64,000 bases of DNA, taken from contig JALDZX010000017.1 in assembly GCA_022813865.1 (NCBI GenBank), positions 1-64,000 on the forward strand, read 5' to 3'. Positions within the stretch are counted from its first letter, which is position 1. Each line of letters starts with the position of its first letter. The notes below the pieces were generated by a model. It saw nothing but the letters and a program-made list of their open reading frames with translations. It was not told where the DNA came from and did no database searches. This document shows positions 1 to 64,000 of the stretch, piece after piece. The stretch comes from Xylographa opegraphella (lineage: Eukaryota). Both the position numbers and the translations under genes were made by a program.

Positions 1-250
1 GATTAAGCAATGCACTGTTACCTGCTGCCATTACCTGCGCCTAGTGATTAGTTTCAATAAAAACGAGGTTAATAAGTAAACTTTAGGTATAATTTCTATT
101 AATTCTATTTATAGAAGAATATTAGTATAAGAATAGATATATACAGGGGTATATGCACTATTATGCAAGCAGGGGCTACCCCCTACTAGCGGACTTTAAG
201 GACTTTTGGTGTGTGGCTCCGTACCTTAGTTAAGGTAGGTAAGTCCTACG
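1..250. other. AT/TpA-rich segment, possible RIP-degraded repeat edge
   Basis: Visibly AT-rich with dense TpA (ttagtataagaatagatatata) compared with the rest of the window. No ORF. Truncated by the window edge. Confidence 0.3.
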
Positions 251-1115
251 ATGTCTACAGGCCGCTAGTCAGACTACGTGATCCCCTATCTTATAACTAC
301 CGTATGCCAAACACATGGCAGCACTTAGCCGGTTGGTCTGTATCAGGTAATGCGTGGTATGTGTAGGAACTCTTTTGAGAGGGTTTGTGGCGTACAAGAA
401 ACATGCTTGACACAAACCACAAGCCGGGAAGGCGAATACGAGCCCACGAAAACAGCATTGGAACAACGGTAAAAAGAAGATGGTTTGGGTATGGCTATCA
501 TTGGTCATAGATATGTCGAGCTGATAGAGTTCAAGCTCGATGAGCATTGACTAATCTGCCTCCCCTGTGGAAACAATTACCTGATTGCTATCCTATCTAC
601 CTCCCAATGTGAGTGGGAGTGGGTGAACCCCAGGTCAAGCTGGTGTGTAGTCACTAACATCGTTTCAACAGTAAGACCTTCAAACCCTTCTCGATACAAT
701 TACTCTCCCCACTCCCCGCTATTCCAGCCTTCGACCTCAGCGGCTCATATTTGTTGTCTGCAACCTCTCCCAGCAATCGCTGAAGCTCTACCTCTGGTTC
801 CTTATTCGCAACCCTCATTATCTCTCTATGGCTTGTAGTTTGTAGACTTCCAGTGCTCCGCCTCAGCCGGATGGAATGAGGTGTTTATTGATCAGAGAAA
901 TCTCTCTCTGTGTCAAAATAAACGGCTGCCTCAAGTTGTACAATATCCTTCCATTGTTCACGAAGTAATACTAGTCGTGTACATACGTACTCTCCCTAAC
1001 TTCGTAAGAATCACAGTCATTGGAACCATCCTTTACCCAGTCCCTAAATTCCTCCGTCGTCACAAATTGCTCTGCCAACTCTTACTATACCACTCAATAC
1101 TTTCACCATCCTGAC

Positions 1116-1178
1116 CACACCCGTCTATACTTTCGTCACACCCGTCTATACTTTCGTCACACCCCTCTCTACTTTCAC
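1116..1178. repeat. 21-bp minisatellite, 3 copies (CACACCCGTCTATACTTTCGT)
   Basis: Two exact copies (1116-1136, 1137-1157) and one degenerate copy, immediately downstream of the oxidoreductase stop codon. Confidence 0.85.
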
Positions 1179-1183
1179 CACCC

Positions 1184-3253
1184 TCACCACGCCCCTCCAA
1201 CATCTTTTCCCCTCCAGAGCTTGAATCCCCCAGGACATAGAGTCTGAAACACCCCTTGCGGGTCATACTTCCGGCTCACCTCACGCAACCTCGCCACGCT
1301 CTCCGGCCCGTAACTCGCAATGGGGTCTTGGCTCTGTAGCGCATAGTTGAGGTAGACGAACTCATTATACAGGTTCTGGGACTTGGCGTACGCGATTGAT
1401 TGTGCCAGTAGGGTCTGCGTTGCCTTCAGGACGGCCGTGTCGTCTTTGACCAGGGCGTATTGCAGGGTGAGATCAAGCCCTATTTGGGAAGAAGTTGGGT
1501 CAGGGGACTGAATATACAAAGTAGGTACGAGATGAAGACGGGGGTTTGGGAATGAGAATAACGGAGAGCGATTGTATATTAGAAGTAAGTAGACAGAAAC
1601 TGAGTTGGCAGGAGCCGCGTTGAGGCTGGATATGGCGATGAGCAAAGATCAAGGGTGATAGCCGACTCACAAACGAGGTTGCCGTGCTCGGCACCTAGGC
1701 CGAGAGAATTTCCGCCCGTGAGAGCCGCTTTGCTGATGATGGCGGTGGAAATGGGTTGCAGCACGAAGCTAGCTTGAAATTTGGTGATGTTTTGGATAGG
1801 TAAGAAGGCGGCGCGTGCTAGTGTGAAGAGGTGCGCGAGGAGAGCGGCGTCGGCGGCGAAGGTCGCGGTACCAAAAAGCTGACTTGAGGGAGAGGGTGTT
1901 AGCGGACTCTTTTCGGGGATGAGAGTCAGGAAGCCAAGCTCGAGCGGATGCTAAAATGCTACAGCGGTAGATCGAGTGTGCTTACCGGAAGCCGTTGGGT
2001 GTCCCTACCCCTGTGGCAATGTTAGTTGGCCAAATACCGTTACTATAAAGAGACCCCTGCTAACCTAGTTCTGTCGTGAGATCGGTAAGATTGGTGATGC
2101 GCAATGTATTGGATATCTGAGGTTGAACGCTAGTGAAATTTTCAAGGATTGAAGGAAAAGGCTCGGGCTTGGTGTACGTGAACTGGTTGGCAATAGCACT
2201 TGGTCCATTGGCGCCGAAAATGTATGCATTAATAACCGAGGCATGCGGGTCGGCTCCGTTGCCAGAAGCCATGGCGAAGTCTTCTATATATTTAAACTGT
2301 TCTGCAGCAGTTTCGATCGGGTTGAGCACGAAGCCTCCCCATAGCTTCCCTTGTACAAAGGTTTTGAGGTCGAAGCGTGTGACTACACCAAAATTGTTGG
2401 TGCCTCCTTTTAATGCGCGGAATAGGTCACGGTTCTCCATTATATTGGCATTGATGGTTTTGCCGGAGCCAAGAACGACCTGGACACGATGAGAAATTAA
2501 CGCACATTACTGAATCGCATTGGGAAGTCCCACCTCGTAATTGTGTACGTTGTCACAAGCAAATCCATGCTGTGCTGCAAAGAAGGAGTTTCCTCCTGAT
2601 TTAATTGGTCAGCATGTTCATGAGATTGCGGTGTAGAAGTGAACAACCTCCGGTAAGCAGACCCCCAACTCCAACCTCAGCGACCCGACCGCCAGCCACG
2701 GCAAGTCCCATCCTATCCAGCTTGAGGTAAACGTCTTGCCAACGCGCTCCACCACCAACCGAGGTAATCTTAGAGTTGGCAGAGACATCAACCTGGTTGA
2801 TCGCGCTAAGATCAATGGTAACTCCGTCCTGGATATTGGCTGCTCCAGCCCAGCTCATGTGACCGCCACCACGCACAGCAAACAAGCAACGATTTTTCCC
2901 TAGGACTGAGATCGCCATTGCCACATCATCTGAGCATGCTGGCAATATTCGGCAGGTTGGTAAGACAGATGCTTCCTGCTGCGTCCAGTATCCGAAAAGG
3001 CCAGACTGATAATTATCATATGCCGGGCTTTGAGGATACAGCACTTTACCGCCAAGACGTTTTTGTACTTGAAGACACTTCGCATCAGTGTAAGTCAGTG
3101 AACGAGGTTCTGCAAGTTGGTATGGCTTACACATTGACGAGAACTGTCGTCGGCGCCGCTGTTCAACTCTGCAGTAGTAGGGTGGTTTGGGTAAGAGCAA
3201 GCTGTCCGGAGAATGATCACAGCGACCAGAACAGGGAATTGATAAGAGACCAT
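1184..3253 (-). CDS. Secreted FAD-linked oxidoreductase (FAD_binding_4 / BBE-like), about 7 exons
   Basis: Signal-like N-terminus MVSYQFPVLVAVIIL. Motifs FAVRGGGHMSWAGAANI, VGVGGLLTGGG, DLFRALKGGTNNFGVVTRFD and C-terminal YLNYA...KYDPQGVFQ..PGGFKL. GT-AG introns join the ORF pieces, including a 25-nt exon near 1986-2010. Confidence 0.92.
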
Positions 3254-4724
3254 AATGCTTTCGGTACTAAAAGAATGACTGAAAGGAACCACTGACGAGG
3301 ACGATTGAGAAAAGAAGAAACATGCAAAGTACTAAAGTAATGCTTTGCACTCACGCAGTATGAGAAATCCCCAGCAAGGGCACCAGTGCGCTTCTTGTAC
3401 AGGATTCCCCACCTGTGGAGTGAATAGAAAAACTTTAGCCATGTTTTCCACGCGACCTCAGGACGGGATGATCATTTGAACAGGAAGGTAGTAGAACGTT
3501 GGAAGCTCCACAAAGGCTCGACATCTCGGAGAATTAAACGAGCACGAATCAAAGGCGCTGCTCTCGGTGGAGGTATGTTCAGATCAGGCATCGTCCAGTC
3601 ATGATGTAGTCTAGTTGGTGCAAAGCTGGCATGGCCATAAGAAGCGCACCACACGGTACCTTGAATACCTCATACAACAGTCGGCCCAGCCATCGAGTGA
3701 GGCTAGAACGCGCAACTCTTCGCTGCGAGTCGTACAATCAGCAGGATTAGTCACTAACTTCGAAGCCGAGAGTCTCCGACCATAGCATACAAGTTTCAAT
3801 CTGTAGAGCTCCTGGCTAGGAAGGCGAGATCCCAGCAAGGAAGTGCCTATATCAACCGCGCGCTCCTCGCGCCAAGCTTTGTATTCCAGGAACTGCTTCG
3901 AGTCACTACCAGCCGGCCTTCCTCATGCAGAAAGACGAAAACAGCACGACAGTGCTTCTTGCATAGGTATTACACATGTGTGACCTCAGTCAACGGGCGA
4001 CATTCTGGGATGCGGTCTGTGGTCCACGTCACGTGGGGATCGACATCGTCTCTCGACATTCCGAGTACTTGTAGGATACACCTCAGGATGGCATTTCTCA
4101 TGTGAAGGCGGCAGTGTGTGGTGCGCTTCAATAGAGTAGTTGTCTCGCCACCGGACAGGCAGCTATCCCTGTCCACTCCCTCGTTTGTGGGACCTGGCAC
4201 CTCTGCACAATATGTGGGATGTGATACAGCAAGCTCACAAGGGGTTTACTCCGTTTGCGGATGCGTTTTCACTGCATTCCAACCCCTAGCGGGTACTCGC
4301 AGACGATCGCATGGCCACTTCTGACCTGCAGCTCGTCCTTCCGCTGGGGTTAAAGCTCTGCAGGGGGATGTGCAGTTTACTGGAGGCTGTAGACCGATGA
4401 AGCCTCCGCGGGCCTCCTAGGGCCTCCTAAAACAACTCCCTTAATCACAAGGCCTTGGACCCGAAAGCAAACATCTGCAGCAAGCCTTCGCTTCCGACCA
4501 CGAAGAGAGCCAATTCTTTCACGGCTGTCTCTGTTCCAATTTGAATTCTACTGGCGGATATCACTTTCCTGAACCTATCTGCGCCCGACAATCGATCCTT
4601 GCAGCGCACCATGTCGTACCGGTGAGCCGGTCTCCTTGCTTCCTGTATATTTGGTTTATATTCGAGACTCGACCTTTTCACCTTCCGTCCGGTTCATGTA
4701 TTTCCGACGGTTCAATGCTGTGTC

Positions 4725-6186
4725 ATGGCCATCAATATCAATGGTATCACGCCTCCGCTTCTGCTGGTAGTACACTCTGGAGCATTGATGAGGGCCATTT
4801 GCTGATCTCGAGTAGGGCGTAATGTGGGCAGGTGTCTCTCTGGCGGCTGTCTTTACCATCATCAGGACCACGATTCGCCTTCATATTTCGAGGAGACTAT
4901 TTGTTGATGATGCATTTGTCTATCTTGCCTTGTCTATCCTCATTGCAATGGCAGTATTGTACACCCTCATCAACGACATCATCTTCCAGGTTGTGCTGGT
5001 TGGGGACGGTCTGGTACCCCCCTCTCCCGACTTCATCAATCAACTACCATTCTTCCTCAAAGTCCAATTTGCTATCATCGTGCTGTTCTGGACGACTTTA
5101 TGGGCTGTCAAGTGGTCATTCCTGACCTACTACAAGAAGCTCTTCATCGGATTGCCGGGGCGCATGCAAAATTGCTGGTGGGCGGTGGTGGTCTTCTCAA
5201 TTCTCGCTTATGTCGGGTGCTGGGTTACCCAATTACTATCCTGCACACCTATATCGACCTATTTCGATGACAACTGTCAGACTCCAAGGGATATTTATAT
5301 ATCGAACCTGAGCTTATACTATGCGATGGGGGTTGATGTTGTGTGCGACATTCTGAGTGAGCTGCCCGAGCTGCCCGAGCTGCCCGAGCTGCATCTGTGA
5401 ACTCGCAGCTTACACACTGAATAGTCATGGCTCTACCTCTTCGGCTTCTTTGGGGTCTCAAGGTCAATTTGCAACAGAAAGTTGCCTTAGCTGCCATATT
5501 CTCCCTTGGGTTCATTATCATCGCCTTCGCAGTCGTTCGAGTCGTCGAAACCGGTGCCACGTTCAAACACGTCAATCCCATGTGGTTGGCATTGTGGTCG
5601 ATGATCGAAGCGAGCGTCGGTAAGCACTTCTCGAACGAGTTCAGATTCGCACAAAGCCCGGTGGTTCAAAAAGAGAGATTTTGGGTTAGCTAATCATTCA
5701 TTTAATTTCAGCCGTGATCGTATCCTGCCTCCCGTCCTTTCGAGCACTCTTTTCGAGCCGATCTGCTTCCAACTACAAAGACCACACCCCTTCATCAGGA
5801 TCGCGCCTTTCGAGGCTTTCACGCACACCAAAGGGTGCTGTACGGCTTGAGAACCATGCCGCCAGTGGAAAGAGTCATGTAAGATTCTCCCAGCCGGACG
5901 GTAATCTCACCTCGGATGACCTCAGTAGACTCACTGCGAACCCTCCAAATACTGGTTATACTGTCGGAGCTGAAGGACTGCATCGGATGGACACAATACC
6001 ACGGAATAGGCCATATAATGAGAGCCAGGAGGATATCTTGCCAATCATGCCGCAAAACGGTGTGCTTGTGAGAAATGATTTCGTGAGGGCTCTTTCTTCA
6101 TCATTGAGAATCAATCTACTAACACATTGCTGAAGTACATGACCTCAGAGATCGTCGATGTGTCAGACGTGAGGTGGGAACACTAG
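4725..6186 (+). CDS. Pth11-like / fungal rhodopsin-domain 7TM integral membrane protein (no CFEM domain seen), 5 exons
   Basis: Motifs RRLFVDDAF, LWAVKWSFL..Y, DVVCDILIMALP..LW.L, QKVAL..IFSLG and WSMIEASVAVIVSCLPSFR. Introns at about 4767-4815, 5357-5424, 5620-5711 and 6083-6135. Confidence 0.88.
5359..5392. repeat. 9-bp tandem repeat GAGCTGCCC, about 3.8 copies, in an intron overlapping the 5' splice site
   Basis: Read directly: gt-gagctgccc-gagctgccc-gagctgccc-gagctgc. Confidence 0.85.
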
Positions 6187-6855
6187 AAGTTCGAATGAGC
6201 TATGATACTTGCGGTTTTAGACCCTACTACAAAAGTTGGGCAATTCATATTTGACGAACGTGTGCCTAACTTTAGGACTGCAATATACCTGCTGATGGAA
6301 TGTTATCATAGCGCTGGGGTCTGGAGTATGGAGGGATCCCACAATTCGGCATACGTTGACGAGCTATATCCGCACAGTCTAAGTTTCGGGATGTGTATAT
6401 GGAGTAGGAATAGATGAATAGAGAAAATTCTTCCAAGGGTAAATCTTGGAAGGCAACTATCCTATGGCTTTTTCTCACGCCTGGAAAACATCGATCACAT
6501 CGTTATTAGATCCTAGAATAGCTCAACTTCGGCACTTTAGGGCGATATTGAATGGCCTGACTCCCTCGGCAAAGTAAAACGTGCAAAATCATGTACAGAA
6601 GGAAGAGATGACCATTCAAATTCTCTACACAATCCGTACCGCCTAATTTCCATGAGCAGGTGTTGCGAAGGTGATTCGGTCGTGCCCTCTTTTTCAATTG
6701 TATGGGATTCGAAATGTCCCAAACTTGAAACATGATTGTTCTCTACCTAAGCTACATGCCCGGAGCTAATATGTTCGTCAATTCGATATGTAAACATCAC
6801 CATGCGGGTGACTAAAATACCGTCTAGTTTCTGCCTCACTATTCTATAGTGCCTG

Positions 6856-8326
6856 ATGCTCTTTCTCCGGCAAACCAGGAGAGTTCAACCTGTTTCGGCT
6901 CTTACGACACGTAGAAGGAGTAAGTCCTTCGGTGGTAATCTAGAAGTCGCCGGTGATCATGTGCTAACGATGTTCTTGTCCTTTCTCCAGTGGCTTCACC
7001 AACAGCTTCTTCTTTTGTAGGGCAATCAGCTCAGCAACATGCTGTTGTTTCCACCACGGCGGCTCCAGCTATCAATGGACAGGTCGTCGCAGTACCTACC
7101 AATCGCCTCCGGTTCGTTGACGTAGGTCAGCATTCCATCTCTTAGAGCGTCAAATCATGTTGCATGGCAAAACGATGTCTAACTTCGAACAGGTAGGGAT
7201 CAATCTCGGTGATCCAATTTATCGCGGGATACACCACGGCAAACAGTCACACGAGGATGATTTGGATGCAGTATTACAAAGAGCCGTGGAAGCAGGATGC
7301 CTAAAACTCATGGTCACCGGGTCTGACCTGGTGGAATCTCGAAATGCTATCAAGATAGCTGAAGAACATCGTGAGTGGACTTCATTCCAACGACACCGGG
7401 AATCACTGTCCTGTGGATGGCCCCCTGTCTCTTCTGGCTCTGTGATACAGGAATTGATTGGTTCATTCTGTAGCTGGACTATGCTATGCTACAGTGGGTG
7501 TACATCCGTGCTCAGCCAAATCGTTCGACAACTACGAAGGAGGACCAGACGCGCTTCTCAGAGATCTACGGGCGCTGGCAATGGAAGCGAAAGAGGCCGG
7601 CCATGCTACCGCATTCGGAGAGATTGGCTTAGATTACGATCGATTATATCTCTCAGAGAAAGAACCCCAGCTCAAGTACTTTGAAGCTCAACTTGACATT
7701 GCGGAAGCAGTGCAGCTTCCACTATTCCTACATTCAAGAGCAGCAAGCGAAGACTTCGAAAGACTTCTCGCACCGCGGCTGCCACGATTACCGAAAAAGG
7801 GCCTGGTGCACAGCTTTACAGGCACCACCAAGGAAATGGAAAGGCTGGTGGCATTGGGATTAGATATCGGGGTCAATGGCTGCAGCATGAAGACGGAGGA
7901 AAATTTGGACGTCGTCCGTGCGATACCCTTGGATCGAATGCAAATCGAGACTGATGGACCTTGGGTAAATCCAAATCTATGATGCAGGTTTCTGCAGATT
8001 TTTTTTTTGCTAATGCTCAATTATTCAGTGTGACATGAGAGCATCCCATGCCTCCGCAAAATATAGAACTGCGGCTCCACCTCTTCCGAAGGCTGTCAAG
8101 AAGGAGAAATGGGAAAAAGGGCTCATGGTGAAGGGCCGCAACGAGCCAGCCACAGTATCTCACGTTGCTCATGTGGTCGCCAGTGTCAAAGGTATCTCGA
8201 TAGAGGAGGTGTGCGAAGCGTAAGTAAAGTTACACGGAAACGTGTCATAACATGACGCTAATCCAATGGCGCAGAGCGTGGAATAACTCAATCAAGATGT
8301 TTGGGCTGGGGGAAGCACCAGTATAA
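6856..8326 (+). CDS. TatD-family (TATDN1-like) nuclease, 6 exons, with an Arg-rich N-terminal extension
   Basis: Motifs FVDVGINL.DP.YRG..HGK, TVGVHP, GEIGLDYDRL, PLFLHSR, VHSFTG, ETDGPWC and KGRNEP. All introns are GT-AG. Confidence 0.92.
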
Positions 8327-8976
8327 TAAAATCGTCTGCGGGCTCCACACCACCGAACAGTTTTGCTTCCTGAAATCATCGACACATGGACTGGCGGCGT
8401 AAGCGGCGGCGCTGCACGTTTATAGCCGGCAATGTGCTTGAACGAATGACTGTGTCCTAGCGTAACGCACTGTTAAAGTCATTCATTGCAAACCTGCACC
8501 TCGTAACGATGAGTAAGGCAGGATGATGTGTGATGTTCATGTTTTATCACACGAGCTGGACGCCTTGAGTGATTTACAGTAGCAGAGCACGTGCCCAGTC
8601 CAGTCAGAACCCACACCTTATTAGCTTCCTCAGCACCCGAGGGAGACCTTAATTTGTGATCCACATGCCCAACTACCGCCTTTATTCCTTTCCCATCCTA
8701 CTTTCCTCCTGATTTACTTCGCTCCTGTATTCGTTGGGCTTATCTCGGTGGCAGATCTCACTGCGAATACGTTACCCCGGTACACAATGGATCTGAAGGA
8801 GAACCAAATCTCTGCACGATACTCGCGTGGAAGATGTCGTTAGTTTCTGGCTAGAGAGGGAGGTACGTCGATTACAACTTCCGCAGATGAGAGCGTTCCA
8901 TTCTGCGAGATCATCTTCATTATACGCACCTAGTCATAGCGGTAATTTGATGATGCTAACACCATATGCAGTCTTC

Positions 8977-9066
8977 TCCGTCCGCCGCCGCGACTCTGTC
9001 CGCCGCTGCGACTCTGTCCGCCGCTGCGACTCTGTCCGCCGCTGCGACTCTGTCCGCCGTCGCGAC
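8977..9066. repeat. 18-bp minisatellite, 5 copies (TCTGTCCGCCGCTGCGAC)
   Basis: Three exact internal copies and two near-exact terminal copies, upstream of the phosphatase CDS. Confidence 0.92.
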
Positions 9067-9289
9067 ACCCGCCCTCCGGCTACCTTAACGACTTGGCCGA
9101 CAGGTTTGCCTGTGTTGTCTCGTCACGGCAGCCACGCACGCCTGTGTTCATACCCTCTATACGAAGCTGTCTTTTACCTCGCACTCCCACGTTCCAACTC
9201 GTTCCCAACTCCCCTCGTATACTTCGCCATCTTCTTGCATCCACTTTTACCAACAAGTGTTCGGTGAGGATCTTGTCAGTAGAACATCA

Positions 9290-10246
9290 ATGACACCCGA
9301 AATGGAACAAGACATGATTGGTGATCATCGTCGTCTCCTTGTAGCGGCTGAGCAGTCGGGAGCTAAGAATGGCGGCAAGCAGAGTTCTCTGTATTCTGGT
9401 ACTACTCTTCCTCTATTCCTTACTGCAAATGGGATTTTCGCACAGTATCGGGCACAGCCTAACATGCGGAACCGTGGTAGGATGCTCAGTGGAAGGTAGT
9501 GTCGAGGAAAGCGAGCCATCTTCTCCGAATGCCGGTCCACCTGCGAATTTTCACGAGGTCGTCCCGGGCATATATCGTAGCAGCTTCCCCAGACTAGGCA
9601 ACTTTGAGTTCTTGGGGACCTTGGGGTTGAAGACTATATTGTATGTACTTAATCTGGCCGGTATTCAGAATGTAAGCTGACCCAACTCAAAGGACTTTGG
9701 TCGACGAAGAATATCCTGGAGAGAATAAAGAATTTGTAGCTGTGAATGGCATTACACACGTACAGATCGCGATACCACCCAACAAAAACCCTTCCGATGT
9801 CATTCCGCCACATTTGATGGCAATGGCTCTTGAGCTACTACTCGATAAACGCTATCACCCCCTCCTTGTGCACTGTAACAAGGGCAAGGTAAGTCACACT
9901 CGAACAGCTACAGTTGAAGCAGCTCTGACCTCGCATCCAGCATCGGACTGGTTGCGTGGTTGGCTGCTACCGAAAAATGAACGATGTCCCAATGGGTGCT
10001 ATCATCAACGAGTACCGCAGGTATGCAGGGGTCAAAGCTCGAATCCTAGACGAGAAGTTCATCGAGACATTCGATGAGAATGCCATGTACACCAGGCTCG
10101 ACGACATGGTACTGGCAAGGGCCGCTCAGCGACGTCCACTCATGACACCTCCGAACTCGGTGAAGGATGACTTCAAAGAGGACATTTTATCTTCGAGCCG
10201 GTCCCAACGTGGCAACTCAAAGGCTAGCGATGCTAGCCAGCCATAA
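9290..10246 (+). CDS. Siw14/OCA-family atypical dual-specificity (tyrosine / inositol-pyrophosphate) phosphatase
   Basis: Motifs PPANFHEVVPGIYRSSFP, LGLKTILTLV, catalytic [23 protein letters not shown] (split by an intron) and EYRRYAGVKARILDEKFIE. The start codon and first donor are approximate. Confidence 0.88.
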
Positions 10247-11768
10247 TTGAGTCTCCAATACCTAACTTGGAGGACTCATATGCAGCCAATTGGGAGCCAA
10301 GTTCACGAAGTCTGTTGCAACCCCTGGGACAACCTTCTCGATCAACATCAATTTCTCACATTGACTCCATTATGAATAGATCATAGAAATGCATATGGCG
10401 GACAGCGTGCCCTCTATTGGCGTTAAGTACTATTGGGTGGCTTGGATATCTGGCATATTTCGCATGCGTAAGGGGAGATACCTCGGGTGACTCAAAATGC
10501 TTGTGGGCATGCGGTGCTTGCATCAGGGGGGAGGCAAAGTTTGTATGCATGGTGTTTGGTGGAGAAAAATTTGCATCACTTTGACTGTGTTCATGCGGCA
10601 TGTATGAGAAGCTCCTGCTGGCGATGATACTTGGCAGCCGTGGAGTGAAAATGCGTGCGGCTGCTAGAGATATCATGCTTTTCCGACCCCGATACTGCTA
10701 TCCTACCAACCTGAGTGATGCTTCGACGTGATGGTGAAAGCACCCAATAAGCCACACCCCTCCGCTGAACCATTCCCACCCTCGGTGGCTCGGCTCCTCA
10801 ATCTCGCTTCCAGCGCCCCAAGAGCCTATGTATTTCTTGCTTCCTCGACACCCCTCCCCATCGCGCAATGGACCGAAACCCACCGTCGGAAATCAACCCT
10901 TCCCCGGGCGTACGAACTGGTAATCCCGCCCCTCTCCACGCCATGCCAAGGGGACCGGTCGGGCACGGAGAAAGATCTCGAAGGGGAAACTAGGTAGGTA
11001 CCTTAGGTTCACAGTACTCCGTGGTCGGAAAGGGTAAAGGCCAGGGTCCGTAGAACACATTGGGTAGGTAGGTGAGGTAGGTACTAAAAGGATAATAGCC
11101 GGCCACCTTCGCCCGACCGCGTTCCCTCTTTCCCCCTGAGCCTCTCCAGCGCTTTTTGCCTTGGGATCTTACTAGATACCACGGTGTGGGTTATAGGTAC
11201 CTTATGCGAGCATACCTTAGGTAGAGAAGGCTTCGCCACAGCTAACATCCTCAGCCCTATTGGGGGGACGTGGGCAAGACCACCGGGCGCCCGAGGCTTG
11301 GAAAAGTGATTTTAACCGCTGGGTAGCGAGCGGGTCCCGGGTTGAGTGATTTATTTTCGTCAAGGGGCGGGCGGGTTTTGCAATTGGGGAATAATGGAAT
11401 TTTCAGAGGGTCGTAAGGGAGTTCATGCAGTGCGAGCAGCTGACAGGCTTTGCTCATGTTCATTCTAGGTACCTTGGGTAGGCACGTAAGGTAGATAGCT
11501 TAGCTAGTTGGGCGTATGCGTCTAGCACGCTTTGCCCGGATCCGGTTTCTCACCAGCCACAGCCGGCCGGGTGAAGGGCCACAGCTGGCCCGGGCCCCCA
11601 GCGGCGGCACAAGAAGTCCCTGAGCCATCGCAGTGAAACTTGCGTTGGCAAGCAGGGCTCCGCCAGAGCCTGTGAGTTATAGCCTGCGAGCGTAACATTT
11701 TGGTCAAGAAGAGCAACGCCGGCTGGCTCGCATCCTTCGTCAGAAGTCCTCCCTACCAGCCATTCGTC

Positions 11769-12488
11769 TTACGACGGTCCGCCCTCCTCTCTTTTGACGC
11801 TGGGCCCGCTCCCTTCGGCCATGCTCTCCGGCGCGCGCGGCCCGACCATCCAGTCTTCCATCGCCAGCCACTCGCTCCAGCTCTTCTCCGCGGCGCCGAT
11901 CTCGGCGTCGACGGCGCCCTGCAGCGGCCGGAAGAAGGGCACCGTCTCCAGCGGCAGCATGTCGTAGTCCTTCTTGACGCTCGCCCAGCCGCCGCTCTTG
12001 GCGGCGAACAGATAGTTCCTCCGCTCCTGCTCGTGCAGCGGGCCCACGCCGGGGACCCAGTCGTCGCCGAAGAAGCCGTGCAGCACGCCGGGGAAGTCGA
12101 GCCCAGTGACGACGAGCCGGCGGAGGTAGGGGATCAGCGAGACGTGGGTGGGGAGCGGGGTCGTGGGTTGGGCCGGGTTGGGCCGCGGCGTGGAGGAGAG
12201 GGTGGACGTGGGTCGTTGGAAGGGCAGGTGGATGTTGAGGAAGGCGGAGACCGCTTGCACCGGGGCGGAGTGCTGGGCGTGGTCGAGGAAGTAGCGCTGG
12301 CAGGACTGGTATTTCGGGTACCACTCGAAGATGTCGAACTGCGGGTCGTCGGCGCGCTGGGGCGGAGGCGGGACGGGTGGTTGCGAGGCGAACGTGGTGG
12401 CGGGGTGGGGGAAGGGCGGAGAGCTGGAGTTCGGGTACGGGCCCGGAGGTTGTGAGGGGTGGGTCGAGGAAGAAGGTTGGTAAGACAT
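11769..12488 (-). CDS. Conserved Pezizomycotina protein of unknown function (239 aa). 5'UTR intron 12489-12560 ends directly at the ATG
   Basis: GC3-rich ORF with conserved-looking blocks QFDIFEWYP..QSC.RYFLDHAQH, SLIPYLRRLVVTG.D, HEQERRNYLFAAKS and WSEWLAMEDWM.GPRAP. Intron gtgcgt...ctgac...cag|ATG. TATA-like element near 12695-12701. Confidence 0.85.
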   Translation of the reverse strand: MSYQPSSSTHPSQPPGPYPNSSSPPFPHPATTFASQPPVPPPPQRADDPQFDIFEWYPKYQSCQRYFLDHAQHSAPVQAVSAFLNIHLPFQRPTSTLSSTPRPNPAQPTTPLPTHVSLIPYLRRLVVTGLDFPGVLHGFFGDDWVPGVGPLHEQERRNYLFAAKSGGWASVKKDYDMLPLETVPFFRPLQGAVDAEIGAAEKSWSEWLAMEDWMVGPRAPESMAEGSGPSVKREEGGPS

Positions 12489-13439
12489 CTGTAGGCGGGG
12501 ACGTCAGATGAGATCCCAGTAGGTGAGGTGAGAGAAAGAAGGGGGGCGGCGTCAACGCACATTTAGATATTGGGTAGTGGCGAAAGTTTCTTCGTGTATA
12601 GGGTGCTGTTTTCCCCCACGCTGGAGCCGAGAAGTCGTGCAGCAAAAGTGGTAGAACGTGGTCGATTAAGGTAATAAGGTTTGTCGGTGGAGCATTATAT
12701 AGCAGGCGGTCTCTGGAATCTCTCGGTGGTAGTGTTGTCTTAATAAGTCAAGGCTGTCGATCGGCTCTCGGCCGTTGGAATGGCTTCGCACCGCTGCCGT
12801 GGCAAGTGCTGGTCTGTGTGGGCAGGCTCCTTGACATCAACCAGCCATTGACTCGCAGCTTGCTGATCAGGCCGCGTGGAAGCGAGGATGGGGATATGGA
12901 AGTGGAAGGTCGTCGACATGGTGGTTCGCGGTGCGGTGCCGGAAGTGACAATCAGCAAAGAGTCTGGATGTGCCCTGAAGCTGATGGTCGCCGTTAGTGT
13001 ATTCTTCCTGTGTGTTAGGGCATGGCCGCTGCGGCATAGCTCGCTTCTGCTTTAGGGGGGAGTACCAAGGGGGAGCTAGGGGGCTCCAGGGGGGGCCTCC
13101 TCTTGCGTTAGGGGCTGGTCCCTGCTTCTTAGCTGCTTCTACGGAGTTGTCGCCGGCCACTGGAAGTATTGCGCGAGTGGCTTGACCTTCGTTCGATTCG
13201 AGTGATCGTGGCCGGTGAATAATAGTATAAGGTATCGACCTGGACTAAATAGGACCTAAGGTACCTTGGACTACTTTTACTACTTCCTATTCTGGTGCTC
13301 GCATCTCCAAATCCAGCTGCTTAACGAGCTCCAACTTCCAAGCCTCGGGTACAAAGCCACGGCGAACACTATATAACGTCTCTCCCTATTTGTTCCGGCT
13401 CACCTCACACGCCGTCCCGTCCTTTGGAGCACAGGTGCG

Positions 13440-13469
13440 GACCGCTGACCGCTGACCGCTGACCGCTGA
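13440..13469. repeat. 7-bp tandem repeat GACCGCT x4
   Basis: Read directly in intergenic sequence. Confidence 0.85.
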
Positions 13470-14736
13470 GCTTCGCGTGTCTCTGCTGCAACCGCTGAGT
13501 CAATGCGGAGCTCGGTTTGGTCAACTTTCGATGTGGGACCTGACAGCTTCCCTTCGAGGATCCCTCCTTGGTGAGGCACGTCGCACGAGTTGACGGTGAC
13601 GGTTCGACATGCATCCAGGCCTTTGGCCACCAGTATTGGCACAAGTCATCTATAGAAAGTGCTTGACGTTGGGCCCGAACCCAACGGCATCTAGGTGCTT
13701 CTCACCTCCTTCGCTGCCAGGGCACGCTTGGGAGAAGTCCTGCTCAGCATTGGATGCTGGGGCCATTCTCCATGAATCATCGACGCTGCCAAGGGGGGGT
13801 CATGGTTTGTCAGTCGTGATGGCTTGGTGTTCTGTGAAGCGGATAGGAAGCTCGGCGCAGCAAACCCGCCGAGCCAGAACGATGATCACCAACCAGCATA
13901 TAAAAACGGGTTCTACAGGAGCACCGAAGGCCGGTTAAGAACATTGTCCTTCTGCCGACATACATCCAGGCCGGGAATGCGGCATATTGAGGAGAGTGAT
14001 GATTTTCGCCACGAGTAGTGCATTTCGGTGTCCATAAAGTCGCGAAGATGCGGTCATCTCTGTATAGGGAAGGTGGCAAAAGTCCGTTTGCATTCTGATC
14101 CAACGATTGAGCTGGTCCGGATGCATGGAGACGACATCGCAATACCTGGTTACCAAATATGCTTTGATGATCATCCTTTATGATCCGACATGGATCCGAC
14201 GTGTTTGGGCCACCCCCTGGCTCCATCGTGGACACAGATGCTGGACGTCGAGTCGTCCAGAACTGTGCTCGAGAGTATTGCCAAGCTCGCACCCTTGACT
14301 GAGGACATTCACGATGCTTCTGGGAACTCAAGAGCGCTCGGAATCGGGCAAACCATTCAGCTACGATCCTGACGATTTGCGAAAAAGCTTTCTATGAATT
14401 CATTTTCGACTTGGAGACATTCCGAGGCGCACCAGTGGCCAGGGATGGTTTGTCTGTGTTTGGGGGCCATCATGACATCTCCTTCCATTGGTCGCACACC
14501 TTTCCGTCCTGTACATAGTGTACATACTTACGTAGTAGTTCAGCCAAATCCCCAGAGCTTCTGAATTCGCGCGCAGGTGGCGGCGCCAGAGCCGCTCATC
14601 CCCCACTAGTGAGCAGGAAATTGAATTGACGTCACACTTTTTCTCACGTCAGTCACGTGCTCAGCTTGACAATGGGACTAGCTTTTACTCCGTCATGCGC
14701 TGAAGTGACTGATCAAGTTCTGAAACAACTGCAAAA

Positions 14737-15886
14737 ATGTCCCAGGCTTCATATTCTCTAGCTGGTCGAGTGAAGGTGAATCATCTCCACTTCTCGCGCA
14801 TGCTCAATTTCCCGTGCATAAGGCGGAAGTAAGCGCTGACCTATGCAGCTCTCCAATGGCCTCAGCATGCCTCAAATTCACCTTGGAGTCTACCTGGCTA
14901 GCGGGAGAGAAACGTTACGAGCTGTTCAGTGGGCCCTAGAGGTAGCATTTCATATCCATCAGACATTTTACCACAATTGACTCAAACATCTACAAGGCCG
15001 GGTACCGAGCGTATGCCTCATATGAGTGATATCCTGATCGCAGACGGCTGATCTGCTCCTACCAGCATCGATTCTGCTCAGATGTATGACAATGAAAAGC
15101 AAACAGGCACCGCAATCAATGCGTTCCTTGCAAGTGACGCTAACACCGAAGGACTTACTCGGGCCGACATACATTTCACGACGAAGCTTGCCAGGAACTC
15201 TGATTATGACCGGGCACGGAAATCTATTACCATGTCCGCGAAGAAGAGCGGTTTGGGATATATTGATCTCTTTCTGCTGCACAGTCCTTACGGCGGTAAG
15301 GAGGCTAGGCTGGAGTCATGGAGAGCAGTCGAGGATGCCATTGAAGCCGGCGAAGTGAAGACAGGAGGCGTCAGCAACTACGGCGTGAAGCATGTGTGTA
15401 GGACAGCAAGTCGCCCGAAGCCCAAGTTGATATCGTGTGTAGTTGAAAGAGCTCATGGCATCAAAACCCCGCGTTTTGCCGGCCGTGAACCAAGTTGAGG
15501 TTCATCCATTCAATACACGGACGGAAATCACTTCGTTTTGTCAGGAGAACAACATCGTCGTCGAAGCATATGCACCGCTTGTGCGGGCGCTCCGGATGAA
15601 GCACCCAACCATTGTGTCACTGGCAGAAAAGTACTCGTGTACTCCAGCTCAGCTTCTTGTGCGGTGGAGTCTGCAACATGGATACGTGCCACTGCCGAAG
15701 AGCGTCAACAAGGAGCGAATCGTGGCGAATGCTGCAATCGGCGGGTTCGAGATTGGGCAAGAAGACATGAGCAAGATGGATGGACTGGACGAGTAGTATG
15801 TCGCTCTGATTGTTGTTCCGTGCTGGCTGCATCGACTGACACGATCAAGCTTGGTAACGGATTGGGATCCGGTTGACGCTGACTGA
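14737..15886 (+). CDS. Aldo-keto reductase, 6 exons including a 14-nt micro-exon (14997-15010)
   Basis: Motifs [62 protein letters not shown] and PLPKSV..ERI, ending DWDPVDAD*. Confidence 0.93.
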
Positions 15887-16750
15887 GGCGCTGGCGACGG
15901 CGGCAAATCGCGTCAATTCGAACAGATATATATCCATCCGCAATCGGCGCCATGGTCCGATGTCGGGCGCGGACCTTCTGCGCCGACCATGGTTTTTGGT
16001 ATCTGTAACGGGAGTGCACTCGCCATACATACCGGTCAACGGTTCCATAAGCATCCAGATTTTCATATTTGTGATCTCGGATCTCTGCTTTCCACGTTGA
16101 CTGCTGTTCCTCGATATCCGGATGCAGTCGACAGACCTTTACACCTCTCACGAGGCATTCTCTGTAAGATCTGAACCAAGCAAACGATCTCTCGCTTGCT
16201 TGATGTAAGATCGTTTAGCGGCAGCACTAATAGCGGGGCATGCGTGCGGCCGCTGCTACCCCTGCTCAGCCTTGTGTTATCGCGGTGGAGATCACGGGCC
16301 GAAGGTAAGAGCTTTATCAACACCGCCGTCATTGGCCAATGGGAGCTCGTCCCCGGACATACTCGATCTTCTCCGGCCGACTCCCAGCGCACTGGGGCGT
16401 GGTGGGAGTGGGATCGAGTGCCCGGCACAGGAGCGACAACAGCTACACTTCAGGCCGGACTGTTCCCGGCTTTCTTCATCACTACTCACCCCACCATTCC
16501 CTCAGCTACTTACGGAGAAAGGAGGTAAAGCTCCACTCATACACACCAAGCCACCAATACGCTCATCACCACACCTTGCTCCACCCCACGTCATCCCACC
16601 ACGCTTGACTTGGTGTTCAACTTCATTATTATTTTCACACGTTCCTCAATCACTCCCGGCTGTTTTGACCCTCGACGCGCAACTGGAACTTCGCTCGCAG
16701 CTTTTCTTTAACAGCGTGTATCTCTTTGCTCCGGTTTTCCAGCAGAAAAC

Positions 16751-18441
<1,691 letters not shown>

Positions 18442-18964
18442 GTGTGATGGGGCGGGGTGGTTGTGAAAGCGTGGCAGAGGGGGGCGGTTGGCTGTTGAGG
18501 GGAGAGGAGAGGGAGTGGTCATAGAGGTGGGGCTAGATGTGTGTAAATGGGTGCAGCGGTTTAGATTTGGGTGTGCTGATAGATGGACGCTGGGATGGCT
18601 TGGACAGGCTTGCGAGTAAGTGAGACCCTGGTTGGTATGTTCGCGGTCGTCCTCGAAGGGAGGGGCGTAGGGCAAGTATGATTAGTAGATAGGTAGACTA
18701 GTATGAGCAAACATGAATGTCGGTTAGCTCGTATCCCAGCTCTCTCGTGGCCAATACTAGGATCTACTGAGCATTATGGATCTTCTTGCCGCTCCTATTG
18801 GTTTTCCTCTTATAGATGCTACGTGCTTTGTGGAGAGGGTGGATGAATCTCCTAATGCCACCGGGCAAAACGCCGGCTCAACACCCCGTCTCGAGAACAA
18901 AAGCAGCTACCAACCATGTCCCATAACCCTCTCCACCCCCATCTCCCCCTCCCCTATCAACCCC

Positions 18965-21900
18965 CTAATTCCTCGGCCCCCACACCTCCCTCTCATCCAC
19001 CCAAACCTCCACCTCCTCCTCCACCTTCGCCACCCCGCCGCCCTTCCACACCCTCGCATTCCGCCGAAACGCCACCCCCTCGCCCTCCAACCTATTCAAA
19101 GCTTCGCGCATCTCATTCTGCAACTCCACCGCCGTCACCTGCTGCGCGTATGCGGTCGGCGCCAGCTCGCGGAGCTGATAGGCCAGCCACGCGCGGCCGG
19201 CTGCGCGATTGGCCAGGTCGAGCAGGGAGAAGGTGCCGAGGTGAAGGTAGGTGTAGGTGTCCGGGGTGGTGGAAGTGCGGAAGCGCTGGATGACGCGGTG
19301 GTAGACGCCGTAGACGAGGCGGGGGAGGCGGGCGGCGGAGGGGGGCAAGCGGACTTTGCGGGCGACGGCGCGGGTGACGCGGATGTGGGTGGAGGTAGAG
19401 GGGGTGAGATAGTGGCAGGTCTGCAGGCCAGAGGCGTCGGTGGCGATGGTGATGGCCGTTTCGAGGAAGCCAGAGGCGAGGAGGCGCTGTAGCCTCGTGG
19501 TGGCGACTTTGTTGGCTTCCGCTCGGGTGAGGAAGGTGCCGAGGGGTTCGTCGAGAGCGGTGTCAGAGTCGGAGTCGGAGCTCGGGCGCGTGGTGCGCGT
19601 GGTGCGCGTGGTGCGCGTGACAGTGTAGTGCCAGAGCATTTCGTGCTTGGTCGTGTCACTGTCGGATGGTGTGGAGACTTCGCGTGCTGCGGGCTCTGCT
19701 TTGGGGATCGTATCCTCGGGCTTACTATCGTCGTTTGCACTTGCTTGGGGTAAGATTGTCTTCCCTCCGATGCCTTTGCGAGCATAAGTAGGTCTTTGGC
19801 TATCAGGAGCCTTGGGAACAGGGTTGCTGGGCACTTTTTGAGTGGTTGCAGAGCTGGAATGTTTTAGCAGCCGACGTTGCTTTGCTTGTTCCTCGTCTTC
19901 GTCCTCATCGCTACTACTTGATGACTCGCAAATGTGAGAAAGTGGCGGACCCACATGGCCATTTGATAGCACTTCAACGTTGCTATGATCCTCTTCCAAT
20001 ACGTCAATATCTCGCAATTTTTGGGCGTCATATGCAGAAAGGTGATTCTTAATAGCGAGTATCCTCGCGTCATCCGACAGATGCATGTTGCGTCTCGATA
20101 GCGGAACGCTTCTATGAGATCTTGCGGCTCCCGAGGAAATTCCTTGTCCCTTGATCTTTCTTGACTTTGTGATAGGTGTGCCATTAAGCGAAGCGAAACC
20201 GTGAGCTTGTGGTTTGCCCTTCCGCTTATTCAGTCTAGACGACATTGATTGCAAGGCTATCGGTTCAGACTTGCTTTGATTACTACGCTGTTGTCCCTGC
20301 TGCACAGTGTCTTGCATTTTCTTCTGCTGTCATCTCATGTTAGCGAGCCGCTTCGCGTCCTTTCTCTCCCAGGTGGTCATTCTCACTCTTGGTCCTTTAT
20401 TGCTGATACATGGCTCCATAGCTTCTTGTTCAATGCTCTGATGCATCGGTTTGCTATTGTCCCGATGAACCGTTCCGGTCTTACTTCCGCTTGATCCCAA
20501 GGCATGAATCTCAAGCTTTTGTCTCTTATTAGAAGCATATTGCTGAATCGTATTTCCAGAAGAAATATTCTGGGTTCGGAGCTTCTTACACTCTAAATCT
20601 CGCATTCGCTCGATAAGAAGATTCTCAGAGTCCGTCATGGAAGCTTGACTTGCATCATTCTTACTATTGTCAGCTTCCACAATAGCCCACTGACCAATTA
20701 TTTTACATCGTTGTTGACTCTCTCGACCAGTTGTCTTTCCGACATCTGTTACTTCATTGGATTGGATTAGCTGGCGGTGCTCAGCAACGTCTCCATGGAT
20801 CGTGGTATCTGAAAGGCTATCACGAACTATCGAATTGCTGTCCCCACGGTGCTCACTGCCATTATGGTCGTTGCAATGATTGCCGATGATTATAGGCAAA
20901 GTCGTAGAATCCACCGTGTATTCGCCATCACGGGATGAAGCAACTACGTCGATGTCTTTGTGGCCAGTCGCTATCTCTGGTGGAGGATTCGAAATAAGGT
21001 CGGTTTCGTTTCCGCCATTCTTGCCCTCGGTCTGGGAAGTCGTCAATTCAACATTTAACAAAAACCCCAAGTTTTTCTCGGCAGCTTCAGAATCCAGCAT
21101 CGAATTTATGTTGTTGTTAATATGCTGAGTCTGAGGTTGATTGGAGCTAGCGGCTGCATAATCAGGGACTAAAGCACTCTCAGTCTCATTGAGAACGCCT
21201 GAGTTGACATGCTTCGGGAATTGACTCTTACAATCCCGCTCCAGTATCTGAGTTTCTATGGCCTTGGTCTGCTCTTTGCTTTTGGTTACCGTTGCATTTG
21301 ATGAACCAATGTTTGATGAAGATTCCGCGTGGCTCCGTATATTAGGTGTCTTTGTATTGGAATGGATTGCTGAAGCTGACGCTGCAGTGATGTGCAGCGA
21401 TGTATAAGGCCGATGGCCTACAGTGACAGGTACTTCCAAGACGTCCGTCGTAGCGTTTTTTTCAACATCTTTCTCGGACAGCTCAATGGCGTGGATTGAC
21501 TTGGAGCACTCCTGCCCGTAGCTGACGTTTTGAGAGGGATCCTGTCCCAATGATTGAACATGGCAATAGTTTGGTGGATTAGCTGTGAGCTTCTGCCTAC
21601 GCGAATTGCGATTGCGCTCCCTCTCTGCCATTTGCTTGCGGACTTGCTGAGCTGCAATTCGAAGTTTTCGCTTTGCATCATTCTGGCGATCAAGACCTGA
21701 CCGTTCAGTCTTGTTGTTCTCGGCAATCTTGCTGTTGTATATCTGTAGATCATTATGATGTGAAGGGTTGCCTCCGCTTTCATCCTGTGGGGTACGTTCC
21801 AGAAGTGCGGCATTTATGGGTTGTGAGACAGATACATTAGATGGATATTCTGGCACATTATCGATAACTATACTCCTTCCTCCGCTATTGCCAATTTCTG

Positions 21901-22936
21901 CGCATGTCGCTTGAGTCGGGATCGAGCCGCTGGCAATATTCCGTCCATGTTCCCCTCGACGCCCACAGTCGGCGGTCGCCCTGCTCTCAATAACTCTTTT
22001 GGCATCGGCAGCAGATGCTATGGCACGCTCAACTCTCGCGTCGCGTTGCATCTTTGTCGAGTTTTGTCGTCGAAGTTCCATCTGGTCACGAAGTACTTGC
22101 TCCTGTGAACTCCGCATGCTCGACTTCGTCGACGCTTCGAGTGTCCCGTTAAACTTCGATAGGGCTTGACTACCAACAGGCTGATCAGCGCAAGTGGAAA
22201 AAACAATCCTCGCTGAGTTTGGAGGTTTGAACAATACACGATCTTGATACAAGTGCTCTTTATGCTGGCTGCTGTTCTGGATAACTTTGGGATTCGAGGT
22301 GGGGATACCACATAAGTCTTTCCTTGATGTTGATGCCAACTTGGGTAGAGTTTGACTTCCTTCAATATTCGACACAGTCTCAGGAGAATCTAGCATTACG
22401 TACTCTTGTGTGAAGGAAGTGGAACCCTTAGTCGAATCATTAACAATGATATCACCTTCACACCGCATTTGCTGGGCAAGCGTTTCACTGAGGAATGCAT
22501 CGTTCAATTGACTCAGATCTCCAGGTGGCAAGGAGAGTCTGGGTTCGGCAGAGTTGGGATGCTTATTTGAGGGAATGCTTTCCACATCGTTGCCTTCTGG
22601 CTTGTTTGGAATAGACACAACTGCTGTGGCCTGGTGACCAATTGAGGCCTCAGGAAGCTTCCCCCCGACCTGCGGTTCTTTTGCGTTATCGGCAAGTACA
22701 AGATGGCTATCGAAATCATCAGTAACAGTTTGAGAGCTGTCTCTGTTTTGGGGAAGCTGAAGGATGCGCTCCAGATTTGCTGTTGAAATTGACCGTGTAA
22801 GTGATGGCTGGATAGCGTCGAGAATCTCAAGAGGAGATACACCAGGCGGTAACTGCCGCACTGGCTCAGGACAGACACGTTTTCTGGAGCCCCGAGCGAA
22901 GATAGCGATGATATCTTGGTGATTGTAGGCCGCCAT
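18965..22936 (-). CDS. Large (about 1300 aa) mostly low-complexity hypothetical protein with a globular-looking C-terminal domain, 2 exons
   Basis: The 868-aa and 450-aa ORFs are joined in frame by intron 20327-20386 (gtgaga...gctaac...cag). Confidence 0.8.
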
Positions 22937-23796
22937 CAGAGTTCGTGATCAAATAAAATAAAGCCAGTGACTGGAAAACCCGACCAACAGAAGTGGCTGG
23001 GAAGTGAAGTGAAGTTGGGCAGTCTATCGAGCAATCTATAGAGCTCTTCCAGGCAGAGCCGAACCGTGACACAAGATAAACAAATCCGTTGATAGTGAGG
23101 AGCGAAGTTGTCGCAGATCGAAAAGTTGTAACATCAAATCAAGCCCTACCAATTATGTGACAATGTGCAATTGAAACTAGATGGTGTGGATATCTGTCTA
23201 CGGCAATATTGAGGCAGTGTCCAAGAGCTTAACAAATCTCTCGAGGTTTGGTCCCTTCTGTGAACCCAAAGTGAACATGAGCAAGTTCGGTTGCATCCGG
23301 GGATGCGAGTTATTGGCAAAGACTCAAAAAGGGCGTGAAATATCTCATTCGTATTCGGCAAAGCAGGCGCGAGAACTTCATCAGTCCGACTTATTTTTGT
23401 CAGAGGTATTATTTGACAGTCTTATGCAACAGCGTTCTTGATGTTTTCACAACATAGTACTGTACCGACAATCGAGTAGTAGTTGAGCCACAATTGAATA
23501 AGAATAGACGAGTGCTCGTACAGATGTTTCAGGTGGGAAAAAGTAATTGTGGTTCGTCGGCTTTGCATGGCGAAGCCCACAATTTGTTCGATACCACTCT
23601 TGAGATATATCCAGGACGTGGGATATCTATAGCATTTAAGCATTTCTCAGAAGCGTGAGCAGAGCGAGGCATTGGTACCGTGTCTGCGCAGTACGTTATG
23701 CGCAACCCTAAAGAGTCTCATAGTGGGGCATTCCTGTTGCGAGCATCGAACCATACTAGAGTTGCGTAGACGAATGGCAGAATAATCTGGCGATAC

Positions 23797-25128
23797 CTAT
23801 CTCCTGGAATTCCTTACAGGCCACCTGATCTCAATAGGTAAGCTTCCAGCATGGGTGGAGCCCATAGGTAGATTCGAAGTCTCTCCTTCCTCAGTCTCCG
23901 ATACATTGTCCTATATCCAGTATGAGCACTGTAATTGAATATGGTATTTCTCGATACTTGCCTTTTCGTCACCAGTCGAGTTGTCGTCCCATAGATCGAT
24001 ATCTCCATCAAAGGAAAACAGTACGTCGTCTTGCCTGATATCCTCGAAGACTTCCGAGTCGTTATCAGGGGTCGATACAATTGGCTCGAGTAGTTCATGA
24101 TATGACCTGGTTAGTGATGACGAGGGGTTCATCTTTGCTTTAACAGTAGGGGCCAAAATTGAACCAGTGTCTCCGTTGCTTAGCATGATTCCGTCTACTT
24201 GTGCTGGGACATCAGTCGGCTTCATAGCAGACTTTGGCATATCTGTCAAGCCAGAAAATGGTATGGGAGGGTGCTGGACAGTAATATATATAGCGGGAGA
24301 TGTACTTGGGGAGAGAACAGTATTATCGATTGCAAAAAGGACGTGCTTTGGCGAGCGGAGAGTTTTTGGCTGGCGGAGGCTGCTCCGCAGACTGGTTATC
24401 GAGATATCTGATCTCGAGGAGGACCGGCGCTTTTCAAGTAGTCTAGGCCTGGGAGCGCTGTTTGAGAGCTTCGAGGAAACCGGAGGGGAGTGCAAGGGGT
24501 TGTAGGTCGTAGCTGGTAGCGTGGCTGAAGATGAAAGCGTCACTGAACGCTCCCTTCTCCTGGAGGCTAGATCGGCCAAACTATTGAGAGGCGGTGATTG
24601 TGAATTACCAGCATTGCTACCTGTCGACTGACGCGCGTTGTCCAGTAACGGCAAGTAAGTAGGTGTGAAAAGTCCTTGGAACTCAATCTCCCGCTCGTGA
24701 GACAATGTTTCAGGTGTTGGAGGTATTGTCCCATGTTGAACCAGATTTTCATCATTTTTTCTTGTCCGTTTAATCTCCGCCTCGTTTTCTGTCCTTAGCC
24801 GCTCCTGCATAGACCCAGCGGGGAACTTCTCGTCCGATCTCCTGCGGCTTCCCATCCCGCTACCTAGAGAACCTTTCTCCGGCTCGACCTGGAGTGGGTC
24901 GTGATTTTCACCCTCCGTGTACTTGGTCTCTGGTTCCTTGATACGGCCGCCCGTTGCCTGAATGCTAAGTTCAAAACGCCGGTACTCTTCGTCCTTTAGC
25001 GCCTTGAACTCTGCAATTTCCCGGTTCAGCGATTCTCTCTTTTCTTTCAGAACCACCCGGATGTGAGTGTCTTCTGGCCGAGCACTGTTCGGTGGGAGCA
25101 TAGAACTCATCACAGCTACAGGCTTCAT
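23797..25128 (-). CDS. Hypothetical Ser/Pro-rich protein, 2 exons (GC-AG intron 23911-23961)
   Basis: 405-aa ORF with a coiled-coil start, EREIEFQGLFTPTYLPLLD and SPKHVLFAID. The terminal exon DNVSE...AGSLPIEIRWP is reached through AAG|gcaagt...tag. Confidence 0.8.
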
Positions 25129-26288
25129 GGCCTTGACGTCGTGACTGCTCTCGGTATGTGGGAAGCGATGAAGGCTCTAAATGCGGCGGCTACGAAGTTT
25201 TAGTGGCTAGGATATAGGGACGACTCCTCATGACCAGAGTCTCCGAGGAGCGGGCTGATAAGATACCACGACGGCGATGATTTGCAGCAAAGCTCATGTT
25301 GAATCGCTGTGACTGCACCAAGCAAGCCACTGTAGTATAACCGGTGGTACCTGGTCCGGCAATAGTGGACATGACATGTGCGCCTTCCAAGCGAGCAGCC
25401 CCACGAACGACGGCGGGGTCAATCGCCGCTTTATCCTATTGTAGTAAAGCTTGGCAATCCTTAGCCTTACTCGAAAGGGAGGTGGTCCGAGCACTTGAGT
25501 CCATCGACCTCGCTTGGTCTGGAAATAATACATCCCCGATCTTCACTCGACTTATTGCTACTTTCGTGCTTGATGAGTGGACCGCGGACTACAGTTAGGA
25601 CTACCTGTATCGGATGACTATGGTATGGCTACACGGACAAGAAAGGCTTGACAATAATTCCGCATCTGGAATACTTGAAATCTACTCTATGACAAAGCCA
25701 CGAGTGGGAGTTAGTGGGTTAACCGACGTCCTGGGGCCTACATGTGGGTTCTACACATGTTATGTACTTCAAGGTGCCCTTAATATCAATTGTCCTTTTG
25801 TCTCAGTAGGTGAAATCCTCATTGTCCCGTATGGCTTAAAGTGTGGGGAGATGTTTAAAAACCGCGGCTACTATCTAGCTTTATCCATAAATATCCTCCT
25901 AAAGTGCTAATATGGAGCCCTATATATGTTTCCGTTTTTATTGCTATGAATATTCTGGGTATTATGGTCGTTGAAAATGAGTGACTTTTCTTAGCATGAA
26001 TCATGCAATATTTACATTTGTAATGCGGATCACTTTTCTTACATTCATGAATACTTCTAAATAACAGAAAGAATTGATTCTTGAGACGCTCCCTAATCCG
26101 TCATGGCCTTGTATTTGTCTCAAAGAGAATTGCGGCATTGTCGCGATTCATTGTCTCGATATTTTTTTGTCATTGATGAGCGCAGAGTATTCGAGGTTAA
26201 TATCGTTTCCAACATAAACTGTTCACTTCGTTGTTACTAATAACCGGATTGTTGGCCCCGCCGTTGTCTCCCAGTATCTTATGCCAGC

Positions 26289-27620
26289 ATGAGTCTTTTG
26301 AGGCGGATGTCCCAGCTTGGGACGGCACTCTCGGGGTCGCGGAGACGATCGAACATACCCCATGTCTCTAAAGCGCCTCAGGAGTCTAAGCATCGCAGGA
26401 CACCAAGTCCACCGCAAGTATCAAGACTTTCCACTCCAATCGCTGGCAGTGAAAAATCTCAGACAACAGCACTTTCCAAAGAGCAATCAACCATAATCGA
26501 TGAAACGGATATCATTCTTCACCTTCTCCGTATGGATGTCGCTATGCATTCTTACTTCTGCTTCCACAACAACCCAAACTACCAGTACCCAGGCTCTTGG
26601 GTCAGCAAAACCTTACAACAAGTCCTCACCCACGTCCCCATCCTCTGTCCAACAGATGTGTCTGCCTACCAAGATTGGATCGTGAGCTCAGCGATTGACT
26701 TCATCGAGCAACACGCCACCAATATTAAGCGGCTAACTCAAATTGTTAGGCGAGTTCACGCAGAGGACGATATCGACGAAATGAAGAATTACACAATTCC
26801 AATCTCGAGGTCCACGAATAGCGATGTAGCACAACTGACGAATTTAGTACGGAGTTTAGAGCCACGACCAGGAAAGCCGAAAAACCGAGCAGAACTGTTC
26901 GAACTGACTAACATGTGCATCAGCTCGCTTAAGCAGCAGCTCGTTGCCCTCGACGAGGAATGGGATTTCCACAAGAACCCCTGGGGCGGCGACGAACTAG
27001 GCTCCATCGACGACATTTGGGACTACGTCCACAGCTCCCACGGAAGGGCGACCTTCAATAACAAGGAATTAGCCAACGTAGTGGAACTCATCTATGGCGA
27101 CCATGCGATCATCGAGGAGCTACCGTTACAGCCAGAATCCGACGACCAGGAGGATCTGGACTCTGCCCCGGAGCCGGTAGAAAAAGACGGACATCTAAAC
27201 CCGCCACACAGAACACGCAGACGCCATTTGCACACGGAGCCATCATCCGATCCCGAGAGTTACACCGGCTCCCACACGGAGAAGCAACCCCGCCACAAGC
27301 ATCGATCCCGCCGCGTCGCCGAGCGCCTGTTGCAAAGAGAACAGGAGCAAGAAGAACACCTCGAAGGCCTCCGGCGGCACCGAGAGCGCAAGGAGAAAGA
27401 AGAAGCGGAGCAGTTGCACGCAAAGGGGCTTCAGCTCCAGGGCCAGGAGCTGGAACGCTACACCCTGCGCCAGCAGAGGCGTCTGCGGAGAGAGGAGTCC
27501 GCGCAGGAATACCTGGATCACCTGCGCCGCAACCGCATCCGGAGGGAGCGGAAGGAGCAGAGGCGGCTGGCGAGCGAGAAGTCGCCGCGAGAAGAATATC
27601 GCATGAGTGGTGGGTTATGA
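26289..27620 (+). CDS. Hypothetical protein (443 aa) with a charged Arg/Glu-rich C-terminus
   Basis: Long uninterrupted ATG-initiated ORF. No family recognised. Confidence 0.7.
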   Translation: MSLLRRMSQLGTALSGSRRRSNIPHVSKAPQESKHRRTPSPPQVSRLSTPIAGSEKSQTTALSKEQSTIIDETDIILHLLRMDVAMHSYFCFHNNPNYQYPGSWVSKTLQQVLTHVPILCPTDVSAYQDWIVSSAIDFIEQHATNIKRLTQIVRRVHAEDDIDEMKNYTIPISRSTNSDVAQLTNLVRSLEPRPGKPKNRAELFELTNMCISSLKQQLVALDEEWDFHKNPWGGDELGSIDDIWDYVHSSHGRATFNNKELANVVELIYGDHAIIEELPLQPESDDQEDLDSAPEPVEKDGHLNPPHRTRRRHLHTEPSSDPESYTGSHTEKQPRHKHRSRRVAERLLQREQEQEEHLEGLRRHRERKEKEEAEQLHAKGLQLQGQELERYTLRQQRRLRREESAQEYLDHLRRNRIRRERKEQRRLASEKSPREEYRMSGGL

Positions 27621-28140
27621 TTCACGCGTACGGGTACTGTGGACTATATATTTTTCTGTTAGCCGTGTCATCTGTGAGGTAAAATAATGTCTTAAATTGG
27701 ATTCCAAATACTTCATATCATTGTGAGTGCGTAGCTTTGCCTGAAGGAGATCCTATCTAATACCTACTATGAGATTATAAGCGAAAACTCGCAGTGGTGC
27801 AAAAGGCAATCACTACAAATCTGTAGATCAGTGACGGGCACAGCTTCGAACCCTGGCAGCATTTTCTGGTATCGGACAAGCACTTCTAGCCGATGACGAG
27901 GACAAACAAATCACACACAACATTAGTACAGACAGGACACCATCCGTTAAAACCCCCGACTTTAAAAAATGCAACTCTAGCTTTGGGGGCACAAGTCTAC
28001 ATACACTAAGCACGCCGCCACCCCGACACAGTAGACCACATAAAATACATCAGGATACTCATTCAGCGACCCCACACAACGCTATGCCAAAGTCCTGTCT
28101 CGAAACAGTGCTGCCGCTCCACCGCCCCTTCATTCCCGTT

Positions 28141-31100
28141 TCACTCGAGCTTGAAGCCCACGCCTTCATCTTCCGATAGCCGAACCTCCGTGACCTCGTC
28201 CTGAGCGTCGGTAAGGATGGGAATCTCATCTTCGTCCAGCGGCCGCATCTCCGGTGTGCCGTACTGGATCTTCTCGGTTGCATCGAAATCCCGCAGCGAG
28301 CGCGCGTCCTCGTCGTCCGTCGCGCCGGTACTGGAGTTGGCGTGTACGCTGCATCCCTCGAAGAGGTTGTCGTTCATGGAGTTGTCCTCAGTCCCGCTGG
28401 TCATGTTCTCAAAGCCCCAGGCTGGAGACGTCAGGTCCGCGAGATGGTGACCGCCCGCGCTTGGTTCGTCGACCTCCATGCTCTCAAGGGTTTGCTCCCC
28501 ATCGTGGGGATTGTGAGAATAGCCTGGAGGGCTGCCGTCGCTATTGTCCTTTATCCTCGCCACCGTAGGCATCCCGTCCTGGAGACTACCTTTTCCCGTT
28601 TGGTGAGCTACTTCGGCTCCGTATAAAGCGCCCGACGACCCATTGCGGGAAAAGCCGTCGAGGCGCTTGACTTCCCCCGCCGAGACGGATGGAGACTCGG
28701 CACGGGATGGGGGTTGTGATATTGCTTCACCAGGAGGTGAATCATGCGAAGCGTGGATAATCTGCTCGAAGAAAGGTCCTCCGAGTGGTTTCGACGATCG
28801 TCGGCGATAGAAAAGAAGGTAGGCGGCTGATGTGACAACATCCTTGGCGTTTCGTCTAGATGCCATCGTATCTGCTAATCTTTAGCCACTTTCACGACGT
28901 GCTGGGATGTGAGTTGACCTACCATTGTACTCATACCAGTTTTTGTCGTAAAAATTCTGGGCAAATGCTGTATAATGACCGCCGCCAAGACCACCGTAAT
29001 GATTATCCACCGCGAATAGATCATAAATCGGGCTTTGTCCTTCATCCTTTACTGCGACCCTAGAGCTGAGATCCAAGCCCTCGATAGGGAAGTCAACCTT
29101 CACATCAAGCTTGTCTCTCAACCGCCCTTGTGCACTGAACCGCTTCAGGTGAATTACCAGTATATCAGGCGATTTCCACAGCTCAAACTTCTTGCTAGCT
29201 CTACGACGCTCTTTGCACCTTGAACAGTACCATGCATCGTTTTCCGATAGGATCTCTGACTTGCCAAATTCATCAAGACAATCGTCCAGACTGACGCCAT
29301 TGCGTTTCCGACTGAAACGTAGTTGTCGTTTCTTATCGAGCTCGGGATCGGGCAGCTTCGGTATGTTCTCCCAAGTGGGCAGTCCTCTCATGCCACTATC
29401 TTCGCCCACGTCGGATCCTCCAAATAACGCTTCATATCCTTCTGGTGCCCAGTCGAGAATGAGTGCTTCACCCAGCCCAAGTAGTGGTCCATCATTGCTG
29501 CCAGTATGTGCTCCACTCTCTCCAGATGATCTATCATCATTGTTTCGTATTGCGCCCGTCCGCTTGCCTTTATGCGAGTACGTAATTAGCTTCCCTCTAT
29601 TGCGTTGCTTAGATCTCTTCTTGAACCTACTAATTCCTCGGCTTTTGGAACTCATAATCTGTTGAACTCGAGGCAGAGCATCCGAGCCATCCGAGTCGTA
29701 GTCCTCTTCTGCTTCTGGAGAACCGAAGTTGTTCACAGTAGGTGGTAGGTCCTCTGTGTCCTCTTCACTGGAAGATGGACTGCCGTTGTTCTGAATTCGC
29801 ATTTGGAACTCTTCTCTTGAAGTAAGCTTAGACTTCACTGCCACAGGTGCAGAGACCCGAGAATAAAGAGTAGGATACTCTTTGCTCTCGTCCTGAAGAG
29901 CATTCCATCCTGTTGGAATCATCTCTTGGCCTTTAAAGTACTTGATCTCGAACATTGATCGGAATGCCTCCGGAATGACTGCTCCAGGTTGAAGAATCTG
30001 TGGTAATGCACGTGGAGTCCGCGGTCTAGGAGGATAGGATATGCGAGATGCGGGCTGGGGTGCATCTCCAGCTTCTTTCATCGATATATCTACCAAACCC
30101 TCTTCGCTATGAATGGATGTTGCTTGAACCTTCGAGTCGGATAAGGAATCAGCATCGTCAGTTGTCATCAGAACGGTATCGGAATCTTGTTGAGTCTCGG
30201 ACTCTTCATCAGACTGAGTGCCATCTTCTGAGAGGAAAGGTCGTGTTGTCATAGTCGCAACCTTAGCCAGTACTTTACGCAGAATAGAGTCTTCGTTCTT
30301 TGCTTCCTCTCGAGTAATGATAATATATGACGGAACGCCGACAACTGCCTTCTGTTGAAATCTAGAACTACCGTCCTTCGTCACCCGATTGAACACGGTA
30401 ACCAGCATTTTGTCAGCTAGAGGTGAATCGCCGGTGGGCAGATCCTCTTCTTCGTCGGAATTGTTATAGGACATCATATTCCTTGACTTGGTTTTTTTCT
30501 TCTTCGGAGCTGGGAAGTTCGTGGGAATATCCTCTAGCTCGAATATTGCTATCGTGTCAGCTTCGGCAATTCGTTCATCATTTATGCATTTTTTGTCATC
30601 AAAGACCTTGAAGAAGCGATTTTTGTAGATTTCAGCAATGATCAGCTTTTTAGGGTGCGTATTGACCTTCGCAGAAACATATTCTTTGAGCTCGCCAAAT
30701 GTAGCATTCTTGTCAATATCTATATCGATCCGTATCGGTCGGTCGTGTAAGGGGAAGAAGAATAGTGTTCGGGACCAGAGACTTTCAATGGGTAATTGTA
30801 GAGTAAGGTTGTTGAAAGGATCAAAGATGATGCTGACTTTGTCACAGACTGGACAGACGACAGTGGACTTGTACATTCCCGCAAAAAGATCCGTGACCAC
30901 GGAGTCGCTTCGTGCCTTGTAGATTTCCCAGCATTTATCTGCCATTTCAAGAAGTGCAACAGGGTTGGTAACCATTTCATCAGTAGAATCAGGTTTCTCT
31001 ATATAGGGCTTTTTGTGTATCCGATTCAAATCTTCTTGTAGCCCGTCCAAGAGGAAGAGTAGAAACTCCTGAGAATCCTGCTGGCCGTACCCTGAGAAGG

Positions 31101-33330
31101 AAGGGCCATACTTGCCGATTATTTGTTTGAAATTGCGTGGCGAGAAGGAGGAATTGGAGTTCTCATTGTAGAGCTCCTTCAGCAATGACGCATATGCTTT
31201 TGCAATCTCACCATTATAGGCGAGAGGGTTGCGAGGATTCAGCTCATCCTTCCACTTGTCCTCTATACTGAAAATTAGAAGGTCGCGTCTTTATATGATA
31301 GGGTCCTCTTGTGACTTACGCAGGAAATACATCGTCAGCTCCTCAACGCTCCTTACACATTGCAATGCAGAATTCATGTAACAGGTATTGCCCAGGTTTC
31401 CCAATCCCACAGTCCCCCTTGTTCTGCCATTCTTTTGAGCACGTCCTCGGGTCATTATACCACCAGATAAAGCTGGACTTGTGCGTCCGCTACTTGTGTT
31501 TGCTTTGGGTTTCAGCATGTTGTTGGCTATGGATGTCGCACCATTCTTGGTTATGCTGACAGGTACACCATTCCTCTCAGCAAGCGTCCCCGCGACATCG
31601 GACACCCACTCCCCACCCGCTGGGCCTCCAATTTGCTCTTCGAGGACAATAACACCTTCTTGACCAAGACCGACAAGGTGAAGGCTGGATTTGCCATTAT
31701 AGTTGTTGTTCATGGTCTCATCTTTCAGGTCTATTAATTCTCGTTGGGAACCTATCTCTAAAGACAAGAATACAGAGACGTCGACGACCAGTGTACTCCC
31801 TGGATAGATTGAAACCGCAATATTTGGAGCTGGCGACGCACTTCGAGACTGTGCTGGTGTGAGCATACCGGCTTGTGATCCTAGCTTTAGATCGCTCAGG
31901 ATCCTCCACACACGAACACGTGTTTTCATATCAATGTCGGCAGATTTTTTGGCGCGCTTCAGAAAAGCCTGATAACTTTCATGGCGGTTCGCGAGGATCT
32001 TGACAGGAGAAAGGTCTCTTTCTCTTAAACTTTTCGCCGTCACGCCGTTGCTCCGATCTGGAAGTTTGAGAAGCGTAAAAATCGGGGGATTCAGTTCATA
32101 TTGGATGTTGGTTTGTGTCTCGCTTGTGCTGGTATTATGGCAATATCTGATGATCACTGGCGATCCTTCTGCTAAGCCATACCACTTCATTACAAGCTCC
32201 CAGGCCTCCGTCGGGAGTATCTGGAAATCGGTTCCCAGTTGAAGACCAGGCTTCAGTTGTACGAACGGCTCTCCCTCCTCGTCTTTGAAGTTCGTTGAAG
32301 ATGGATCTGTGATCATGTTCATCCCGGAATTATCCACAGGTCCAATCTCCCCTTCCCTCAAGGCCTTTGTTTGCTTCGCACCCATTTGTGGCTGTGAGCC
32401 GCGTGCTGTTACTCTTTCCAGCCACTTCATAGAAACGATATAGCCTCTTTGACCATCCTGCAATTCCTGCTCTATCAAAGTTGTAACTTTGGAAATCTGT
32501 TCATCGATGGAAGGAAGTGGGCCCTTGGGATTCACTTGTCTCGGATTGATTTGCTGTGGGTGCATCTCTCTGGGCGTAATTGTTGTAGTACCTAGTATTC
32601 TTGGCTTCGTGATTGATGAGCTTGAAACAGAAACACCGCTTTGAGGCGTAAGATATGCACCGGTAGATGGGATTTCACTCAAATCTTCAGCCACGTTATC
32701 ATCGTCATTCTCTTCCGAAGCCTCGCCATTTTCGCAAGTCCCGAGCATATCAACGGATTGTCCCCTTCTGTGTCCATATTCACGGCTATTCCCGTCCGGA
32801 TCCGCCATCGTTGAATCGCTCATCGGCTCCATTGCAGAAGGCGCCGACCCATCAGTATGATCGACATCCTCAATATGCTGTATTTCCATTTCAGACCTCA
32901 ACCGCTTGGCGGGTGAAGACGACCGTGCCTGATTTGCGATGCCGCCCAAGATACTTTTACTTGCCGAAAGCCTTGTAGTATCGGTGTATCCTGTGTTGTC
33001 TGCTACTATCCCCTCTCCACCCCTGCCTTCACTGTCTAAGGTCAAGCCAGCGTATGCACCACTCGGTGAACTCGCTGCCGTGCTGGAAATATCAGGTGTA
33101 GGCGACCGCCTCGCCAGACTTTCCTCCGTCAAGAGATGTGGTGGTATTGGACGAGGCAACGACGGAGATGTAGGTTTGAGGTCTTGTGATCCAGATTGAT
33201 TGTGAGATCCCGTAGGTGCTGAGCTTTCTTCGGATATGTCGGGCTTCGAAAGCTTACGCTTCTTGTTGGAAGACGTGATGTCTGTCAGCTGCCCCAGCGG
33301 TGGCAGCTCCGAATGGCTTTCTGAATAAGA
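28141..33330 (-). CDS. UBP12: Ubiquitin C-terminal hydrolase, Ubp12/USP4-15-like (DUSP plus split USP domain)
   Basis: Cys box GTVGLGNLGNTCYMNSALQC, QQDSQEFLLFLLDGLQEDLNRI, WYCSRCKE, His box NHYGGLGGGHYTAFA and SAAYLLFYRRR. DUSP-like GYIVSMKWL..GPVDNS. The 5' end is uncertain. Confidence 0.93.
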
Positions 33331-33746
33331 AGTAGGCAGAAATTTGAGTCAAAGGGTCGGTGCAACATGGAATCTGTCAAGGTGACGCTTTCCGCTGGAT
33401 GAATATGATTTATTTTTGTGCATTTATTGCAGCTGCTAGGATGTCAGGTACGATCGACAATTTCGCGTCGAGCCTGTAAGGTTATAGGTCGAAGAATCTT
33501 TCAAAAAGGGGCGCAGAATCCGTTTCCGAGCTGGTACACGTAATAAATGGTAATCAAGTATAATGTAAGAGAAGAATCGAATGTCAACTATCGATGGTTT
33601 TTTCATTGCTAATGTCTACAGAGTCTCATTCACTGCTCCCAGGGTATACGGCTGTTCGACCCCAAGACACCTTCCCAGATGCAAACCCCACCAACTATAC
33701 GCTGCCTATAAAACACTGTAACTTCCGCATTGTCCTCCGCTCCGCC

Positions 33747-34739
33747 TTATATCATGCAAGCGCTCGCAAAACCTACAAGGGCCAACAAGGCTGAAAGTCT
33801 CAGCCTGATTGCTGCACCACTCGAAGTGTTTGCAGGCTGACTGGCAGCCACGGTTGACGACGCCGCTCCAACTCTGGATAGGGTTCCAGAGTCACCACCT
33901 GCTGTAGATTTTGAGGTCCCGCTATTGGGACCCATAGTTCCAGTTGTGGTTGCAGAAACTGCCACATACAATGAAGTTGAGGTAAAGTATAAGCTAACCT
34001 GAGTCGAATTTCCCAGGACGTTTGAACCCCCAGTGCTTGTACCGATCCTGATACCACTCGATGCAGACCAATCCCCCAAGAATTCTTCCAGACCTTGTGT
34101 AGGTGTTGGTATAGCACAGTACGAAGACGATTGGGCTGTGATCCATGCAGTCGGGTACCATCCGTCACCATCTGGTTGACCGTGGAGTCGTTCACAGTCG
34201 AAGCATCTATCGCAATCCTTGGTTAGTCATCCATTTTTGCCTTTGTCCTACAGCAAGCTGGGGTGTAGAAAGGGCGACTGGACGTACCCTGCTAGATACT
34301 CAAAGAACAAAGCTCCCTTCCCATTCGCGTCACAATAGCAAGATTGTTGATCGGCCGGACTCTGCTGATCTACTCCTTCATCCACGTCCTCATCTCCGTA
34401 GTTGCAAATGGCGCTCACATTGGCAATCTGATTGCATGGTGCGTCCACAAATGGATTGCCCGCAGCATCGCTCGGAAAGCATAGAGCATCGATACCAACG
34501 CTAACAGACGCCGATGCCGGAGCAGATGACGCTGCGAAAGTACTGTCAGACAATGATTGAGTCTCAGTCGGAGAACCGCCTCCAAATAATGACGACGCAG
34601 TCACTGATAAACCTCCGAACAAAGACTGAGAGACCGTTGCAGATAGTGTCTCGGTCTCCAACGGTGCTGTGGGCCCAGCTCGACAGAGTCTGTTCGCCTT
34701 GGAAAGGACGAAGAGGACCAGAAAGCTGTAAGGTGGCAT
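33747..34739 (-). CDS. Secreted Ser/Thr-rich, Cys-containing, probably GPI-anchored protein, 2 exons
   Basis: Signal-like MPPYSFLVLFVLS. Cys block (LCFP..APCNQI...IC...QQSCYC..FFEYLAGCFDCERLHG). Hydrophobic tail SSGAAIRLRLSALLALVGFASACMI. Confidence 0.8.
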
Positions 34740-35349
34740 GAGGCCGTGTGTAGGAGTGTAATTCAGAAATCTTGTTACATCAATCAAGATGCAAAGAAGA
34801 GCAAGAAAAGAACATTGGACACTGGCTTAAGTCCGGTAGGGTACAGGCATGTCCAGGCCAGGAAATGGAGCTCGAAGTATGATTTTGTACCACCGTGAGC
34901 CTGTCTAGACAGATAATTCTAATCAGATGAGGGAGTTCCATTCCCCGCCCAAAGTCGTTGAACACAATGATCTTCTATCAATAGGAAGCCAAGGAGCTAT
35001 TAAGTGCGCTAGAGCGAGTGTCGAGATCCGATTCGCTGTTTCGGTCTTCTAGACCCTCTGCCAAGCCCTCAATCAACGGAGCTAACCTTAGTGACCTCCT
35101 TGATTAGGATACCTATTCATACTGCGTACAACTGCGAAACGCGATAATCATGTATAAGTTAGAGGCCAAGTGATCACTGCAACATAAAGCTGGCTTACTC
35201 ATTACCTTACTCGGTATGCACATTACTCTATACACGCTATTGTATACACGTTGATTTACATAGTGACCTCATCCTTCCAGCCTATGCCTCGATCAAGAAC
35301 CAGCAGTCACAACAACAAGCCAAGAAAACTAATGGACGGAATCACCCTA

Positions 35350-36954
35350 ACACTTCTGCTGTATCGTATCGACAGATGAGCGCGCCAGCCTTCCAGCTTC
35401 GACTGTAGTCACAACTTACACAAATGCATCGTTTCCGATGTCAGCTTGCGTCTCGAAGTCCGTTCGTGCAACGACGTGCATCAAACACAGATTATCTGGA
35501 CTCTGACTGCCATAGATTGCGCTTGCTGTATAAGCAGTGGCCCCGTTCCAGCTCATATACACAGATGTAGTGCCATTACTGAACGCGCTCGTGCAAGCAT
35601 GGGGCAACGTGTTTGGCGCGCCCAGCCATGCTTGACGGAAAGGTCTGCAGGAGAGAGTGACGTTGGCGTAGCTAATAGTGGCGGCGTACACTTCGGTGCC
35701 TGTAGCGACTAACTCGACAAGCTGCGGGATATGGCCATGGCCGAGAAACACATGGCCATTACTTAATGGTTGATGTCTGCCCATAAACAACGAGTAGATT
35801 TCGCTTCTGGGTTGAAGAGACTCGACTGAAGCACGGCTTGTCGGGTGTGTAGGTCTAGCTTTAGGACTAGACCCGTTGTAGGTCCCAAACTGGTTCCGAG
35901 GTCGTCTTTGTTGTTATTGTGCATATGCAGTAGTAGGCCGTTCGCCTCCGATGTTTCAGCGCGGACGTGGTGCTGATAAACACAATTGCGTGCCGTATCC
36001 AAGCCTGAATTCACCCCCATTTTGGCCCTGTAAAGCGCGTCGTCAGTCAACATTTTTAAAAATGCGATTCAAATGTGGATTTTCCTGTAGATGCCAGCCG
36101 ACGTTTCCTATTGAGTTTATACTGTACACAGAGCAGTTGTATGTGGATGGCACAATGTAGTCATTTCCAAAACGTTGGACTGAATTCATGACGAAATAGT
36201 TCCGTGGTATTGATTGGTTGTAGCCTGTTCCATGCAACGGATATAGGGATTGGTTGAACAGAAGTTCCTCGATGTGATCATACGTGGTCCATGAACTTCA
36301 ATTCATTGGTCTCGATATCAATCTCATAAAGTAGGCGGTCCAATATCCAACCATATTTGGCGCCTCCGACAAAGCGTAAGTTGGCTGTTGTCACATTTAT
36401 TGCAACAGCAATTATCGTTCCACTATCTGTGATGAAATCCTCGTGTACATCCAGGGAAGACTCATAAGTGGTGTTATCGGCTGTAAGAAACGAGCCTGGA
36501 CCAAGAGAAATGCGATGAATCTCAGTGTAGGGGTTCTCAAGAATGCTAATAGCTCCGTATCCTCGCTTTCGAGAGACGTTGGCGAAAACCCCATTCCAAT
36601 AGGTCTATTGTTCGTTGTTTCCGAGCTTCTGCGCCTGGAAACCAAGAGCTGCTCTTCGATACGATTGGACTGGGCCATACCAGACTGATTGACCATCATC
36701 AGACATGATCAATGGTCCAGATATGGTTGGCAGCGATCCTAAGCGAGCGAGGAACAAAATCCCTTGTTCTGTTGGTCTACACTTGGAGATATCCAGTGCT
36801 GGTGGAGGTAAAGTTGGTCGTCATGAAGCTCTGAACTGGCTATGGCGGGCCGATATTCGTCTGTTGAACAGTAATATTTATTGTATGACAGGTAACGCTG
36901 TACTGGAAGTTATAAAGTAGCAAGCACAAACAACAATAGCCAGGAGGTGCCCAT
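35350..36954 (-). pseudogene. Decayed fungal arylsulfotransferase (ASST-like)
   Basis: Fragments in several frames: GPLIMSDDGQSVWYG, FQAQ..*TYWNG (stop 36605-36607), NYFVMNSVQRFGNDYIV, YQHHVR, LSNGHVFLGHG, FRQAWLGAP and VYMSWNGAT. Overlapping ORFs imply frameshifts. Confidence 0.75.
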
Positions 36955-37447
36955 GATACCACATATTGTGGATTTAGTACCGCGAAGCGGAAGATTGTGG
37001 TTGACCTTCGGATACATTGTAGAAAGCATACTGTATGCCACAATGATGCTTGACTCGTACCAGGTAGCATTGAGGCACTCATGCTTGACATATGAGTTGG
37101 CGTGATTTCCTTGACGCCGGAGTGTTTTCTAAGTCCCACGGAACTCGGCAAGGGCGTCAAAAATCCATAGCAGTCCCACACGAATTGACAAGACTGCCAA
37201 ACAAGTCTTCCTTCTTGCGATCCACTGAGCATTAGTTTGGTCATAGCAGTTCGCGATGATTGGCCGAGCATGCGGAACCTGTAGGCTGTAATTCTCATTG
37301 CCAGATGAAGCAACGGGTTGTGGCGATAAATCCGACATGCAAACCTTGCGCTGTAGTAGGATGTTCTCGCAATTTGGCGGCGGAAGTGCGGTGATTTCCC
37401 ACACACAAAACCACCAAATGAGAGCCCTTTCATGAGTGGAGAATACA

Positions 37448-39819
37448 CTAGGCTCTCAGGTCACCCAACACCCAGCGACTACTTTCTTCAGTAGATAGCC
37501 CATTTCCATCGTTTGATAAGAGCTGGGCCCAATCCGTGAAAAGAGTATCGTTAAACATATCATCGGAGTTTGAAATCGATGCCAGGTTTGTTGCCAGAAC
37601 TTCTTCCAGTGATTGGTCCGTCATGTCTTTAGACTCGAAAGAGAGAGGTGTAGCTTCGCTGCTAGCCTGGGAGGCATATATTGCCCTGCAGCTGGGTATG
37701 TATATGCATTGCATTGAAAGCACAGGCGTGGCTGGAGAAATGGTTACCTGCCTGTTTTCCAGCTCGGTCGTATGAGCTATTGGCTCATTCGTGAATCCGT
37801 CTGGGCTATTGCAACCACTCTCTTTCTTAATAAGGGCGCACGATGGACAGAGCCCGATCCGTTCTTCCTTATTGTACCAGGATTTAAGTCTTACAATAAT
37901 TGCCAAAAATATGGTAACGACCCGGGCTTTGTTGGTTTCTGCCGCGATACCGAGGTGGGACACAAGTTTTTCCAGATTATGAGATACCTGGAGATCCTCA
38001 TAACTGATGATATTTCCATTGCCACAGCCAGCAGAGGTGACAGCAACAGATAATTTAATAAGTATGGTCATGGCATATGTCATGCGCACATAAGCAACGG
38101 TCGGTAATAGACGCAGTACTTGACCATCAATTTGTAGAAACGAGTTTATGAGATCTTGTGCTGCACTGGAACATGCTGAAAGAGCTTCAATGTAAGTGGC
38201 GGGTGGATCTGCGGATCTGCTAGGGCTTATAGCAGTTTTCACCAAATACGGTGGCTGAAATTCCTCCATGTCGTAGTATGAATACATAGATATCGTGTGC
38301 ATATGGAGTTTACAGTAAAAATAGTAGATTTCCAGAGATTCTGCTCTATAGTTTAGCTTCTTCATCGCAGGCTAGAGGCACCCACCAACTTACGATCCAT
38401 CACATCAGGCACAAAACTTCCTCTCAATTTCTCCAATTGGTCGCTAAAGGTTCTGAGCATATGCCGAATTCGTGGTTCGACCAAGCTGACAGTAACATTG
38501 TAGACGTCAAACGCAAAGGCAGTTCTAAACTCCTCCATCACGTGGGAAAGGCGAGCCCACGCAGCAAGTCTCCTATCCGGTAATGGTGCCTCCCACGAGT
38601 AGTCAAGCATGTTGACACATTCGGAAATCCACTCCGAGAAAGGTAACATACTTGGACGACATAGCCCAAGCGAAACACTATGCAAAGAAGTCAGTACAAC
38701 ACATTACCAAAAAGGACGTTACTGATTTTACCCGGAACACTTGATATAGCAGGAAACAATTGCCCTGCATCCTTCATAACCATTACGTCTCAGCGGTGAG
38801 CCATTCAGTGAAACAGAAGGCCAAGATCCCACTACATAACGAGAACTGGTGAAATTCGAACTATCATGCTTTGCGAGAGACGTAGAACGACTGGAGTCGC
38901 CCGTCTTTTTGCCCAAGCCGATCTCCAGCGCCATAGTAGCGGTCATGTGAATAAGCTGGTAGAACTTTGCTTCGTCATATTTGGCAGATGGATGACTCCA
39001 GCTAGTTGTGATCAGTAGAGCTTGGACGAGCTCAAGTGATTTATCCCCTTTCATGAAGACACGGTCGGCAAATACTTGTCTCAGCTCCGTGGTAAGCCGG
39101 GTATTGAGTATGCCGTCTACCGTACTAGATGCCGCAGTAATCACAGCCAAAAAGAGGACCGGTTTCTCCAGTCTGACGTTGTCGACTGTTGCGTCCTCCG
39201 GTAGAATGACATCAGGAGAAAGTGAAGACATCTGGTCAACATAGATATCGAAAAGGAAAGAAGCCTCGATCATCGACAAGAGACCACGAGAGACAACGTC
39301 TAACTGAGGAAAAGTGCGTGGTGCATTATCATCAATCATTCCAAAAGGAGCTACTTCGTCCTGCTCAAGAACAGATGATCTAGAGCTTGACCACTGGTGA
39401 GCCGTGGCATCCACGGGAAACGTTTTATTCGTTTTTGAGGAAATGGTTGAAAGCTTCGAAGCTGCCTTCTCCTCAGTCAAACTCGCCTGCAGAACGTTTT
39501 TCCCAGTACCGGCGTTTTCTTGAATGCTCGAGTCGTCATCTGCGCTTCCATGGAGCGCAGTGCTCAAAGCTTTCACTGTTTGCTCGAGCTCCGCCACCCT
39601 AGCATCGGTGCGTTTCCGTCGCTTTCTCAGGCTGGGATCTGAATATACGCAAGCCCGCTTTGCAAACAAACAAGGTTTACAAGACACATCGGAGAAAGAA
39701 CGGTCCTGCAAGCAGCGTATTTTGCGAGCTCGACAGGCCTCACACGCTCTTGACACCCACTTATCTGCTATTCCTACGCTAAAGCCCAGTACAACTTGTG
39801 GATTCAGATTCGTTTGCAT
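37448..39819 (-). CDS. Zn(II)2Cys6 fungal transcription factor, 3 exons
   Basis: RACEACRARKIRC...CKPCLFAKRACVY, TDARVAELE and a middle homology region (KPVLFLAVI, KSLELVQALL, ATMALEIGLG). Confidence 0.92.
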
Positions 39820-40143
39820 AATAGTAAATTATTGATACCGCGGCTCTTGATATTACGGAAATTGCAGCGTCGATTGTTGTTTCCTGGAGAAAATGGAATT
39901 CCAACTGTATCATGCTTATATAAGAAAGCATGGGTTCTCCTGAATTCCGAATGTGTGGGTCATACATTTCTGGAGCGGATAGTTTTATCGGCTGCCCTAA
40001 TCGCAAGCCACTCCTCAGGCTAAAAGCTGTCAAGCTAACTTCAGCGGCTCATCCCAATTATGCCTCTCCTGTATTTCCAAGCACAAGCAACCGTTGCAAC
40101 AGCTCACATATTTCCTTGCAAAGCCCAGTAGAATTTTGTAAGC

Positions 40144-41096
40144 ATGTCGCGCCCCGACTACCAACGGACCTCCTCCACAAACCTCCTCAGTTCCAGCGGC
40201 GCCCGTCCTCTCGAAGGCAAGGTTGCCATCGTCACCGGAGGCTCTCGAGGTACCTTTCCCATTCCTCTCTATCTGCACCACTAATTGCCGCAGGAATCGG
40301 CGCCGCAGTAGCCCGCAACCTCGCTTCCAAAGGCTGTCATGTCGTCCTCAACTATACATCCGACTCCTCGTCCTCGAAAGCCGACACCATCGCCTCCGAG
40401 ATCCGCTCCACGCACAACGTGACCGCCCTGCCCATTCAGGCCGACATGGGCGACCCAGCGGGACCAGGACACCTGATCGCCCTCACGAAAAACCACTTCT
40501 CGCACCCCAAGACCGGAAAGTTCCAAATCGACATCCTCGTCAATAATGCCGGGGTATCGGATTTTGAGCTCATCCAGGACACCAAGATCGAGACCTTCCA
40601 AAGGCAGTATGCTATCAACGTGCTCGGCCCCCTGTTGCTCGTGCAGGCTGCGATGCCTTACCTCCCGCACGACCGCTCTGGCCGCATCGTCAATGTCTCC
40701 TCCGTGTCGTCGTCAATTGGCTGTGAAGGGCAAAGCGTATACGGTGGCACCAAAGCGGCGCTGGAGGCGATGACGCGGACATGGGCGCGGGAGCTGTCGG
40801 AGCGCTGCACCGTCAATGCCATCAACCCAGGCCCGGTGGCAACGGACATGTATGCTGTTGTTCCCGGTACGCCGTTTGAAGCGAGCAATAAGCCGTTCGT
40901 AGAGAGCACACCATTGGCGAAAGTGAGGCCGGAGATTGATGGCGAGGAGCTGGTAAAGTATGCGCAGAATGCGGGAGGGAGGCCGGCCTATGATCATGAG
41001 GTCGCTGGAATAGTGGGGATGTTGTGCACGGCGGACGGGGCGTGGTGCACAGGGAGTACGGTGTGCGCGAATGGAGGCTTCAAATTTACGTATTAG
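40144..41096 (+). CDS. Short-chain dehydrogenase/reductase, 2 exons
   Basis: LEGKVAIVTGGSRGIG across intron about 40250-40293. Motifs DILVNNAG, GRIVNVSS, YGGTK and VNAINPGPVATDM. Confidence 0.95.
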
Positions 41097-41234
41097 AAAA
41101 TACATATTAACGTTAGATGACTAATAGACCAGGATTTTGTTCGGTGTATATCCAATTTGGCTAAGGGGTCCGTGTCTAGGTTCTTAGCTCGTTGCTAATT
41201 CCATAAAAATCTACATAATCCAAGACTGTTCGTC

Positions 41235-42667
41235 TCATGACTCGGCAAGCACTTCTTTCAAGACCTTCACGAACCCCGCCGCTTCCTGCTCTGCAACTCA
41301 TTAGCATATCCCCACTCCGATCCCCGACGTACAACTCACCGGTATTGTAATGCACCAAACTAACCCGCAACACGCCCTCCTCCCCCAAGCCCAGCACCTC
41401 ATCCAGCAACCTCTTCGAATAGAAGTGCCCGCTCTTGAACCCGAACTCGCTTCTCCCCTGCACCTTCTCCACCACCTCCTTCGCACTCCGTCCCTTCACT
41501 CCGAAACTGATCACCGGCACCCTCTTTTCCCTACTCGCCCCCTTCTCTCCATACACAACCACGTCCTCGTTCGAATTCAGATACTCCAAGATTATCCCTT
41601 GCAGCCTCTCCTCGTGCGCGGCGATCTGAGCCCATGTCGCCGCCGGGTCGGAGCCCAGGTAGGACAGCACCTTCGGGATGGAGGCTGTGAGCTCGTAGTT
41701 GGAGCCGGCGAGGCCGAGCTTGTCATCGAGCGTGGTGGATGCGTTGAAATAGTGGCCCAAGCTATGAACCTGCGGCTGGATGGCGCGCGAGGCGTAGAGC
41801 ATCGACATGTGCGGGCCATATACCTAATCACCATTCATTCAACATACACGACGTTAAAACGTGCTCCCATGTGCACTACGTACTTTGTACCACGAGAATG
41901 CATAGAAATCTACTCCCAAGGCCTTGACATCCAAGCCGCGGTGCGGCGCATAGGCCACGCCGTCTACACACAACATCGCGCCCGGGACGGTGTGTACCAT
42001 CTCCGCGATAGCATTGATGTCGTGGATGGTGCCGAGGATATTGCTAGTGTGCGTGCAGGCGACGAGGCGCGTATGCGCGGAGAGCAGAGGTTTCAGTGTT
42101 TCTGGGGTGAGTTGCGGGTTCTCCCTGTCAGTGGAACCCCACCATTTGATAGTCAGATTACGGGCGGCAGCGGTTTGTACCCAGGGCGCGATATTAGCTT
42201 CGTGATCGAGGAGGGAGAGAATCAGTTCGGAGCCTGCTGGGAAAGAAAGCGCGGAAGAGAGATTGCGCATTAGTTGCGTGGTGGAGGAGCCGAGGACTGG
42301 TAGTGCTTTTGGTAAGTATAGTTTGAGAAGAATATTGGTTTAACACAAAGGTAGCTTGGGAATACCTATTTCGTCAGGGCCCGCGTTGATGAAGCGAGCG
42401 GCGGCTTCCATGCCTTCATTGAAAAGTCTAGTAGACTGTTTGCCCACGGCGTAGGTGCCGCCCATTTGGACGTTGGTGTGGCATAGATAATTGTAGATGC
42501 TAGATATGATGTAAACAAAGTAGCACAAGAGGAGTAGACGACATTGCATACGAGTCAATAACCTCACGTAAGACTTGACTTCCACCTGCATTATCAAAGT
42601 ATACTTGCTTCTCATTCAACGCCGGGAAATGGCTTCGTGCCGCTGATACATCGAATGCTTGAGCCAT
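41235..42667 (-). CDS. Class-V PLP-dependent enzyme (cysteine desulfurase-like), 5 exons
   Basis: Motifs FPAL...VYFDNAGGSQV, GSSTTQL, DHEANIAPW, HTSNILGTI, DGVAYAPH, FSWYKVYGPH (PLP lysine), GHFYS.RL and RVSLVHYNT. Confidence 0.93.
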
Positions 42668-43163
42668 AACGATAATATTGGATACAAGAAGAGATGAGAA
42701 TGGCTGGTGTGATTGCATACACAGTTGATCAAGACTTAAGAACAGTATGTACAGCCAACGGAGACGAATATACAACGAAGAAGAATTTGTGGAACATTGG
42801 TTATGCGAATTCAAAGTACATCATCATGTAGTAGCAAAATAAGACATTTTTACTTGAAGGTTTGGCTCCCTACGCCATGTGCGTCGCAGATCGCAGAAGG
42901 GGAGGTCTGAGTTGCCTGTTCAGGATTGGCGGCTTCAGGGAGGGGGGAATTAGGGTATGTGTAGCTAAACACCGGCATGACACAAGGGGTTTCTCTATAA
43001 ATTGGATTTCGATGATATATCCTGCTACATCTTTGGTAAAGACTATTCACAATTCAATCACAAATGAGGATAAGACGATCTAAATGAGATATGTCGTCAT
43101 GCTACGAATGATTTCCGTATCCAAGGATCGTAATCACGTTTGCTAGTGAGCCCTAGTACCACA

Positions 43164-44179
43164 TCAATAGTAACCCTGCGGAACCCCATCGAGTTCGTCA
43201 ACTCGGGCTTTTAAAGATGAATCAGAACCAAGCTCAGCGGTGCGCCTCTGACCCGACCCCAATTCGCGGATCTGAACCTGCTGCTGGTTACCCAACTCAC
43301 CAGTTTTCTGGGCATATTCGGCTTTGAAAACACGACGCTGGTTTACCAATGTGTCCAACCTTGCCCTTAGCGTTCGCTCACGGAACAGTCCAAAGCACAC
43401 GAGGGCAGACATCAGCACACCAAGCGGTACACCAATGGCTAAGCCGATTGTCAAAGGCGAAATTCGTGCTGGGCTGACACCAGAGTTGTTGGAGGCCCCA
43501 GCAGTGCAGTAGGAAAGTTGACTTGCCGTGACTTGGGTTGATTTTGTGCCTACACCATGCGTCGCTTCTGATGACACGCCGAAAACGCTCATAGTACTGG
43601 AAGTATCTAAATTCGTCGAGACACTCGAGCCATTCGAGCTACATAGAATACTCGGGATACTCGCGCTTTGAAACGTGGATAGATATGGGGCGCCAGGAGT
43701 GAAGGCAAACGTTCTGTTGCAGCAATTTTCATTGGTGCTCAATCCACAACAGAAATTGCTGCTGTAGCTACCGGGTGTACATGGATACATGTTATTTAGC
43801 GTACTTGGAGAATCTGTGCTTCCGGGTCAGTCTAACAAGCTCAAATAAGGTATCGAAAATTCAAGACGCAGGATATACCGGTACGACAATGCGCAGGGCA
43901 TGCCAGTGATGTCCACGTCGGATCTGTGCAACCGCCGCGGTACATAGTCCCGGCATTGCCATAGCAATATCCCATGGTCGAGCAAATCGACGTTGAGAGT
44001 TGACAACATGCACTGAAGGCACCATTGTCCGTCGAATTGCAAGGCTGTACATCATCGGCCAGAGTTCCATCCGGGTAATAACATTGAATTCCCAGCGCTA
44101 TATTTAAGCTCGACAGAAGGAGAAAGAGAGCCGTCCTTGGTACCCGATATCGCATCCTCCAAGCAGTCACGGTTTCCAT
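43164..44179 (-). CDS. Single-pass membrane protein with Cys-rich ectodomain and Ser/Thr stalk (Mid2-like architecture), 2 exons
   Basis: Signal peptide, CYYPDG..PC..SACC...C...GYC...YRGGCTDPTW...CP..C and TM segment IGLAIGVPLGVLMSALVCFGLF. The start may be the Met at about 44155. Confidence 0.85.
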
Positions 44180-44917
44180 GCGCCAGCTCTTTAATGAAAG
44201 TGGTGCAGGGAATTGCAGTTTATAGAGACCGCCCCATTGTCATTGTGCACGATGCGCGTACACCAAGCCGGGAGCAGTATCTAAGCCTCTAAATGAAACT
44301 GGTGCTTAGAATCAGAACTCGGAAAGCAGTCCACATTGGGTCAGTGCCCCAGGTCGTTTCATCTGGGAAGGTTCGAAGTGCGCGTAAGTTTCAGACATTG
44401 CAGGTTGGCATCAGAAGCCTGGTCCATCATGGACTGAGCGGCTTTTGCCTATTCTATATATGGAGTAATCTTCAAGTCTATGTGAGACTTGCCAAGATGT
44501 GTACAGCGTACTACGGCACGGGTCGCTTCTCCATTCCAACGCTGACGTTGCAGGACTTGTCCGAGCCTTGTGCACGGTGGAGCAGAGAGGCTGTAATTGA
44601 TTCAGACATACAGAAATCACAGGACTGATGCTGAGAATACGAGATTGAGAAAGATTTGCGGCTTATGATTGGCAGCTCCAATCATCGAATTTAGCAATAA
44701 AAACATCGCAGAGCATCAAGCGGACGCTATTTGGCACGCGATAAGAGCGACGAGATAGCAGTGCACGGACCACAAACACCCCCAGAATATGCTCGGACTT
44801 TCGCCGGGGCATCCTGAAAGCCTCTCATTGGTACAAGTTATCAGTTGGCGGAAATCCCCAGAATGATAACTCGGCATCTATCCAGAACCTCTGAATCTCC
44901 ATGCCACAGCCAAAATC

Positions 44918-45996
44918 ATGGTTTCCAATTCTACGAAATATGCCGGCAGGGCGATCCCCCGCATATCACTCCACGACTTCGAACATCGCATCGACGAGAT
45001 AACCCAGCAGCTTGTTCAAGCCGCTGAAAACGAGGGCTTCTTCTGCATCACCAACCATGGCATCTCCATTCCCGCAATCGAAGATATCTTTGCCACCTCC
45101 GCGAACTTTTTCGCTCTCCCGGACACTATCAAAGCCACTGTCCCATGGTCCCCTAAGAACGTCGGCTGGGAGAAGAACGCCCAAGTCCGACCATCGACCG
45201 GCACGCCGGATATGAAAGAGTGAGTATCCATAAACCTCATCGCAAGGTCCATGACCGATCCCATAACAGGTCGTATCAGATCCAATGGGGCAGCAATATG
45301 ACCAACAGCTGGTTATCCTCCAATCACCTCCCCAAGTTCAAAGAGACAGCGCTGGCATTCATGCACCACACGCAGTCCATCTCCGAGAAACTGATGACCT
45401 GCTTCGCCCGCGGCTTAGGGTTTCCGGACGATTTCTTCATCAAAGCCCACGACGTCTCCCGCCCAAACTCGCAGACCTGTTTTCGCCTGCTTCACTACTT
45501 CCCGGTCGATCCTACGAGCCCTGTTCCGAAAGGTTACTTCCGTGCCGGCGCGCACACAGATTGGGCTTTCCTCACCCTTCTCTTCCAAAATGCCGGCCAA
45601 AGCGGGCTTGAAATATGCCCCGGTCGGGAGGCAGTGACCAGTTTCGGTATCGGTGATACCTGGACGAAAATTGAGCCAGCGCCTGGAGAGATTGTGTGCA
45701 ACATCGGGGACTTGCTGATGTCGTGGTCGGACGATCGGTTCAAGTCGACGTTGCATCGTGTGAAAGCCCCCACGGATCCGAAAACCGATTACTATGGGCC
45801 ACGGTTCAGTATGGCGTATTTCAACCAGCCGTGTACGGACTGTTTGATCCAAGGCCCAAAGAAGAAGTACCCGGAGGTTACGGGGGAGCAGTTCACGCGG
45901 AACGCGATGGCTAGAAATTTTGCGGCGTTGCAGGCGAAGAAGGAGGCACTGCAGAAGACGGTGGTTAACCAGACGATCACCGAGATTGCTATTTGA
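44918..45996 (+). CDS. 2-oxoglutarate/Fe(II) dioxygenase (DIOX_N / IPNS-like fold), 2 exons
   Basis: Motifs IPRISL, GFFCITNHGI, GAHTDW (HxD), CNIGDLL..WSDDRFKSTLHRV and RFSMAYF. Confidence 0.95.
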
Positions 45997-47221
45997 GGGA
46001 CGAGGTCGTAGAAAGTATATGGAAGTCGTCAAGCTACTATGTTATAGTCTTGTTGAAGGAAACTTAATGCATTTTGAATGTCAATACGCCAGCCCCAGCA
46101 TAGTATTGGTAAAGATACTCTGCTAATAGCATGCACTCGGTGATAGTCGCAGTATTCTTTGGTTCGAAGCAAATACATTGTTTCCTTTACCAAGTATTCC
46201 TTCGGCAGACGTGACATTATCATTGAAGCAATCGTACTTGGTACTTAAATGAGCCGCTATATCCTCCTGTTCCTGCACTAATTCCTTCAACTATAATGCT
46301 TGGAAAATTTTGGCACCATCTGGATCAACCCCTGCTCGGTTGTAGCTTCATCAAAACTGTCCATCGGCACATTCGGTTCAATTAAAGCAGCCTTTGCATC
46401 AGAATTAGTCCACAGAGTGATGGAGAGAGCGATTATATTGATGCTCATGTCGTGCTCGTAGGTGGTTGGTCAAGTGCTGCTCATTGAGCCATGGATGCTT
46501 GCAGTAAGAACAAGCTTGAGTATGAGTAAATGGAAGAAGCCCGAAATGAGGTTGTATACCTCTTCCATGATGCAGGTTCAAGGGAAAAGTATGAGTTAAG
46601 CAGATCATAAGCGAATTACCGTAGTAACCATAATTGTCAAGCATAAATAAAATGATAAAACATCTTGGGCGATAGAGACCCCATTTGGGCGACCCCTGTC
46701 ACCACCATCATAGTCCCACTTCTCAAGCTGCATTTTCTCTACCTGGCGATCTCTCCAAATTCATGTTGTTATCTTTACTTCAAGCTTTAGCCACTCTATC
46801 GCCTATAGGTAACTCGATGATAAACATTCCGATCACATCCTGATATAAAGGTTGCCATTGAGAGGTAGATACCTCTCGGATGTATGGCAGATGGAAGATA
46901 TATCCTAGTCGGGTCGATTTTCTATTTCTATTATTCTTACTTGAACATATCACTCCGTGTTCATGACAAATGCTCTTGCGGTATTGAGGCTCGCGGTGGA
47001 ACCTCACGCTATCCGGGTATTGCTAGCGAGAATTAGGACTAGTAGGTCATATGTCCTAAGCGAACTTGATATACGCCACAGTATACCTTAGCTCCTTAGG
47101 TACGGAGTACTGTAACCGCTAATCTTAAGCTCGATTACGAATCTACGCAATATATTGAATAGAGATAACATTAACGGGCGGCTTGAAGCATTCCCAATTC
47201 CACTCCGCATTGTCCCACAAG

Positions 47222-48262
47222 ATGGCAACGACTCTGGAGGAGCCGCCGGCTCCAATTACGCTCGCTCCTCTTCCATTCTCAAGCCGTCTTAACTCAGCCA
47301 TTCGACTATGGCTCATGAAGATAATGGTCAAAATCTTCGTCACCATCTCGCTTCTTGTCAAGCCACCGCCGCCTTCGGAGCGCCCAACCTATATCAAGAC
47401 CTACGCGGTTAGGCCAAACATCAAAAACAGAGTCTTCATTCCACACTCATATCAGACTGGAGGCAAACCACTTCCTTTGTACATTGACATCCATGGTGGG
47501 GGCTTCGCCCTTTTCGAACCTCGTATAGATGATGAGTATTGCAGTTACATGGCTCGGCATCATGGCATCTGTGTGGTTAGCATTGGATATAGGCACGCCC
47601 CACGATATCGATTCCCAACTCAACCAATGGATTGTGCAGCTTTGGCGCAAGCCGTCCTTGATGATCCCGACCTACCCTGCGACAAGTCCAGAGTCGTGAT
47701 TGGGGGGTTCTCTGCCGGTGGCAACTTGTCATTGGCTGTGAGTCAGATGGATGGCCTTAGGGGCAGGGTGAAGGCTGTCGTAGCTTACTACCCTGTTGTG
47801 GACTTCAGCAGGTCCGGACCACGGAAGCTGAAGAACCGACCTGCCACGCCTGGCGTAAAAGATCCACTTGAAAAGTCTGGTGCTTGGATGGAGTGGGGAT
47901 ATATAGCGCCAGGGACGAAGAGGATGGATCCTACACTATCTCCAATATTCGCAAAAAGAGAGGATCTGCCGCCCAATATATGCCTGATGGGATGCGAATA
48001 TGACATGCTTCGCGAAGAAGCCGAGGATATGGCTGAGCAGCTAGCGAAGGAGGAGCCCGGAGAGAAGAAGACTTTGAAAATTGGAGAGGGTTGGGAAACC
48101 GAAAATGGAAAGATTCGATGGGAAAAGATTTCGGGCCAGTATCATGGCTTCGACCAAGTACCGGTAAACTTTGACAAGCCAGCTGAAGCGGCAAGAGTGC
48201 AAAGAGCCAATGAACTGTATGATGCAGTCGCCGAGTGGTTGTACCGCACCGTCTACGTATGA
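47222..48262 (+). CDS. Alpha/beta hydrolase (abhydrolase_3, HSL-like), intronless
   Basis: Oxyanion HGGGF, nucleophile GFSAGG, acid EYD and catalytic HGFD. Confidence 0.93.
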   Translation: MATTLEEPPAPITLAPLPFSSRLNSAIRLWLMKIMVKIFVTISLLVKPPPPSERPTYIKTYAVRPNIKNRVFIPHSYQTGGKPLPLYIDIHGGGFALFEPRIDDEYCSYMARHHGICVVSIGYRHAPRYRFPTQPMDCAALAQAVLDDPDLPCDKSRVVIGGFSAGGNLSLAVSQMDGLRGRVKAVVAYYPVVDFSRSGPRKLKNRPATPGVKDPLEKSGAWMEWGYIAPGTKRMDPTLSPIFAKREDLPPNICLMGCEYDMLREEAEDMAEQLAKEEPGEKKTLKIGEGWETENGKIRWEKISGQYHGFDQVPVNFDKPAEAARVQRANELYDAVAEWLYRTVYV

Positions 48263-48507
48263 ATTACCGTAATATTTTGCGTGTTGGATATTTTTTTTAT
48301 TTCGTATTCATATATGCGTCACTAGCTTTGGGTATAATGTCACGTTTTCGATCTTGCACAGTACAGCAAAAATCTTTCCCCAGAACATCCTTTGGGTCTT
48401 GAACATAATCCAGGATTTGTTAGGGCTCGCACACCGCTTACTACAACGTTGAAACTTTTTACTTCTTCAATTTCTTCAGATTTCTATCAGTTCAATTCAA
48501 AACAAGA

Positions 48508-49578
48508 ATGAGATTGTACGTTGTTGTCCAAGCCTAAGCGTTACACCTGGTCAATTGGTCAATACTAATCGTCAATCTGTCTTGCAGAGTAAGTGTCATC
48601 AGGGATCACTTGTTTTCTAGCCACTGTTCAGCTGCTGCACTCGATTGTAACCTCCAGTAAGACAGCCTCACATCTTTCTATGTTCACGAAGTCTATGCTG
48701 GTAGACTTTCTCCATTGTCTGTCCAGCGCTGAGATTTCCTCACCTGACGTGCAGCATTCCTATACCGTTGCTCCACAAGCATTCCGTACCATCTACATTT
48801 CCAATCACGCGATTTCACTTGGCAGCTTCTCGCAAGGGTGTAGCTAGACCACGGAAATGGAAGAGTTCTACCCCACCCTTGCCAGTCTCCAAAAAGCTCA
48901 GATTTGACCGGTAGGATTACGGCCTCTGGCACTCGCGTGATTCCCCCACTAAGTAAGTCCAGATCACTCCACAAGTCAATGATAACAATCCGAGTCGGTT
49001 CCGACGCGAGCGCGGAAACATTCATCCTGCACAAAGAGCTTGCGGCCCATCACTCCACGAAGCTTGCACTTATGATGGACGATGCCATCAAGCTCGAGAA
49101 TCCAGGCGCCCTTGAATTGCCAGACTTCAGCCCCGAGGAATTCGAAGTATTCGAGGCTTGGATCTACCGCCAGAAGCTAGATCACGACAACTGGAGCTTC
49201 ATCCTATCCGCCCATCTGTACATCTTCTCCGAAGGCCTCGGCGCGCCGGGAATGCAGAACGCTGTTTTGGACACGATGGGCGAGATGGTGCGGGATGACC
49301 CGCAGTGTGTCCCGACTGAGGCGTTGGCGCTCCACTTGATCTGGGAACGCACATTGCACGACTCCCCTTTACGCGCTCTCCTGGCTGACGTGTTGGCCTT
49401 TGAGATGTCGGCTGATGACTGTAGCCAGTACGTGAGGGGCTTTCCGACCGATCTCACGGTACGGATCCTTGAAGTGATGAAGAGCCGGGTATCGGAGCGG
49501 AGGCGGAATGAAGTGGCGCCGTTCGATTTCTCCATGGAAGAGTACTACGTGGAAGAGGCCGGGGAGGAGGCTGAGTGA
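48508..49578 (+). CDS. BTB/POZ-domain protein (5' exons tentative)
   Basis: Motifs ITIRVG....TFILHKEL...HS, LPDFSPEEFEVFEAWIY, LYIFSE.LG.PGMQN and DSPLRALLAD. Upstream exons come from GT-AG introns that keep the frame. Confidence 0.82.
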
Positions 49579-49897
49579 TTAGGTGGCTATTTTCTGGTGC
49601 CAAGCTCGGGTATCGAACGCTTCCAGCCGATGATGGTCTGGAATGTGATACGGTAAGGACCTGTGGTGCGCGTTACGCTGCACTTCTTCTGTGCTTACAG
49701 TATCATGATGAACTTTGAATTCTACCATGATTGCTTCTAATTTCACTCGCCTCTAGTCTCTTATTGGGCTGATTACCATAGCTCCCAATACAAAATGATC
49801 TTAAATCTAAATATTACAGAGTTCATTCGTCGTTATCCACCCATTCCCATTGCTGATAAAACAACATAATCTAAACCTCCCACACACACCCTCCGCC

Positions 49898-50926
49898 TCA
49901 CACCAAGACCCCCAACCCCATCACCACCCCAAACAGCAGCGCTCCCCACCCACCCGGGTGCCCCGCCGTCCGCCCACACCCGCTCACGCCCCGACTCCCC
50001 TTCACCACCTCGTCCGGCGTACTGCAGACCAGCCGCGTGTCCGCCCACCCCTCCGGACCGGAGCCGTTCTTCAGCCACGCCGTCAGTACCAGCGACGTCG
50101 CCTGGTGAACCCAGATATCGTACGTCGCGGTGTCGCTCGCGGGGCTGTACGGGGCACTCTGCGTCTCGAGCAGGGACGTCTGCGTTGCAGAGCCGTTGCC
50201 TACGGAGGGATAGTCGGGGCAGTCACTAGTAGAGATGGAGGCGGGGTTGCCGAGCGGGGCTGTGGGCGAGAAAGGGGGTCAGCTTTGGAGGAGGAGAGAG
50301 ATCTAATTTCTTGGGAAGGGTAGAGGAACAACATGTAGGGCATGCCCTTCCGGGACGTGCTCTCTAGAAGAACAATAGATTCAGCACGTACCAGCCACAG
50401 CCACGACGCTGATCGCCTCGCCCCCACACTCCGTCGGCATCGTGGCCAGAGACTCCGCGCAAGTAGCTACCGTGCTCGGCCCCATCCCGGAGTTCACCAA
50501 GCTCGCGTTATTCACCTGCGCCACGAGCGCGGTCTGGCACTCGGCGCTCAATACGCCGGTGCATGACCCCGGGCCTTGGGCTTGCGGGTCCGTGGAGCTG
50601 GGCGACCCCGCGATCGAAAGGGCAAGCACGCACCCAGCGAGCGGCAGCGTGGACGCGGAGAGGTCGAGGAAGGGGGTGGCGGTCAGGTAGAAGGCTTGCA
50701 GGACGACGCCGCTGTTGTTGGCGAAGGACTGCGCGGCCAACGCCGTCGAGAGGGTGTAGGTGCTGTTGAGGCCGAGTTCGGGGGGCTGGAAGCCCGCGAG
50801 GGAGAGGGAGCCTGTAGCGTTCTGGTGGAGGAAGGCCGGATCGAGGCAGTCTTGGGCACGGCCGAGGGAGAGGAGGGTACAGAGGGCGAGCAGAGCTGCC
50901 GTGAGTGAGGAGGCGCGTGGGATCAT
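49898..50926 (-). CDS. Secreted, Cys-containing, probably GPI-anchored protein, 2 exons
   Basis: Signal MIPRASSLTAALLALCTLLSLGRA, GSCTGVLSAECQ, intron about 50260-50391, WADTRLVC and hydrophobic tail WGALLFGVVMGLGVLV*. Confidence 0.8.
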
Positions 50927-51820
50927 GTCGCCAGAGAGGCTCGTGCTAGACGGCTGCGCAGCAGCGGGTGACAGCGACGGTGCTTTCGTAGCTTCAACTC
51001 ATAAAGCCCAGATAACCGCTCGCGCTCACGAAAACAAATGGAGGGGAAACACAAGGCCAAAAAAAACGACGTTCAGCAGCGCAAAGCAAGCTCGTGGGCC
51101 CGCCATGCTCTTCTATAGATATAGCTCTGGGCGCGCCTTCGCGCCCAGCACTTAAGATGCTATTTGCAGCGTCATGGGTTTTGCGAAACGCAAGACGTAC
51201 GTCTGAAAGCGCCCGGAGAGGCTCACTCGCGGTGTTGCTGATTGGCGCGAAGGGGATGATTGCAAGAAGTAGAAATAGAAATGCCAAGGCGGGAAAGTTG
51301 GGGCTAGTGAGACAAGGGCGGTGGTTTTTTAGGTTTCAGATCGGGTGAGACGGATGATAGGATGGATGGACCGTGGCACAAGGCGGGTATGATTTGCTTC
51401 TGGGGACGCTGGTCCTGACTTTACCGGCCTTACATAGAGGACGGGCATTGGCTAGATCGGGTCTGTGTTCCCAATATGTGGGCCTTGACATCTCGAGGAA
51501 CATGATGGGCGGTTCTGTATTTAATGTTTCAGGAATGCATGATCTTGAGTGTTTGGAGCACTGCTCACGTAGCACTGTCAGAAGACTGACTCGACGACAA
51601 CGTCGAAGCAGTCTCATTCGTTAGTGCAGCGGCGTGATTCTATGTGTAGTGTATTTTTGTCGATTGCCACTAATACCATGGCGCCATGTTTGGTTCTAGA
51701 CTTCTTCCTTGTTTGCGGTCACCGGTTAATCGAGAGGAGCTAGACGCATTGATGGTCAAATACGAAGACCAATCATATGCTGCTTCAAAGCTCATGCTAG
51801 CACTCGTAGCGGAACAGCTA

Positions 51821-53732
51821 TTAATTATATATACCCTTCTCGAATGTGTCGGTGTCAAAGAACCGTGCCGTGATTGTGTTACCATTGAAGATCCTTCCTT
51901 CGAGAGCATTGACAGCCTAAAAGGAGATTAGCTTGACCGGTACTGCTTCTCGTGCAAGCAAGCCAACATACTCGCAGTGCTGACAACTGGCTCGTGAACT
52001 TGACGAAGACTGGCGCACTATTCGGGGTGCTTCTGTCAATAAAGACTCGCTCGACACGACCATACTAGAAGGCAGATCCTGTCAGCAACTGCACGACTAT
52101 CCTTTCCACTGTTCATGGCGTACCTTATCTCCACACTCTTCTCCGATCTCCTGCATGAGGCCGCCATCATCTAGCTCGGCATCCAGGTCCATTCCGTCCA
52201 CCATACCACTGAGGACCACAACTTCGCTCATGGCACCAAACCTGCCTCCTTCGGATTCAGCATCGTTGCCCACTTTCTTTTTTCCACCAATTATCTTTCC
52301 TCTACCACCCGGTCCCACAAAGCCGCCGCCTTCGGAGTCAGGTTTCTTTTTCTGCTTCTCTACCTGCACGCGTAACGGATTGACTATTCCAGAGCCACTG
52401 GCTCCCAGCCCAGAACCCTTCGTCCAGCCATATTTAGACATTAGGCGTTCTGCAAAGCCTCGCTGCCCAGGTCGTAAAGACCGAGGCGCATCCGCTTGTG
52501 CTTCCGCTTCCTCCTCTGCAGCCTCTTCTTGTAGCGCCGTCTCTAGCTCGGCTTCAGATTTGGGAATATCCGCCGGAGGTGGAGGCAGATTGTAGCGGAC
52601 TGGAGCTCTCGAAATCGAAGCTGCTGGTTGAGGGGCTGCTTCCGGTGGAGGGAGAGGTGGGGCAGATTGCGAATAGTTGGGAGTGTGTTCCACAGGTAGT
52701 GGAGGCGGCGGTGGAGGCGGTGGAGGCGGTGGAGGGGTATAATTCAAGACTGCTGGTGGTATTGAGCTTGTGGTCGGTTCTGGTATTTGCGACAATCTCA
52801 TACGTCGGGCGTACGCATCTTCACCGGTAGAGTCGTCTGGAATAATCGTGGGAGTAAAGCCGGCTGCAGAGTTTCCATTCAGGTTAGGGGGTGGAGCAAA
52901 CGACATTGGAGGTGGAGCAAATTGGTCTAAATTATGGACATCAGCAAGTTGCAAAATTTTGAGGGAAGAACTTGACGGACTATTCGTCTGCGGGCGAACA
53001 CGAGTATCGTCCTCGCTGTCCGAAATATCACTATCCCGTCTGGTCATACGGTGGGCATATAGTCGATCTTTCCACTCCCGCACTTCTCGAATTTTCTCGT
53101 CACTGTTTTTATATTCCTCGTAGCTGTTCGGCCTCGACGGATCATATATGTCGTCCCAATTCTGCACTACATGCGACTCTTCCTTATTGCCCTTCTTCCG
53201 CCGCTTCTTTCCACCTCGTTGCCTTTTCTCTCCGCCATAGAACCCATTGACATCATCCTCATCTCCGTCACCTGTCCAGTCTGCTATAGACGTTTTCGGC
53301 GCTTGGCGCGGGGGGGGGATTGGTTGGTCCGGAGCGATGGTAGCTTGAGCAGGGATAGTTGTTGCCCGTGACTTTGACTTCAATCCTGCCGTCTTTGGTT
53401 TCGGTTTCTGTGTAGTGATTTGTGGCCTTTTTGTAGGCTGGAAACGTAGTGCAGCTGTGGAACAGCAAGAAAACCGAGAGCAACCGTGAGCCAATCCGGT
53501 CCGCAAAATGATGAAAAGTTCACACGGGGGCAAATATATATCTACCGGCACTCAACTGCTGCTTCTGGGCAGACACTTCATCTTGTTGGGTATCACCGCT
53601 CGCAGGTTGCTTGAAGACTACGGGTGCTCGTGATATTGTATTAGGTGCCTCGGAGCTTGCCGATGGGTCTAGAAGATTTGCATAGAGCGACAGACCAGCT
53701 CTGACAGGTTTTTTCGGATTGCTCGAAGCCAT
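51821..53732 (-). CDS. G-patch + UHM/RRM splicing factor (SPF45/RBM17/DRT111-like), 5 exons
   Basis: Motifs LSLYANLLD, WDDIYDPSRPNSYEEY, G-patch FAERLMSKYGWTKGSGLG..GSGIVNPL and UHM EIGEECGDKYGRVERV..VFVKFTSQLSALRAVNALEGRIFNGN. Confidence 0.92.
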
Positions 53733-54901
53733 GAGGACGGATCGTTGGTGGCACTGAGCCTCAGCACGAAAGAAAGGTGTATGGTAAAGTGAAGTTATGA
53801 GCCGAGCGCGTCGTCCTAGTAAATTCCCGCCGAGAAGTATAATTAGTAATATTTTCGTATTAGTAAATTCACTCCTATCTAGCTCTGTCATTTCTCCTCA
53901 TGTGTTCGTCCTGCTGTTTGACACGTCGACGAAGTGCACATGTGGACAGGATGAGCCAGGTTGGTGATTCCTCGGAAGCTCTTGTCGGTGATTGCGTCAC
54001 ACGTCAATAATTACGAAAGAATGGTTTGGTTACGTTTCGAAAGATGAACATGAGCAGCCATACTGTTTAAATAAAGTCGCAACTTTTGGTAGATTGTCCG
54101 CTCTTGGGAAGATCAAGCCTGGGGATCGCTCGATATGATGAGAAATCTGATCAGGTGGTAACTTGATTTGTGGTCGCTCAAACGAATTGCATTGACACAA
54201 GGTGAGGAGAGGCTCATTTGAAAACATAGGGTTTATGGGCGGATGAAGATATACAGATCTGTAGGTACATATGGTACATTGGTACATATGTGAGCTATGC
54301 GGGCTATGCAACGTGGACATGCCGAATACCGCAATGGCTCTTCCCTCCTCTGTAGAAGAATCTTCTGAACCCTTCGATACAGGGATCGAATGAGGATTCA
54401 GTTGAACTTCCTCTTTCGCTTTTGGCGAGCGTGACACACATCAGCACGATGACGTCAAATGTACGGATAATTGGACGGCAGCAACGTTTCAAGCATCACG
54501 CTCGACCTCTCGTCTCTTACCCCGCAACTGTCGGCATATGTCTGAGAAGGCAAGATCATCCTGCCAAGTGTGGTACTTGAGGGATTATCGTGACTGCCAT
54601 TCACCTCTATCATGCAATGCAGGCGGTCTCACGCCCACTGCCAGGTTTGTCAGGTCTGCACCAGGTCAGGATGCGTGTGCGGAACGCGCTCTCCGTTCTC
54701 GTTGTCATCTACACCGAGTGGACGGATAAATAGCCTGGGCCTCGTTGAGCGATGAAACCCTTGATGCTGCTTGCGGGCCCTATCCTGAGGGCTTGTTGAC
54801 TTGCCGACTCTGTATTTGTATATAACGGTTACTCAGCCCTTTGTTTCCATTTCCTCGAGTCTATTTCTTGTGTATCATAAGTCGTTTATGATATCTTCGC
54901 G

Positions 54902-56789
54902 ATGTTGCCCAAAATATACAATACCTACTTTCTGGCTATAATAGCCACGATTGGAGGGATGCTGTGAGTCGAGGGTTTCCGTTAATGTAACATGATAGAC
55001 TATCTAATAGGTGACCATCAGTTTTGGGTTTGACATTTCTTCCATGGTGCGTGAACTTGGAGAATGTGTTCTTGACTATCTGTATGATCTTTTAACGACT
55101 CCGCCAGTCAGCCATCATCGGCACTACTCAATATATAGACTATTTCAACAACCCTTATGGCATTATTCAGGGTGCAATCGGTTCTGCTTTAGCTGCTGGC
55201 TCTGTCGTGGGATCTCTCTTTGCGGGGCCTCTATCCGATAAGATCGGCCGAAGAGATGCAATATTCATCGGATGCTTGTTCTGGCTCCTCGGCACTGCTA
55301 TCCAGGTGGCCTGCAACGGGTATGGAATGCTGATCGGAGGCCGTATCATCAACGGCATATGTGTTGGTATTACTTCTTCGCAGGTGCCTGTGTATCTGGT
55401 GAGTAGACTAATGCAAAACGAATACTCCGGCTGATAACCAATGATAGGCGGAAATTGCAAAAAAGGAGAAGCGAGGATCGATTATTGTCATCCAGCAGCT
55501 TGCGATTGAATGGGGTATGAGGTCTTCGACATGGATCGCTACCATCACACGCTAATGTTTGACCGTAGGTATCCTCTTCATGTTCTTTATTGGATATGGC
55601 TGTTCTTTCATTGCTGGTCCTGCTTCATTTCGCACCGCATGGGGCTGTCAGTTCATACCAGCTGTGATTTTGATGCTAGGCATTCCGTTCTTGCCGCGGT
55701 CTCCGCGCTGGCTGGCCAAAGTTGGACGGACGAAACAAGCCATCGAGATTCTAGCCCGGATACAAGCCAACGGCGATATCGAAGACCCTCTCGTGGTTGC
55801 TGAATGGGAAGAAATAACGACCGTTCTAGCGCTGGAGCGTGAGGGTGTAAAGGGTTGGCGGAAATTCTTCAAAAACGGAATGTGGCGGCGCACGATAGCC
55901 GGCATGTCAGTTCAAGCCTGGCAGCAGGTAACTGGCCCGATACTCCTCGGGTTACTACGAAACTGACGAGGTACTCTCATAGATGAGCGGGGCAAACGTG
56001 ATGACTTATTACGTTGTGTATGTTGTCGGCGTCACATTCCGATGGCTAAGCTAATAATTCCTGCCCAGATACGTCTTCCAGATGGCCGGCTTGAAAGGAA
56101 ATATCAACCTGATATCTTCGGGAGTACAGTATGCTCTGTTTGTAGTCTTCACAGGCATCGTGTTCTTCTTCATCGACAACACCGGCCGCAGACCTCTGCT
56201 CATCTATGGTGCAATCGGCATGGGTATTTGCCAGTTCATTGTGGGCGGAGTCTTAGGGAGCTATGGTACATACGTCCCTAAAGGCGTAGGTGGCAACCTC
56301 AACGTTATCGTCTCCGTTACCGGATCCCCCAGCCACGTCGTAATTGCATTCTCCTACCTTCTCATCATCGTCTACGCTCTCACACTCGCCCCGGTGGCCT
56401 GGGTTTACGCCGCCGAGGTGTGGTCTCTTGAGACGAGGGCGACGGGAATGGCTCTTGCAGCAGTCGCCAACTGGCTCTTCAATTTCGCGCTTGGCCTTTT
56501 TGTGCCGCCCGCCTTTGCCACGATCTCTTGGAAGACGTTCATTATCTTCGGGGTCTTGTGCTTCGCTGCCGCGGTCCAGGCCTACTTCACTTACCCAGAG
56601 ACTGCGAAGAAATCGTTGGAGGAAATCGAGATCATGTTCAGCAAAGGGGGCCCGAAGCCGTGGAAGACTAAGGTCGGGGAAAGTAGATTGGACGCTGAGA
56701 TTGAGCGAGTGCGGGCGAGAAAGCTCAGCATGGCTACGGCTGTTGCTCCTGAGAAGGATCTTGGCTACTCCGAGAAAGAGTTTGCCTGA
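54902..56789 (+). CDS. MFS sugar porter, high-affinity glucose transporter (HGT1-like), 7 exons
   Basis: Motifs ATIGGMLFGFDISSMSA, DKIGRR, SSQVPVYLAEIA, PRSPRWLA, QAWQQMSGANV..YY, WVYAAEVW and PETAKKSLEEI. Confidence 0.95.
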
Positions 56790-57491
56790 ATTATCTCATT
56801 TGGCGAGAGAGTGAATGGTTTACGCCTGGTCTGCGGTCTGAGATATACAACTATGGTAATCCAGTGTACATGAGATCTCATGACGATCAAAATGAGGTCA
56901 CTTACAACAAGTTACTTATATAACGTGGCTAATCAAGGATGGTTTATTTGCAAAGCAAGCCATCAGATATGAACTCTGTCCCACCCCACACATGTATTGT
57001 GCAATCAGAGACTATCGTACTCCTTTCCGTGTACCACCAGCTCTCCGCTCCCTTCCCGCGTGCTTCCACCATTGGAGAAAGCAAACTGCTGCCGACACGC
57101 CTAGAGGTTGGCGCATGCGCAATTCGTCCTGCATGCCGAATTCTCGACATCTTGTAAACATTCAGCTTCCGTGATGATCCCCGGGTATCTCCACCCTTCA
57201 CCAAGGAGCGTATTCTTCCGAAAATGGCTTCTTTTGCTCGGAAATGACTATTATGAATATCAATCTCATGTACCCGGGGGTGGAATGCTCAAAACTGCCC
57301 CAAATACCCCTCAACATGTTGGCTTCGGTCTGTATGCAGTTCTAGCTTCCGACTGGAGTGACATCGGAGCAGAATGAATGACAGTGAACGGAGAAAGCTC
57401 CATAAGGATACTTCAGAACAACCGACCGCGAAACATGCAGAAATCCAAATGCTTTCATATCCCATCACTCATCACTCATTCTCCCAGCCCT

Positions 57492-58994
57492 TCAAAACCT
57501 CGCCTCCACCTTCCTCTGCGTCTCCCCCAACGCCCACTCACTCCTATGCTTCCGACTCCTGACCTGATTGACCTGCGCTCGCGTGAACCCCCTCGCCTCC
57601 ACCGCCGGGTTATAACCCACCCCGCTAACCTGCTCTACTGCCTTGCTGCTCACTTCCTCATTCTCCATCCCATCCGCCCTCTTATACACCGTACACACCA
57701 CCGCACCCCCCAAGCCCAGATTATGCTGCAGCGCTGCACTCGACCCTTTCACGAGCCGGTTGTTCGCCCAGCCTCGGAGCTGCCACACCAGTTCCGCACA
57801 CTGGGCCACACCCGTCGCGCCCAGGGGGTGTCCCTTTGAGATGAGTCCCCCGGACGGGTTTATCACGCACCGCCCTCCGTACGTGATGTCCCCGGCCCTG
57901 ACCATCTCATGCGCCTTTCCCGGCTCGCACAGCCCCAGCGCGTCAATGGTCACCATCTCGTTCGCCGAGAAGCAATCGTGTAGCTCACACACACGCACGA
58001 CATTCGCGCCAATGCCCGCTTCCGCCAGCGCGGCTTTCCCGGCCCGCTGGCTCATTCCATATCCTACTAGATTGATGGCGCTGCGATCGAAGAGCGACGG
58101 CGTGTCTGTGACCATGCATTGCCCGGCTATCAGCACAGCTTGTCCTTTTAGATGCGGTCGCGCATCGAGGAAAGCCTGGGAAACGACAATAGCAGCCGCA
58201 CCGCCGTCGGAGGTAGGACAGCACTGCGTCTTCGTAAGTGGCGGGTGGACCATTGGTGCAGCGAGGATGTCCTCGAGGGAGTAGACGTCGCGGAACTGGG
58301 AGTAAGGATTCGCCGCCGAATGGGCATGATTGACACGCGCGATCTCTGCAAAGTCCTCCGCCGTAGCACCGTATCTACACAAAACGTCAATTCTGTATTC
58401 GCCCGTTCCTCCAACCCCCTGAAGCCAGAAACCAGGGGCGCACTCACTTCTCCATGTACTCCCTACCCGCGTTCCCAAACATTTGCGCCGCACCCGGTGC
58501 ATTTGACAGGCCCCGCGTCTCTAACATCATTCGCCCCGTAGTACCCGTCGGATCCTCCCGATCCGGCCAATGGCTGCCCAGGCTACCGCGCTCCATCTTC
58601 TCGAAGCCGACGACGAGCACGCACTGCGCGCTGCCGCCTTGTATCATCGTGCGCGCAATATGCAGGCCTGTCGAGCCGGTCGAGCAATTGTTGTTTACAT
58701 TGTAGATTGGGATGCCAGTCATGCCGAACTGGTAGAAGACACGCTGGCCGCACGTGGAGTCGCCGTAGCAGTAACAGGCGACGCCGAGGTCGACGTCGTC
58801 ATAGTTGAGGTGCGCATCGAGGAGGGCTTTGATGCCGGCTTGTGGGATGCGACGTTAGTATGGAGGGTTCAGGCGTTGGAATGATGGGACTTATCGAAGC
58901 CGAGTTCAGTATACTCGACTTTCCCGCGTGGCTTGAGGAATTTGGTGAGCCCGACCCCGAGGATGTAGGCCGGGGATTTGGAGGGGTTCGTCAT
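57492..58994 (-). CDS. SCP2/SCPx-type thiolase (nonspecific lipid-transfer protein family), 3 exons, C-terminal ARF (PTS1-like)
   Basis: Motifs YILGVGLTKFLKPRG, ACYCYGDSTCGQRVFYQ.GMTGIPIYNVNNNCSTGSTGL, QCCPTSDGG, ELHDCFSANE, SKGHPLGATG and LQHNLGLGG. Confidence 0.96.
58842..58894 (-). other. Non-canonical AT-AC intron (53 nt) with U2-type signals
   Basis: Sense strand GGC TTC G|ataagt...tactaac gtcgcatcccac|AA GCC GGC ATC AAA restores ELGFEAGIKALLDA. Confidence 0.8.
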
Positions 58995-59748
58995 TGTGGA
59001 GATCCGGTGAAAGAAGTCTTATGAAGCCCTCATGTCTGGATATTATTCACATAGGACGCAAGATGTTGTGAACCCTGAGGAAACATTCGAGGACAGGGCA
59101 GATTGCGGGGAGATGCCGAGGCTTAGGGTATGGGGGCGTTTAGGGTAAGCTTCGGTAAAACATATGACCTAGCCGGCCGGCTGTCAGGGGAAAATGATCT
59201 TTTGTCCTCGACACCAGATGAATCAAAGCTTACTGTACATTGCACATATCGGATCAAGTCCTCACTGACGATACAGGCATCGCAGGTAGTCTTTGGTAGT
59301 TAGAGAATTATTGTGTGGGCTTTGACAAAAGTTAGAGCGTAGATGAACTGTCAGAAATTGAAACATTTTCCTTTTAGGCAAGCACAGGCTCCAAGAAGAG
59401 GAGAGGTTACCTTGTCCATTCATACTTGCCATATTTTCTCTTTTCCAAGTCTCTAAACAGATTTCAAGATCACATCTACATTATTGACCACACCTTACCT
59501 TAGGCTTAATTTGTCCAAGAGTTAAAGTAAACATGAAACAATTATTAGTGAGCCATACTAGCCCAGATTAGTCCCAGAGCTAATCAAAACCTGACGACCT
59601 GTAACGAGTCAAGGTGATTACTAACAGTTACTAACCATGACCTAAGTCTCTACGACTTCCTCGCTGTATCTCCAGGTTTGATGTCCAGAATGAACAGTCT
59701 TGCCTCATCTATGGACGCAAAAATATCTGTACCCATAAGAAACCGATA

Positions 59749-61346
59749 ATGCAATCCGAGGAGACCGTGCTGTACAGCAAATCTTTCTTTGCCAAAGAGC
59801 TCGCCACAAGTCGCAAGCTCCTGCTCTACTCGCTCCTCGTGCCACTGCTGTACGAAACGCTCACGATATGGGGAACCGCGAGCTTGTACTATGGATCAAC
59901 CACATCAACCAACCTGAAGAGGCTCACGGTCTATGCCGTAGATTTGGATGGTGCATTCCTCGGCCAGCAGATGATAGGAGCGATCAAGGCCTCGTTGAAC
60001 TCGACTCCCAACCCATTAGGGTGGCAATTCGATGACTCGGTGAACTCCGATACAATGTCAAGAGCGCTTGTGACAGACGAGCAAGCTTGGGCGGTCATTC
60101 AAGGCAGGCGTGCTTCGATTCTTGGGGTTCAATGTTGACCCACAGCATTAGTGAACATGAATGCCTCTTTGAGATTGAACTCAGCTCTGCGCTCCGGAAG
60201 TACGACGTACAGTCCTCTGTCTGCAGTAACTATCTATTTTGCTTCGGCACGCAACCAGATAGCAATGGGCTCGCTGGTCTTGCCTGCCGTACTCGGAATC
60301 GTAAATCCGCTTTTGGCCGATTTCGGCGCCATGCATACGGGCACTTTTCTCGAAGATCGCGCTGGAAATGCAACAGCAGTCGAAATTGCCGTACAATGTC
60401 CGGTCTGTCTCGCATCACCTTTCGCAGCGCAACAGATAGACCTCCATCCGTTCGACGTCCCAACAGCCTCTGGTTCTGTTACAGTCGGCTTGATCTTTGT
60501 GAGTGAAGAAGATGATAACAGGCACTATACAAACGTTCCTGATGATGAAGTTTCAAGCTTTTGACATTCACCTTTTCCATATTCCAGATCCTCCGCGCCA
60601 ATGCAGAACTCATCGGAGCCGACCTGAACTTGACTTCGACTCTTCTTTTTCGTTTTGTGTCCTCAATAATGGCATACCTGCTCCTCTCGCTAAGTTATAC
60701 ACTTATCAACATCGCCTTCGGGGTTCCACTGTACAGAATTTTCGTTCGCACTGGCTTTGTGGTATATTGGATGCTGAATGCTTGCACTATGGGTGCTTGT
60801 AAGTATTTACACGAGCCTGTAGGACTATGCACAATCGAGCTGATTGCGGTAGTGGGCTTCCCCATGGAATCTCTGTTCACACTCATCGGTCTCCGTTGGG
60901 CAGGCTATTTCTTCAGCTTCTGTAAAGTTCACTTCCTCAGGAATCGTTCAACTGCGATCCTGTTTTTGTTCGACATAACCAGCCCTTAAAGCTGCTAACC
61001 CACGTTCTGGATTGAACAGGGGTCATAATCAACGTATCTTCTGCATTCGCGGCTTTCGAGAGCATGCCTACATTCTATGAATACGGATATGGCCTTCCAT
61101 TCTTCAACAATGTGAGCATTCTCATTTCGTCCACTATATCTTGTTTTCCAACTATCAAAACAGGCAACTAATATGCCGCGGTAGATACAAGGAGCAAGGT
61201 CAATAATCTTTGGAACAAAGAATCATCTGAGTCGAAATTTCGGCATCTTAATCGCGTGGATGATACTCGGTCTTATCGGTATAGTTGTGTTTACAGCGTT
61301 GGGAATGCGAGAGAATCAGAAAAGACACACCCATATTATACGGTGA
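59749..61346 (+). CDS. SNG1/DUF3533-like multi-pass membrane protein, 6 exons
   Basis: Motifs VYAVDLDG, EQAWAVI, YFASARN, TVGLIFL, GFVVYWMLN, WVIINVSS, FYEYGYGLPF and RSIIFGTKNHLSRNFGILIAW. Confidence 0.85.
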
Positions 61347-62291
61347 TATTGGTCTTTCAAAATTTTCGAACATATAGAATCTTGTCCCAGAACTACCAAA
61401 ACATAGGTGTGAAGGCGTAGTAATATTGGATTATAGTACAAAGTGGGTTGTTTACTGAGCATGTTTTGATGCCAGTGCACCTGAACTGCATGCGTATTGG
61501 GGGAAATTGGTATAGTGATATTGAGTCGGGCCGCCTAAGGTGGATGGTCGTAAGCGGAAGGATCTTGTAATTTACGAACTTTGCTAAAATCGTTACAAGC
61601 AAGGATATGAGTGCGTGCGAGCGATGGAGGCGTTCCTCGAAGTTGTAAAGCGTGATTGGGAATAATCAGGATTGATATACTTCGGCCACCCTATTGCCTA
61701 CTTTCGGTCGTTCTTATATTGAGTCCCTCCTCATGGATTCTTGACTACCGCTAAGGGCATGTTCGCACGGCAGTTGGGCGGTAGGTCGCCAACTCCGTAC
61801 TTATCATCATCCGAGGCGATGAATTTAACCTTGAAATGATCCATGGCGCTCACCCGACAGCCGATCGTGTGTAAAGTTGCGGTAGTTTCGGTCTCATTCT
61901 GGGGTACAAGAGTTACACGGCCTCGCGAACGTCGATAGTGTCTATGTTATGACATACCTTGAATCTGGAGTTGCCGAATCAGTAGATTAGGGATCGTGAA
62001 TCCTATCAAAGACGGCTGTGCTCATGTTGAATGCTACGTATTAGTAGCCTAGCTTATCGAGGATGATAATCCCTACATGGAACCAAGATTTGGTAAGATT
62101 GCTGGTCGGCCAACACTATGGTCAAAGACTCTTTCGATCTTCAAGCTTCGAATGCAGTAGACCAGACATAATTGGAAATATAACGACAAGTTTTGGTCAT
62201 CGAAGCATCGTAGTCGTGATTCCACGAACACCCGCCTCAAACGCCAGGCTAATCGTCGGTAAATTACTAGTGGAGGATTGAATGCACCTGG

Positions 62292-64000
62292 TCAGCCAGG
62301 CCACGTTACTTTGGCTCCCTCAACATACTCTGCAGTGCAGTTGTCGTCATTGTCTTTCCTTCTTCTCACAGCTGTATGGAAGATGCGACTTGCCCTCCTA
62401 TATGGGCTTACACATTTGTCCTCTGGTAACGTAGATTGCCGTTGAGGGCACAGAGTATCAACTTGCTTCCTTGCGGCTGGTATGAGGATAAGATAGATTG
62501 GGTATATCGTGCCAAATACGGATGAAGCGACGTTCACGCAGAAAGAGTATTGGAGGCCAACAGCGTTTCTAACAGGGTACATGATGACCGGTAGGATCGC
62601 TCCCCCGGATATGGCTGCTGTCAAATAGATGGAGCCTCTTTTGGTATGCGAGCCAAGGCCACGAAGAGAGATAGCAAAGAGAAGAGGGAAAATACCCGAC
62701 TAAAATACTTAGTGTTATCATTGATCTTCCGAGCTTCTCCAGGACCTCAAGGATAGAAAAGAATCCACAAACCTCGAAGAATTGGCACAAGACAATCATG
62801 GCGATACCAGCAGGACCCACAAGACTCATCGACAACGCCGATGTCACGATCATACCTATGAAAAGGAACAGGAGAATATGGCTCGGCTTGAAGAATACTT
62901 CGACAAGAGCGCAGAGGAAGCGGCCGACTGCAAAAACTGTATGGCCAATAACAGAATAATTAAAGTATCCAATAGTAGATCTATAACCGATCAGCGATAT
63001 ACCTGTTCAAAAGCTGGTCATACTACTTTGGCGAAACAGTATCGATGTAATCCCCAAAAGCCCCAGCTACGGCTTCCTGAGTACCGACATAGCACCATAT
63101 CGAAAATACACCGAGACCTAGTGTGATGTAGACAACTGGAATGTTGAGTAGTTTTCGGGAGTTGATGTCCTGTCTCTTCTCGGCCATTTCATCGAAGTCC
63201 TCATCAGAAGCTTCCGGTATAGGCATGTAATAGAAAGCTACAGCGAGAATGACATCAAATAGCGCAATCCCTAAATATGCCCACTGAAAATCAACGAGAG
63301 ATGGTGCATCCAGTACGTTCTTGAATAGGACTTCTTTAGCGAGTAGTGGTGCTACAACTGTGCCAACAGCCTGTACTCCTTGTGATAGGTTGAGGCGCGT
63401 TTCCGCGTATTCCGGAGGACCGCAGAGGGCGACGAAGGGATTTGCGGCGACCTCCAATATGGAAACACCAAATCCAACCAGAAAGTTCGATACCAGGAAG
63501 GCGGGAAAAGAGGTCAGCACTCCAGAGGGCCAGAAAACCAATGTGCCAGTACTATATATACATAAACCTGTGATAAATGTAGCTCTGAAGCCCCAGCGCA
63601 AAAACACTAAGCGGCCGACGGTAAGCGGGCCAACAAGGTATGCCCCGTAATAAGCGGCGTGAAGTCCAAGTCCTTGGCCAGAAGTCGTACCAGCAACCAC
63701 TTGAAACTGCGAGTTCAAGACGCTGAGTAATCCATATGCGAATCCCCACATGAAAAATAAAATGGTAACAAGCGCTAACGGTACGAGGGATTCTTTATTG
63801 CTCAACTTGGTCATTGGCTTCTTCTCTTTCATATTATAAAAGTCAAGGTACGCAGTGCTAGGTCTTTCACTTCTTGTTGGAGTGTTCAATACACTATTCT
63901 GCATGTTCGTTGTACTCCACGATGTTTCAGGTGTCGTCAGAAAGTCCATCATATCCACGTCGTCTTCATTTCCATGTAGAGCCGACGGTAGAGGTTCTCG
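62292..64000 (-). CDS. MFS fucose/glucose-galactose permease (FucP-like), 5' end beyond the window
   Basis: Motifs LVTILFFMWGFAYGLL, AAYYGAY, GLCIYSTG..FWPS, LEVAANPFV..CGP...E.RLNLSQGVQAVG, CYVGTQEA, FFESGIFP and AAISGGA. Confidence 0.92.

Follow-up and report, generated by a model that had tools for sequence, protein, structure and literature searches.

The 53-nt segment at 58894..58842 on the minus strand of the window (the whole stretch of 64,000 nt of Xylographa opegraphella DNA that was analysed) is, judging from its sequence, most probably a genuine AT-AC intron that the major (U2-dependent) spliceosome excises from the primary transcript; it lies in an SCP2-type thiolase gene that is intact and probably present in a single copy. 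This segment, intron 1 of the gene, begins with a 5′ splice site ATAAGT (58894..58889), that is, the U2-type consensus with an A at position +1, and ends with the 3′ splice site CCCAC (58846..58842), all features of the gene being located on the minus strand. Between them lies a perfect branch-site motif, TACTAAC (58860..58854), in which, by consensus, the predicted branch nucleotide is the A at 58855; from there the last base of the intron is 13 nt away. CCCAC ends 12 nt past TACTAAC, and its AC (58843..58842) is the first AC or AG dinucleotide to follow the branch motif. The intron is in phase 1 within a Glu codon (G|AA), and excision of the 53 nt restores the sequence ELGF-E-AGIK, with TTCG joined to AAGCC at the predicted junction. 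Upon retention of the intron, the reading frame reaches a TGA (58871..58869) after a read-through peptide of 41 residues. An earlier note on this DNA had described exon 1, the ATAAGT, TACTAAC and CCCAC motifs with their 12-nt spacing, and a TGA in the unspliced frame; each of these sequence statements was found to be correct on the minus strand. In length the intron resembles other short intron candidates that a motif scan of the window, itself unvalidated, had returned, and no unusual RNA structure was predicted within it (minimum free energy of -9.1 kcal/mol, z-score of -0.15).

All GT, GC and AT donors around the site were combined with all AG and AC acceptors, and the pairings that were in frame and free of stop codons were enumerated. 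Among the 63 pairings obtained, the conserved junction of the orthologues, ELGF-E-AGIK, was given only by AT at 58894 and AC at 58842, which agrees with the earlier claim that removing these 53 nt restores the protein. Only two of the 63 were GT-AG pairings (58955 or 58919 to 58744), and both would remove conserved core sequence. The string ATAAGT..CTAAC..YAC was observed once in the window versus 0.15 times expected, and at least one match was found in 13 of 100 shuffled sequences. The motif string taken by itself is not beyond chance, whereas it is far beyond chance that the string should fall exactly at the insertion point that the homologues indicate (described below). No further AT-AC candidate was found within the 64-kb window, in which ATAAGT..CTRAC..YAC matched solely intron 1 and ATGAGT..CTRAC..YAC had no match. 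A loose ORF-aware scan with all 16 terminal pairs did not discriminate, giving 21 matches for GT-AG and 3-22 for the control pairs. The first base of the intron and the first base of exon 2 are both A, and a one-base shift (TA..CA, 58893..58841) yields an identical mRNA; the product cannot separate the two registers. It is therefore conceivable that the same mRNA arises from borders located one base further on, or that the 53 nt are removed by a non-spliceosomal route, and we regard the chance of this as slight. Only the AT-AC register sets TAAGT at +2 to +6 for pairing with U1 and U6, and TA-CA is not a recognised terminal pair.

Exon 1 of the host gene (58994..58895) starts with an ATG at 58994 and consists of 33 codons ending in TELGF, followed by the G that is the first base of the Glu codon; it aligns with the N-termini of the orthologues. 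Exon 2 (58841..58448; 394 nt) starts with AA GCC GGC and encodes the N-terminal thiolase core, including the NVNNNC active-site region. It is separated by intron 2 (58447..58375; 73 nt, phase 2), a canonical intron of the form GTGAGT..TTGAC..TAG whose junction MEK-YGA agrees with the orthologues in the protein alignment, from exon 3 (58374..57492), which encodes the C-terminal thiolase half, ends in -ARF and carries the TGA stop at 57494..57492. The CDS has 458 codons, the same length as most full-length orthologues. Pfam matches were obtained to Thiolase_N in exon 2 (E-value of 7.5e-07) and to Thiolase_C_1 in exon 3 (E-value of 1.3e-30), and the closest solved structures are type-1 SCP2-thiolases, PDB 6hrv (E-value of 9.4e-80) and 6hsj (E-value of ~1e-79). 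On the basis of both thiolase domains and the similarity to solved SCP2-thiolases, the predicted product can be classed as a type 1 SCP2-type thiolase; its orthologues are annotated as propanoyl-CoA C-acyltransferase or as sterol carrier protein 2. The nearest named relatives are Xylographa carneopallida and X. pallens (91% over exon 3), followed by Lambiella insularis (82%). The C-terminal -ARF (57492..57500, minus strand) is common to the thiolase and to all 16 full-length orthologues that were aligned, and this conserved tripeptide may be a variant peroxisomal targeting signal. The neighbouring ORFs are ordinary fungal ones (glutamate dehydrogenase, ubiquitin hydrolase, short-chain dehydrogenase, hydrolase, G-patch protein and transporters). 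The divergent neighbour on the plus strand (59641..61000) is a multi-exon membrane-protein gene with a DUF3533 match and at least one canonical intron candidate (60499..60587), and the spacer between it and the thiolase gene (59000..59700) is presumably a shared promoter region.

The insertion point was defined by homologues. When metagenome contigs were scanned with exon 2, 80 orthologous loci of 75-84% protein identity were obtained, 75 of which are intronless at this position, the coding parts of exon 1 and exon 2 being exactly one codon (Glu) apart. One contig each from runs X2 and X3, which represent two other organisms, is likewise intronless at the same point, as its match to the window ends at 58841 and resumes at 58895 onward. 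Because the homologues are intronless at precisely the site of intron 1, the boundaries of the intron are fixed to the base, save for the TA..CA slide. Judged against these sequences, the 53 nt are an insertion relative to most relatives. Glu is encoded in all 80 loci (GAA in 40 and GAG in 36, counting locus L004, which has an intron of its own 9 nt upstream). Furthermore, 120 homologue proteins were listed, 73 of which cover the junction, and 70 of these 73 have the Glu and read ..E-A-G... This bears on the use of a rival acceptor, the AAG at 58841..58839, located in frame 3 nt downstream of the AC. Splicing from AT to this AG would remove 56 nt, and the resulting protein, whether predominant or a substantial isoform from tandem acceptors, would lack the Glu (..ELGF-AGIK..). 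This pairing keeps the frame without introducing a stop, and AG is the normal acceptor, only 3 nt past the AC. Nevertheless, the conservation of the Glu in loci and proteins argues against it, as does the order of the two acceptors, the AC being the nearer to the branch site. Moreover, an intron with A at +1 stalls at the second step of splicing when its last base is a G. AT-AG splicing is therefore considered unlikely, and the AT-AC intron is the preferred reading.

A second intron position was noticed in exon 1 of eight of the loci (L019, L023, L024, L028, L031, L051, L055 and L063), in which ~51-60 extra nt lie between the codons for ..KPRGK and VDY... The extra stretch is located at ~1420-1480 in each locus, upstream of the match start, and is in frame and stop-free in L019, L024 and L028. 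Protein P0043 (475 residues) has the same extra 17 residues, which look as though an intron had gone unrecognised and been translated in the annotation. In addition, the protein of Pycnora praestabilis (P0087) carries an 18-residue insertion exactly at the position of intron 2, after ..EYME (columns 188-205 of alignment A1), which is probably a mis-called splice site in the annotation.

The three exceptions among the 73 proteins are a truncated model (P0067) and two Xylographa proteins (P0005 and P0006), the latter two being the only full-length models among the 120 listed that are wrong at the junction. P0005, from Xylographa carneopallida, reads ..GFD-TSP.., and since Asp is encoded by GAY this implies an A at +1. 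In P0006 the intron region is translated in another frame, and the model reaches exon 2 with ..LLQ-AGIK; as the Gln codon is CAR, the base at -1 would be a C, provided that P0006 has the same splice site. The AT-AC state thus appears to be common to other Xylographa species, as deduced from annotated protein models rather than from DNA. The earlier note had predicted that standard gene finders would fail on this intron, and both annotated Xylographa orthologues are indeed mis-modelled at exactly this junction. The AT-AC intron would account for the wrong N-terminal regions of these orthologues, and would illustrate how fungal annotation pipelines limited to GT/GC-AG introns damage otherwise conserved genes. 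A search of short proteins with the exon 1 read-through peptide (P0124), for relatives with the same interruption, gave no candidates.

An independently built Logan contig of the run X1 reads, with a word depth of 160.8, spans 58300..59100 (801 bases) and shows neither a difference nor a gap relative to the window. Run X1 may, however, be the source sample of the window, in which case the agreement tests the assembler and not the sample. Single-base errors do happen, and with X1 possibly being the same sample it could be supposed that a sequence or assembly error conceals an intron that is truly GT-AG. For the intron to be GT-AG and the Glu to be kept, however, two separate errors would have to be present, one at +1 and one at -1. 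Together with the absence of differences in the X1 contig and the Xylographa protein models, which imply the same A at +1 and C at -1, this makes such an error highly improbable. Among the 98,362 contigs of X1, one matches the stretch at 80% or more, and no close paralogue of the thiolase is visible in that set, which indicates that the gene is probably single-copy.

The intron could also be a relic. That is, a former GT-AG intron may have lost both terminal Gs and no longer be removed, leaving a dead or crippled gene that gives only the 41-residue peptide. The TGA reached upon retention fits such a scenario, but the ORF is otherwise intact over 458 codons, and no acceleration of rate is seen relative to Lambiella or Hypocenomyce. 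In exon 2, the identity to Lambiella is 85.5% for the window and 85.5% for both Xylographa proteins, and in exon 3 it is 82.3% for the window versus 80.2% and 81.2% for the Xylographa proteins. The identity to Hypocenomyce is ~78% alike for the window, both Xylographa proteins and Lambiella, while exon 2 of the window is 92-93% identical to the Xylographa proteins. Exon 1 has been kept as well: it is identical to P0005 at 29 of 33 residues and, as read off the alignment, at all 26 of residues 8-33, whereas the read-through intron residues have already diverged (DKSH in the window versus DTSP in P0005). Exon 1 would serve no purpose in a gene whose intron always stayed in place. Furthermore, the anomaly is seemingly common to three species that all retain the gene, and there is no close second copy among the X1 contigs. 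By these comparisons the gene appears intact, with no sign of relaxed constraint and a rate no faster than that of its relatives, and its being dead or crippled is about as improbable as the use of the AAG acceptor.

The AT-AC intron thus has the sequence attributes of the U2-type class: AT and AC lie at the exon borders, the donor is ATAAGT, the strong consensus of U2-type AT-AC introns being /ATAAGT according to the available part of PMC5029451, and the branch site is an ordinary TACTAAC, with no TCCTTAAC in the 53 nt. AT-AC termini are found in U12-type introns too, and removal by the minor spliceosome might be considered all the more as 12 nt separate the branch motif from the 3′ end, which is a typical distance in U12 introns as well. 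The U12 donor is /RTATCCTT, however, and ATAAGTCC differs from it at +4 to +8; likewise ATAAGT departs at +4 to +8 from the consensus ATATCCTT, which is absent, as is the U12 branch-site sequence TCCTTRAY. An Rfam scan gave 0 matches, the search being of the 64-kb window only. In addition, Larue and Roy report no convincing minor introns or minor-spliceosome snRNAs for Ascomycota in the available portion of their article (PMC10639083). Removal of the thiolase intron by the minor spliceosome is therefore as improbable as a sequence error.

The proposal of the earlier note, a natural AT-AC intron with U2-type and not U12-type signals, is thus upheld as regards the boundaries, the /ATAAGT consensus and the intact gene; that the intron is spliced is what we infer from these sequence features. 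Established splicing biology suggests how removal would proceed. U1 and later U6 would pair with positions +2 to +6 (TAAGT) despite the A at +1, the TACTAAC motif, itself perfect, would pair with U2, and the first step of catalysis could follow. The second step would then use the first AC past the branch site, with the A(+1)/C(-1) pair replacing the normal G-G contact between the first and last intron bases. The product, in which TTCG is joined to AAGCC, would have the Glu codon restored and encode the 458-residue protein. In yeast and in human U2-type introns, a change of the first base from G to A is rescued by a change of the last base from G to C, the A/C pair being less efficient than G/G, as stated in the accessible text of PMC1557818. 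The earlier suggestion that the intron acts as a rate-limiting control on the enzyme found no support.

As to the origin of the intron, no relative with a GT-AG intron at the exact site of intron 1 was found, so that an origin by double substitution is hypothetical. Four of the loci (L027, L030, L032 and L057) do have a GT-AG intron, in phase 0 just past the Glu codon, that is, 2 nt downstream of the AT-AC site. L027, L030 and L032 are identical over the stretch compared (1434-1500), while the intron region of L057 is at 1420-1500; the four loci resemble lichen fungi, their nearest named proteins being from Heterodermia and Flavoplaca, which are not close to the window. It may be that this phase-0 intron and intron 1 go back to one ancestral intron whose borders have moved, or that the two arose independently. 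More boldly, the AT-AC intron might descend from the GT-AG intron of phase 0 after the Glu (L027, L057) through a shift of its boundaries by 2 nt, an idea for which the support is positional; local alignment of intron 1 with the nearby GT-AG introns of L027, L057 and L004 was not significant (shuffle p-values of 0.17, 0.14 and 0.36, respectively).

The chances are roughly even, in our estimation, that all of the Xylographa clade has the AT-AC state and that this conserved, apparently single-copy thiolase can be expressed by no other route. If so, the thiolase intron would be a natural and constitutive counterpart, as old as the genus, of the yeast A(+1)/C(-1) suppressor, in an organism that has the major spliceosome only. 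It would then offer a natural system for studying how the A/C pair arises, as each single-substitution intermediate should block splicing, and whether slow splicing limits expression. It would also be a clean natural ascomycete example of the compensation between first and last intron bases known from yeast genetics, one that is required for a conserved enzyme and has apparently persisted through speciation. No new mechanism is involved, since the class, the ATAAGT consensus and the compensatory logic are already in print, and the evolutionary interest is modest, provided that genus-wide conservation is confirmed.

AT-AC introns of the U2 type have been catalogued elsewhere. Sheth et al. (2006) list 24 type II AT-AC introns in five species, e.g. 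those of human SCN4A, SCN5A and TAF2, in the part of their article at hand (PMC1557818), and in the same text such introns are hypothesised for xylanase genes of filamentous fungi. AT-AC introns are rare in fungal annotations according to the portion of Frey and Pucker that was available (PMC7072748). A search of the literature on AT-AC introns in filamentous fungi gave nothing on point among the articles listed, and for the xylanase genes only Sheth et al. (2006) was relevant.

Like the introns of SCN4A, SCN5A and TAF2, the thiolase intron combines AT and AC termini with an otherwise major-spliceosome donor and an ordinary branch site. It differs from these known U2-type AT-AC introns, whose type tends to be kept between orthologues as far as the available text describes them, in that its host is a lichen-forming ascomycete, in its very short length of 53 nt and in its yeast-like perfect TACTAAC. 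With the engineered double mutants of yeast and human introns (Parker and Siliciano 1993, as cited in the accessible parts of PMC1557818 and PMC5029451) it shares the substitution pair on an otherwise consensus U2-type intron, and these mutants provide the rationale for a rescue at step two; unlike them, the thiolase intron is natural, apparently fixed and shared within the genus. The xylanase AT-AC II introns, compared here by the description in the available text, likewise occur in filamentous ascomycetes and have AT-AC termini and presumed removal by the major spliceosome, but belong to a different gene family. The nested AT-AC intron of S. cerevisiae RPL30 (Gould et al. 2016; available part of PMC5029451) is also an endogenous AT-AC junction in an ascomycete without a minor spliceosome. 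That junction, however, is described there as a side product of 1-2%, with a donor unlike ATAAGT, and as dispensable for the protein, whereas the AT-AC junction of the thiolase gene would be the only way to the conserved protein. With U12-type AT-AC introns, finally, the thiolase intron has the terminal dinucleotides alone in common, the donor and branch consensus being absent and the lineage reportedly lacking the machinery.
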